This document shows positions 1 to 64,000 of a stretch of DNA of 64,000 nucleotides, piece by piece. The stretch lies in contig CAKOTF010000008.1 of NCBI GenBank assembly GCA_934120045.1, positions 15,534 to 79,533 of the forward strand, read 5' to 3'. Each line of letters starts with the position of its first letter. Position 1 is the first letter of the stretch. Made by a program: the position numbers and the translations under genes. Source of the DNA: an uncultured Clostridia bacterium (GTDB taxonomy: Bacteria > Bacillota > Clostridia > TANB77 > CAG-508). Below the pieces are notes generated by a model. It worked only from the letters and a program-made list of their open reading frames with translations, made no database searches and had not been told where the DNA came from.

Positions 1-11908: not shown

Positions 11909-12138
11909 ATACTTTTATGTAGTGGTAACCGCATTCACTGCGGTTATTCATTTCCTATACTTATTATACACAGATATTAAAAAAAAGTCAAATAGTAAAA
12001 AGTAATTTATTTAAAAAGAAAGTAATCTACATATAAATTATATAGGTTACTTTCTTTGCTAAAGAATTTCTCTATTTATTGAAATAAGAATTTTATACTA
12101 TATTTTCACCTTTATCAATTTATTCTTCGCCATTATAC

Positions 12139-12483
12139 TTAAAATAAAAATCTTCTTCCTGTTAAATATGGATATTTTCCTTCACGTTCTTCAGCAAGTT
12201 TATAGCAAAGTTCCTGAGAATAATTTGCCATATTTAATCCATGTTCTGGGAAATATAAATAAAAATAAATTCTAAGTTCATTAGGCAAAAACTTCCATTC
12301 TCTTAACTCTTTTTCCGATAAAAACCTCTTTTCCAATTCTGGGATATATTCATTAAAAAATTCCCGAATCCACTTAAGTTGTTCTTCCAAATCTGTAAAA
12401 GTTAATTCATCAAATTCTTTCCGTTTTTTAGCTAACTCACATTTCACTTTTTCAATATCTTTTTGAGTAATTTCTTTCATCAC
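12139..12483 (-). CDS. hypothetical protein
   Basis: 114-aa ORF flanked by unusually long intergenic regions. Confidence 0.4.
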   Translation of the reverse strand: MMKEITQKDIEKVKCELAKKRKEFDELTFTDLEEQLKWIREFFNEYIPELEKRFLSEKELREWKFLPNELRIYFYLYFPEHGLNMANYSQELCYKLAEEREGKYPYLTGRRFLF

Positions 12484-12812
12484 AAATGCCTCCTAACAAT
12501 TGTTTTTAGAGATTTGCTGATTAAATATCTTTGTTACCATTCGTATAACTATAAGGAATTATAACATTATTTATATAACTTTTCAATATCTAGTAACTAT
12601 TTATATAATATTATTTAATTGTTTAAACTTTATTCTCTCCAAAAAATTAGAACAAGATTTGAGTTCTGCATTGCCTTGCTCTTTGTCCCATATTTTAGGC
12701 TAAGGTTTTCCTCTTTAAATATATCCTACTTCAATATTATTTGCAAATATTAGGCTAGGATTTTCCTCCTTTTAATCTTTTATTATTAAATAATTTTAAT
12801 ACTATATATCCT

Positions 12813-13871
12813 CTAAATAACTACATACTCTTTATTTGACTTAGTTAATGCTTCACAACCGCCTTTGGTAATTAAAACTGTATCTTCAATTCTAATACCA
12901 AATTGTCCTGCAATATAAATTCCAGGTTCATCTGTTACAACCATATTTTCTTTTAGTGTATTTTCAGATCTTGTACTAATAATTGGTGATTCATGAATAT
13001 CTAATCCAACTCCATGCCCTAAAGCATGTATTAAATCATAATTATTTAATCTAAAATCATTGTCTACCATTTTAGCCAACATTTTAGTACTATATCCTTC
13101 TCTCATATCATTTAATGTTTGAACTTGATTTTTTAGTACTAAATCATATACTTTTTTCATTTCTTCTGGTACTTCTCCAACAAAAAATGTTCTTGTCATA
13201 TCTGAACAATATCCATCAATTTTACATCCCATGTCTATTGTTATAATATCTTTTTCTTGTATTTTTCTATCTGTTGGAACTGCATGTGGTTTTGAAGAAT
13301 TTTCACCAGATGCAACTATTGTGTCAAATGATGTTCCTTCTGCATTTTTATAATAATAATCATCTATTTCTCTTGCAATTTGCTTTTCTGTCATACCAGG
13401 CTTTATATATCCTAATATATATTCAAAACATTCATCTGTTACTTTACATGCTTTTTGTATAGATTCAATTTCTTCTTCATCTTTTATCATTCTTTGTTTT
13501 TCTATCATGTTTTCTGTTTCTACAAAATTGTTTATTTTAAATCTATGCATATATTCTTTATATTTTGCATATGTTACATAATTTTCTTCAAATCCTACAT
13601 TTTCACAAAACATAAAAAAGTTTTCATAATCATCTATTGATAATCCCCTTATATCATATACAACTATTTCATCAAATAATGTTAATGTATTATGAACATC
13701 TTCAATATATCTTGAATCTGTTAAAAATATATTTTCTTTTCTTGTTACTAATAATATTCCTTCTGCCTGTATATTAGTTAAATATCTTATATTTACTGGA
13801 TTTGATACTATCATACCTTGTAAATCCATACTCAATAGTTTATTTCTCAACCATTGCATTTTCCTATTCAT
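12813..13871 (-). CDS. M24 family Xaa-Pro aminopeptidase
   Basis: 352 aa with metal-ligand motifs (HALGHGVGLDIHE, TDEPGIY, IRIEDTV). Confidence 0.8.
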   Translation of the reverse strand: MNRKMQWLRNKLLSMDLQGMIVSNPVNIRYLTNIQAEGILLVTRKENIFLTDSRYIEDVHNTLTLFDEIVVYDIRGLSIDDYENFFMFCENVGFEENYVTYAKYKEYMHRFKINNFVETENMIEKQRMIKDEEEIESIQKACKVTDECFEYILGYIKPGMTEKQIAREIDDYYYKNAEGTSFDTIVASGENSSKPHAVPTDRKIQEKDIITIDMGCKIDGYCSDMTRTFFVGEVPEEMKKVYDLVLKNQVQTLNDMREGYSTKMLAKMVDNDFRLNNYDLIHALGHGVGLDIHESPIISTRSENTLKENMVVTDEPGIYIAGQFGIRIEDTVLITKGGCEALTKSNKEYVVI

Positions 13872-13896
13872 TCAAATTCAATTCCTTTCAATACAC

Positions 13897-14652
13897 TTAT
13901 ACTGCTTTATATGTTCCTAATGTGAATATTACTAAAAGTGTTTTTAATAATATATCAAATGGTACAAATATACTTATAAATGTTGCTATTACTATAAATG
14001 GTCCAAATGGTATATATTCATCTGATTTTTTTATCTTAGTAATTATTAGTATTATTCCTAATATTGCTCCTATTAGAAATGACATTGCTGATATTGCTAA
14101 AATATTTGCCACTCCAAAATATAATCCTAATGCTCCCATTAGTTTTACATCGCCAAATCCTAATGCTTCTTTTCCATATATTAAACTTCCTATTAATGTT
14201 ATTGCTAAAAATATTCCTCCACCAACTAACATACCAAGTAGCATGTCTGCTGTTATTGCTACATTTGACATTCCATATAAAAATGCTATTATTAATCCTA
14301 TCTCAAACATTGTTAAATTTAATCTGTTTGGGATAATTTGGTGTTTATAATCTATTACAAATGCTGATAATAACATTGGTATTAAAATTGAATATTTTAT
14401 TAAGTTTAAATTTTCTACCAGTGTTTTCTGTACACCATACCTATATAATATTGCACAATATAATATAGCTGTAATTAACATTAATATATAATTTGGTTTA
14501 AAGTTTATTTTGTATTCTTGGAATATTTCTTTTGAGAAGACTTTTTTGTATTCTGGTAATCTTTTATTCATCCAGTCTACAAATTGCCCTACTAATAAGC
14601 CTAATATAAATATTCCTATAAAAAATCCTATGTGTGTATCATTTATATACAT
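13897..14652 (-). CDS. A24 family prepilin peptidase
   Basis: Polytopic membrane protein carrying the GFGDVKLMGALG aspartyl-protease motif. Confidence 0.75.
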   Translation of the reverse strand: MYINDTHIGFFIGIFILGLLVGQFVDWMNKRLPEYKKVFSKEIFQEYKINFKPNYILMLITAILYCAILYRYGVQKTLVENLNLIKYSILIPMLLSAFVIDYKHQIIPNRLNLTMFEIGLIIAFLYGMSNVAITADMLLGMLVGGGIFLAITLIGSLIYGKEALGFGDVKLMGALGLYFGVANILAISAMSFLIGAILGIILIITKIKKSDEYIPFGPFIVIATFISIFVPFDILLKTLLVIFTLGTYKAV

Positions 14653-14672
14653 TTTTCTGTGTATGGATTATT

Positions 14673-15224
14673 TTAATCCATATCTCCTCCTTTGTTTATT
14701 TTCTTAAAATATTTTTTCTTTATAAATATTTCTATTGGTCTTTTTACTTTTGTTAGCCATATATCTTTTTCTGCTATTGGTTCTATCAAGATTGTAAACA
14801 TTTTGCATCTATTTCCACCTAATACATCTGTAAAAATTTGATCTCCTACTACTGCAATATTTTCTGGCTTTTCTTGTAATTTTTTTTGTGCCTTTAATAA
14901 TCCTAGTTTTAATGGTTTTTTGGCAAAATAATTATATTTTATTTTTAGTTTTTGTGATACTTGCTCTACTTTGTCTTTCTTATTTGTATTTGATACAATA
15001 TAAAATTTTATTCCATTATGTTTTAGTTGTTCTACCCATTCTACAATTCCATTAGGCATATTTCTATCATAATCTATTAGTGTATTATCCACATCTAATA
15101 TTAATGCTTTTATATTATTCTTTTTTAAAAATTCTATTGATATTTCTTTTACATTGTTAAAATGTGCTTTTGGATATAGTATCAATTTTTTTCTCCTTGT
15201 ACTTTTTTTAAAATTATATAACAA
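14673..15224 (-). CDS. YqeG-family HAD-IIIA phosphatase
   Basis: 183 aa with LILDVDNTL (DxD) and VGDQIFTDVLGGN motifs. Confidence 0.6.
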   Translation of the reverse strand: MLYNFKKSTRRKKLILYPKAHFNNVKEISIEFLKKNNIKALILDVDNTLIDYDRNMPNGIVEWVEQLKHNGIKFYIVSNTNKKDKVEQVSQKLKIKYNYFAKKPLKLGLLKAQKKLQEKPENIAVVGDQIFTDVLGGNRCKMFTILIEPIAEKDIWLTKVKRPIEIFIKKKYFKKINKGGDMD

Positions 15225-15247
15225 TATTTTTAAAGTTGCAATACTTT

Positions 15248-17983
15248 TTATTGTTCTTTGTCTTTAGTACTTATTGATTGTACTTCTTTGGTATTTGTTG
15301 ATTCTGTTTTTTTATTATTCTCTTGTCTCATTTTATCAAGTCTTTCTATTAATTCTTGCAATGTCTTTATATCAGCTCCCATCATTTCCCAATCATTTCT
15401 TGAATTTGAATCTGTTAAATTATTATTTGCTTTTATTATTGTATCAATAAGACCTTCTATATCTTCTGTATTATTAACTTCTAGATTAACAGCTGATTGT
15501 GACAATAACTTATTTAATGCATTTTCTAAATTATCTCCAATTGCTACTTTAGTTCCTGAGGCAACAATAATTTTTTCTAATGTGATTGGTTGATTTACTT
15601 CATTTGTTTTAGTTTGATATATAGTTTCTATATATAATAATGTATTATTTATAGGAATAATTTTCATTTCTTTTGAAATTTTAACTCCTGTAACATTCAA
15701 ACTATTAAGTTCTGCTGATATTGTTTCATCTTGTTCAATTAGGTTATCTAATTGATTTGCTCCTAATATATTACTATCTGCAGAAAATTTATAAATTTTT
15801 AATTCATTACTTGTTCCATTACAAGTTCCTAATACATATGATATAATATTTGATTTACTTTTTTGTGTATACATTTGAACTAATCCAACCCTTTTTTCTC
15901 CATCCGGTGTTATTAACATTGTATAATATGGTTCTAATGTTGCTTTTTTAGTTTTTGAAGTTGATTTTCCATACGTAGCAAGTGACCAAATATCACTTTT
16001 TCTATATAAGACATCTTCTTTTACATTATGATATACTCTTAACATTTCAGCTTGTACATTATATAATAATTGTGGATATTTCAATTGTTTTTGAATTTCT
16101 TTTGGAATATTATTTTCTTCAAACATTGCAGGGTATATCTTTTTATATGCAGATATTATTGGATCTGTTTTATCTACTATATAAAATTTCATTTCACCAT
16201 TATATGCATTTATTATTACTTTTACAGAATTTCTGATATAATTAATATCTTTTTTTTCTTTTTCTCCATCTATTGTTGTATATGATGAATATGGGTATTT
16301 ATCTGAAATTGTATATGCATCTATAACCCAATAAATTTGATCATTATTTATTACTGTATAAGCATTTTCATCATACAATAAATATGGAAGTGCTGTTTTT
16401 GCTCTTTCTAGAACATTTCTGTTTGTCAATATTTTACTTTCATTTGTTACAGATGTTGAAAATGCAAGTTTAAAGTCTCCATTTCTTAATGCTAATATTA
16501 ATCTGTCTAAAAATCCAACTTGAATTCCTGAGTCACCTTCATAACTATATGTATGTTCATTTCCTTCACTATCTGTATAATCATATTCTGTCTTATTCTT
16601 TGTATTTGTTACTACTATTGAATTTGTTTCTAATCCATAATATATTCTTTGATTATCATTTATTTCTTTTTGAATGTATTGAATATTTCCATCTTCAGAT
16701 GTTTCATTTGCATTTACTATTATTTGTCCTATACCATGTGTAAGTTCATATGTTTTATTATTATATGAAATTGATTGCTCTGCAATTTCTCTTGGTGCTA
16801 TATATACTAATTTTTCTTGATTATCCTTTATAAATTTAGTAGTTAAGATATTTCTAAATGTATAATATCCTGCTTCTGTTTGTGTATCTTCTAAACTTTG
16901 TTTTACCATATTTTGACTTACTATTGGAACATTATTTAGCAATTCCTTATTTTCATTAATTTCTTCTTCAGATATTGTTCCAGAATAATTAATGTTTACT
17001 TCTGAAGCATTTATTCCATATGCTTCTCTTGTTGAATTTATATTTTCTTCAATATATTTTCTTTCTTTATCAAATTCATTTGGTTTTACAAAAATAAAAT
17101 CTGTTCCTACCATTACAATAAACATCACTACTAAATATCCCGGAATTAATAATAATGTAAACATAATTTTTTTGTTTTTGTTTTTTTGAAAAAATATTAC
17201 AGATGAAATTATTGCTCCTATTATTACAAATGCAAATATTATATATCCCCATAATTTTATTGTTGATTCTACAAATCCTGCTCCTGTTAATTCAATTTCA
17301 TCATTTAATGTTAAAAATTTTTCTGTTACTATATTTTGAGTATTAAATATTGTTAAAACTCCTGCCAAAATTACTAAAATTATTACATTTTTTAATAAAC
17401 TTTTTATAAATTTACTTTTTCTTAGCATTGTTCTATCAATTCCATCAAAATATAAATTAAATACTATTATATAAAATGCTGTAATATATGCACTTAATAG
17501 TATAGTGAATTGCATTATATATTTTATAACTATTTCTATTAACGGTTTTGTAAACATATAATATGATATATCCATGTTAAATATCATATCTGTTTTTTGA
17601 AATGATACCTTACTTGCACATAATAATACTTTTTCGACTATATTATTTGAAAAAATTATACTACTTATTATCGCAACAACAAATATTAAAGATTTATTTG
17701 GAAGTTTTGGCATTACTTTATTTTCTGATTCAAAAAATGGTTTCAAGCCTTTTTTTATTCCTATATTAGTGATAAACATACATATTGAAATAACAACAAA
17801 ACTTATTCCCATTATTGAATATTTATATTTAATATTTGTCCAAAAATTTTGAACATATTGTTCTCCTAATTCTAGACATTCTAAATATTCCCCTCTTAAT
17901 GTAAAATATGTACATATTAAATATATCGCTATAAATGCTATTACTAATATATTTTTTATTTTATTTAATTTCTTTTTTTCCAT
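15248..17983 (-). CDS. UPF0182-family large membrane protein (N-terminal multi-TM region plus large extracytoplasmic domain)
   Basis: 911 aa with 7-8 N-terminal TMs and a long soluble C-terminus. The size and topology are typical of UPF0182. Confidence 0.5.
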   Translation of the reverse strand: MEKKKLNKIKNILVIAFIAIYLICTYFTLRGEYLECLELGEQYVQNFWTNIKYKYSIMGISFVVISICMFITNIGIKKGLKPFFESENKVMPKLPNKSLIFVVAIISSIIFSNNIVEKVLLCASKVSFQKTDMIFNMDISYYMFTKPLIEIVIKYIMQFTILLSAYITAFYIIVFNLYFDGIDRTMLRKSKFIKSLLKNVIILVILAGVLTIFNTQNIVTEKFLTLNDEIELTGAGFVESTIKLWGYIIFAFVIIGAIISSVIFFQKNKNKKIMFTLLLIPGYLVVMFIVMVGTDFIFVKPNEFDKERKYIEENINSTREAYGINASEVNINYSGTISEEEINENKELLNNVPIVSQNMVKQSLEDTQTEAGYYTFRNILTTKFIKDNQEKLVYIAPREIAEQSISYNNKTYELTHGIGQIIVNANETSEDGNIQYIQKEINDNQRIYYGLETNSIVVTNTKNKTEYDYTDSEGNEHTYSYEGDSGIQVGFLDRLILALRNGDFKLAFSTSVTNESKILTNRNVLERAKTALPYLLYDENAYTVINNDQIYWVIDAYTISDKYPYSSYTTIDGEKEKKDINYIRNSVKVIINAYNGEMKFYIVDKTDPIISAYKKIYPAMFEENNIPKEIQKQLKYPQLLYNVQAEMLRVYHNVKEDVLYRKSDIWSLATYGKSTSKTKKATLEPYYTMLITPDGEKRVGLVQMYTQKSKSNIISYVLGTCNGTSNELKIYKFSADSNILGANQLDNLIEQDETISAELNSLNVTGVKISKEMKIIPINNTLLYIETIYQTKTNEVNQPITLEKIIVASGTKVAIGDNLENALNKLLSQSAVNLEVNNTEDIEGLIDTIIKANNNLTDSNSRNDWEMMGADIKTLQELIERLDKMRQENNKKTESTNTKEVQSISTKDKEQ

Positions 17984-18041
17984 CTATTTTTTAAACTCCT
18001 CATAATTTTGTTTAACTACAAATATATTTATCTTACGTTTT

Positions 18042-18947
18042 TTATATTATTGCTTTTACAAAATCTTTAGAATTAAAAATTTCCATATCATCAATTTGTT
18101 CTCCAACACCTATGAATTTTACAGGTATATCATTTTCTTGTACAATTCCAACTACAGCTCCACCTTTTGCTGTTCCATCCAATTTTGTTAATACAATTCC
18201 TGTAATATCTGCTTGTTCTTTAAATGCTTTTACTTGTGATATTGCATTTTGTCCTGTTGTTGCATCAATTACTAATAATACTTCTTTTGATGCTTCTGCC
18301 ATTTCTTTATTTACTACTTTTTGAATTTTATTTAATTCATCCATCAAATATTTTTTGTTATGTAACCTTCCAGCTGTGTCTATTATTAATACATCTGCAT
18401 TGCTTTCTTTAGTTCTTCTTATTGCTTCAAATACCACTGATGCAGGGTCTACTCCTTCTGCTCTTTTTACTACTTCTGCTCCTGCTCTTTGTGCCCATAT
18501 TTCTAATTGTTCTACTGCTGCTGCTCTAAATGTATCAGCAGCAGCAACTATTACTTTTTTTCCATCTCTTGCTAATCTTGCTGCCATTTTTCCTATTGAT
18601 GTTGTTTTTCCAACTCCATTTACTCCTACAACAAGTATTACTGATGGCTTTGTTTCTAATTTTAAACTATTATCACATTTTTCTAGAATTTTCTCAATTT
18701 CTTCTCTTAATGCTTTTTTTACTTGTTCACTTTCTTCTATTTTTTCTTTTTTTATTTTTTCTCTTAAATTACTTATTATTTGTGTTGATGTTTCTACTCC
18801 CATGTCTGACATTATTAGTGCTTCTTCTAATTCTTCTAATAATTCTTCATCAACCTTTCTAAAATTGCTAAATACATTATTAATTTTATCATTTATTGAT
18901 TCTTTTGTCTTTGTTAGACCTTGTTTTAATTTATCAAAAAAACCCAT
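18042..18947 (-). CDS. ftsY: signal recognition particle receptor FtsY
   Basis: NG domain: GVNGVGKTT, DTAGRLHNK, TKLDGTAKGG. Confidence 0.9.
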   Translation of the reverse strand: MGFFDKLKQGLTKTKESINDKINNVFSNFRKVDEELLEELEEALIMSDMGVETSTQIISNLREKIKKEKIEESEQVKKALREEIEKILEKCDNSLKLETKPSVILVVGVNGVGKTTSIGKMAARLARDGKKVIVAAADTFRAAAVEQLEIWAQRAGAEVVKRAEGVDPASVVFEAIRRTKESNADVLIIDTAGRLHNKKYLMDELNKIQKVVNKEMAEASKEVLLVIDATTGQNAISQVKAFKEQADITGIVLTKLDGTAKGGAVVGIVQENDIPVKFIGVGEQIDDMEIFNSKDFVKAII

Positions 18948-18970
18948 TTTTCTATTCCTTTCACATTTGT

Positions 18971-19450
18971 TTAAAATACTATCATAATCTTTATTGCTGT
19001 TAATAATATAGTAAGTGCTGACATTGCAGTATCCATAAATCCTTCTGTTGATTCTCCTTTTTCATCTGTAACAAATATTTCATATTTCTTTACATCTGAT
19101 ATTTTAAAATATGTATCAATTTCCTTAGTTTGATTTTCTTTTATTTCTCCAATATCTAAATATTGTGTTCCTAATAAATTGTCTTTTGATGAATATAAAT
19201 CTACTTTTATAAATTTTCCGCTAAGACTAGTTGAATTTACTATTAAATTAATTTTTCCATTTACTGCTGTTGATTTTATTTCTTTTACCTGAATTCCTGA
19301 TGGTATTTGTCCTATTTTTTGCATTTCATTATAAGTAGTTTTTAATCCTACATTTATTAAAAAATCTGATATTATCCAAAATAATATTATCCATATTATA
19401 TATTTCACAAATGTCTTTACTGTATTCATTAATTTCATTCCTTTCATCAT
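18971..19450 (-). CDS. hypothetical membrane-anchored protein
   Basis: 159 aa with TM segments at the N and C termini. Confidence 0.4.
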   Translation of the reverse strand: MMKGMKLMNTVKTFVKYIIWIILFWIISDFLINVGLKTTYNEMQKIGQIPSGIQVKEIKSTAVNGKINLIVNSTSLSGKFIKVDLYSSKDNLLGTQYLDIGEIKENQTKEIDTYFKISDVKKYEIFVTDEKGESTEGFMDTAMSALTILLTAIKIMIVF

Positions 19451-19571
19451 ACTTTTATCCTTTATTATTATACTTGCAAAATCTCATAATTTCAAGTATT
19501 TTAAAAAATATTATTTCCATATGTAGCCATATTTTTCTTTGTGAATACAATATATTCAAAGGAGGTCTATT

Positions 19572-20270
19572 ATGGACTATGAATTATTAATGAATGGAAA
19601 TATAAAATTAGGTCAAAAAGCTCCTGATTTTACAGCAGATTCTACATTTGGTAAAATAAGCCTAAGTGACTATTCTGGAAAATGGCTCGTATTTTTTTCA
19701 CATCCAGGTGATTTTACCCCAGTATGCACTACAGAAATGATTGCATTTGCTAGAGCTCATCCATTTTTTCAAAAATTAAATACTAGTTTATTAGGATTAA
19801 GTATTGATAGTAATGCTTCACATCTTGCTTGGGTAAATGAAATATATAATTTGACTGGTGTTTCTTTACCATTTCCTATTATTGCAGATAGAAATGGCTC
19901 TATTGCTAGACTTTATGGTATGATTTCAAATGATGTTAGTACAACAAAAACTGTTAGAAATGTTTTTATTATTGATGGAAATGGTATTGTTCGTGTTATT
20001 CTTACATATCCTTTAAATATTGGACGATTTATTCCTGAAATTCTTCGTACTGTTGAAGCTTTACAAATTTCTGATTGTGCAGATGCTTCAACTCCTGCTA
20101 ATTGGCAACCTGGTGTTCCTGTTATTATTCCACCACCTCAAACTTTTTCTGAATTACAACAAAGGCTAGAGGATATTAAGAAAAATTGTAATGGTATTTC
20201 TTGGTATCTTTCTTTTAAAGAACCTTCTCAGAAATGTTTAAATGATATTAATATTGAAAAAAATTGCTAA
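19572..20270 (+). CDS. 1-Cys peroxiredoxin (Prx6/AhpC-TSA family)
   Basis: FTPVCTTE peroxidatic-Cys motif; SD AAAGGAGG 8 nt upstream. The only convincing plus-strand gene. Confidence 0.85.
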   Translation: MDYELLMNGNIKLGQKAPDFTADSTFGKISLSDYSGKWLVFFSHPGDFTPVCTTEMIAFARAHPFFQKLNTSLLGLSIDSNASHLAWVNEIYNLTGVSLPFPIIADRNGSIARLYGMISNDVSTTKTVRNVFIIDGNGIVRVILTYPLNIGRFIPEILRTVEALQISDCADASTPANWQPGVPVIIPPPQTFSELQQRLEDIKKNCNGISWYLSFKEPSQKCLNDINIEKNC

Positions 20271-20278
20271 ATTCTAAA

Positions 20279-20326
20279 AATAAGAAGCTAATTCAGTTTT
20301 ATCTGAAAAAGCTTCTTATTTTTTAT
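20279..20326. terminator. bidirectional rho-independent terminator between the convergent peroxiredoxin and ATPase genes
   Basis: aataagaagct...agcttcttatt stem flanked by A-run and T-run. Confidence 0.55.
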
Positions 20327-23040
20327 TCATCTCTAGTTGTATTTACTTTAAATAATTTCATAATTTCAACAATAATTATTGGTGATAACACTAATACAAT
20401 TGTTTCGATTATATTATCACTTGGAAGGATTGGAATACTAAATATTGTTCTTAATTGTGGTATAAATAATATTACAACCATTAATAATGCTGATGCTAAT
20501 ATTGCTAATATTAAAACTCCATTTCCTAATATTCCTGTTTTAAATATTGAATTTTTATTATCTCTTATATTAAATACATGTATTAATTCTGAAAAAGCTA
20601 AAACTATAAATGCCATTGTTTGACCAACTTCTATTTTTGTTTGTTCTAGTGTTAATCCATCTATTGCTTTGTGTGTTGTTCCTAACCCTATTAAATACGC
20701 TGCAAGTGTAAGTAATCCAATCATTAATCCTTGATAAATAATTCTAAATGTTCTTCCTTTTGTAAATATTCCTTCATTTCTTTTTACTGGTTTTCTATCC
20801 ATTATATCTTTATTTGCAGGGTCAAATGCTAATGCTAATGCTGGGAATGTGTCTGTTACAAGGTTTATCCATAAAATATGTATTGGTAATAAAACTTGAA
20901 TCATTGTTATATCAGATATTCCAAACCATTGTCCTATTTGTGGTGCAAATAATGTTGCTAACAATAATACAATAACTTCTCCAACATTACATGAAAGTAA
21001 AAATTGAATTACTTTTAATATATTATCATATATACGTCTTCCTTCTTCAACTGCTGATACTATTGTAGCAAAATTGTCATCTGTTAATATTACATCTGCT
21101 GCTTCTTTTGCAACTTCTGTTCCTACTTTTCCCATTGCACATCCAATATCAGCTGTTTTTAATGCTGGACTGTCATTTACTCCATCACCTGTCATTGCTA
21201 CAACTTCTCCATTTGCTTGCCATGCTTTTACTATTCTAACTTTGTGTTCTGGTGACACTCTTGCATATACAGAATATTTTCTAACATTTTTTGTTAATTC
21301 TTCATCAGTCATTTTTTCTAATTCTGTTCCTGTTAAAGCTTCACTTTCATCTTTTAATATTCCTAGTTTTTTAGCTATTGCAACTGCTGTAACTTTATGA
21401 TCACCTGTAATCATTACTGTTTTTATTCCTGCTTTTTTACACTTTTCTACTGCTTTTTTTGCTTCAATTCTTGGTGGATCTATCATTCCAACCATTCCAA
21501 TAAATGTTAAATCACTTTCTATTGTTTTCATTTCTGTTTTTGATGGCATGTGATCTAATTCCTTATATGCAAATGCTAAAACTCTTAAAGCATCTTTGGC
21601 CATTTTTTCATTGTTTTCTCTTATCCATTTTGCATAATTGTTTATACTTGTTCTTACTTCACCTTTATATAAGAATGAGTTACAACATTTTAATAATTCA
21701 TCAACTCCACCTTTTGTATATACTATATATTTTCCATTTTTCTTATTAACTGTTGTCATTAATTTTCTTTCTGAATCAAATGGAACTTCTTCAACTCTTG
21801 GATTTTCTCTATATATAGATTGTTCATAATCTAGTTTAAATGCCATATCAACTAATGCTGTTTCTGTTGGATCTCCTGCTAATTGTCCATCTTCTAGCAA
21901 TCGTGAATCATTACATAACATACAATTATATACTAATTTTTTGAAATCTTCTGTTGTATTTACTTTTTTTACATCTTGTAATTCATCATCACAAAATACT
22001 TTTTCTACTGTCATTTTATTTTGTGTTAATGTTCCTGTTTTGTCAGAACATATAACTGTACTGCTTCCTAATGTTTCAACTGCTGGTAATTTTTTTACTA
22101 TTGCATGTTTTTTTACCATTTTTTGAACACCAATTGCTAATACAATTGTTGATACTGCAACAAGTCCTTCTGGTATTACTGCAACTGCAAGTGATACAGC
22201 TGTCATAAACATATCTATTATTTCTTTTCCTTGTAATAATCCAATAACAAATATTACAGCACATATTGCTAAACAAGCCATTCCCAAAGTTTTTCCTAAA
22301 TCATTTAATTTTTGTTGAAGTGGTGTTTCTTGCTTTTCTGCATTATCTAACATTCCTGCAATTTTTCCTACTTCTGTATTCATTCCTGTATTTACTACAA
22401 TTGCTTTTCCTCTACCATATGTTATTAAACTTGATGAAAATAACATATTTTTTCTGTCTCCAATTCCAATTTCATTTCCATCTATTTTTTCTGTTATTTT
22501 TTCTACTGGAACTGATTCACCTGTAAGTGATGCTTCTTGTGATTTTAAATTTACTGCTTCTATTATTCTTAAGTCTGCTGCTATATAATCTCCTGTTTCT
22601 ATTATAACAAGATCTCCTGGTACTAATTCTCTTGCTGGTATTACTTGTTCTTTTCCATTTCTTATTACTTTTGATGCATGACTACTTAATTTTTTTAATG
22701 CTTCTAATGATTTTTCTGCTTTACTTTCTTGTGCTACTCCTATCACTGCATTTAGGATTACTACTATTAATATTATTATTGTATCTGTAAATCCTTCTCC
22801 TTGTGCTACTCCAACTACTCCTGATACTATTGCTGCTATTATTAATACAATTATTGAAAAATCTTTAAATTGTTCTAAAAATTTCTTTAGTAGTGAATCT
22901 TTTTTCTTTTCTTGTAATTCATTTAGTCCATATTTTTTCATGTTTTCTTGGACTTGACTACTGCTTAAACCTTTTTGATAATCTGTTTTTAATTCTTGTT
23001 CTACTTCTTGGCTTGTCTTATTAAACCAACTTTTTTCCAT
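20323..23040 (-). CDS. calcium-translocating P-type ATPase (PMCA/SERCA-like, type IIA)
   Basis: 905 aa with DKTGTLT, TGDHK, GDGVNDSPALK and 10 TM helices. Confidence 0.85.
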   Translation of the reverse strand: MEKSWFNKTSQEVEQELKTDYQKGLSSSQVQENMKKYGLNELQEKKKDSLLKKFLEQFKDFSIIVLIIAAIVSGVVGVAQGEGFTDTIIILIVVILNAVIGVAQESKAEKSLEALKKLSSHASKVIRNGKEQVIPARELVPGDLVIIETGDYIAADLRIIEAVNLKSQEASLTGESVPVEKITEKIDGNEIGIGDRKNMLFSSSLITYGRGKAIVVNTGMNTEVGKIAGMLDNAEKQETPLQQKLNDLGKTLGMACLAICAVIFVIGLLQGKEIIDMFMTAVSLAVAVIPEGLVAVSTIVLAIGVQKMVKKHAIVKKLPAVETLGSSTVICSDKTGTLTQNKMTVEKVFCDDELQDVKKVNTTEDFKKLVYNCMLCNDSRLLEDGQLAGDPTETALVDMAFKLDYEQSIYRENPRVEEVPFDSERKLMTTVNKKNGKYIVYTKGGVDELLKCCNSFLYKGEVRTSINNYAKWIRENNEKMAKDALRVLAFAYKELDHMPSKTEMKTIESDLTFIGMVGMIDPPRIEAKKAVEKCKKAGIKTVMITGDHKVTAVAIAKKLGILKDESEALTGTELEKMTDEELTKNVRKYSVYARVSPEHKVRIVKAWQANGEVVAMTGDGVNDSPALKTADIGCAMGKVGTEVAKEAADVILTDDNFATIVSAVEEGRRIYDNILKVIQFLLSCNVGEVIVLLLATLFAPQIGQWFGISDITMIQVLLPIHILWINLVTDTFPALALAFDPANKDIMDRKPVKRNEGIFTKGRTFRIIYQGLMIGLLTLAAYLIGLGTTHKAIDGLTLEQTKIEVGQTMAFIVLAFSELIHVFNIRDNKNSIFKTGILGNGVLILAILASALLMVVILFIPQLRTIFSIPILPSDNIIETIVLVLSPIIIVEIMKLFKVNTTRDE

Positions 23041-23143
23041 ACTAATTACCTCTCTTTTCTAATTGTATTTTAGCCTTTTTACTTTAGTTCTAAAGTTATA
23101 CATATAATATTTATTCTTATTTATGTATTTTAGAACAAATAAA

Positions 23144-23196
23144 GACTTTTAAAGAAAAAATATAATTAAATTATTATATCCTTTCTTTAAAAGTCT
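23144..23196 (-). terminator. 14-bp hairpin (gacttttaaagaaa/tttctttaaaagtc) downstream of tRNA-Glu, in the ATPase leader
   Basis: Inverted repeat read directly; U-rich on both sides. Confidence 0.4.
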
Positions 23197-23288
23197 CGTT
23201 TACTTTTTTGAAGCTTGTTAACCAGATTCTTTTGAATCGCGGTTGTTGATTAACAATTTAAAACTACTCCCTCTTAAATATAAACTTT

Positions 23289-23363
23289 TGGTGACCCGTA
23301 CGAGAATCGAACTCATGATTCCACCTTGAGAGGGTGGCGTCTTAGCCGCTTGACCAACGGGCC
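23289..23363 (-). tRNA. tRNA-Glu (anticodon CUC)
   Basis: Reverse complement reads GGCCCGTTGGTCAAGCGGCTAAGACGCCACCCTCTCAAGGTGGAATCATGAGTTCGATTCTCGTACGGGTCACCA. The backbone is close to Firmicute tRNA-Glu and the anticodon loop is CTCTCAA. Confidence 0.85.
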
Positions 23364-23439
23364 ATATTTATAATACTTATTATTTATATCATATTTATTT
23401 TAATTCGTCAATTGTTTTTTACATTTTTCATCAACAATA

Positions 23440-23486
23440 AAAAAGATACCACAAATCATCATTACAATAATTTGTAGTATCTTTTT
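23440..23486 (-). terminator. rho-independent terminator of the HNH gene
   Basis: aaaaagatacCacaaat...atttgtaGtatcttttt, a 17-bp stem with one mismatch, then a U-run on the minus strand. Confidence 0.55.
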
Positions 23487-23487
23487 G

Positions 23488-24180
23488 TTAAAATATAACT
23501 TCTACATTTTCAAGAACAATTGCCGGTATTTCCTTTATCCGATTGTTCCTGGCATAAAGAACAACTGTAAAACCATCAAGAACAAAATTATTTTTATCAA
23601 CAATTATTGGCTTAGGAAACTTACCACATCTAGTATAATATTCATTTATTTTCTTATACTTATTTGTAGTTGTATCTGGCAAATCAATTGTTATAATTAG
23701 ACTTGATACTGGAATTCTACTGATCCATTCTTTTGGTAACATATGTAACCATCTTATTTGGAACATTTTAATTTTAAAGTATTCTCTTTTAAATTGTTCT
23801 TTTGCACCATCATCTTTTAAGCTCATATAAACTCTAAACTGATCAGGTGTCATATTTTCCTTCTCTTCATTACATTTCTTGCAAGAAGGTACCATATTTT
23901 GTGGAATTGTTGGTCCTCCAAGACCTTTAGCATAAACATGGTCTAAAGTTATCTGACTGGGTTCAACAACTCTTCCGCAATAATAGCATTTTCTTTTTCC
24001 TTTCAGTTTATAAGTTAAATCATACATTATATACTCAAATTTAAATGGCCGTTTTTTCAATTTTAACATTGAGTTTTCTTCAAATGCGATAATATCTTTT
24101 TTGGCTGAAAATGTATAACCTTTTGGAACTTCGATAATCATCAAAAGCCCTCCTTCATTTTTAGTTACATAATATAACAA
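23488..24180 (-). CDS. HNH endonuclease fused to a ParB/Srx-like C-terminal domain
   Basis: CYYCGR...LDHVYAKGLGGPT...NMVPSCKKCNEEK is an HNH/zinc-finger motif. The C-terminus ...KPIIVDKNNFVLDGFTVVLYARNNRIKEIPAIVLE is ParB-N-like. The start may be the internal MIIEVPKG. Confidence 0.55.
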   Translation of the reverse strand: MLYYVTKNEGGLLMIIEVPKGYTFSAKKDIIAFEENSMLKLKKRPFKFEYIMYDLTYKLKGKRKCYYCGRVVEPSQITLDHVYAKGLGGPTIPQNMVPSCKKCNEEKENMTPDQFRVYMSLKDDGAKEQFKREYFKIKMFQIRWLHMLPKEWISRIPVSSLIITIDLPDTTTNKYKKINEYYTRCGKFPKPIIVDKNNFVLDGFTVVLYARNNRIKEIPAIVLENVEVIF

Positions 24181-24208
24181 TATAACAAATTTCCAATTTT
24201 GTCAATAT

Positions 24209-24937
24209 TTATTTCATTAGATTTATTGTATTTGATGGTTTTTCAATTCCTTCTAAATTATAATAAGCATTCGGAATGTTTCCAACAATAACATGTTCTG
24301 CAATAATAAATTGATTTACTACATTCTGATTATATCTTTTCATTGGTGTTACAACAGCCATATCACAATTAAAATTAACATATACTCTATGTAATGTTTG
24401 GTTTATTCCTTGTGAGATAAATTCACTTTTTATTTCTGTATCAACACTTCCTGTCATAGAAATTTTTATAGGTATTCTTGGTCCAAATCCTGATAATAGA
24501 TAGTTTCCTGTCAAATTTCCTAATGTTATATAAATTTTTTCTGTTGGTATCTTTTCAAATTCTTGTTGTATTTTTTCAGTCAAGTCTGAAATAATATTAT
24601 TTACTACTGCTACATTTGATTTTATAGCTGATACATTTCCATTTGAATCTTTTTCAATTGTATATAATTCTTCATATTTATATTGATTCATTACTATTGT
24701 TGATTGTTGATTTGTTATAATTGTTGCATTATATTTAACTTTTTCATTACACATTGCTTCATATACTGGTTCTAAATAATCAAATCCAATTTTAAATCCA
24801 TATACTCCAATTAAAATTATTGATATGAATTTTATAATTTTTTTTGCTAATTTTATATTTTTTAAATTGGCATTTTTTCCATAAAATCTGCCAATAGGCT
24901 TTATTATAAACCTTTTTCTTGAATAAATTTTATCCAT
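24209..24937 (-). CDS. yunB: sporulation protein YunB
   Basis: N-terminal TM and a C-terminus (...ISMTGSVDTEIKSEFISQGINQTLHRVYVNFNCDMAVVTP...AYYN) closely matching B. subtilis YunB. Confidence 0.75.
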   Translation of the reverse strand: MDKIYSRKRFIIKPIGRFYGKNANLKNIKLAKKIIKFISIILIGVYGFKIGFDYLEPVYEAMCNEKVKYNATIITNQQSTIVMNQYKYEELYTIEKDSNGNVSAIKSNVAVVNNIISDLTEKIQQEFEKIPTEKIYITLGNLTGNYLLSGFGPRIPIKISMTGSVDTEIKSEFISQGINQTLHRVYVNFNCDMAVVTPMKRYNQNVVNQFIIAEHVIVGNIPNAYYNLEGIEKPSNTINLMK

Positions 24938-24938
24938 A

Positions 24939-26480
24939 TTATATTACTATTGGCTCTTTGGCTCTTTTTAGTACATATTTAGGTATATATATTTTTTCTC
25001 CAATATTAATTTTATCAGGATTTTCAATTCCATTTACTCTAACTATGTCATCAACTGTACTTCCATATTTTTTCGCAATTTTCCATAATGTATCTCCATC
25101 TTTTACAACATATATTATGACACTGTAATCTTCTAAATCATCTTCAGTTTCTTCTGTTATATTATTAATTGCTGGTATCTCAACATTTCTATATGTCAAT
25201 GTTTCAAAATTCAAATCTACATTTGCATCAATTGTTCCACTCTGATTTGTAAATTCTTGTGTTCCAACTTCTATTTTTGTACTTGTATTACAATTGTTTT
25301 CTACTCCTTCTATTGTTTGAGTAAATGGTATTGTTATTGTTTTACTATTTACTCCTATTGTTGATATATCTGTATATATTAAGTTTACTTCCAGCTCTCC
25401 TTCTAATGCTATTTTTCCACTTAATCTATTTTCTTTGGTTATAGATGTTTGTATTGATGTATTTATAATTTCTCCACTTCCTATTTCAGGCATATTTACT
25501 TTTTCTCTTATTTGACATGTATTTTTCAATGTGTTTCTATCTGATGTTGTTTTTAATGTTTTTAAATCATAATTTACTCTTTCACCTGGGCAATATAAAT
25601 CTTGTATTACTTGTATTTCTTTTTCTTCATATGAAATACAATTTATCTCAACTTCAACCTCTAAATAAACTGTATGTTCTTCTATTGAATTTGGTTTTAT
25701 TATTAAATTTTTTATTAAATATGTTGTATCACATATATTTTCTTCTTTGATATCTGGCATATCTATAAAACCAACTAATGGAACTCTGCCTATTGTTTTG
25801 CAAATTCTTCCATCATCTGTTAAATACACAAGTTTTAATTCTATTTCTGATTTTGCAAGTATTTTGTTATAACTTATTTTTATATCTTTATCAACTAAAC
25901 TTATTGTTGCATTTAATATTTCTGCTAAATTGTCTGTATTTGGAATTGATACATTTTCTTTCACATATGTTTTATTATTTCCTTCACATAATAATGAGTT
26001 TATTTTTTCTTTTTTACTTAAAATTTGCATATTAACATCATTTACATTTGTTGTTATTTCCGCTTCTTCATGTAAACGTATTTTTATTGAAATTTCCACA
26101 TTTGCCTTTATTCCTATTTTTCTTCCATTTATTACTTTACATTCAAAATTTTTTATATTTGGTTCAATATCAACAATCATTCCTATTTGTAATTCTGGAA
26201 CAACTATTGTTTCTGAAAAATCAAGTGTTGTATTTAATCCTCTTAAATTATTTTTATCTCCATCTGCTAAATACATTATATATGAAACAATATTTCCTTC
26301 TAATCTTAATTTTCCTTCAAAAACTTCTTTTTTATATATACATATGTTTCCATCTGTATTAATTGTATTTAATATATCTGGCTTTGAGTCTGGAACTATC
26401 ATATCTCCTTGAACTACTATTTGTTCTTTTTTCTCACAAATTATCTTATTAATTTTTATAGTTTCTTTTGTTATATCCAT
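24939..26480 (-). CDS. SpoVID/SipL-like sporulation protein (repeated SPOCS/DUF3794-like region plus C-terminal LysM domain)
   Basis: 513 aa; the C-terminal YVVKDGDTLWKIAKKYGSTVDDIVRVNGIENPDKINIGEKIYIP is LysM. Stop overlaps the yunB start. Confidence 0.5.
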   Translation of the reverse strand: MDITKETIKINKIICEKKEQIVVQGDMIVPDSKPDILNTINTDGNICIYKKEVFEGKLRLEGNIVSYIMYLADGDKNNLRGLNTTLDFSETIVVPELQIGMIVDIEPNIKNFECKVINGRKIGIKANVEISIKIRLHEEAEITTNVNDVNMQILSKKEKINSLLCEGNNKTYVKENVSIPNTDNLAEILNATISLVDKDIKISYNKILAKSEIELKLVYLTDDGRICKTIGRVPLVGFIDMPDIKEENICDTTYLIKNLIIKPNSIEEHTVYLEVEVEINCISYEEKEIQVIQDLYCPGERVNYDLKTLKTTSDRNTLKNTCQIREKVNMPEIGSGEIINTSIQTSITKENRLSGKIALEGELEVNLIYTDISTIGVNSKTITIPFTQTIEGVENNCNTSTKIEVGTQEFTNQSGTIDANVDLNFETLTYRNVEIPAINNITEETEDDLEDYSVIIYVVKDGDTLWKIAKKYGSTVDDIVRVNGIENPDKINIGEKIYIPKYVLKRAKEPIVI

Positions 26481-26599
26481 ATGAATAACCTCCTATATAT
26501 TTTTGTTTATTAATTTATATGGACATTTAATTTATTTTATTACTTTTTTGAATATTTTTTTTATTTTTGTTTATACTATTTTAGTAAGAGGTGATATCT

Positions 26600-26725
26600 T
26601 TGACAAATATCAATTGTTGTTTAGATTGTGTTTATCAAAAAGATGGAAAATGCTCTTATGATATTATTTCTAATATAATAATATGTTCTAATTCTGAATG
26701 TGCATATTATAAAAGTCCCAATTAA
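26600..26725 (+). CDS. unannotated 41-aa cysteine-rich small protein (6 Cys; possibly DUF1540-like)
   Basis: TTG start 6 nt after SD AAGAGGTGA; translation MTNINCCLDCVYQKDGKCSYDIISNIIICSNSECAYYKSPN*. A perfect 11-bp terminator hairpin overlaps the stop. Confidence 0.45.
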   Translation: MTNINCCLDCVYQKDGKCSYDIISNIIICSNSECAYYKSPN

Positions 26726-26750
26726 AGTAAATTTAATTGGGATTTTTCTT
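26716..26750. terminator. bidirectional terminator (tcccaattaaa-gtaaa-tttaattggga + TTTTT)
   Basis: Perfect 11-bp stem; serves the small plus-strand ORF and is placed to terminate spoIIP on the minus strand. Confidence 0.6.
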
Positions 26751-26801
26751 ACACAATAAATATTAGGATTTATAGAATTCATATTACATGAAGTTTCTAA
26801 A

Positions 26802-27965
26802 TCAATTCTTTATTTTTTCAAATACTTTTGCTAAATATTTCATACTTGTTAAACTTTGCTCTAGTGTATTTCCAGTTGAACCAACTTCTATTATTACTGC
26901 TGCTTTTCCTAGATGTTGATTATATCTTGAATTTCTTACTATCATTGGTTTAAACAATCCTGGATACATTTCATTTGCAATTTCTTGAACTTTTATTGCA
27001 AATCTAAGATTGTTTTGCCAATTTGGATGATATAATCCTCCTCCATTTGTTCCTATTACAAACATTAATTGTGATGCAACATCATCACCTATTTTAACAC
27101 TTGGATCATAATCACTTTTACTTCCAATTGCATCTCTGTGTAAATCTATTATTATATCACTTGGATTTTCTTGCAAATCTTTTTTTACACTTTCTAATGA
27201 CCTAGAATATGAGCCTGTATATGCAGGATAATCATGATATGTTTTGTCATGATTTACCTTAAATCCAAATCCAAGTAAATAATTTGTAAGTTCATCTCCT
27301 AATCTTGCAACAGTATAATTTAAATCTGTTGTTCTAAAATTTCCTGTTTGTTCATATGGATATGTTTCACTTGGTGTATAACTTTCACATGTGTGTGTGT
27401 GAAATATTAATATATTATTTTTATCTATGTCTAATTCTGTATTCATAATATCATCTGTTATATCAAATGATGTCTCATTTTTTATTTTTACACCATTTAT
27501 TTCATTGTTAAAACTTTCTGATATTGGATTTTTAGTTACTATTTGTGTTTCTACATTTTCTAATATATTACTTACATCTACATTTGAGTTATTATTATCT
27601 TTTTCTTCTTCAACAGGCTTATTTTCTATATTTTCACTTGGAGTTTCTACAGGATTTTCTTCTATTTTTTCACTTTCTTTTAATCTAGAAAGTTCAACGC
27701 CTAATATTCTTTCTGAAAAGTCTTTTGTATCTTCTTCATTTTCTTCTTTTATTGTTGTATTTGATTTTGAAACAATTTCATTTATAGCAGGTATTTCATT
27801 ATTTAAACAATTTACTAATTTGCTTGATAAATTTATTTTGAAAACTTCTGTTGATTTTAAATTTTGTATAAATCTTGTAACAATAAAAAGCAATATTAAA
27901 GTTACTATTAATATTGCTATTTTTTTTATTGAACCTTTTGCATTTATTATTGTAACATTAAACAT
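26802..27965 (-). CDS. spoIIP: stage II sporulation protein P (amidase-like)
   Basis: ILIFHTHTCESY and IIDLHRDAIG motifs; N-terminal TM and acidic linker. Confidence 0.8.
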   Translation of the reverse strand: MFNVTIINAKGSIKKIAILIVTLILLFIVTRFIQNLKSTEVFKINLSSKLVNCLNNEIPAINEIVSKSNTTIKEENEEDTKDFSERILGVELSRLKESEKIEENPVETPSENIENKPVEEEKDNNNSNVDVSNILENVETQIVTKNPISESFNNEINGVKIKNETSFDITDDIMNTELDIDKNNILIFHTHTCESYTPSETYPYEQTGNFRTTDLNYTVARLGDELTNYLLGFGFKVNHDKTYHDYPAYTGSYSRSLESVKKDLQENPSDIIIDLHRDAIGSKSDYDPSVKIGDDVASQLMFVIGTNGGGLYHPNWQNNLRFAIKVQEIANEMYPGLFKPMIVRNSRYNQHLGKAAVIIEVGSTGNTLEQSLTSMKYLAKVFEKIKN

Positions 27966-28029
27966 ATAACATACCCTTCTTTTGAATTTCTCTTATATAT
28001 ATTATATGTTTATTACAAGTATTTTAGAA

Positions 28030-28677
28030 CTATAATAATCGTGGTTTAAGCTCTAAATAAATTGGCTTTTCTTCTCTTATCATTGTACTTTTCCCATGTC
28101 CTGGATATACAATTGTTTCATCTGGTAATACCATTAATTTTTTGGTAATTGAATTTATTACATCTTCAAAATTTCCTGTTGGTACATCTGTTCTTCCCCA
28201 AGTTCCTCTAAATAATGTATCTCCTGAAAATAATAATTTTTCTTCTTCACAATATAAGCAAGAACCTCCTGAAGTATGTCCTGGTGTGTGTATTACTCTA
28301 AATTCAAGATTTCCTAAATGTATTAAGTCTCCATCATCAACTCTTGAATCAACTTGAATAACTAATCCTTCAAGTCCTATATATGTTGTTAAACTTATAT
28401 TAGGGTCTAATAAATTTTCTGCTGTATTTCTATGTGCTAATATTTTTCCACCTTTTCTTTCTTTTAATTCTTTTACTCCTCCAATATGATCTCCATGACA
28501 ATGTGTTAAATAAATATATTTTAAATTTGCATTTAATATATCTAACATTTCTACAATTTTGTCAACATCTCCTGCAGGATCTATTACCATTGTTTCTTTT
28601 GATTTCTCGTCTTGTACAATATAACAATTTGTTACATCTCCAACCCATGAGTCTATCCTTAGTTCCTTTAATATCAT
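28030..28677 (-). CDS. MBL-fold metallo-hydrolase (glyoxalase II-like)
   Basis: THCHGDHIGG motif; 215 aa. Confidence 0.7.
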   Translation of the reverse strand: MILKELRIDSWVGDVTNCYIVQDEKSKETMVIDPAGDVDKIVEMLDILNANLKYIYLTHCHGDHIGGVKELKERKGGKILAHRNTAENLLDPNISLTTYIGLEGLVIQVDSRVDDGDLIHLGNLEFRVIHTPGHTSGGSCLYCEEEKLLFSGDTLFRGTWGRTDVPTGNFEDVINSITKKLMVLPDETIVYPGHGKSTMIREEKPIYLELKPRLL

Positions 28678-28690
28678 TTTTCTTCTCCTC

Positions 28691-30904
28691 TTATTCCTTC
28701 ATTTTGTTTTTTCTACTTACTTCATATACACTGTCTATTTTACGTAATTCTCTTATTACTTTATTTAGACTTTCTACACTATCTACTTCTAGTGTAACTT
28801 CTGTTATAGCAATTCTTTCTTTTGTTGCCTTTGCATTTACACTTATTAATCTTACTTTTGAGTCATTTAATTTTTGTACTATATCTCCTAATAATCCATT
28901 TCTATCATTTGCAAATATCTCAATTTCAACAGTATATGAACTCTTTTTCTCATCATTATACCATTTTACATCTATTATTCTGTTTTGCTCTTTTAATAAA
29001 TCTGCAACATTTGGACAATCTTTTCTATGAACAGATACACCTCTTCCTTTTGTTATATATCCTATTATTTCGTCTCCTGGTAATGGGTTACAACATTTTG
29101 ATAATTTTACTAAACAATTATCAATTCCTTTTACAATAACACCTGAATCAGATACTTTTGTATTATCTAATTTATTTTTTGCAAGTTCTTCTATTTTTTC
29201 TTCTATTTTTGGTTCTTCTTTATGTTCTTTTCTATATTCTATTAACATTCTTGCAATTATTCTGTTTGCTGTAATTGCTCCAAATCCAACTGCTAAATAC
29301 ATCTCATCTAAATTTTTATATTTATATCTTTCTAACATTGGATTTATATAATCTGTTTTGAAAAGTTCTGCATATGGAATTCCAATTCTTTTTAATTCTT
29401 TTTCAATTAAGTCTTTTCCTTTTTCTATATTTTCTTCTCTTTTTTCTTTTTTGAACCAAGAATTTATTTTGCTTTTGGCAGATGTACTTTTTACAAATTT
29501 TAACCAATCCATACTTGGACCTTTAGAGTTATCTGATGTTAAAATTTCTACGATATCTCCATTTTTGATTGGTGTTATTATTGGAACCATTTTACTGTTG
29601 ATTTTTGCTCCAACCATTTTATTTCCGATTTCAGCATGAATATTATATGCAAAATCTATTGGTGTTGCACCTCTTGGTAATACTTTTATTGCACCCTTTG
29701 GTGTAAATACATATACTTCATCTTCAAATAATTCTGTTTTTAGTGTTTCTAAGAATTGTTGTGGATCTTGCATTTCTTGTTGCCATTCTAATGTTTCTCT
29801 AAGCCATGCTAATTTATCATCTTGTACTTTTACTACTTTTTGTCCTTTTCTACTTCCATAATTTGCTTCTTTATATGCCCAATGTGCAGCAATACCATAT
29901 TCAGCAATTCTATGCATATCCCATGTACGTATTTGTACTTCAAATGGTGTCCCTTTTTCTCCTAATAATGTTGTGTGTATTGATTGATACATATTTGTTT
30001 TTGGAACTGCTATATAATCCTTAAATCTTCCTGGCATTGGACTATACATTTCATGTACTACACCTAATGCTGCATAACAGTCTTTTACAGAATTTACTAT
30101 TATTCTTAATGCAAATAGGTCATATATTTGATCTAATGTTTTATTATCTCTTTGCATTTTTCTATATATACTATATAAGTGTTTTGCTCTTCCTGTAACT
30201 TCTGCCTCAATATGTTCCTTTTTCAATTGTTGTCTTATGTCATCCATTATTTTCTCAATAAATCTTAGTCTTTCTTCTCTTTTTTGCTCTATTCCTTTTA
30301 TTAATTCCTCATATTCTTTTGGATATAAATATTTAAAGCTTAAATCTTCTAATTCCCATTTCATTGAATATAAACCAAGTCTGTTTGCTAATGGTGCATA
30401 TAATTGCATTGTTTCTGTTGATATTGCTATTTGTCTATCTCTTCTTAAAAATTCTAATGTTCTCATATTGTGTAATCTATCTGCTAACTTTATGATTATT
30501 ACTCTTATGTCTTTTCCCATTGCTAAGAACATTTTTCTATAATTTTCTACTTGATTTTCTTCAATTGATGCATGTCCTATTTGTTTTAATTTTGTAACAC
30601 CATCAACCATATCTGCAATTTCTTTTCCAAATTCTCTTTCTATATCTTCATATGTTACCTCTGTATCTTCTACTACATCATGTAAAAGTGCTGCACATAT
30701 TGTTTGTTCATCTAGTCCAAGTTCAGCAATCGTATATGCTACATTTGTTGGGTGTATTATATATGGTTCACCTGATTTTCTTAGTTGTGTCCCATGTTTT
30801 TCTAAAGCATAGTTATATGCTTTTTGTATTAGTTTTACATCTGGCCATCTTTTATTCTTTTTTACTTTTTCAATAATCTCTTTTATTGTATGATTTTCTG
30901 CCAT
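28691..30904 (-). CDS. relA: bifunctional (p)ppGpp synthetase/hydrolase Rel
   Basis: 737 aa with HD domain (HDVVEDT), synthetase, TGS and ACT domains. Confidence 0.9.
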   Translation of the reverse strand: MAENHTIKEIIEKVKKNKRWPDVKLIQKAYNYALEKHGTQLRKSGEPYIIHPTNVAYTIAELGLDEQTICAALLHDVVEDTEVTYEDIEREFGKEIADMVDGVTKLKQIGHASIEENQVENYRKMFLAMGKDIRVIIIKLADRLHNMRTLEFLRRDRQIAISTETMQLYAPLANRLGLYSMKWELEDLSFKYLYPKEYEELIKGIEQKREERLRFIEKIMDDIRQQLKKEHIEAEVTGRAKHLYSIYRKMQRDNKTLDQIYDLFALRIIVNSVKDCYAALGVVHEMYSPMPGRFKDYIAVPKTNMYQSIHTTLLGEKGTPFEVQIRTWDMHRIAEYGIAAHWAYKEANYGSRKGQKVVKVQDDKLAWLRETLEWQQEMQDPQQFLETLKTELFEDEVYVFTPKGAIKVLPRGATPIDFAYNIHAEIGNKMVGAKINSKMVPIITPIKNGDIVEILTSDNSKGPSMDWLKFVKSTSAKSKINSWFKKEKREENIEKGKDLIEKELKRIGIPYAELFKTDYINPMLERYKYKNLDEMYLAVGFGAITANRIIARMLIEYRKEHKEEPKIEEKIEELAKNKLDNTKVSDSGVIVKGIDNCLVKLSKCCNPLPGDEIIGYITKGRGVSVHRKDCPNVADLLKEQNRIIDVKWYNDEKKSSYTVEIEIFANDRNGLLGDIVQKLNDSKVRLISVNAKATKERIAITEVTLEVDSVESLNKVIRELRKIDSVYEVSRKNKMKE

Positions 30905-31181
30905 ATAAATCCCCCCATTGATTTATTTTTTTCTTTCACATTTTACATCTTTTTGTTTTAAATTTAAAGCCTTTTATAAAAATTTTATATATAATTCTAA
31001 ATTAATAACTAAAAATATAAGCTTTTTATTACATTCCTCAACTTATTACAAAATTTAAGAAATTCTAATTTATTTTATGGCACCCTTCCACTAAAGTGAA
31101 CTCTTTCCATAAAATTACATAGAATTTCTAAAATTTTTTCATGCGCATTCGTCATTTCATGCAAAGCTTATATTTTAGTTA

Positions 31182-32870
31182 TTATATTGATTTCATAATA
31201 TCTTTAATATTAATTTGAATACTATCAACACCATTGAATGAATTTATTTCTAAATTTCCTGCAATATCAACTCTATCACCAATTCTATAAGTATCTGTTA
31301 GTGTTCCCATATTAAATCCTATTGCATTAATTATATTTTTATTATCCTTTACAGATAATTTTAAATGTTTTCCATCTGATAGAGATCTTATTGAATCTAT
31401 TTTTAAGTTTCTAAATGCAAATATTGGCATTTTGTTAGCTTCACCAAATGGTTCAAGTTCTTTTAAACTGTCTACCATTTCTTTATTCACATCATCAAGT
31501 TTTATTTCTGCATCAAGATTTAAAATTGGAATTATTTTATCAACTTCTCTTTCTATTGCTATTTTTTCAAATTCTTCTTTAAATTCTTCAATTTTTTCTT
31601 TATTTATATTTATTCCTACTGCCATAGCATGTCCACCAAATTTATCTATTGTGTCATTACATTCCATTAATGCTTCGTGTAAATCAAATCCAGGTATACT
31701 TCTTCCAGATCCTTTACATTTTCCATCTTCTTCACATAATAAAATACTTGGTTTAAAATATAGTTCTGTTATTTTTGATGAAACTATTCCTATAACACCA
31801 TGATGCCATCCTTTTCCAGATACTACTATTGTATTTTTAGTATCAAGTCCTTCTTTTTCTATTTGTTCTATCGCTTCATTATAAATATTTTTTTCTATTT
31901 CTTGTCTTGTTTTATTGTATTCATTAATTTTTTGTGTTAATTCTTTTACTTCATTTTCTTCTTTTGATAATAATAAATTTAATGCTTCTTCTTGATGTCC
32001 CATTCTTCCACATGCATTAATTCTTGGTGCTACCCCAAATGATATTGTTGTTGAATTTATTTTTGAATAACCACAACTTTGCAATATTTCTTTTAATCCT
32101 AAATTTTTTGTTTGCTCTACTAATTTTAATCCTAGTTTTACAATCACTCTATTTTCATCTGTTAATGGTACTATATCTGATATTGTTCCAACACAAACTA
32201 TATCTAAATATTTTAAATATTCTTTTGGGTCTAATCCTAATTTTATGCTTAATGCTTGTATTAGTTTAAATACTACTCCAACACCAGCTAAATTTCTACA
32301 TTCATATTTATTATCTTTTCTTTTTGCATCTACTACTGCTATTGCTTTTGGTAATTCTTCTGCAGGCTCATGATGATCTGTTATAATTGTTTCAATACCA
32401 AATTTTTTTGCATATTCAACTTCTTCTACTGCTGTTATTCCACAATCTACTGTTATCATTAATTTGTTTCCTTGTTTGGCTATTTCTTCCATTGCAGTCT
32501 TATTTAATCCATATCCTTCATTTAATCTGTTTGGAATATAAACATTTACTTGTATTCCTCTTTCTTCAAGAAAACTTTTTAATACTGTTACACTTGTAAT
32601 TCCATCAACATCATAATCACCATATATTATTATTTGTTCTTTATTTTCTATTGCTTTTAATATTCCTTCAACAGCTTTTTCCATATCAGGCATTCCAAAT
32701 GGATCATAAAAATCACTTCTTTTTGGATTTAGAAATTTTGTTATTTCAGTTTCTTCTGTTATTTCTCTATTTGTAAGTAATATCGATAATAATCTATTTA
32801 ATTTGTATTTTTCTTGTAATTCTTCGACTTTTTCTTCATTCGTTTGGTATATTTCCCATTTCTTATTCAT
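31182..32870 (-). CDS. recJ: single-stranded-DNA-specific exonuclease RecJ
   Basis: DHH (ITDHHE) and DHHA1 motifs; 562 aa. Confidence 0.85.
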   Translation of the reverse strand: MNKKWEIYQTNEEKVEELQEKYKLNRLLSILLTNREITEETEITKFLNPKRSDFYDPFGMPDMEKAVEGILKAIENKEQIIIYGDYDVDGITSVTVLKSFLEERGIQVNVYIPNRLNEGYGLNKTAMEEIAKQGNKLMITVDCGITAVEEVEYAKKFGIETIITDHHEPAEELPKAIAVVDAKRKDNKYECRNLAGVGVVFKLIQALSIKLGLDPKEYLKYLDIVCVGTISDIVPLTDENRVIVKLGLKLVEQTKNLGLKEILQSCGYSKINSTTISFGVAPRINACGRMGHQEEALNLLLSKEENEVKELTQKINEYNKTRQEIEKNIYNEAIEQIEKEGLDTKNTIVVSGKGWHHGVIGIVSSKITELYFKPSILLCEEDGKCKGSGRSIPGFDLHEALMECNDTIDKFGGHAMAVGININKEKIEEFKEEFEKIAIEREVDKIIPILNLDAEIKLDDVNKEMVDSLKELEPFGEANKMPIFAFRNLKIDSIRSLSDGKHLKLSVKDNKNIINAIGFNMGTLTDTYRIGDRVDIAGNLEINSFNGVDSIQINIKDIMKSI

Positions 32871-32930
32871 TATAAATTTTGTTCCTTTCCATATAGTAAA
32901 AATTCTAGTCTTATTTTATTCTATAATAGT

Positions 32931-32961
32931 AAAAATAGCAAGAAAATTCTTGCTATTTTTC
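32931..32961. terminator. recA terminator, member of the AATAGCAAG/CTTGCTATT palindrome family
   Basis: aaaaatagcaaga-aaat-tcttgctattttt, a perfect 13-bp stem. Confidence 0.55.
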
Positions 32962-32982
32962 TGAGTTTTTGTAATTTTTAAA

Positions 32983-34047
32983 TTATTCTTCATCTATTGG
33001 TTCTGTATCTTCTTCATCATCAGATGGTAGTTCTTCCCCTAGGCTTTGTTCAAATGCTTTTGCAAAATTGTCTCTAACTTTTTTCTCTATTTCGTCCATT
33101 ATATCTGGATGTTCTTCTAAATATCTTTTTGCATTTTCTCTACCTTGACTAATTCTTTGACCATTATAACTAAACCATGCACCACTTTTTTCTACAATAT
33201 CTAAGTTTACTGCCATATCTAGTATATTTCCAACTTTTGATATTCCTTTTCCATATAATACATCAAATTCTGCTTCTCTAAATGGTGGAGCTACTTTGTT
33301 TTTTATAACTTTTACTCTTACTCTGTTTCCTATAACTTGTCCATCTTGTTTCATCATTTCTGTTTTTCTTATATCCATTCTTACTGAGGCATAAAATTTT
33401 AATGCTCTACCACCTGTTGTTGTTTCTGGATTTCCAAACATTACTCCTATTTTTTCTCTTAATTGGTTAATAAATATAAGTACTGTTTTTGATTTATTTA
33501 TTGCTCCAGCTAATTTTCTTAATGCTTGTGACATTAATCTTGCTTGAAGCCCCATATGTGAATCGCCCATTTCACCATCTATTTCAGCCTTTGGTACTAA
33601 TGCTGCAACAGAGTCTACTACAACTACATCTAATGCGCCACTTCTTACTAATGCTTCTGTTATTTCTAATGCTTGTTCTCCTGTGTCTGGTTGTGATACT
33701 ATTAAATTATCTATATCTACTCCTAATTTTCTTGCATATACTGGGTCTAAAGCATGTTCTGCATCTATAAATGCTGCTTCTCCCCCCATTTTTTGTGCTT
33801 CTGCTATAATATGTAATGCTAATGTTGTTTTTCCTGAAGATTCTGGTCCAAATACTTCAATAATTCTTCCTCTTGGTACTCCTCCAATTCCTAATGCTAT
33901 ATCTAAACTTAAAGCTCCTGTTGGTATTGCTTCTACCTCCATTGCTTTATATTCTCCTAATTTCATTACTGATCCTTTTCCAAATTGTTTTTCTATTTGG
34001 CTCATTGCAACTTCTAGTGCTTTTCTTTTTTCTGCATTTTCTCCCAT
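32983..34047 (-). CDS. recA: recombinase RecA
   Basis: GPESSGKTT Walker A and the overall RecA sequence. Confidence 0.95.
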
Positions 34048-34094
34048 GTTTGTATCTTTCCTTTCTTGAGACTATTTTTGTGTCTCTTTTTCTA

Positions 34095-34142
34095 AACCTT
34101 TGTTCGATATCTATATTATATCTTTTTTTGTTTTTTTGTCAA
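34095..34142 (-). promoter_or_regulatory. recA promoter (TTGACA-16-TATAAT) with a LexA/DinR-type box GAACAAAGGTTT just downstream of -10
   Basis: Minus strand reads cTTGACAaaaaaacaaaaaaagaTATAATatagatatcGAACAAAGGTTTag. The box matches the Gram-positive GAAC-N4-GTTC consensus at 11 of 12 positions. Confidence 0.5.
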
Positions 34143-34175
34143 GCAATTTTATGAAATTTTTTCATAATTTTTTAA

Positions 34176-35765
34176 TTAATTTTTATACCAATTATCTATA
34201 TTAATAAATATATTATACCAATTTACTGGTATACTTCCCTTTAAAGTCCAGTTACTTGCAACTTCATAATAATTACTAAATAATCCTATATATGGTACTT
34301 CATCATTATATATTTGTCTAATTCTTGTATATTTTTCTTTTAATAAATCTTCTTTAGTTATGTTTTTTACTTCATTCATTATTGTACTTAATTCTTCATT
34401 TGAAAAATTTGCTAAATTTCCGTCTCCTAAAAATGTTTCTAAATTTGGACTTAAAGCTAGTGTTACACCAGTTAAAATCATATCATAATTTCTATTATCT
34501 AAATATGATTGATATTGATTATCTGTTGCCTTTACAATTGTTACCTTCATTCCAATATCTTCTAAATTACTTTTAATTATATTAGCAATTGCTACTCTTG
34601 TATCATTAGATGCTTGTACTACAAGTTTAAAATTTATTATCTTAGTACTATAATTAATATATTGTTGCCATCTATTGTATTTATATTCCCAACCATTATC
34701 TTGTAATATTTGAATTGCCATATCTGTATTATATGACATATCTGATTTATCTCCTTGCAACCAGTTTCCATAATCTAAAAAATAATCTTGCGTTCTATAT
34801 TTTCCACCATATACTTGTGAAATTATACTCTCTCTATTTATTGCCCTAGAAATTGCTTGTCTTACTTCTTTATTTGCTAATATTTGATTTTGTGTATTTA
34901 TTGCTAAAAAATCAAATTCTCTTCCGTTCGTTTCTGCTTTATTATATCCTATTGCTCCTATATAATTTTCAATTCCTGTGTTATTTGTTGTTATTAGATC
35001 TATTTTTCCTAATTTAAATGAATTATACATCTCTCCTACATTAGAATATTTAGTTATTGTTATTTTTTCAAGTGTTAAATCAGACCTTTTATAATTTTCA
35101 TTTTTTTCAAGTATTATTGTATCAGAAGAATTTTGGGTTATCTTATATTTTCCAGTTCCAATTGGTGCATTATTACTTGAACCATAAACAAAATCCTGTC
35201 CTTCATAATTTTTTCTGCTCAATATTGGAAATATTAAATTATATTCAAAAAATGGTACTTCTTGGTCTAATACCAATCTTATTGTGTTATCATCAACTTT
35301 ATTTATTTCTGTTATATGTCTAATATTTTCAAGATATATTGAATCTGTTTTTGATAAACTTTCTATTGTAAAAATAACATCATCTACAGATAAATTATTT
35401 CCATCTGACCATTTTATTGAAGTATCTATTTTTATTAAATATTTATTTTCTGCAGTTTCTGCCCAATCTTTTACTAAACATTTTTCAAGTTTATATTCAC
35501 TTGTTAGTTGAAATAATGGTTCATAAATTATCTTCGTTATTTCTTGAACTTGTTTGTTTTTACTTAACAATGGGTTTATTGTATCAAATTCTGCAATTCC
35601 TAATTTTATCTCTTTTATAGTATCATCTTCTTTTACTGTAGTTGCTTGTTCTTCTTTAGGTGTATTTTTCTTTTCATCATTTAATTTATATACAACTAAA
35701 ATGATTATTCCAATTATAAATATTATAAAAATATATTTTGCAAAATTACTTTTCACTTTGATCAT
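34176..35765 (-). CDS. ABC transporter substrate-binding protein, family 5 (oligopeptide/nickel type)
   Basis: 529 aa with N-terminal TM/lipoprotein-like anchor and SBP_bac_5-like sequence. Confidence 0.7.
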   Translation of the reverse strand: MIKVKSNFAKYIFIIFIIGIIILVVYKLNDEKKNTPKEEQATTVKEDDTIKEIKLGIAEFDTINPLLSKNKQVQEITKIIYEPLFQLTSEYKLEKCLVKDWAETAENKYLIKIDTSIKWSDGNNLSVDDVIFTIESLSKTDSIYLENIRHITEINKVDDNTIRLVLDQEVPFFEYNLIFPILSRKNYEGQDFVYGSSNNAPIGTGKYKITQNSSDTIILEKNENYKRSDLTLEKITITKYSNVGEMYNSFKLGKIDLITTNNTGIENYIGAIGYNKAETNGREFDFLAINTQNQILANKEVRQAISRAINRESIISQVYGGKYRTQDYFLDYGNWLQGDKSDMSYNTDMAIQILQDNGWEYKYNRWQQYINYSTKIINFKLVVQASNDTRVAIANIIKSNLEDIGMKVTIVKATDNQYQSYLDNRNYDMILTGVTLALSPNLETFLGDGNLANFSNEELSTIMNEVKNITKEDLLKEKYTRIRQIYNDEVPYIGLFSNYYEVASNWTLKGSIPVNWYNIFINIDNWYKN

Positions 35766-35857
35766 TCCTTTTTCTATTTTCTTTCGTATAGTTATAATAC
35801 ATTATAAACCAAGTTTTTTCAAGTATTTTAATTTAATTTTAGAATTATATAAAAAAT

Positions 35858-35890
35858 GAGGGTTATTCAATAATCCCCCATTTCAATTTA
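35858..35890 (-). terminator. spoVS terminator hairpin (aaatggggg...ccctcattt + U-run)
   Basis: GC-containing inverted repeat immediately after the spoVS stop. Confidence 0.5.
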
Positions 35891-35893
35891 TAT

Positions 35894-36157
35894 TTATTTT
35901 CTTGACTCTACGATCAGTTTTATTCCTGTTCGATCTTCTCCCTCAACCTCTACTTCAGCAAAAGCTGGTATGCAAACTAAATCAACTCCTGATGGTGCTA
36001 CAAATCCTCTTGCTATTGCTACTGCCTTTACTGCTTGATTTAGAGCTCCTGCTCCAATTGCTTGCATTTCTGCCTTGTTTGATTCTTTTACTAATCCTGC
36101 TATAGCTCCTGCTACTGAATTTGGATTAGATTTTGATGAAATTTTTAAGATTTCCAT
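35894..36157 (-). CDS. spoVS: stage V sporulation protein S
   Basis: MEILKISSKSNPNSVAGAIAG...AIGAGALNQAVKAVAIARGF... with AGGAGG 10 nt upstream of this ATG. The track ORF is extended by 12 codons. Confidence 0.85.
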   Translation of the reverse strand: MEILKISSKSNPNSVAGAIAGLVKESNKAEMQAIGAGALNQAVKAVAIARGFVAPSGVDLVCIPAFAEVEVEGEDRTGIKLIVESRK

Positions 36158-36284
36158 TTTTCTTTTGCCTCCTATAATTATTTTTTGTTGCAACTTTTAC
36201 ATTTTGTATTTTACATTATTTAGGAGGTCATGTCTAGTAGTTTTTGGAAATTTTTAGAAATCTTTGTTACAAGTTTCGACAGAA

Positions 36285-37058
36285 TTATCTAATATACATC
36301 CTTTTGATATCAGTAACCTTTGAAGTTGTATCATCAATATTAAATATTACTGCATTTAATATACATTCTCCTTCTGCTAATTTATATTTTTCTGGAAGTG
36401 TTGTTTCAAATCTTTTAATTGATGCTTGTGCATCCATTCCAATTACAGAATTTTTGGGTCCTGTCATTCCTATATCTGTTATATATCCTGTTCCATTTGG
36501 CAAAATTTGTTCATCAGCTGTTTGTACATGTGTATGTGTACCAAATATTGCTGTTATTTTTCCATCTAAATATCTTGCCATAGCAATCTTTTCAGCTGTA
36601 GCTTCTGCATGAAAATCTATTATTATTATATCAACTTGATCTTTTATTTCATTTACCATATCTCTGGCCATTATAAATGGATTTTCTGTTAATATATTTA
36701 TATCAACTCTTCCCATAAAGTTCATTACTGCTATTTTTTTTCCATTACATTCATATATTCCTAGACCTTTTCCAACAACACCTTTTGGATAATTAGCTGG
36801 TCTTAATAATTGTGGATGGTCTATAAATTTAAATATGTCTTTTTTTCCCCATGTGTGATTTCCCATTGTTACTACATTTGTTCCAGCACTTAGCATATCA
36901 TTAAAATTTCTTTCATTTATTCCCATTCCACCAGCAGAGTTTTCTCCATTTGTTATTACAAAGTCTATATTTTCTTCTCTTCTTATTCTTGGTAATTCTT
37001 CTTTTAATTTTCGAACTCCTGATTCTCCAACTATGTCACCTACCGCTAATATTCTCAT
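36285..37058 (-). CDS. ymdB: YmdB-family metallophosphoesterase (2',3'-cNMP phosphodiesterase-like)
   Basis: MRILAVGDIVG... GNHTWGKK, GTHTHVQTADE; SD AGAAGGA before the internal ATG. Confidence 0.8.
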   Translation of the reverse strand: MRILAVGDIVGESGVRKLKEELPRIRREENIDFVITNGENSAGGMGINERNFNDMLSAGTNVVTMGNHTWGKKDIFKFIDHPQLLRPANYPKGVVGKGLGIYECNGKKIAVMNFMGRVDINILTENPFIMARDMVNEIKDQVDIIIIDFHAEATAEKIAMARYLDGKITAIFGTHTHVQTADEQILPNGTGYITDIGMTGPKNSVIGMDAQASIKRFETTLPEKYKLAEGECILNAVIFNIDDTTSKVTDIKRMYIR

Positions 37059-37152
37059 ATTTTTCCTTCTTTCTAAAAGTTTTAATCTTTTACTTCGTGT
37101 CATATTTTACCATTTTATGTCCTATTAGTCAAGGTAATTTTAATTAAAATCC

Positions 37153-37539
37153 CTATTGAGGAGCTCCACCCTTTTTTATATTTCCTTTTTCATCAATAAC
37201 ATATACTCTGCTACTACTTGCTATTCTTATTGTAAATTCTTTTGTTCCTTCATTATACTCAAAAAAAGTAATATCAATATGTTCTTCTAAATGTTTTTTG
37301 AAATTTCTTTTTGCAAGTTTTCCATCATTACTTGAAATTAATGTTTCCTGAATTGCAATCATTATAGCTTCTTTTTCTTCTTTTAATTCAACTGCACTTT
37401 TTACATCATGTGCTTGATCTAATGTTTTATCTTGTCCTGTTAAAGATGATAATGAAACTCCTGCAAGAATCATTATTACAACTATTGTCGTTGCAAGTGC
37501 TATTAGAGTTACTCCGTTTTTGTTTTTTATGAATTTCAT
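37153..37539 (-). CDS. pilin/pseudopilin-like protein with prepilin-type N-terminal hydrophobic segment
   Basis: MKFIKNKNGVTLIALATTIVVIMILAGVSL resembles a class III signal but lacks the Glu at +5. Confidence 0.4.
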   Translation of the reverse strand: MKFIKNKNGVTLIALATTIVVIMILAGVSLSSLTGQDKTLDQAHDVKSAVELKEEKEAIMIAIQETLISSNDGKLAKRNFKKHLEEHIDITFFEYNEGTKEFTIRIASSSRVYVIDEKGNIKKGGAPQ

Positions 37540-37602
37540 ATTTTTTTCCTTTCTAAAACAAATAAGAAAAATTTTTAAGTACTTTCTTATTTATTAAATA
37601 AA

Positions 37603-37630
37603 AAAATAACAAGAAAAATCTTGCTATCTT
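37603..37630 (-). terminator. divIVA terminator, variant member of the AGCAAG/CTTGCT palindrome family
   Basis: Minus strand reads gatagcaaga-tttt-tcttgttat (one G-U pair) followed by a U-run. Confidence 0.45.
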
Positions 37631-38122
37631 TTATTCTTCATCATCTTTGTTTATTTCTTTAATCAACTCTTCTTGAGAAATTAATAATGACTCCATTTTT
37701 GCTTTATAAACATCAAATTGTTTTTTTATTTCTTCAAATCTTCTCTCTTTAATAGCAATTTGTTTATCAATTTCATCTAATTTTTTTAAAGATGTTTCAT
37801 TACCTTCTTTTTGAATTTCTTCTGCTTTAGCTTTAGCTTCATTAACAATTTGATCAGCTTGTTGCTTTGCTACTGTTTTTACTTCTTCAGCTGTTGTTTG
37901 AGCCATAACTAAAGTATTTTGTAATGTTTTTTCTAAATTTTTATATTGTTCCAAATCATTTGTTAGTCTCTCAATTTTTTCGTTTGCTTCAGCTAATTCT
38001 TTATAATTTTTTTCATAATCTACAACTAGTTCATCTAAAAAATCATCAACATCTTCTACATTATATCCATTCATCATTTGTTTGCTAAATTTTTTATTTT
38101 CTATATCTAATGGTGTAATCAT
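37631..38122 (-). CDS. divIVA: cell-division protein DivIVA
   Basis: MITPLDIENKKFSKQMMNGYNVEDVDDFLD... and coiled coil; GGAGG 8 nt before this ATG. Confidence 0.8.
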   Translation of the reverse strand: MITPLDIENKKFSKQMMNGYNVEDVDDFLDELVVDYEKNYKELAEANEKIERLTNDLEQYKNLEKTLQNTLVMAQTTAEEVKTVAKQQADQIVNEAKAKAEEIQKEGNETSLKKLDEIDKQIAIKERRFEEIKKQFDVYKAKMESLLISQEELIKEINKDDEE

Positions 38123-38147
38123 ATTAGAATCCTCCATTTCTATGAAC

Positions 38148-38639
38148 TTAATTTATGTTATTATTTTTTAACCAAGAAACAGATAATTTATTTTTTATTT
38201 CTTCTCTTGCCATTTCATTTGTAATCTCATAATTCATTGGTGCAATTAAAAATATTGAATTTGATATTTTTTGTATATGTCCATCTAAAGCATATACTCC
38301 TCCACTAATAAAATCAACAATTCTTCTTGCTACTTCTTTACTTACATATTCTAAATTTACTATTACAGATTTTTTTTCTTTTAATAAACTACAGATTTCT
38401 TCTGATTGTTCAAATGTAGTTGGTTGTGATATCACCATCTTTATTGCTTGTGCTTGTTGTGTCATAGGTACAACCTTATTATTTTTTCTTCCAAAAAATT
38501 TTCTATCTTCATCTTCTTCATCATAATTATCATATGTATCTACATCATAATCTTCCTCATTAATGTCTTCTGCTTCTGATTGATTATTATTGTTCATTCC
38601 AATAACTCCCCAGATTTTGTCCATTATAGCTCCTGCCAT
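38148..38639 (-). CDS. sepF: cell-division protein SepF
   Basis: C-terminal DUF552 region (VISQPTTFEQSEEICSLLKEKKSVIVNL...GGVYALDG...IFLIAP); GGAGGG 6 nt before the internal ATG. Confidence 0.8.
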   Translation of the reverse strand: MAGAIMDKIWGVIGMNNNNQSEAEDINEEDYDVDTYDNYDEEDEDRKFFGRKNNKVVPMTQQAQAIKMVISQPTTFEQSEEICSLLKEKKSVIVNLEYVSKEVARRIVDFISGGVYALDGHIQKISNSIFLIAPMNYEITNEMAREEIKNKLSVSWLKNNNIN

Positions 38640-38800
38640 CTTAAACCCTCCTAATATTTTTACACTTCCATTTTTATTAGCCAAAATATTTTCCGACTTT
38701 TTTAACCTGCATATAGTATCTAACTTTTTTAGGCTTTTGTCAATAGTTTAGCTTTGTGTTACAGAAATTTAATATTTTTGTAACACATTTGTAACATTTT

Positions 38801-40036
38801 TTATTTTTGAGATCTGATAACTATTTCATCATAATTAGAGATTTTTTTATAATTTTTTATATCTTCTTCATTAACACCTATCTCTTGTAATTCTTTTGTT
38901 TCATATGACGAAATTATAGAAAATGCCTCATTTTGTTTTTGAATTTTTACATAACATTTACTTTCCACACCAGATTTATTTTTTAAAACATAATATATGT
39001 TTTGCCCATTAATATTTTCAAAATATATCGCCTGATTTGGTACTTTAAATCCAGCTTTTTCCCACCATATTACGTTTACTGCAATTTTTCTATGATTAAT
39101 AACAGATGTACTCATTCTATTTACTTCGAAAATTATAGTTCTTTTTCCACTTCCTTCATTTATTTGAACTATTTTAGCATTTTTTTCTTCTTCTGTTCCT
39201 GATAATTTTAAGTTAACACTATCTCCAATTTTAGCACTATTCCCAAGCTCTGTATTTGTCACAACTGCCACATAATATTTAAAATTATCAATAATTTTAC
39301 CACTCTCATTACTTGATGATATTATTTGTCCTGTTTTTAAATCTAGACTTTCAAGAAATGTATCTGTAATTTCTCCCAAATTATCTGCTTTTAATTTTTC
39401 TTCTAAACCATCTACTCTATAAGAAATAATTCCACTTGTTGTTGCATTTTTGTACATTACACCTTTAGTTAATTGATTTTCATATTCTTCTCTATCTTTT
39501 ATTAATTTTTTTATATTTTTATTTGATGTATTTTCTCCAATATATTTTATTTTTTTTGCTATTAATGTATCTATATTATCTTTATATTCTTTTATTTCTT
39601 GATAATTTGATAAATTACTTATTTCGCCTAATTTTTCTTCTATTTGATTTTCTATAACTTTTATATCTGCTGTTGGTACATCATTTTTTTCTTGTTCTAA
39701 TTCATTCTGTATTTGATAATCTATTTGTTTTATGTTTTCCGTTATATCTTTTTCACTATCCTTATAATATCTAAAAACGATTTCATCTTTAGCTACTTTC
39801 TGTCCTTCTGTTGCTATTGCATATATTCCATTTGAATTAGTATCATCTTTTATTACTGTTTCATTTCTAATAATATAACCAACAGTTTCTTCTTCTTCTA
39901 AAATTTCTCCATTTGTCACTACATATATATCTGTTGGATGTATTATAAGTAATATTACTGCATATAAAAAATATATTATTAAACACATGCTTACTATTAT
40001 TGCAAATATTTTCTTAAGTTTCTTCGTTTTTATCAT
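38801..40036 (-). CDS. hypothetical membrane-anchored protein with coiled-coil and beta-rich C-terminus (HlyD/membrane-fusion-like?)
   Basis: 411 aa with N-terminal TM; no definitive motif. Confidence 0.3.
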   Translation of the reverse strand: MIKTKKLKKIFAIIVSMCLIIYFLYAVILLIIHPTDIYVVTNGEILEEEETVGYIIRNETVIKDDTNSNGIYAIATEGQKVAKDEIVFRYYKDSEKDITENIKQIDYQIQNELEQEKNDVPTADIKVIENQIEEKLGEISNLSNYQEIKEYKDNIDTLIAKKIKYIGENTSNKNIKKLIKDREEYENQLTKGVMYKNATTSGIISYRVDGLEEKLKADNLGEITDTFLESLDLKTGQIISSSNESGKIIDNFKYYVAVVTNTELGNSAKIGDSVNLKLSGTEEEKNAKIVQINEGSGKRTIIFEVNRMSTSVINHRKIAVNVIWWEKAGFKVPNQAIYFENINGQNIYYVLKNKSGVESKCYVKIQKQNEAFSIISSYETKELQEIGVNEEDIKNYKKISNYDEIVIRSQK

Positions 40037-40054
40037 CTCCTATCATTTTAGATA

Positions 40055-40978
40055 TTACTTGTTTATTTCTTGTTCTATAATATTAATGTTATGCTCTATT
40101 TTTTCAAGTCCGTCTATCCAAATAGTTTCTTTGTTTTTTCTAAACCATGTCAATTGTCTTTTGGCATATCTTCTGCTTTCTTGCTTGATTTTCTCAATCA
40201 TCTCATCTCTTGTAATTTGATTTTGTAAATATTCAACAACTTCTTTATATCCTAACCCTTGCATTGCTGTTGGAAAATGGTCATATTTTTTTTTCAAATT
40301 TTCAACCTCTTCAATTAAACCATTTTCTATCATTTTATCAACTCTTATATTAATTCTTTCATATAATTTTTCTCTATTCATATTAATTGCAAATACTTTA
40401 TATTCATATTTTATTTCTTTTTTTCTTGATTCGATTTCTTGTTCTGTTTTTGTTTTACCTGTAGCATGGTATATTTCTAGTACTCTTATTATTCTTTTTT
40501 TATCATTTGGACTAATTTTTTGCATTGCCTGTTTATCAATTTCTTTTGCTTTATTGTATAAAAATTCTAATCCTTTTTCATCAGCTTCTTTTTCTAATCT
40601 TTTTCTGTATTCTTCATCAAATTTTATTTCTGGATATTCTATTCCATATATTAGAGAATCAACATATAATCCTGTTCCACCAACAATTATCGGAATTTTT
40701 CCTTTATTTATAATTGTTTCTATCGCTTTTTCAGCATCATTTTTATAGTCTGCAACACTATATCTTGTATCTGGTGATACAAAATCTATCATATAATGTC
40801 GAATTCCCTGCATTTCTTCTTTTGTTACTTTTGCTGTTCCTATATTCATGTCTTTATATATTTGCATAGAATCACAAGAAATTATTTCTCCATCTATTTT
40901 TTTTGCTAATTCTATTGATAATGCCGTTTTTCCAGATGCTGTTGGTCCACATATTACAATTACTTTTGGCTTATACAT
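40055..40978 (-). CDS. miaA: tRNA dimethylallyltransferase MiaA
   Basis: GPTASGKT P-loop and MiaA-like sequence. Confidence 0.9.
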   Translation of the reverse strand: MYKPKVIVICGPTASGKTALSIELAKKIDGEIISCDSMQIYKDMNIGTAKVTKEEMQGIRHYMIDFVSPDTRYSVADYKNDAEKAIETIINKGKIPIIVGGTGLYVDSLIYGIEYPEIKFDEEYRKRLEKEADEKGLEFLYNKAKEIDKQAMQKISPNDKKRIIRVLEIYHATGKTKTEQEIESRKKEIKYEYKVFAINMNREKLYERINIRVDKMIENGLIEEVENLKKKYDHFPTAMQGLGYKEVVEYLQNQITRDEMIEKIKQESRRYAKRQLTWFRKNKETIWIDGLEKIEHNINIIEQEINK

Positions 40979-40997
40979 TTTTGCTCCATTTCTATAA

Positions 40998-41429
40998 TTA
41001 TTTAATCATGTTATAATTATTTAAGATTCCATTTTGTGTATTTTTTAGATAAATAAATTCTATTATAATTAGTATAATAAATGTAATTAAAGACTTCTTT
41101 ATTTTTTTTTCACATTCTTCTTTAGTTATTTTTTCATTTTTGCTCTCATTTATTATTCTTGTAACATTTGGTAATAATAAAATTCCATTTATTGGTGTAA
41201 ATATCAGTACTAATGTTTTCATTGCTATTGTTTTACTTTTACTGTTTGGATACTCTATTCCTATTGAAGAAATATTAAATAATATTATTGTAACTACAAA
41301 GCATAAAAGAATTTCAATTAAGAATATTATAATTTTATATTTTAACCCTATCCCATTTAATCCGTTATAAATAATTATACCTAATACAAAAAATAGTATT
41401 ATTGATATTATAGTAATTAGTACATTCAT
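40998..41429 (-). CDS. hypothetical polytopic membrane protein
   Basis: 143 aa, 4 predicted TM helices, between mutL and miaA. Confidence 0.4.
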   Translation of the reverse strand: MNVLITIISIILFFVLGIIIYNGLNGIGLKYKIIIFLIEILLCFVVTIILFNISSIGIEYPNSKSKTIAMKTLVLIFTPINGILLLPNVTRIINESKNEKITKEECEKKIKKSLITFIILIIIEFIYLKNTQNGILNNYNMIK

Positions 41430-41444
41430 TATATTAGTCCTTTC

Positions 41445-43802
41445 TTATTTTCTAGAAAATTTTCTTTCTATATCATATTTAGACATTTTTATTGCTATTG
41501 GATTTACATTTGAATTGTCAAATGGTTCTGGTAGTGATAACAGTTTTTCTATTATACTTTGAATTTCTTCTTTTGTGTTATTGATATTTTCACTTTCAAC
41601 AACCTTTTGGGCAACTGTTTTTAAAAATTTTTCTTCTATTTCTTTTTTTTCTGTTCTAGCAACAGAATTTATTTCTTTTAAAATTTCTAAAAATAATTCT
41701 TTCGTCTCCATTTCAACACATATTTCTGGAACTTCAGTCAATTTTATAGTATCTTCTCCAAATGGTTCAAATACAAAACCTGCTTTATTTAACATTTCTA
41801 TATTATCTTTTGCTATTTCCATATCTTTTTTGGATAATGTTATAACATCTGGTAATAATAATAATTGCGATGAATTTGCTTTTTCATTATAATAATTATT
41901 TTTTAATGCTTCATATAAAATTCTTTCTCTTGCCTTTTTTTGATTTAATATATACATATCTTGATTTATTTCTAATATAGCATATTTCTCAAATGCAATT
42001 CCTATAAATTTATAATTTACTTTCTGATTTTCTGGAAATTTATCAAATATTGATATATTGCCAACTGTTGTTGCCATATCATCAATATTATTTTCTTGCT
42101 TTACTTCAATTTTTTTCTGTTCTTCTAATGGCTTTGTTCCAAACATTTTCATATACATTTCTTCAAATTCTGGTGAGAACCTAGTTTTCTTTTCCACTAC
42201 ATTTTCTTTTTCTATCTTTTCTTCATCATGTTGAATTTTGTATTTAACTTGTTCTGTTTTTGGTTGAGCAATTTTATCATCTTGCTTATCTTCTATTGTT
42301 TCATAATTATATTTTTCAGTGTTTAAATTCTCACTTACTTGTTGTTCTGACTCTTGAAGTACAGGAATATTATACTTTGTTTCTTCTTTTTTACTTTCTT
42401 CAGAAATTTTTGAAGAATTTTGACTTAATTCTTTTACTTCTTCTGTACTTTTTACTTTTTCTACATTAATTTCTTCGTTTCTATTTCCATAAGTTTCATT
42501 TAATACTTTTTGTTTTAATTCTTGTAATTTTCTCAATACTTCCTGATTTTTGTCATATACTTCATTTCCAATAAATTTAGAATTTTCAACAATTTGATCT
42601 TGTTTTATTTGTGCATCTTCTACTTTTTCTTCTACTTTTTCTTCTTCTTTTTGGACTTCATTTTTTTCTATTTGTGTGCTATCATTTTCCACATTTTCTT
42701 TAAGCTGTTCTTCAATCAATCCCATTTCTTGAAGTTTTCTTTGATTATATATTTGTTCTACAATAGTTTCTTTTCTTGGTTGAAATTCATTTTTTTCTTC
42801 TGCATTATTATTTTCATCAGACAATAGTTTCTCTTTTATTGAATTATATACTGCTTTAAATATTGTATTTTCGTTTTCAAATCTTACTTCTAATTTTGCA
42901 GGATGAACATTTACATCAACTTTTCTTGGATTCATATCTATATTTAATACTGCAAATGCAAATTTTCCAGATGGTATGTAATCTTTATATGCTCTTTCTG
43001 TTGCTGATGATAATACCTTGTCTTTTACATATCTTTTGTTTACAAAAAATATTTGGTTTGATCTATTTGATCTTGCGATTTCTGGTTTTCCTATAACTCC
43101 ATATATATGTATATCTTCTAATTCATAATCTACATCAATTATAGAATTTGCAACTGTTTTTCCATATAAACTATATATTACTGTTTTTAAATCTCCATTT
43201 CCATTTGTTTGAATTACTGTTCTTCCTGTATTTATTAGTTTTAAAGCTATTTCAGGATGTGCTAATGCTATTCTTGATATTGTATCTTCTATATATCCAG
43301 CTTCTGTAAAGTCTTTTCTTAGAAATTTATATCTTACTGGTGTATTATAGAATAGATTTGTTACAGTTATTGTTGTTCCAACTCCTGCTCCAGTTTCAGA
43401 TTTTTCTATTATATTTCCACCTTCAACAACTATTCTTTGTCCATTTTGTTGCATAGCTGTTTTTGAGACTAATTCTACTTTTGAAATTGCAGCAATACTT
43501 GCCAATGCTTCTCCACGGAACCCCATAGATTTTACTGTGCTTAAATCTTCTGCTGATCTTATTTTACTTGTTGCATGTCTTTCAAATGCTATTTCTAAAT
43601 CATCTTCTGCAATTCCTTTTCCATTGTCTGTTATACGTATATATGATATTCCACCATTTTTTATTTCTACTGTTATATTTGTTGCTCCTGCATCTATTGA
43701 ATTTTCTACCATTTCTTTTATTGCTGATGCTGGTCTTTCTATTACTTCTCCAGCAGCTATTTTATTTATTGTTAAATCATCTAATAATACTATGTTTCCC
43801 AT
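41445..43802 (-). CDS. mutL: DNA mismatch repair protein MutL
   Basis: GHKL ATPase N-terminus (AAGEVIERPASAIKEMVENSIDAG), a long K/E-rich linker, and a C-terminal dimerisation domain. Confidence 0.9.
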   Translation of the reverse strand: MGNIVLLDDLTINKIAAGEVIERPASAIKEMVENSIDAGATNITVEIKNGGISYIRITDNGKGIAEDDLEIAFERHATSKIRSAEDLSTVKSMGFRGEALASIAAISKVELVSKTAMQQNGQRIVVEGGNIIEKSETGAGVGTTITVTNLFYNTPVRYKFLRKDFTEAGYIEDTISRIALAHPEIALKLINTGRTVIQTNGNGDLKTVIYSLYGKTVANSIIDVDYELEDIHIYGVIGKPEIARSNRSNQIFFVNKRYVKDKVLSSATERAYKDYIPSGKFAFAVLNIDMNPRKVDVNVHPAKLEVRFENENTIFKAVYNSIKEKLLSDENNNAEEKNEFQPRKETIVEQIYNQRKLQEMGLIEEQLKENVENDSTQIEKNEVQKEEEKVEEKVEDAQIKQDQIVENSKFIGNEVYDKNQEVLRKLQELKQKVLNETYGNRNEEINVEKVKSTEEVKELSQNSSKISEESKKEETKYNIPVLQESEQQVSENLNTEKYNYETIEDKQDDKIAQPKTEQVKYKIQHDEEKIEKENVVEKKTRFSPEFEEMYMKMFGTKPLEEQKKIEVKQENNIDDMATTVGNISIFDKFPENQKVNYKFIGIAFEKYAILEINQDMYILNQKKARERILYEALKNNYYNEKANSSQLLLLPDVITLSKKDMEIAKDNIEMLNKAGFVFEPFGEDTIKLTEVPEICVEMETKELFLEILKEINSVARTEKKEIEEKFLKTVAQKVVESENINNTKEEIQSIIEKLLSLPEPFDNSNVNPIAIKMSKYDIERKFSRK

Positions 43803-43881
43803 ATTATTCCTTGCCTTATGTAAATTTATTTAGGTTTATTTTGCTACCTATAAACATGGTTATATTCTATAATAAAAAAAT

Positions 43882-43910
43882 AAAAATAGCAAGTTATCCT
43901 TGCTATTTTT
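43882..43910. terminator. terminator of the GT4 gene, AATAGCAAG/CTTGCTATT family
   Basis: aaaaatagcaag-ttatc-cttgctattttt, a perfect 12-bp stem. Confidence 0.55.
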
Positions 43911-43919
43911 TATGATATT

Positions 43920-45212
43920 TTATGCAAATATTTGTCTTTTTTTAAATGGTAATATATTGTTCGTTTCTTTCTCTACTGCTGAATTTTTCTTTTCGATTCT
44001 TGCTTTTTCTTGTGCTATTTGCTTTTTTTGTCTCTCAGCCATTGTCTCACATATTGCTTTTTGATATGTAAAGTGTGTGTCTTGTGCTATTTTTTGCCAA
44101 TTATAATTTTCTTTTACCTTTATTTTTGCATTTTTTACAATATTATCACATAATTCTGGATTAAATAATAGTTCTAGTATTGAATCTGCAATTGAATTTG
44201 GATTTCCACAATAACTTTTCATTCCTGTTACTCTGTGTTCCACTATTTCTCCTAATCCTCCTGCATCTGATACTACTATTGGCCTTTCTGCTAGCATTCC
44301 TTCTAGAGCTACAATTCCAAATGGTTCATATGTACTTGGAAATACTGATATATCTGCTGCTTTATACATTTTTTCTACATCTTTTCCATTCATATATCCT
44401 GCAAAATATACTTTATTTGAAATTCCTAAATAATCTGCTTGTGCTCTTAATTCATCAAGCATTCCACCTTTTCCAGCTATTACTAATTTTGCATCATGAT
44501 ATGAATCTAATACTTTTGGCATTGCTGCAATTAGATTTTGTACACCTTTTTCATATACTAATCTTCCCATGAATAATATTATTTTTTCATTATCCATTGC
44601 ATATTTTCTTCTAAATGAATAATCTCTGTCCATTCCTGTAAATTTATTTAAGTTAACACCATTTGGAACAACATTTATTTTTTCAAATGGTAATCCAAAT
44701 AATCTTTGTACTTCACTTTTCATATAATTACTGTTTACAATAACTTCATTTGCTTCATATGTAAGCATCCATTCTGTATCATTTATATATTTTTGATTTG
44801 GTTCTCTTATTCCACTATTTCTTCCTGCTTCTGTTGCATGTATTGTTGCTACTATTGGGATATCAAATGAGTGTTTTAATGTTTTTGCAGCATTGGCAAC
44901 TAACCAATCATGTGCATGTATTACATCAAATTTTCCTTGTTCAGCAATTATTTGACTTGCTTTTTCTACCATATTAAAGTTAAGTTGTAATATCCAATCT
45001 ATAAAATTATTTGGTTGTATCATATAGTTGTCTATTCTATAAACTTTTACTCCTTTATCATCCTCATAATATGGAACTTCTCCATCTCTGTATGTTACTA
45101 CAGTTACTTCATGACCATCTTTTATTAATCTATGTGATAGGTCATATACTACTCTTGATATTCCACCAACTACTCTTGGTGGATATTCCCATGTAAGCAT
45201 CAATATTTTCAT
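43920..45212 (-). CDS. GT4 family glycosyltransferase
   Basis: TWEYPP N-terminus and a C-terminal GT-B EX7E-like region (STYEPFGIVALEGM). Confidence 0.7.
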   Translation of the reverse strand: MKILMLTWEYPPRVVGGISRVVYDLSHRLIKDGHEVTVVTYRDGEVPYYEDDKGVKVYRIDNYMIQPNNFIDWILQLNFNMVEKASQIIAEQGKFDVIHAHDWLVANAAKTLKHSFDIPIVATIHATEAGRNSGIREPNQKYINDTEWMLTYEANEVIVNSNYMKSEVQRLFGLPFEKINVVPNGVNLNKFTGMDRDYSFRRKYAMDNEKIILFMGRLVYEKGVQNLIAAMPKVLDSYHDAKLVIAGKGGMLDELRAQADYLGISNKVYFAGYMNGKDVEKMYKAADISVFPSTYEPFGIVALEGMLAERPIVVSDAGGLGEIVEHRVTGMKSYCGNPNSIADSILELLFNPELCDNIVKNAKIKVKENYNWQKIAQDTHFTYQKAICETMAERQKKQIAQEKARIEKKNSAVEKETNNILPFKKRQIFA

Positions 45213-45350
45213 TGATTGTACCCCTTTCTTAAGTTCTGTTTTTCTTCTGTTTCAGTTATACTTTGTATATTTTATACATAATTTTTGTTTTTGTCTATAC
45301 ATTTTACAAATTTTATTGTTTTTTTATTAAATTTTTAATTATTGTCTACA

Positions 45351-45392
45351 AAAAAAGATTCTTATAATATTTTTTATATAAGAATCTTTTTA
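45351..45392. terminator. pnp terminator (aaagattcttata...tataagaatcttt)
   Basis: 13-bp inverted repeat flanked by A- and T-runs. Confidence 0.55.
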
Positions 45393-45411
45393 AATAGTTT
45401 ATCATATAATT

Positions 45412-47595
45412 TTATTCTTCTATTTTTTCTTCATTTAAAGGTGTTTCTGTGTTTTCCTCTGAAGAATTTTCATTTTTATTTTCTTCTGAATTATTTTCAA
45501 CTAAATCTTTCATTGTTAAATTAATTCTTCCTTGATCATCTATTTCAATAACTTTTACCGGAACTTTATCTCCAACATTTACATAATCCGTAACATTTTT
45601 AATATGTTCTTTAGCTATTTTAGATATATGAACTAATCCTTCTTTTCCTCCACCAATATCTACAAATGCTCCAAATGATGTTGTTCTTGTTACTGTTCCA
45701 TAATATATTTGTCCAACTTCAACTACTCTTGCTATATTTTCTATTATATCTAATGCTTTTTCTCCCATTTCAGCATCTGTTGAATAAATAAATACTTGTC
45801 CATCTTCTTCAATATCTATTTTTACACCTGTTTCATCAATTATTTTATTAATTGTTTCTCCACCTTTTCCAATTACATCTTTAATTTTTTCAACTTTAAT
45901 TTGTGTTGTAATTATATGTGGTGCATATTTTGATATTTCTTCTCTTGGTTCTGAAATAACTGGTTTCATTATATCATCTAATATATATTGTCTTGCTTTT
46001 CTTGTTCTTGCAAATGCTTCTTCTATTATCTTATATGATAATCCATCTACTTTAATATCTACTTGTATTGCTGTAATGCCTTTTTCTGTTCCGCCAACTT
46101 TGAAGTCCATATCTCCAAAAAAGTCTTCTAATCCTTGAATGTCTGTTAACATTACATAATCATCTGGATTTTCTGGATTTGTTACAAGTCCTGTTGAGAT
46201 ACCAGCAACTGGTCTCTTAATTGGAACACCTGCATCCATTAATGCTAATGTACTTCCACATATACTTGCTTGTGATGTTGAACCATTTGAAGATAGTACT
46301 TCTGATACAACTCTTATTGCATATGGGAATTCTTCTACTGGTGGTAATACTGGAACTAATGCTTTTTCTGCTAATGCACCATGTCCAATTTCTCTTCTTC
46401 CAGGTCCTCTTGATGTTTTTGCTTCACCAACACTATATCCAGGGAAGTTATATTGATGCATATATCTTTTTGCTGTTTCTGTATCTATTCCATCTAATTC
46501 TTGTTCTTCACTCTTCATTCCAAGTGTTACTATTGACATTACTTGAGTTTGTCCTCTTGTAAATAATGCACTTCCATGTGTACGTGGTAATAATCCTACT
46601 TCACATGATAGTGGTCTTATTTCATCAATTGCTCTTCCATCAACTCTTTTATGTTCATAGAATATCATATCTCTTACACATTTTTTTTCTAATTTATAAA
46701 CTGCTTCACCAATTTCTTGCTTTCTTTTTTCGAATTCTTCTTCTCCTAATTTTTCAGCAAGAGCATTTTCAATTTCTTCTGTTAATACTGCAACATTATT
46801 GTCTCTTGTGTCTTTGTCTATCTCTTGTACAGCTATTTTCATTTTTTCTGTATAATCTTTTTCTAATTCTTCATATAAATCATGATCTACTGCAAATGAT
46901 TTGTATGCAAATTTTGGCTTTCCTATTTCGTCTTTCATTTTTTGAATAAATTGACATACTTTTTTAATTTCTTCATGTCCTTTTTTAATTGCATCTAACA
47001 TTACATCATCAGGAACTTCATTTGCTCCAGCTTCAATCATTGCTACTTTTTCAGCTGTTCCTGCAACTGTTAAATTTAAATCACTTATTTTTCTTTGTTC
47101 TTCTGTTGGATTTATTACTATTTCTCCATTTACTAATCCTACATTTACTGCTGCTGTTGGTCCTCCAAATGGTATATCAGATATTGATAATGCTGCAGAT
47201 GCCCCAATCATTGCTGCTACTTCTGGTGAATTATCTTGTTCAACACATAATACTGTTGCAACAACTACTACATCATTTCTGAAATCTTTTGGAAATAATG
47301 GTCTTAATGGTCTATCTATAGCTCTTGATACTAATATTGCTTTATCACTTGGTTTTCCTTCTCTTTTTGTATAAGATCCTGGTATTTTTCCAACTGAATA
47401 CATTTTTTCTTCAAAATCTACTGATAATGGAAAAAAGTCTATTCCTTCTTTTGGTTCTTTTGATGCTGTAACATTTACCATTACAACTGTATCTCCATAT
47501 TTTACTACAACATTTCCATTTGCTAATCCTGCTAATTTTCCTGTTTCTATTACAAGTTTTCTACCTGCTAATTCTGTTTCATAACTTTTAAACAT
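45412..47595 (-). CDS. pnp: polynucleotide phosphorylase
   Basis: 727 aa with two RNase PH domains, KH and S1, and an acidic C-terminal tail. Confidence 0.9.
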   Translation of the reverse strand: MFKSYETELAGRKLVIETGKLAGLANGNVVVKYGDTVVMVNVTASKEPKEGIDFFPLSVDFEEKMYSVGKIPGSYTKREGKPSDKAILVSRAIDRPLRPLFPKDFRNDVVVVATVLCVEQDNSPEVAAMIGASAALSISDIPFGGPTAAVNVGLVNGEIVINPTEEQRKISDLNLTVAGTAEKVAMIEAGANEVPDDVMLDAIKKGHEEIKKVCQFIQKMKDEIGKPKFAYKSFAVDHDLYEELEKDYTEKMKIAVQEIDKDTRDNNVAVLTEEIENALAEKLGEEEFEKRKQEIGEAVYKLEKKCVRDMIFYEHKRVDGRAIDEIRPLSCEVGLLPRTHGSALFTRGQTQVMSIVTLGMKSEEQELDGIDTETAKRYMHQYNFPGYSVGEAKTSRGPGRREIGHGALAEKALVPVLPPVEEFPYAIRVVSEVLSSNGSTSQASICGSTLALMDAGVPIKRPVAGISTGLVTNPENPDDYVMLTDIQGLEDFFGDMDFKVGGTEKGITAIQVDIKVDGLSYKIIEEAFARTRKARQYILDDIMKPVISEPREEISKYAPHIITTQIKVEKIKDVIGKGGETINKIIDETGVKIDIEEDGQVFIYSTDAEMGEKALDIIENIARVVEVGQIYYGTVTRTTSFGAFVDIGGGKEGLVHISKIAKEHIKNVTDYVNVGDKVPVKVIEIDDQGRINLTMKDLVENNSEENKNENSSEENTETPLNEEKIEE

Positions 47596-47869
47596 ATACT
47601 TTTTCTTTTATGGTTTATTTATATAATCCATAAACTCCTTTCTTTTATTCTTTACACCTATTTAAGTAAGTCAAACTTGTAATTAGATTGTAACCTCTAT
47701 AATATGTTTTATTTGTTTAAAGCACATTATACAAGCTACTTTTCCAAATACATTTGACTTACTTTAAGAACAAATAAGAAAAATTTTCAATTTTTCTTTG
47801 ATTTGTTCTCGCCCGATTTGAGTTTCTGAGCGAAGCGATGAAATCTCAAAGGGCTAGCGATTGTAGCAT

Positions 47870-47950
47870 TTTATATAATAGGAAAGTATAACTTTCCTAT
47901 TATATAAAACAAAAGGACGTAGGCTTTTATTGCACACGTCCTTTTACAAA
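47870..47950 (-). terminator. rpsO terminator (aaaggacgt...acgtccttt + UGUUUU) followed by a perfect 16-bp hairpin (tatataataggaaagt/actttcctattatata) in the pnp leader
   Basis: Both inverted repeats read directly on the minus strand immediately after the rpsO stop. Confidence 0.55.
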
Positions 47951-47957
47951 TCTTAAA

Positions 47958-48221
47958 CTATTTTCTTAGTCCTAATTTTTCAACTAGTGCTTTATATGAT
48001 TCTTCATCTTTCTTTGCTAAGTAGTTTAATAAATTTCTTCTTTTACCAACCATTTTAAGCATTCCTCTTCTTGAATGATTGTCTTTTTTATGAACTTTTA
48101 AATGCTCTGTTAATTCATTAATTCTTTCTGTTAAAAGAGCGATTTGAACTTCAGATGATCCTGTATCTTTTTCATCTCTTCTATATTGATTAATGATTTC
48201 TTGTTTTCTTTCTACTGTCAT
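47958..48221 (-). CDS. rpsO: 30S ribosomal protein S15
   Basis: 87 aa, ...[20 protein letters not shown]... Confidence 0.95.
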
Positions 48222-48381
48222 GTTATTAACACCTCCTATTTCTTTTTTCTCCTTATACCGAGCTCTAATAATAGGTGTCTTTTACTAGGCTAAGTTAAAG
48301 GAATATTTTTTCAACATAACTATTGTACTATATTTTACCAAAAAAATCAAGCAATTTCACTAATTTAGGTTAAATATATTT

Positions 48382-48909
48382 TTATCCATTTTTTATTGCT
48401 AATATATCTTCATCTTTTTTTAAGTTTGGTCCTAAAAATTCATAACAATTTTTATTAGATTTCATAGCCGATAATCCTATTTCTTTATCTTCTCTTAGTC
48501 TTCCACTTGCAAACTTTATTATAATTGGCTTATTAGTAGCTGCTAACATTACTACTTCTTTATCATCTCTCATTTCTGGTGATGCAAAATACAAAATTTG
48601 TCCTGTTTTTTTCAATCCAGCCATTAATAATTCTTTATCATTTAATAAATTTTCTTTTGCATAGCAATATGTCCACCCAACTTCACTTACTGAGTCATAT
48701 ACTATTTCTCTATCTGCTTTTAATCTATCACTAACATATTCTAATGCTTCTGGATTATTATGCACTGCTGTTAAAGCAATTTCTCTATCATCTTTCATTT
48801 CTTCTCCTGCATAATCTAATAATCCACCTTCTTTTGATACATTTTCTAATACGTATTGCCTATCATGTGCATTTTCTCTCATTTTTATTACTTCTGGTCT
48901 TTCTGGCAT
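48382..48909 (-). CDS. DUF4116 repeat protein
   Basis: Four tandem repeats of the pattern D(K/R)E(I/V)xLxAVxxNxxALxYxSxxL(K/R)xDKE. Confidence 0.6.
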   Translation of the reverse strand: MPERPEVIKMRENAHDRQYVLENVSKEGGLLDYAGEEMKDDREIALTAVHNNPEALEYVSDRLKADREIVYDSVSEVGWTYCYAKENLLNDKELLMAGLKKTGQILYFASPEMRDDKEVVMLAATNKPIIIKFASGRLREDKEIGLSAMKSNKNCYEFLGPNLKKDEDILAIKNG

Positions 48910-49046
48910 TTTGTTTTATTCCTCCAAAAAAAATACTTTTTAATATATCAAATTTCTGATAGATATTTTCATATACCAAAAATGATATAATTTTATATTA
49001 AGCATTATATCATTTTATTTTTTATTTTACTATAATTTTTTACTTT

Positions 49047-50675
49047 TTAAGATACTTTTTTTCTTAGTTCATTTGCATATTGTAATGTAACTTCATTTAC
49101 TTCTCCTGAAGAAATTCTTGCAATTTCACATAAAACTTCTTTTTCATTTAATAATTTTACTTTTGTAGCTGTTCTTTCATTTTCTACTTTTTTACTTATA
49201 AAATAGTTATAATCTGCACTTGCGGCAATTGAAGCTAAATGTGATATACATAAAACTTGATGATTTTTTGAAATGCTTTTCATTTTGTCAGCCACTGCAT
49301 TAGCAGCTTTTCCACTTATTCCAGTATCAATTTCATCAAATATCATAACAGGTACTTCATCTGCTTCTGCTATTACTTTTTTTATAGCTAGCATTATTCT
49401 TGACATTTCTCCTCCTGATGCAATTTTTACTAATTCACTTTCATTTTCGCCAATGTTTGTTCTAATATAAATTTGAACAGAATCTTTACCATTTTCAAAA
49501 TATTCATTTGCTTTATATTCTACTTTTACATTAATTGTTGCATTTTTCATTTCTAATTCTAATAATTCTTTATTAATTCTTTGATTCAATTCTGTTGCAT
49601 ATTTTTTTCTAATTTCACTTATTTTCATTGCTATTACATTTAGCTCTGTTTCTAATTCAGCTTTTTCTTTTCTTAGTTTAGCATTTATTTCTTCTGCATT
49701 TTCTATTTTATTTATCTCATCTGCAACTTCTTTTCCATATTCTAATATTTCTTCAATATTATTTCCATATTTTCTTTTTAAATCATATATAATATCTAAT
49801 CTTGTTTCGACTTCTTCTCTTTGTTGTTCATCAAAGTCAACATCTTCACAATATGTTTCTATATCTCTTGATATTTCTTGCATTTCATAATATATGTTTC
49901 TTAAGCTTTCTATTGTTGAACTATATTTTGAATCTATTTCTTCTATTTTCTCTAATGCTCTTACTGCACTATTTATTACATCTATTGTATTTTCTCCAAC
50001 TGCTTGACTTGCTTCTGATAAATTTTTAGCTATTTTTTCTGAGTTTAACATTATTTTTCTTTTTTCTTCTAATTTTTCTTCTTCATCTTTTTTTAATTTT
50101 GCTTCTTGTATTTCATTTAATTGATATTTTAATAAATCTAATTTTCTTTGTTTTTCTTTTTCATCTCCATAATTATTTCTTAGTTCTCTTTTTACTTCAT
50201 TATACCTTATAAATTTTGAGCTATATTCACTTTTCAATGGTAATAATTCTTCTCCTATAAAATTGTCAAGATATTTTATATGTGTTGAACTATCAAATAA
50301 TTGTTGATTTTGGTTTTGACCATGTATTTCTATATATTTGCTCATAAAATCTTTTAATTCTGATACTGTTACAAGTCTCCCGTTTATTTTACAAGTATTT
50401 CTTCCATTGCTATATATTTCTCTTGTTACAATAATATTTTCATCTACTGAATTTATATCTTGTGGCTCATACATACATATTTCTACATATGAATGGATTT
50501 CACCTTTTCTTATCATTTCTTTTGAGAATCGTCCACCACAAATTACTCCTAATGAATCTATTATTAATGTTTTACCAGCTCCTGTTTCTCCTGTTAATAC
50601 ATTCATTCCTTTGTTTAAATTTATTTCTAAATCATCTATTATTCCTATATTTTTTATATGTAAATTTGTAATCAT
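49047..50675 (-). CDS. recN: DNA repair protein RecN
   Basis: SMC-like N-terminus (LTGETGAGKT), coiled coil and C-terminal signature. Confidence 0.85.
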   Translation of the reverse strand: MITNLHIKNIGIIDDLEINLNKGMNVLTGETGAGKTLIIDSLGVICGGRFSKEMIRKGEIHSYVEICMYEPQDINSVDENIIVTREIYSNGRNTCKINGRLVTVSELKDFMSKYIEIHGQNQNQQLFDSSTHIKYLDNFIGEELLPLKSEYSSKFIRYNEVKRELRNNYGDEKEKQRKLDLLKYQLNEIQEAKLKKDEEEKLEEKRKIMLNSEKIAKNLSEASQAVGENTIDVINSAVRALEKIEEIDSKYSSTIESLRNIYYEMQEISRDIETYCEDVDFDEQQREEVETRLDIIYDLKRKYGNNIEEILEYGKEVADEINKIENAEEINAKLRKEKAELETELNVIAMKISEIRKKYATELNQRINKELLELEMKNATINVKVEYKANEYFENGKDSVQIYIRTNIGENESELVKIASGGEMSRIMLAIKKVIAEADEVPVMIFDEIDTGISGKAANAVADKMKSISKNHQVLCISHLASIAASADYNYFISKKVENERTATKVKLLNEKEVLCEIARISSGEVNEVTLQYANELRKKVS

Positions 50676-50803
50676 GACAATCCCTCCAAAAAAATAATAA
50701 TACTTTTCTTAAACTAGATATCAAATATCTGTTCGAAAAGTATTATATGTTTTTCTTTGATTTTTGTCAATAGTTTTACGAACTTTTTTTCGCTTTTTAT
50801 TTT

Positions 50804-53074
50804 TTACATATTTCGTAATTTATATTCCAATCCTGTATTTCTTTTTTTACTATCTACATTATTTATCATAAAATCTACAACTCTATCATTTCCAATTACA
50901 ATCAATAATTTTTTAGCTCTTGTTAATCCTGTATATAATAAATTTCGTGTTAAGAGCATTGGTGCAGCTTGTGGTACAATCATTATAACAACATCAAATT
51001 CACTTCCTTGTGCTTTGTGTATTGTTATGCAATAACTATGGTCTATTTGTTCCAAATCATTGAATTCATACCAACAAACTTTATCATCATCAAATTTTAT
51101 TCTTATATTTTTTTCTTTTTCATTTATATTTGTTATTGTCCCAATCTCACCATTAAATACACCATTTCCTGTTTCTATAGAATCTCCTTCTCTTCTTTCC
51201 CAATACATATCATAATTATTTTTGGTTTGCATTATTCTATCACCAATTCTGAATATTACTCCCATACTTGCTTTTTCTGGTTCACCTTCTCTTGGTGGAT
51301 TTAATTCTTTTTGTAATGATTTATTTAATTCTTTTGTTCCTAACATTCCTTTTTTAGTTGGTGTTAATACTTGAATATTTTCAAAAAAGTCATAGTCTCC
51401 GAATTTTTTTAATCTTCCATTACATAATGATAAAACTTGTTCTAATATTTTTTCTTGATTATTTTCTTTTATAAAGAAAAAATCTTCTTTTGCATTTTCT
51501 GATAATTCTGAATCATCTTTTTGTATAAATTTTTGACCATTATTTACTCTATGTGCATTTACTATTATTTTGCTTCTTGCTGCCTGTCTAAATATTTTAT
51601 CTAAATGCACTGTTGAAATTTTTTCAGATGATATTATATCTTTTAAAACACTTCCCGGTCCTACTGATGGAAGTTGGTCTGTATCTCCTACAAGAATTAA
51701 TTTTGTTCCTAAATATATACAATCTAACAAATAACTCATTACAAACATATCTACCATTGACATTTCATCAACTATTATTATGTCTGCATCTATTGGTGCT
51801 CCTTCAAAGTCTTCATCTTTCTTATAAAATACATCATCATCAACTTTTCCTATCTCTAATAATCTATGTAATGTTTGTGCTTCTTCTCCTGTTGTTTCTG
51901 TCATTCTCTTTGCTGCCCTTCCAGTAGGAGCACATAATACTATTTTATATTTTTTTTGCTTATAGATTTCTATAATACTTTTTATTATTGTCGTTTTTCC
52001 TGTTCCTGGGCCACCTGTAATAATTGTTACATTATTATCATTAATAGTTCTTATTGCTTCCTTTTGTTTTTCAGATAAAATCATATCTGTTCTTTCTTCT
52101 ACTTTTTTTAATTCTTTTTCAATATTACTTATTTTTTTTACATTTTTAGTGTTTTTTAATTTTATTATTCTTTCTGCAATCTCATTTTCTGTTTTATAAA
52201 ATGAGTATAAATATACCCATTTTTCTTCATCTCTTTTTTCAATAACTATATCTTCATTTGCTTTTAAATTTATTAGTCCTTCTTCAATTATTTCTTCAGA
52301 TACTCCTAATATCTGTTTTACATATTCTATTAAATTCTCCTTTAATGTACAACAATGTCCATTATATGTGATTTTCATCAAAGCATATTTTATTCCACTT
52401 TTCACTCTTTTTTGATTTTCTCGTTCTATTCCAAGTTCTATTGCCATTTTATCTATTTGTGAAAATTCTACACCCCTTGCAATATCTATTAAAATATATG
52501 GATCATTTTCTATTTCTGATATTGCATTTATTCCTAGTAGATCATATACTTTTTTGGCACTTTCTGCTCCTAATCCAAATCTTTCTAAAAAGCCAACAAT
52601 TTGCCATACTTCCCAATTTTCAATAAAACTTTCAGATATTTCTTTTGCTTTATCTTTTGTTATTCCTTTTATTTGTACTAATTTTGATGGTTCGTATTTT
52701 AATACATGTATGGTTTCATCTCCAAATAATTTTATTATTTTACTTGCTGTTGCTGGTCCAACTCCTTTTATATTTCCATTTGCAAGATATTTTTCTAGTG
52801 CAGATAATGTTTGTGGCATTAATTTTTCAAATGTTTCTATTTTAAATTGTTCTCCATAATCTTTGTGTTCTATAAATTTTCCGATTATTTTTAATGAATC
52901 TCCTTTACATATAAATGGTAAATATCCAACTACTGTAAATTGTTCTTCTTCTGTTTCAAATATTCCTACAGTATAGCTATTTACTTCATTTTGATATATT
53001 ATCTCTGCTAGTATTCCTTCTTTTTCTTCCAATTTCCGTCCTCTTTTCATATTTTGATAGTGTGATTTTATCAC
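50804..53074 (-). CDS. recD2: RecD2-type ATP-dependent DNA helicase (RecD-like, YrrC family)
   Basis: 756 aa with HhH N-terminus, Walker A GGPGTGKTT and SF1 motifs. Confidence 0.85.
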   Translation of the reverse strand: MIKSHYQNMKRGRKLEEKEGILAEIIYQNEVNSYTVGIFETEEEQFTVVGYLPFICKGDSLKIIGKFIEHKDYGEQFKIETFEKLMPQTLSALEKYLANGNIKGVGPATASKIIKLFGDETIHVLKYEPSKLVQIKGITKDKAKEISESFIENWEVWQIVGFLERFGLGAESAKKVYDLLGINAISEIENDPYILIDIARGVEFSQIDKMAIELGIERENQKRVKSGIKYALMKITYNGHCCTLKENLIEYVKQILGVSEEIIEEGLINLKANEDIVIEKRDEEKWVYLYSFYKTENEIAERIIKLKNTKNVKKISNIEKELKKVEERTDMILSEKQKEAIRTINDNNVTIITGGPGTGKTTIIKSIIEIYKQKKYKIVLCAPTGRAAKRMTETTGEEAQTLHRLLEIGKVDDDVFYKKDEDFEGAPIDADIIIVDEMSMVDMFVMSYLLDCIYLGTKLILVGDTDQLPSVGPGSVLKDIISSEKISTVHLDKIFRQAARSKIIVNAHRVNNGQKFIQKDDSELSENAKEDFFFIKENNQEKILEQVLSLCNGRLKKFGDYDFFENIQVLTPTKKGMLGTKELNKSLQKELNPPREGEPEKASMGVIFRIGDRIMQTKNNYDMYWERREGDSIETGNGVFNGEIGTITNINEKEKNIRIKFDDDKVCWYEFNDLEQIDHSYCITIHKAQGSEFDVVIMIVPQAAPMLLTRNLLYTGLTRAKKLLIVIGNDRVVDFMINNVDSKKRNTGLEYKLRNM

Positions 53075-53117
53075 AAAAATATGTTTGTTTCAAGGATATT
53101 TAGTTATAAATAAAAAA

Positions 53118-53150
53118 ATCGAGAAATTCTTACATTTCTCAATTTTTATT
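53118..53150 (-). terminator. metK terminator (cgagaaat-tcttac-atttctc flanked by A7 and T5)
   Basis: Inverted repeat read directly downstream of the metK stop. Confidence 0.45.
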
Positions 53151-53174
53151 TTATACTATGTGTATTATAATTTT

Positions 53175-54293
53175 CTAGACCTCTAATTTTATAATTTTTT
53201 CCCAAGGTAATTCTGGCTTTCCAAAATGACCATAATTAGTTGTTTTTGTATAAATTGGTTCACGTAAACCAAGATATTCAATAATTCCTTTTGTTGTTAA
53301 GTCAAAATTCTTTTTGATTATTTCTTCTATTTTTTCTTCTGGTATTGTATTTGTTCCAAATGTGTCAACAAATATTGACATTGGTTGTTCAACACCTATT
53401 GCATATGCTACTTGTAATTCACATTTTTTGGCAAATCCATTTGCAACTATATTTTTTGCAATATGTCTCATCATATATGCTGCACTTCTGTCAACTTTTG
53501 TTGCATCTTTTCCTGAAAAAGCTCCTCCACCATGACGTGCATATCCACCATAAGTATCTACTATTATTTTTCTTCCTGTTAGTCCTGTATCTCCTAAAGG
53601 TCCACCTATAACAAATCTTCCTGTTGGATTTATAAAATATTTTGTATTTTCATCTAAATATTTTTCTGGAATAACTGTTTTTATTACTTTTTCCATAATG
53701 TCTTTTTTTAATATATCCATATCTGCAGATTCTTCGTGTTGATTTGATATAAGTATTGTGTCAATTCTTTTTACAATTCCATCTTCATATTCAACTGTTA
53801 CTTGTGTTTTTCCATCTGGTCTAAGATATGGTATTATTCCATTTTTACGAACTTCTGTAAGTCTTTTTGCCAATTTGTGTGCCATTGAAATTGCAAATGG
53901 CATATATTCTTCTGTTTCATCTGAAGCATATCCAAACATTATCCCTTGGTCTCCAGCCCCACCAATGTCTACACCTTGTGCTATATCTGAGCTTTGCTTT
54001 GTTATATTTATATCTATCTTACATGTTCTATAATCTATGTCTAAGTCTGCTCTGTCATATCCTATTTCTTTTATTCTATCTCTTACTATTTTTTCTATAT
54101 CTAATGTTGCATTTGTTGTTAATTGTCCTGCTATTGTTATTTGATTTGCAGATGCAAATGTTTCTATTGCAACTCTCGAATATTTATCTTGTCTTAATGC
54201 TTCATCTAATATTGTATCTGATATATAATCACATAATTTATCTGGATGTCCTTCTGTTACACTTTCTGATGTAAAATACCATTTTTTACTCAT
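53175..54293 (-). CDS. metK: S-adenosylmethionine synthetase
   Basis: [25 protein letters not shown] motifs. Confidence 0.9.
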
Positions 54294-54390
54294 ATTTCTT
54301 CGTTTCCTTTCATATTTATTATTCCACTTTGAGTTATAATAAATTCTTATATTTGCTCTGTCTAAAATAGAACCTTTCTAATACAACAAA

Positions 54391-54532
54391 AAAAGAACTC
54401 TTAGCGCTTGCTATGAGTCTTTTTCAAAAAAATCATCACTCAAAGCTTTTGCTTTGCCGGTATTAGCACCTTACATATTGCAGGTTGCTGTGGGATTAAC
54501 GAGCCGTTCTCTACTCCACTCTTGATAATATA
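54391..54532 (-). promoter_or_regulatory. SAM-I (S-box) riboswitch with terminator/antiterminator platform in the metK leader
   Basis: Minus strand reads UAUUAUCAAGAGUGGAG...GCAACC...GGUGCUAAUACCGGCAAAGCAAAAGCUUUGAGUGAUGA. It has the P1 AUUAUCA/UGAUGAU pairing, the conserved AAGAG, GCAACC and GGUGCUAA..CC kink-turn region, and a P4 hairpin. Downstream lies a GACUCAUAGCAAGCGCUAAGAGUUCUUUUUUU terminator whose 5' arm can alternatively pair with the UGAGU of the P1 3' strand. Confidence 0.65.
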
Positions 54533-54547
54533 TATTCAATTTTATAA

Positions 54548-64000: not shown

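What the first reader, a model, noticed from the sequence alone, without database searches (positions are those of the whole stretch)
23289..24180. Orphan HNH+ParB-like nuclease gene sandwiched between sporulation genes and a lone tRNA-Glu(CUC)
The 230-aa product combines a zinc-finger HNH motif (CYYCGR...LDHVY...NMVPSCKKCNEEK) with a C-terminal ParB/Srx-like segment (KPIIVDKNNFVLDGFTVVLYARNNRIKEIPAIV). It has its own strong terminator and sits directly upstream of a single tRNA gene. Standalone HNH-ParB fusions are poorly characterised; they could be homing or mobile nucleases, restriction-like defence proteins or DNA-processing factors. tRNA adjacency is typical of mobile or defence cargo.
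Basis: partly seen in the sequence, partly recalled or inferred. Interest (0 to 1): 0.5.

Follow-up and report, generated by a model that had tools for sequence, protein, structure and literature searches.

The report
Solitary HNH–ParB-fold nuclease gene cassette
A small stand-alone gene in a very common uncultured human-gut Clostridia bacterium encodes an apparently active DNA-cutting enzyme (HNH) fused to a degenerate ParB-like domain; it belongs to a narrow uncharacterised family, and the gene with its promoter and terminator has been swapped and moved as one unit between close relatives.

Summary
The gene is window 23488-24141 (minus strand) and encodes 217 aa from an ATG, not 230 aa. It has its own sigma-70-type promoter, a strong RBS and a 20-bp-stem terminator. 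tRNA-Glu(CTC) lies downstream.

The family is small and closed: about 300 representatives among 1.84 billion, always about 215-240 aa. It occurs only in low-GC, small-genome uncultured gut Clostridia and has no full-length copy in the phage or plasmid collections.

It sits in at least seven housekeeping or sporulation contexts. The tRNA travels with the neighbouring Ca-ATPase, not with this gene.

Two signals are unusual:
- A cassette-bounded allele dimorphism: about 77% nucleotide identity inside 96-98.5% identical flanks, dS about 0.9 against about 0.1, dN/dS about 0.2.
- A family-wide excess of third-position GC: 0.25 against 0.15 in neighbours.

Best reading, at moderate confidence: a solitary restriction-like conflict nuclease. 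Rivals are a clade-specific repair nuclease and a homing-like selfish gene.

The parts
23488..24141 (-). CDS of the 217-aa HNH-ParB-fold protein (stop codon 23488-23490)
   Evidence: ORF. The ATG start is fixed by the homologue alignment (M1 and P6 invariant). The exact protein is recorded in 13,118 blocks of the public assembly index.
24001..24141 (-). Residues 1-47: N-terminal three-stranded sheet plus helix that precedes the HNH core
   Evidence: AF2 secondary structure: E10-13, E16-22, E25-29, H35-47. This is a variable region, mean column entropy 2.16.
23848..24000 (-). Residues 48-98: HNH (beta-beta-alpha-metal) nuclease core with a Cys4 zinc site (C52, C55, C87, C90) and the catalytic set D67-H68, N82, N91
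23746..23847 (-). Residues 99-132: helical linker, the most variable segment
   Evidence: AF2 helices 99-107 and 111-131. Mean entropy is 2.85 with no column >=90% conserved. Identity between the two allele classes here is 59%.
23491..23745 (-). Residues 133-217: divergent ParB/sulfiredoxin-fold domain (LPxEW, KYKK, PKPIIVD, LDGF, AK, IPxIVLENVEV). The GxxR P-motif is absent.
24177..24205 (-). Own sigma-70-type promoter: TTGACA, 17 nt, TATTGT
   Evidence: Scan gives 10 of 12 matches. A comparable TTGAN-N16-19-TAnnnT promoter lies within 120 nt upstream in 48 of 80 related loci. The -35 box travels with the gene into other contexts.
24148..24153 (-). Ribosome-binding site GGAGGG, 6 nt before the ATG
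   Evidence: Read directly from the sequence. GGAGG is enriched upstream in the family.
23440..23486 (-). Intrinsic terminator (20-pair stem, then a T-run)
   Evidence: It also appears as inverted repeat I14.
23425..24200 (-). The exchangeable cassette: the stretch from just after the -35 box to the end of the terminator. It is about 77% identical to sister lineages whose flanks are 96-98.5% identical.
   Evidence: 60-nt identity profile, boundary alignments and per-segment identities. dS is 0.83-0.94 inside against 0.03-0.20 outside.
23289..23363 (-). tRNA-Glu(CTC): an adjacent gene with its own promoter (about 23380-23420). This is context only, not part of the cassette.
   Evidence: The tRNA with its promoter stays upstream of the Ca-ATPase in contexts A and B, whichever side the HNH gene is on.

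Best explanation
The gene encodes a solitary DNA endonuclease that appears to be constitutively expressed. The catalytic module is a zinc-stabilised HNH (His-Me finger) domain with the Cas9/McrA-type D-H...N...N set. It should use one divalent metal ion to nick or cut DNA.

The C-terminal half is a ParB/sulfiredoxin-fold domain that has lost the GxxR phosphate-binding motif. It most likely does not act as an NTP switch. I infer that it serves as the DNA-docking and/or dimerisation module that positions the HNH site. I also infer that two protomers could make a double-strand break.

The promoter, RBS, ORF and terminator form a self-contained cassette on the chromosome of a clade of uncultured, low-GC, small-genome gut Clostridia.

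I commit to this reading: it is a restriction-like 'conflict' nuclease that discriminates foreign or abnormal DNA from the host chromosome without a partner methyltransferase. That is the logic of type IV enzymes and GmrSD, built here in a much smaller, differently ordered architecture. Different lineages keep deeply diverged alleles that are exchanged as whole cassettes.

Shown here: domain identities, intact catalytic residues, cassette anatomy, distribution, allele replacement, relocation and purifying selection.

Inferred: DNA as the substrate, the role of the ParB-fold domain, and the defence-like biological role.
For: - The HNH domain scores above Pfam cut-offs and is closest to a characterised nicking HNH, 4h9d.
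- C52, C55, D67, H68, N82, C87, C90 and N91 are invariant.
- The C-terminal domain has a ParB/Srx fold with PHROG ParB-like hits.
- G190 is never followed by Arg at +3 in any aligned member. GxxR is the motif whose R-to-A mutants serve as the negative control for NTP binding in ParB-fold proteins (PMC12704722).
- The gene has its own promoter, RBS and terminator.
- No conserved partner gene appears across at least 7 contexts.
- The allele island is bounded by the cassette: about 77% against 96-98.5% nucleotide identity, dS 0.83-0.94 against 0.03-0.20, dN/dS about 0.2.
- The cassette alone is relocated within an otherwise collinear tRNA, Ca-ATPase, Prx, g159, FtsY block.
- Extra paralogues occur: a tandem pair 50% identical in L064, and two loci in one MAG.
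- The gene uses atypical, rarer G/C-ending codons in 70 of 72 loci (GC3 0.252 against 0.146, with GC1 and GC2 unchanged). This would fit throttling of a potentially toxic nuclease, or frequent gene conversion.
- The combination of a ParB/Srx fold with an HNH nuclease is the make-up of GmrSD type IV enzymes (PMC4619093).
Against: - No biochemical data exist.
- The gene was found in every sampled relative and no empty site was seen. It is flanked by core genes rather than defence islands or mobile elements. That distribution is more typical of a core gene than of a defence gene.
- PADLOC gives only HNH-level similarity (PDC-M01B, PtuB) and no match to any system with this architecture.
- There are no DUF262 or DUF1524 hits.
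- The HNH phylogeny largely follows the context groups, so inheritance is mostly vertical.
- dN/dS is like that of the neighbouring genes in distant comparisons.
- The divergence between alleles is spread over all domains rather than concentrated in a putative specificity region.
Confidence: 0.38

Rival explanations
1. It is a clade-specific housekeeping nuclease for DNA repair, recombination or chromosome processing. One possibility is a structure-specific nickase or resolvase of the endonuclease VII or HlpB kind, with the ParB-fold domain tethering it to DNA. The divergent allele would then be an ordinary recombinational import.
For: - It is present in all 88 species-level genomes detected, essentially one copy each, and always full length with invariant catalytic residues.
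- The exact protein is fixed in a very prevalent species: 13,118 index blocks, always in the same context.
- It is flanked by core genes (RelA, RecA, NrdDG, MurT, SigE, AddA).
- It has a housekeeping-type promoter.
- dN/dS is 0.13-0.20, similar to its neighbours.
- It is absent from phages and plasmids.
- There are weak profile and fold hits to endonuclease VII (phrog_1035 at 7e-9; BFVD).
- One sub-clade places it next to addA.
Against: - The replaced segment coincides exactly with the promoter-to-terminator cassette at both ends.
- The cassette alone moves within collinear neighbourhoods.
- Tandem and second paralogues exist.
- Synonymous-site composition differs from every neighbouring core gene, including ribosomal-protein genes.
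- The family is confined to one narrow clade.
- No NCBIfam equivalog was found.
Confidence: 0.3
2. It is a free-standing, homing-like selfish endonuclease gene. The enzyme cuts at or near the locus in genomes carrying a different allele or no copy. Repair from an incoming copy then converts the site. This would explain cassette-precise replacement, hops to adjacent intergenic sites, and GC3 raised by biased gene conversion.
For: - The cassette is autonomous, with sharp replacement boundaries.
- Its position differs on either side of one neighbouring gene: the tRNA plus Ca-ATPase unit in contexts A and B, and sigE in context D against L059.
- Rearrangement breakpoints coincide with the cassette ends in L005, L006 and L008.
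- GC3 is elevated uniformly along the gene.
Against: - No empty target site was found, though the sample was small.
- There is one copy per genome, and none in phages, plasmids, introns or inteins.
- Long-term purifying selection and invariant catalytic residues across about 80 species argue against the gain, fixation and decay cycle expected of homing genes.
- No NUMOD or IENR1-type DNA-binding modules were found.
- The phylogeny is largely vertical.
Confidence: 0.17
3. It is a remnant of a prophage packaging module (a cos-site HNH working with terminase), or the toxin of a toxin-antitoxin pair.
For: The closest solved relative, Gme HNH (4h9d), and many PHROG hits belong to phage HNH proteins. 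ParB-like nickases sit near terminases in some prophages (PMC3592412).
Against: - No terminase, portal, integrase or other phage gene lies near it in any context.
- No conserved small adjacent ORF could serve as an antitoxin.
- No phage carries the two-domain architecture.
- The gene is under purifying selection across the clade.
Confidence: 0.04

Closest known systems
GmrSD / BrxU / SspE-type type IV restriction enzymes (DUF262 ParB/Srx-fold NTPase plus DUF1524 HNH-like nuclease)
   Different: - The domain order is reversed here (HNH first, ParB fold last).
- The protein is 217 aa rather than about 600.
- There are no DUF262 or DUF1524 hits and no GmrSD-type hit in PADLOC.
- The NTP-binding motif is absent.
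- The gene is not in defence islands or mobile regions.
ParB-CTPase-fold proteins fused to HNH domains, reported as uncharacterised 'novel fusions' in bacteria (PNAS 2025, PMC12704722)
   Same: Both combine the ParB fold with PF01844 HNH in a bacterial chromosomal protein of unknown function.
   Different: That survey was seeded on Pfam PF02195. This family is not recognised by PF02195 even at E<=10 and lacks GxxR, so it probably lies outside that set. The architecture and function of those fusions were not described in the text read.
Small phage and prophage HNH nicking endonucleases (Gme HNH 4H9D, GVE2 HNH 5H0O, HK97 gp74 class)
   Different: Those are single-domain proteins of about 100-120 aa encoded next to terminase genes. 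This one is twice as long, carries a ParB-fold domain and has no phage neighbours.
EcoKMcrA / TagI / ScoMcrA modification-dependent HNH restriction enzymes
   Different: Their sensor domains (5mC-binding, SRA, sulfur-binding) are N-terminal and unrelated to the ParB fold.
Free-standing HNH homing endonucleases (I-HmuI; T4 Mob family)
   Same: They are autonomous gene cassettes lying between conserved genes, with HNH at the N-terminus and a DNA-binding region at the C-terminus.
Bacillus subtilis HlpB (YisB), a stand-alone HNH-like protein linked genetically to AddAB
   Same: It is a stand-alone chromosomal HNH protein in a Firmicute (title cited in PMC12704722). One sub-clade here places the gene beside addA.
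   Different: That paper could not be read and no sequence comparison was made. From memory, HlpB is a short single-domain HNH protein; this was not checked here.

Membership tests
HNH / His-Me finger endonucleases (Pfam PF01844, PF14279) | Profile match above the curated threshold | tested here: met
   HNH_5 scores 42.5 bits (cut-off 27.5) and HNH 35.5 bits (cut-off 21.4), at residues 52-103.
HNH / His-Me finger endonucleases (Pfam PF01844, PF14279) | Catalytic His (general base) with a preceding Asp, a structural Asn and a metal-ligand Asn/His; two CxxC pairs binding zinc | tested here: met
   D67-H68, N82, N91, C52/C55 and C87/C90 are invariant in 36 aligned members and >=90% conserved in 79.
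HNH / His-Me finger endonucleases (Pfam PF01844, PF14279) | Beta-beta-alpha-metal fold | tested here: met
HNH / His-Me finger endonucleases (Pfam PF01844, PF14279) | Metal-dependent nuclease activity | not testable with these tools
   Needs purified protein.
ParB/Srx (ParB-CTPase fold) superfamily | The fold itself | tested here: met
ParB/Srx (ParB-CTPase fold) superfamily | Sequence-profile membership (Pfam PF02195 ParBc) | tested here: not met
   None of 24 C-terminal domains gives a hit even at E<=10. Only PHROG ParB-like profiles match: phrog_26377 in 19 of 24 members, best E 5.9e-8.
ParB/Srx (ParB-CTPase fold) superfamily | P-motif GxxR (Box II), which binds the NTP phosphates | tested here: not met
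   The motif reads L-D-G190-F-x-[VLAEQMSI], and no aligned member has Arg at G+3. The importance of GxxR comes from PMC12704722.
Canonical ParB / Spo0J / Noc / KorB DNA clamps | HTH DNA-binding domain and a C-terminal dimerisation domain following the N-terminal fold | tested here: not met
   The protein ends at the last strand of the ParB fold (residue 217). No HTH was found by Pfam or in the model.
GmrSD-family type IV restriction enzymes | N-terminal DUF262 (with a DGQQR-type NTPase motif) followed by C-terminal DUF1524 | tested here: not met
   No DUF262 or DUF1524 hit. No GmrSD-type hit in PADLOC. The domain order is reversed and the motif is absent.
GmrSD-family type IV restriction enzymes | Modification-dependent cleavage | not testable with these tools
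   Needs assays on modified DNA.
Free-standing homing endonuclease genes | Presence/absence polymorphism with a cleavable empty target site | tested here: inconclusive
   No yunB-to-tRNA junction lacking the gene was found. All 3 metagenome contigs carrying the tRNA promoter have the gene. That collection holds very few contigs of this organism.
Free-standing homing endonuclease genes | Residence in phage genomes, introns or inteins, and multi-site spread | tested here: not met
   No full-length copy in INPHARED, IMG/VR, BFVD or PLSDB. The gene is single-copy and chromosomal.
Septu PtuB / PDC-M01B defence nucleases | Adjacent partner ATPase (PtuA / M01A) and a full-length profile match | tested here: not met
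   Matches cover only the HNH region, with E 6e-8 to 6e-3. There is no ATPase neighbour in any context.
IscB / Cas9 RNA-guided nucleases | NCBIfam score above the cut-off; RuvC domain; guide RNA | tested here: not met
   38.4 bits against a cut-off of 375 (Cas9d), and 30.5 against 175 (IscB), both over the HNH region only. No RNA family other than the tRNA lies nearby.
tRNA-targeted integrative element (genomic island) | Integrase, insertion at the tRNA 3' end, and a direct repeat of the tRNA end | tested here: not met
   The gene lies 5' of the tRNA. There is no integrase and no tRNA-derived repeat. The tRNA stays with the Ca-ATPase in other contexts.

The most novel reading that the evidence does not exclude
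The cassette would be a chromosomal, free-standing nuclease gene that promotes its own allelic replacement and short-range relocation. This would amount to homing-like gene drive between closely related gut bacteria. Its family-wide GC3 excess would be the footprint of repeated break-induced, GC-biased gene conversion. The ParB-fold domain would be a new kind of sequence-recognition module for an HNH enzyme.
Probability: 0.15. Interest if true: 0.75.

Novelty: new variant of a known kind. Interest (0 to 1): 0.45.

Why it matters
Both domains are familiar. This compact HNH-then-ParB-fold architecture is not captured by Pfam ParBc, NCBIfam or PADLOC, and it has no characterised member.

It is carried by one of the more prevalent uncultured lineages of the human gut: the exact protein is recorded in more than 13,000 assembly blocks.

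If it is a restriction-like enzyme, it is a minimal single-protein DNA discrimination system. It would also be a likely barrier to genetic manipulation and gene flow in a clade nobody has yet cultured.

If it is a homing-like element, it would be a rare example of nuclease-driven allele replacement in bacterial chromosomes.

It is also a natural example of a ParB fold that has lost its nucleotide switch, which bears on current work on how far that fold has diversified.

The cassette-bounded allele dimorphism and the synonymous-site anomaly are concrete population-genetic signals that can be tested with existing metagenomes.

Tried and rejected
- The 230-aa TTG start was rejected in favour of the ATG at 24141.
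- The tRNA-linked island idea was rejected.
- An adjacent methyltransferase or partner was sought. None is conserved in any context, and no DPPY/NPPY or PCQ motifs occur in the window's ORFs. That motif check was a crude regex.
- Sporulation control was considered because of the SpoIIP/SipL/YunB, SpoIIGA/SigE and SpoIID neighbours. It was rejected because the gene carries its own sigma-70-type promoter in most loci, and the contexts also include NrdDG, MurT and tRNA synthetases.
- A sulfiredoxin function was considered because Srx is a top fold hit and a peroxiredoxin lies nearby. It was rejected because there is no catalytic Cys or GCHR motif, and Prx adjacency occurs only in contexts A and B.
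- A guide RNA or other structured RNA was sought. Nothing but the tRNA was found.
- A conserved parS-like or operator motif around the cassette was sought. Only promoter, RBS and terminator k-mers are enriched.
- Flanking repeats or target-site duplications were sought. None was found.
- A 'recent selective sweep' was considered because the cassette is 100% identical in five contigs whose flanks differ by 1-3%. I do not claim it. Four of those contigs were retrieved by exact protein identity, and other carriers differ by 2.3%, in line with their flanks.
- Acquisition from a GC-richer donor as the cause of the high GC3 is not supported, because GC1 and GC2 equal those of the neighbours.
- High-expression codon bias is not supported, because ribosomal-protein and rpoA genes have GC3 <=0.13.
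The HlpB paper is not held.
Full report
**What is there**

The minus strand of window 23488-24180 holds an ORF. All 118 database homologues and 80 genomic homologues begin at the equivalent of the ATG at 24141 (MII[E/D][L/V]P, with M1 and P6 invariant). GGAGGG lies 6 nt upstream. The product is therefore 217 aa, not 230.

A sigma-70-type promoter (TTGACA, 17 nt, TATTGT; 24205-24177) precedes the gene. A 20-pair hairpin with a T-run (23486-23440) follows it. tRNA-Glu(CTC) lies at 23289-23363.

The upstream genes are SpoIIP, SipL+LysM and Spore_YunB. Downstream, after the tRNA, come a P-type Ca-ATPase and a 1-Cys peroxiredoxin.

The window has 26.7% GC and is otherwise a run of core genes, including RecA, RelA, MutL, ribosomal proteins and spoIIIA-like genes.

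**Domains**

Residues 52-103 match Pfam HNH_5 and HNH above their gathering cut-offs. The closest solved protein is the Geobacter Gme HNH nicking endonuclease, 4h9d (E 8e-11). C52, C55, D67, H68, N82, C87, C90 and N91 are invariant. This is the Cys4 zinc site plus the Cas9/McrA-type D-H...N...N catalytic set, so the nuclease is very probably active.

Foldseek against viral models finds single-domain HNH or ParB/Srx proteins but nothing that spans both domains.

At the sequence level the ParB assignment is weak but reproducible. Of 24 C-terminal domains, 19 hit the PHROG 'ParB-like' family phrog_26377 (best E 5.9e-8). Others hit ParB-like nuclease and ParB-methyltransferase families. Pfam ParBc is not hit at all.

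The Box II/P-motif GxxR is missing. In ParB-fold proteins, R-to-A mutants of this motif serve as the NTP-binding negative control (PMC12704722). Here the motif reads LDG-F-x-[hydrophobic/acidic] in every member.

**Family and distribution**

A profile of the C-terminal domain, searched against 1.84 billion cluster representatives, finds only 294 proteins at E<=1e-3, and 122 at E<=1e-10. Nearly all are 210-240 aa with the domain at the C-terminus. The short ones look like fragments, and the few long ones match only a repetitive DG..A..N stretch. The architecture is therefore fixed and the family is small.

In one-genome-per-species GTDB contigs, 88 loci were found. All are in uncultured gut 'Clostridia' or 'Clostridium sp. 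CAG' MAGs. The window matches MAG UBA10678. From memory, and not tested here, this is the TANB77/CAG-508-type lineage.

No full-length copy exists in INPHARED phages, IMG/VR, BFVD or PLSDB plasmids. The exact window protein is indexed in 13,118 assembly blocks, including contigs of 1.49-1.62 Mb. The host is thus a very prevalent small-genome gut organism, and the gene is fixed in it in the same context.

**Context**

I called ORFs in all loci and clustered them. This shows at least seven recurrent contexts:
- A: SpoIIP, SipL, YunB, HNH, tRNA-Glu, Ca-ATPase (the window).
- B: tRNA-Glu, Ca-ATPase, HNH, then Prx on the opposite strand.
- C: NrdD, NrdG, HNH, then MurT/GatD on the opposite strand (Pfam confirmation).
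- D: FtsZ, SpoIIGA, HNH, SigE.
- E: radical-SAM protein, HNH, then an M23 peptidase on the opposite strand.
- F: SpoIID, M23 peptidase, PAP2 on the opposite strand, HNH, DUF3006, AddA.
- G: radical SAM/SPASM, HMUDK_hel, HNH, Ca-ATPase.

None contains integrases, transposases, phage genes, methyltransferases or a conserved partner.

The tRNA-Glu gene with its promoter accompanies the Ca-ATPase in both A and B. The HNH gene lies on the tRNA's 5' side, and there are no tRNA-derived repeats. The tRNA adjacency is therefore incidental.

Between A and B the block tRNA, Ca-ATPase, Prx, g159, FtsY, UPF0182 is collinear, and only the HNH cassette changes sides. Context D and locus L059 show the same behaviour around sigE.

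Most loci (48 of 80) carry a recognisable TTGAN-N16-19-TAnnnT promoter within 120 nt, plus GGAGG. The -35 box moves with the gene into different contexts. The unit is promoter, RBS, ORF and terminator together.

**Allele replacement**

Against the sister-species loci L005, L006 and L007, nucleotide identity is 95-100% on both sides. It falls to 65-85% from just after the -35 box to the end of the terminator. It returns to 97-100% at the tRNA promoter.

Per segment, the cassette is 77-79% identical, against 95.6-98.5% for Ca-ATPase, YunB, SipL, the MBL gene and RelA. SpoIIP is 92.8-96.8%. Carriers of the window-type allele are no closer in the flanks (97-99%) than carriers of the other allele.

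dS is 0.83-0.94 in the HNH gene and 0.03-0.20 in the flanking genes, with dN/dS about 0.2. This is an old, functional, diverged allele placed in a near-identical background, not fast positive selection.

The sister alleles are 85-94% identical to each other and track the Ca-ATPase tree. The window's allele is the outlier, and its donor is unsampled: the next best database hit is 73% identical.

L005 and L006 lose synteny exactly at the 3' end of the cassette, and L008 exactly at the 5' end.

I do not claim a sweep. The 100%-identical cassettes were mostly retrieved by exact-protein look-up, and other carriers differ by 2.3%, like their flanks.

Family-wide, the protein tree mostly follows the context groups, so inheritance is largely vertical with occasional relocation, duplication and replacement. 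The duplications are a tandem pair 50% identical in L064 and two loci in one MAG.

**Synonymous-site anomaly**

The HNH gene has GC3 of 0.197, against 0.075-0.114 for its neighbours. It ranks third of 53 window ORFs and lies above all ribosomal-protein genes.

Across the family, GC3 is 0.252 against 0.146 for neighbours, while GC1 (0.394 against 0.399) and GC2 (0.291 against 0.295) do not differ. HNH exceeds the neighbour mean in 70 of 72 loci and is the highest gene in the locus in 67% of them. The excess is uniform along the gene.

A GC-richer donor would also have shifted positions 1 and 2. High-expression bias is excluded by the ribosomal-protein genes. The remaining candidates are GC-biased gene conversion at a recombination-prone locus, or selection for rare codons that limits the dose of a dangerous enzyme. 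This remains unexplained.

**Interpretation**

The molecular identity is secure: an active-looking HNH endonuclease with a degenerate ParB-fold domain. The biological role is inferred.

Several features are not those of an ordinary housekeeping gene:
- cassette autonomy;
- exact-boundary allele replacement;
- relocation within collinear neighbourhoods;
- occasional paralogues;
- odd codon composition.

They point to a DNA-conflict function. I favour a solitary restriction-like nuclease (confidence about 0.38). It works like GmrSD or McrA-type enzymes in that a second domain selects the DNA for an HNH cutter and no methyltransferase is needed. It is not a member of those families, because the defining domains, their order and their motifs were tested and not met.

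Some features fit a clade-specific repair or recombination nuclease (about 0.30):
- presence in every sampled relative;
- core-gene surroundings;
- absence from mobile elements;
- mostly vertical descent;
- purifying selection.

A homing-like selfish cassette explains the mobility and perhaps the GC3 excess. It fits poorly with universal presence and long-term conservation (about 0.17). A prophage or toxin remnant is essentially excluded (about 0.04).

**Limits**
- The empty-site searches sampled a collection that holds only three contigs of this locus.
- Genome-wide absence and copy number could not be assessed in MAGs.
- ORF calling in related loci was a simple ATG-longest-ORF procedure.
- The afdb50 library was unavailable.

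Noticed in passing
L080, L081 and L083 (about 2-3 kb upstream of the HNH homologue at 8001 / 3999): In the most distant sub-clade (30% identity), the genes just upstream are a radical-SAM/SPASM protein and a protein matching Pfam PF18723 '5-hmdU DNA kinase, helical domain' (E 6e-109). PF18723 belongs to thymidine-hypermodification pathways. This may hint that DNA modification and this nuclease are linked in some lineages.
   Followed up: partly
window 23581-23670 (residues 158-187 of the protein): The stretch KYKKINEYYTRCGKFPKPIIVDKNNFVL resembles RSV non-structural protein NS2 (KYKKYTEYNTKYGTFPMPIFINHDGFL). Pfam RSV_NS2 gives E 0.0025, below its cut-off, and is hit by 6 of 24 members. PDB 7ldk gives E 0.003 with the domain profile. 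This is probably chance.
   Followed up: partly
L064 7263-8681: Two tandem copies of the HNH-ParB-fold gene, 50% identical to each other, lie directly upstream of an AddA-like helicase-nuclease gene. Another MAG (CAOJQV01) has two unlinked copies that are 35% identical (L032, L054).
   Followed up: partly
L005 and L006 from about 8660 onward; L008 before about 7930: Synteny with the window breaks exactly at the ends of the HNH cassette. In L005 and L006 an unannotated 208-210-aa gene with no Pfam hit replaces tRNA-Glu and the Ca-ATPase. In L008 an Amidase_3 gene replaces YunB upstream.
   Followed up: partly
window 37153-37539 (-): A 128-aa ORF has a type IV prepilin-like N-terminus (MKFIKNKNGVTLIALATTIVVIMILAGV...). 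A paper on the uncultured gut clade TANB77 highlights a conserved pilin (PMC11680825, title only). Not compared.
   Followed up: no
window 60257-60568, 60811-61185 and 61380-61733 (-): Three neighbouring small ORFs (103-124 aa) encode Asn-rich proteins. The first two have the highest GC3 in the window (0.39 and 0.31, against a median of 0.10). Their identity is unknown.
   Followed up: no
window 1064-2476 (-), near tRNA-Leu 3192-3275: A 470-aa ORF with elevated GC3 (0.174) lies close to the only other tRNA in the window. Not annotated here; it could belong to a mobile or recombinase-type element.
   Followed up: no
window 28030-28677 (-): The 215-aa metallo-beta-lactamase-fold gene next to relA carries precomputed Pfam hits to PF23023 (Anti-Pycsar_Apyc1) as well as Lactamase_B. 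The relA-MBL pair is conserved in contexts A and C.
   Followed up: no
window 23143-23196: A near-perfect inverted repeat (24-nt arms, 92% complementary, 6-nt loop) lies between tRNA-Glu and the Ca-ATPase start. It is presumably the tRNA terminator or a leader element of the ATPase.
   Followed up: no
L005-L007, L009 and L010, upstream of the HNH start: In these alleles the promoter spacer contains AAAGCCC, and the RBS region contains its complement GGGCTTT about 45 nt downstream. The pair is present in both contexts A and B but absent from the window's allele. Significance unknown.
   Followed up: no

What the first reader, a model, noticed from the sequence alone, without database searches (positions are those of the whole stretch)
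26585..26750. Unannotated 41-aa cysteine-rich ORF with its own RBS and perfect terminator
TTG at 26600 sits 6 nt after AAGAGGTGA and encodes MTNINCCLDCVYQKDGKCSYDIISNIIICSNSECAYYKSPN, with 6 Cys including CC..C and C-x4-C-like spacing. It ends inside an 11-bp perfect hairpin plus T-run. It is the only other plus-strand coding candidate in the window, lies between the SipL-like gene and spoIIP, and falls under the 60-aa track cutoff. It may be a small metal-binding or disulfide-rich protein; DUF1540-type small Cys proteins occur in sporeformers.
Basis: seen in the sequence. Interest (0 to 1): 0.55.

Follow-up and report, generated by a model that had tools for sequence, protein, structure and literature searches.

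The report
Conserved forespore-type four-cysteine mini-protein gene
The 41-codon reading frame is a real, strongly conserved gene for a tiny four-cysteine protein found widely in spore-forming Clostridia; its promoter looks like those read only inside the developing spore, public databases give it a wrong enzyme name, and its function is unknown.

Summary
TTG 26600 to TAA 26725 encodes a 41-aa protein behind a strong Shine-Dalgarno site, and it ends inside an 11-bp hairpin.

It is a real gene. Intact orthologues occur in all 80 retained species-representative genomes (250 matched). A full HMMER scan found 125 clusters at 50% identity. Codons 2-21 give pN/pS 0.195. The hairpin sequences are not conserved.

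Only four of the six cysteines are invariant across the family: C6, C10, C18 and C34, spaced C-x3-C-x7-C-x13-20-C.

The conserved upstream promoter, TG(A/T)ATA-17-(C/T/A)ATA(C/A)TA, classifies as forespore type (sigmaF/G) in 73 of 78 loci. In the same genomes spoIIP and sipL classify as sigmaE.

The terminator is bidirectional and shared with the convergent spoIIP.

The commonest neighbour is nth upstream (66 of 80 loci), not spoIIP. The window species lost that linkage.

No Pfam or NCBIfam model reaches threshold. Profile comparison shows a weak but above-null similarity to DUF1540, the domain of the sigmaG-dependent C. difficile protein CdeA.

NCBI already annotates the ORF in conspecific MAGs, wrongly, as 'hydroxymyristoyl-ACP dehydratase'.

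The most likely function is a soluble forespore Cys4 metal-binding mini-protein. This is inferred, not shown.

Interest is moderate to low.

The parts
26549..26554 (+). -35 element TGAATA of a forespore-type (sigmaF/sigmaG-like) promoter
   Evidence: Seen in sequence. The pattern T[GA][ATC]ATA-N16-18-NATANTA lies within 80 nt upstream in 60 of 78 orthologous loci, against 0.011 expected per 80 nt. The PWM places the -35 at 26549-26555.
26572..26578 (+). -10 element TATACTA, 17 nt after the -35; predicted transcription start about 26584-26586 (inferred)
   Evidence: A PWM classifier trained on mapped C. difficile promoters of 78 family loci forespore type, mean 11.7 bits against 5.4 for sigmaE and 1.8 for sigmaK.
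26586..26594 (+). Shine-Dalgarno sequence AAGAGGTGA, 5 nt before the start codon
   Evidence: (A)GAGGTGA(T) is conserved at the same distance in nearly all 79 distinct orthologous sequences.
26600..26725 (+). Coding sequence: TTG start, 41 codons, TAA stop. Product is a 4.6 kDa, pI 4.7, non-hydrophobic protein. Invariant residues are I4, C6, C10, G16, C18, C34; N5 and Q13 are over 90% conserved.
26711..26747 (.). Bidirectional intrinsic terminator: A-tract, 11-bp stem (26716-26726 and 26732-26742), 5-nt loop, T-run 26743-26747. It ends the small gene on the + strand and the convergent spoIIP on the - strand. The 5' arm encodes the last residues and the stop codon.
   Evidence: Comparable hairpins of unrelated sequence follow or overlap the 3' end in 59 of 77 loci.

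Best explanation
This is a real, independently transcribed gene for a roughly 40-aa soluble protein. The protein belongs to a widespread, uncharacterised Clostridia family with the signature M-T-N-I-N-C-x3-C-x-Y-Q-x-D-G-x-C ... C-A-Y-F/Y.

In the window's lineage the gene is read from a forespore-type (sigmaF and/or sigmaG) promoter. The leader is very short and holds a strong Shine-Dalgarno site and a conserved TTG start. Transcription ends at a hairpin shared with spoIIP.

The protein has no signal peptide and no hydrophobic segment, so it should stay in the forespore cytoplasm. There, its four invariant cysteines most likely hold one metal ion (Zn, or Fe in these anaerobes). That would fold a roughly 35-residue knuckle that acts by binding a partner or as a spore-core component, not as an enzyme.

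The residues after C-A-Y-F/Y are a variable tail, partly dictated by the terminator stem. The family is probably a distant, re-spaced relative of the DUF1540 domain.

Shown: the ORF is coding, four cysteines are conserved, the promoter motif and ribosome-binding site are conserved, and the terminator is present.
Inferred: which sigma factor reads the promoter, where the protein sits, that it binds metal, and that it is homologous to DUF1540.
For: Coding:
- 250 loci in GTDB species representatives encode a relative. All 80 retained loci, and 15 loci fetched by exact-protein look-up, have an intact frame.
- A full HMMER scan of 1.84 billion representatives found 125 clusters at E < 1e-3. Nearly all are stand-alone proteins of 40-60 aa.
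- Amino acids stay fixed while third codon positions vary: I4 ATT/ATC/ATA 35/32/12, G16 uses four codons, C18 TGT/TGC 48/31.
- pN/pS is 0.195 over 3081 pairs.
- The flanks are only 22-43% identical, against 80-92% for the ORF core.
- No Rfam family matches.

Independent unit:
- The gene kept its promoter and ribosome-binding site when its left neighbour changed from nth to sipL.

Promoter class:
- The strict motif is present in 60 of 78 loci, against 0.86 expected in total.
- The PWM classifier was built from the mapped promoters of Saujet et al. 2013 (PMC3789822, Tables S6 and S7).
- Leave-one-out accuracy is 36/41 for forespore, 39/47 for sigmaE and 19/23 for sigmaK.
- Family loci classify 73 of 78 as forespore type, at 11.7 bits; the training set's own mean is 11.0.
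- Controls in the same genomes: spoIIP is sigmaE in 30 of 31 (13.9 bits), sipL in 2 of 2, yunB in 3 of 3. The housekeeping genes MBL and nth score 5-7 bits under every model.

Cysteines: I4, C6, C10, G16, C18 and C34 are invariant in 150 sequences.

Soluble: GRAVY is -0.12 and the invariant N-terminus is polar.

DUF1540 link. The DUF1540 protein CD2375 (CdeA) is sigmaG-dependent in C. difficile. DUF1540 tracks the endospore phenotype.

Sporulation neighbours in another clade: ytxC, DUF378 and a SASP gene.
Against: - There is no expression, proteomic or biochemical data for any member, and no paper mentions the family.
- The sigma assignment rests on sequence motifs from one other species. sigmaF and sigmaG cannot be told apart here.
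- In distant clades the promoter class is ambiguous. L096, L099, L106 and L108 score similarly under all models, and L103 scores best as sigmaK at 14.2 bits.
- AlphaFold2 gave pLDDT 60 and 56 with 90 and 150 sequences, so there is no model showing the four cysteines together.
- The Cys spacing is not a classical zinc-ribbon or ferredoxin pattern (my own knowledge).
- The window protein gets no DUF1540 hit at E <= 10. The best member is below the gathering score of 22.1 bits. hhalign probability is only 7-17%.
Confidence: 0.6

Rival explanations
1. Mother-cell cysteine-rich spore-surface protein. The peptide would be made in the mother cell and cross-linked through its cysteines into the coat or exosporium, like the C. 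difficile proteins CdeA, CdeC and CdeM.
For: The only characterised DUF1540 protein, CdeA, was found in the exosporium (PMC7677010). In one distant clade (L103) the best promoter match is sigmaK-like at 14.2 bits. The window protein has two extra cysteines.
Against: In the window's clade 73 of 78 promoters classify as forespore type, 5 as sigmaE and none as sigmaK. The adjacent spoIIP and sipL score as sigmaE under the same classifier. CdeA's own gene is sigmaG-dependent. The extra cysteines C7 and C29 are not conserved.
Confidence: 0.15
2. Small forespore regulator. The Cys4 knuckle would bind and inhibit or tune a larger protein such as a sigma factor, or the neighbouring Fe-S glycosylase Nth. 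It would work like the Zn-binding mini-proteins CsfB/Gin and Fin of Bacillus.
For: Its size, four invariant cysteines and forespore-type promoter match the general description of CsfB and Fin (my own knowledge). CsfB is absent from C. difficile and some other Clostridia (PMC4383634). nth lies upstream on the same strand in 66 of 80 loci.
Against: No sequence similarity. No Gin or Fin Pfam family appears among the hits of 90 members at E <= 1. The Cys spacing lacks CxxC pairs. The nth linkage is lost in the window species and in other clades. No interaction data exist.
Confidence: 0.12
3. Precursor of a ribosomally made, modified peptide (SCIFF/ranthipeptide, sactipeptide or lanthipeptide type). 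Its cysteines would be cross-linked by a maturase.
For: Six cysteines in 41 residues recalls SCIFF, 'six cysteines in forty-five residues', a Clostridia-wide family (my own knowledge).
Against: No NCBIfam hit, and none to the SCIFF model, for the window protein or for 90 members. No radical-SAM or other maturase gene is next to it in any of the contexts read. The most conserved part is the extreme N-terminus, not a C-terminal core behind a variable leader. No export signal or transporter is present.
Confidence: 0.03
4. Chance reading frame. The conserved feature would be only the spoIIP terminator or a non-coding RNA.
For: The window is 24% G+C, so short open frames are common. The hairpin also serves spoIIP.
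Against: The frame is intact in all loci examined. pN/pS is 0.195. Synonymous variation sits at invariant residues. The family persists where spoIIP is not a neighbour. Hairpin sequences are not conserved. No Rfam family matches.
Confidence: 0.02

Closest known systems
DUF1540 (Pfam PF07561), e.g. C. difficile CdeA/CD2375 and the Bacillus/Paenibacillus 'DUF1540 domain-containing' proteins
   Same: Both are small, found in sporeformers and have four conserved cysteines. The local motif is parallel: [IV]-x-C-x3/4-C-x-[YF]-[QW]-x2-G-x1/2-C-x3-4-I ... S-x-C-x-[YT]-F. Global hhalign puts all four Cys in register. CD2375 is sigmaG-dependent, and this family has a forespore-type promoter.
   Different: The spacing is C-x3-C-x7-C rather than C-x4-C-x8-C. 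The last site has one Cys rather than CC. The connecting loop is short. The window protein gives no Pfam hit, and members reach at most sub-threshold scores. The function of DUF1540 is itself unknown.
FabZ, (3R)-hydroxymyristoyl-ACP dehydratase: the name NCBI gives this family
   Same: Nothing but the label.
   Different: FabZ is a hot-dog-fold enzyme of roughly 150 aa (my own knowledge). This protein is 41 aa, and no FabZ/FabA family appears in the Pfam or NCBIfam scans. The name is a propagated annotation error.
CsfB/Gin and Fin, small Zn-binding forespore regulators of Bacillus
   Same: Size class, several cysteines, and forespore expression. This is a functional analogy only.
   Different: No detectable sequence relationship. 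There are no CxxC pairs. No evidence of sigma-factor binding exists.
SCIFF (TIGR03973) ranthipeptide precursors of Clostridia
   Same: About 45 aa, six cysteines in the window copy, and a Clostridia distribution.
   Different: No model hit. No adjacent radical-SAM maturase. Only four cysteines are conserved, and they are spread along the whole chain.

Membership tests
DUF1540 (PF07561) | Score at or above Pfam's gathering threshold (22.1 bits) | tested here: not met
   The window protein gives no hit at E <= 10. The family consensus scores 15.0 bits, E 0.027. 15 of 90 members hit, with best E 7.6e-4, all scanned individually being below 22.1 bits. A positive control, a DUF1540-like sequence I wrote from memory, scored 55.8 bits; tblastn with it then led to real DUF1540 genes.
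DUF1540 (PF07561) | Four conserved cysteines in the order C...C...C...C, with hydrophobic and aromatic residues flanking them | tested here: inconclusive
   Four invariant Cys are present and align with the DUF1540 Cys in global hhalign. Two one-residue gaps are needed (C-x3-C against C-x4-C, x7 against x8).
DUF1540 (PF07561) | Profile-profile similarity beyond chance | tested here: inconclusive
   hhalign P is 0.0054 against 8 sequences and 0.0015 against 61 sequences. The score of 20.0 compares with a column-shuffle null of 10.0 +/- 2.4 (maximum 18.6, 0 of 150 as high) and 9.0 for the reversed alignment. Probability is only 7-17% and only 25 columns align locally.
DUF1540 (PF07561) | Shared three-dimensional fold | not testable with these tools
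   The AF2 models have pLDDT 60 and 56. The AlphaFold-database fold library was unavailable. The PDB sequence search found nothing.
FabZ / hydroxymyristoyl-ACP dehydratase | Hot-dog fold domain (FabA/FabZ Pfam or NCBIfam model) of about 150 aa | tested here: not met
   The protein is 41 aa. No such family appears in Pfam or NCBIfam for the window protein or for 90 members.
SCIFF ranthipeptide precursor (TIGR03973) | Match to the SCIFF model, and an adjacent radical-SAM maturase | tested here: not met
   No NCBIfam hit. No radical-SAM gene is adjacent. The only one seen is a HemN-like gene about 4.8 kb away in L008-L014, separated by eight genes.
CsfB/Gin and Fin anti-sigma mini-proteins | Match to the Gin or Fin Pfam models; paired CxxC motifs | tested here: not met
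   Neither family is among the Pfam hits of 90 members at E <= 1. The conserved core has no CxxC pair.
Forespore (sigmaF/sigmaG) regulon | Promoter matching the forespore consensus at the right distance from the start codon | tested here: met
   TGAATA-17-TATACTA ends 21 nt before the TTG. 73 of 78 orthologues class as forespore type, and the controls behave as expected.
Forespore (sigmaF/sigmaG) regulon | Expression dependent on sigF or sigG | not testable with these tools
   This needs transcript data from a sporulating culture and sigma-factor mutants.

The most novel reading that the evidence does not exclude
The family is a previously unrecognised class of forespore regulatory mini-proteins in Clostridia. 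It would be a metal-folded Cys4 knuckle that binds a larger partner. The partner could be a sporulation sigma factor, filling the role that CsfB/Gin plays in Bacillus and that C. difficile and some other Clostridia lack. Or it could be the Fe-S DNA glycosylase Nth, whose gene precedes it in 66 of 80 genomes, to prepare spore DNA repair. The conserved weak TTG start would keep its dose low.
Probability: 0.08. Interest if true: 0.7.

Novelty: new variant of a known kind. Interest (0 to 1): 0.35.

Why it matters
Small proteins are routinely missed or misnamed. This one is conserved across many uncultured gut Clostridia and several cultured genera, and it has no curated family model. NCBI gives it an enzyme name that cannot be right.

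The comparative data turn a 41-codon frame into a defined family with a four-cysteine signature, a candidate cell-type-specific promoter and a conserved weak start codon. If the forespore assignment holds, it adds a widespread component to the clostridial forespore programme, which is much less charted than that of Bacillus.

It also gives a handle on the equally uncharacterised DUF1540 domain.

The practical gains are a corrected annotation and a seed alignment for a family model.

Tried and rejected
- Single-sequence Pfam and NCBIfam scans found nothing. NCBIfam on 90 members gave only scattered noise. PHROGs gave nothing and tblastn against plasmids gave no match, so there is no mobile-element link.
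- The PDB sequence search returned only chance hits to a K+ channel PAS domain at E about 1.
- Two AlphaFold2 runs, with 90 and 150 sequences, reached pLDDT 60 and 56. I did not use them for fold search because low-confidence models give meaningless matches. The AFDB library was unavailable anyway.
- The spoIIP association was rejected as a functional clue. It holds only in the close clade.
- I looked for DUF1540 or SASP genes in the window and related loci as internal references. None was found.
- My strict promoter regex turned out to be insensitive on C. difficile promoters (3 of 30 sigmaG, 2 of 47 sigmaE), so I replaced it with a PWM classifier with leave-one-out testing and same-genome controls.
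- A literature search for the promoter words CATACTA and TGAATA returned only irrelevant sequence strings. Searches for the NCBI name and for peptide strings found no paper on the family.
- I could not establish whether C. difficile has a member. The cluster look-ups gave no C. difficile record.
- TTGACA-16-TAGATT inside the ORF was considered as an internal sigmaA promoter and set aside. Both hexamers are fixed by conserved codons, and it would drive a transcript lacking the start codon.

Full report
**1. What is in the sequence**

The window is AT-rich (about 24% G+C around the site) and almost all genes lie on the minus strand.
- At 26586-26594 lies AAGAGGTGA, followed by five bases and TTG at 26600.
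- The frame stays open for 41 codons to TAA at 26723-26725 and reads (M)TNINCCLDCVYQKDGKCSYDIISNIIICSNSECAYYKSPN.
- The mechanical ORF list offers GTG 26591 as the start. That triplet is part of the Shine-Dalgarno sequence, and relatives with ATG starts begin exactly at M-T-N-I-N-C. TTG 26600 is therefore the start.
- The stop codon sits in the 5' arm of an 11-bp perfect hairpin (26716-26726 and 26732-26742), flanked by an A-tract and a T-run.
- The hairpin folds well on both strands: -17.5 kcal/mol, z -5.7, and -15.9 kcal/mol, z -4.5. The scan scored it as a minus-strand terminator.
- It is therefore a bidirectional terminator shared with the convergent spoIIP gene (26802-27965, -).
- The left neighbour, divergently transcribed, is sipL (24939-26480), followed by yunB. 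To the right of spoIIP lie an MBL-fold hydrolase gene and relA.

**2. Is it a gene?**

Yes.
- A word-indexed protein search found a 98%-identical 41-aa protein and 78%-identical proteins of 54-57 aa.
- A scan of one genome per GTDB species found 250 loci encoding a relative. All 80 retained loci carry an intact frame of 40-53 codons, and so do 15 loci fetched by exact-protein look-up.
- A full HMMER pass over 1.84 billion cluster representatives found 125 clusters below E = 1e-3. Nearly all are stand-alone proteins of 40-60 aa with the same N-terminus.
- Among 79 distinct nucleotide versions the amino acids I4, N5, C6, C10, Y12, Q13, G16 and C18 never change, while their third codon positions do: I4 ATT/ATC/ATA 35/32/12, G16 uses four codons, C18 TGT/TGC 48/31.
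- Nei-Gojobori pN/pS on codons 2-21 is 0.195 over 3081 pairs.
- The ORF core is 80-92% identical in DNA between species whose flanks are 22-43% identical.
- No Rfam family matches the region.

It comes out the opposite way. Terminator-like hairpins follow or overlap the 3' end in 59 of 77 loci, but their sequences are unrelated.

**3. Anatomy of the family**

- In alignments of 90 and 150 members the invariant positions are I4, C6, C10, G16, C18 and C34. N5 and Q13 are above 90%.
- The signature is M-T-N-I-N-C-x3-C-x-Y-Q-x-D-G-x-C-x(13-20)-C-A-Y-F/Y.
- Everything after C-A-Y-F/Y varies in length and sequence. In many loci it is encoded by the 5' arm of the terminator hairpin, so it is probably an unconstrained tail.
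- The window protein is 4.6 kDa, pI 4.7, GRAVY -0.12, with a polar invariant N-terminus. I infer that it has no signal peptide or membrane segment and is cytoplasmic.

**4. Regulation**

Aligning the upstream regions shows a conserved promoter directly before the ribosome-binding site: TG(A/T)ATA, 17 nt, (C/T/A)ATA(C/A)TA. In the window this is TGAATA 26549-26554 and TATACTA 26572-26578.

A strict form of the motif is present within 80 nt upstream in 60 of 78 loci, where 0.011 per locus is expected. Most of the rest are one-base variants.

From my own knowledge, this matches the Bacillus forespore sigmaG consensus (TGAATA, 17-18 nt, CATACTA) and not the mother-cell -10 box CATA-A-T.

I tested this with data.
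- I took the experimentally mapped C. difficile promoters of Saujet et al. 2013 (PMC3789822, Tables S6 and S7) and trained two-block weight matrices for forespore (sigmaF+G), sigmaE and sigmaK promoters.
- Leave-one-out accuracy is 36/41, 39/47 and 19/23.
- The family's promoters classify as forespore type in 73 of 78 loci. The mean score is 11.7 bits (the training set's own mean is 11.0), against 5.4 for sigmaE and 1.8 for sigmaK.
- Controls from the same genomes behave as expected. spoIIP upstream regions are sigmaE in 30 of 31 (13.9 bits), sipL in 2 of 2 and yunB in 3 of 3. The housekeeping MBL and nth upstream regions score only 5-7 bits under every model.

The 119-bp sipL/small-gene spacer therefore appears to hold two divergent, cell-type-specific promoters. 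One is a sigmaE-like promoter for sipL (-35 at 26543-26537, -10 at 26520-26512). The other is a forespore-type promoter for the small gene.

Caveats:
- sigmaF and sigmaG cannot be separated here.
- In distant clades the call is ambiguous. L103 scores best as sigmaK.
- There is no transcript evidence.

**5. Translation signal**

- The start codon is TTG in 74 of 79 distinct sequences (GTG 3, ATG 2). It sits behind an extended Shine-Dalgarno sequence, (A)GAGGTGA(T).
- More distant clades use ATG.
- A weak start held fixed while synonymous sites diverge (mean pS 0.47) suggests that the dose is kept low. This is inference.

**6. Genomic context**

That is a local arrangement.
- The convergent spoIIP neighbour is found only in relatives at 68% identity or more.
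- sipL is the left neighbour only in the window species group.
- The most frequent neighbour is nth (endonuclease III), upstream on the same strand in 66 of 80 loci and within 200 nt in 44. In many loci with the shortest gaps the -35 box lies inside the 3' end of nth.
- One database protein is an Nth C-terminus read through into the small ORF (P0107).
- The window has no nth in 64 kb.
- Other clades place the gene after mfd-prsA, or between ytxC/DUF6873 and DUF378 plus a SASP gene. In Garciella it sits among unrelated genes.
- The gene kept its promoter through these rearrangements, which marks it as an independent unit. I treat the nth linkage as clade-level synteny and not as proof of a shared function.

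**7. Comparison with known families**

*No curated model.* Pfam, NCBIfam and PHROGs do not reach threshold for the window protein.

*NCBI name.*
- NCBI names the ORF in MAGs of the same species (HCQ55358.1 and others), and in cultured Herbivorax, Garciella and Ruminiclostridium, 'hydroxymyristoyl-ACP dehydratase'.
- A 41-aa protein with no FabZ domain cannot be that enzyme. No NCBIfam model supports the name, so it is a propagated error.

- 15 of 90 members give weak DUF1540 hits, best E 7.6e-4.
- The family consensus aligns to positions 2-38 of the 40-position model at 15 bits. That is below the 22.1-bit cut-off.
- I collected true DUF1540 proteins and ran profile-profile comparison. The local score is 20.0 (P 0.0015), against a null of 10.0 +/- 2.4 from 150 column shuffles (none as high) and 9.0 for the reversed alignment.
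- The global alignment puts all four cysteines, and the C-A-Y-F against C-C-H-T-F ends, in register. It needs two one-residue gaps.
- This is suggestive of distant homology but does not meet the family's threshold. I do not file the protein as a member.
- The only studied DUF1540 protein, C. difficile CdeA/CD2375, is sigmaG-dependent. The domain tracks the endospore phenotype. Both facts fit the picture here.

*Others.* SCIFF-type peptide precursors and the CsfB/Gin and Fin mini-regulators were considered and fail their sequence tests. A functional analogy to the regulators remains possible.

**8. Structure**

AlphaFold2 with 90 and then 150 sequences gave pLDDT 60 and 56. The PDB holds no sequence relative. 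The AlphaFold-database fold library was unavailable. Metal binding by the four cysteines is therefore an inference from invariance and cytoplasmic location, not a result.

**9. Verdict**

- four cysteines are conserved, not six;
- the terminator is shared;
- the ORF is already annotated, under a wrong name;
- nth, not spoIIP, is the commonest neighbour.

The added value is the definition of a widespread clostridial mini-protein family with a forespore-type promoter and a conserved TTG start, probably a re-spaced relative of DUF1540.

This is a new variant of a known kind. It is of moderate to low interest unless it proves to be a regulator.

Noticed in passing
L020-L095 (e.g. L008 4297-4938 then 5001-5165); absent from the window: The endonuclease III gene nth lies upstream of the small gene on the same strand in 66 of 80 species representatives, within 200 nt in 44. 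In many of the loci with the shortest gaps, the small gene's -35 box is embedded in the 3' end of nth, which encodes its Fe-S cysteine motif. One database protein (P0107) is an Nth C-terminus read through into the small ORF.
   Followed up: partly
window 26600-26605 and all orthologues: The start codon is TTG in 74 of 79 distinct sequences, and the next codon is ACA in 69 of 79, so the gene begins with TTGACA. The weak start is kept although synonymous sites elsewhere have diverged. The reason is unknown; dose control is a guess.
   Followed up: partly
window 26711-26725 and the 3' ends of orthologues in L016-L095: The variable C-terminal tails of the family are often encoded by the 5' arm of the terminator hairpin, which starts 11-25 nt before the stop codon. 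RNA structure, not protein function, seems to shape those residues.
   Followed up: partly
window 26512-26543 (-) and 28001-28030 (-): There are sigmaE-like promoters upstream of sipL (GTAATAA, 16 nt, ATATAAATT; 12.4 bits) and spoIIP (GTTCTAA, 14 nt, ACATATAAT; 14.0 bits). The sipL/small-gene spacer would then carry a mother-cell and a forespore promoter back to back.
   Followed up: partly
window 23488-24180 (-): An HNH endonuclease gene lies downstream of yunB. In one conspecific contig (L001) a phage-type integrase gene lies next to it, where the other contigs have a cation ATPase gene. This hints at a variable or mobile segment.
   Followed up: no
window ORF compared with L028 and L039: Between the window and the next species group, the ORF core is 90-92% identical in DNA and pS is only 0.05, lower than pN at about 0.1. 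The neighbouring SpoIIP proteins are only about 63% identical. With about 10 synonymous sites this may be noise, or it may be extra constraint on the mRNA.
   Followed up: no
L103 about 3920-3960 (upstream of P0155): In the Ruminiclostridium-like clade the best promoter match upstream of the family member is sigmaK-like (14.2 bits), not forespore-like. The compartment of expression may differ between clades.
   Followed up: no
P0005, P0006, P0016 (database proteins): Some database entries clustered with the family are artefacts or variants. P0006 is a 106-aa read-through form of the window protein with the stop codon lost. P0005 is a chimeric N-terminus joined to the last 23 residues. P0016 is an unrelated 405-aa flagellar-hook-like protein placed in the same 90% cluster.
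   Followed up: no
L064 and L066 (two contigs of the same MAG, CANQWU01): The same small gene with an identical upstream region appears on two contigs of one MAG. This is either a duplication or assembly redundancy.
   Followed up: no
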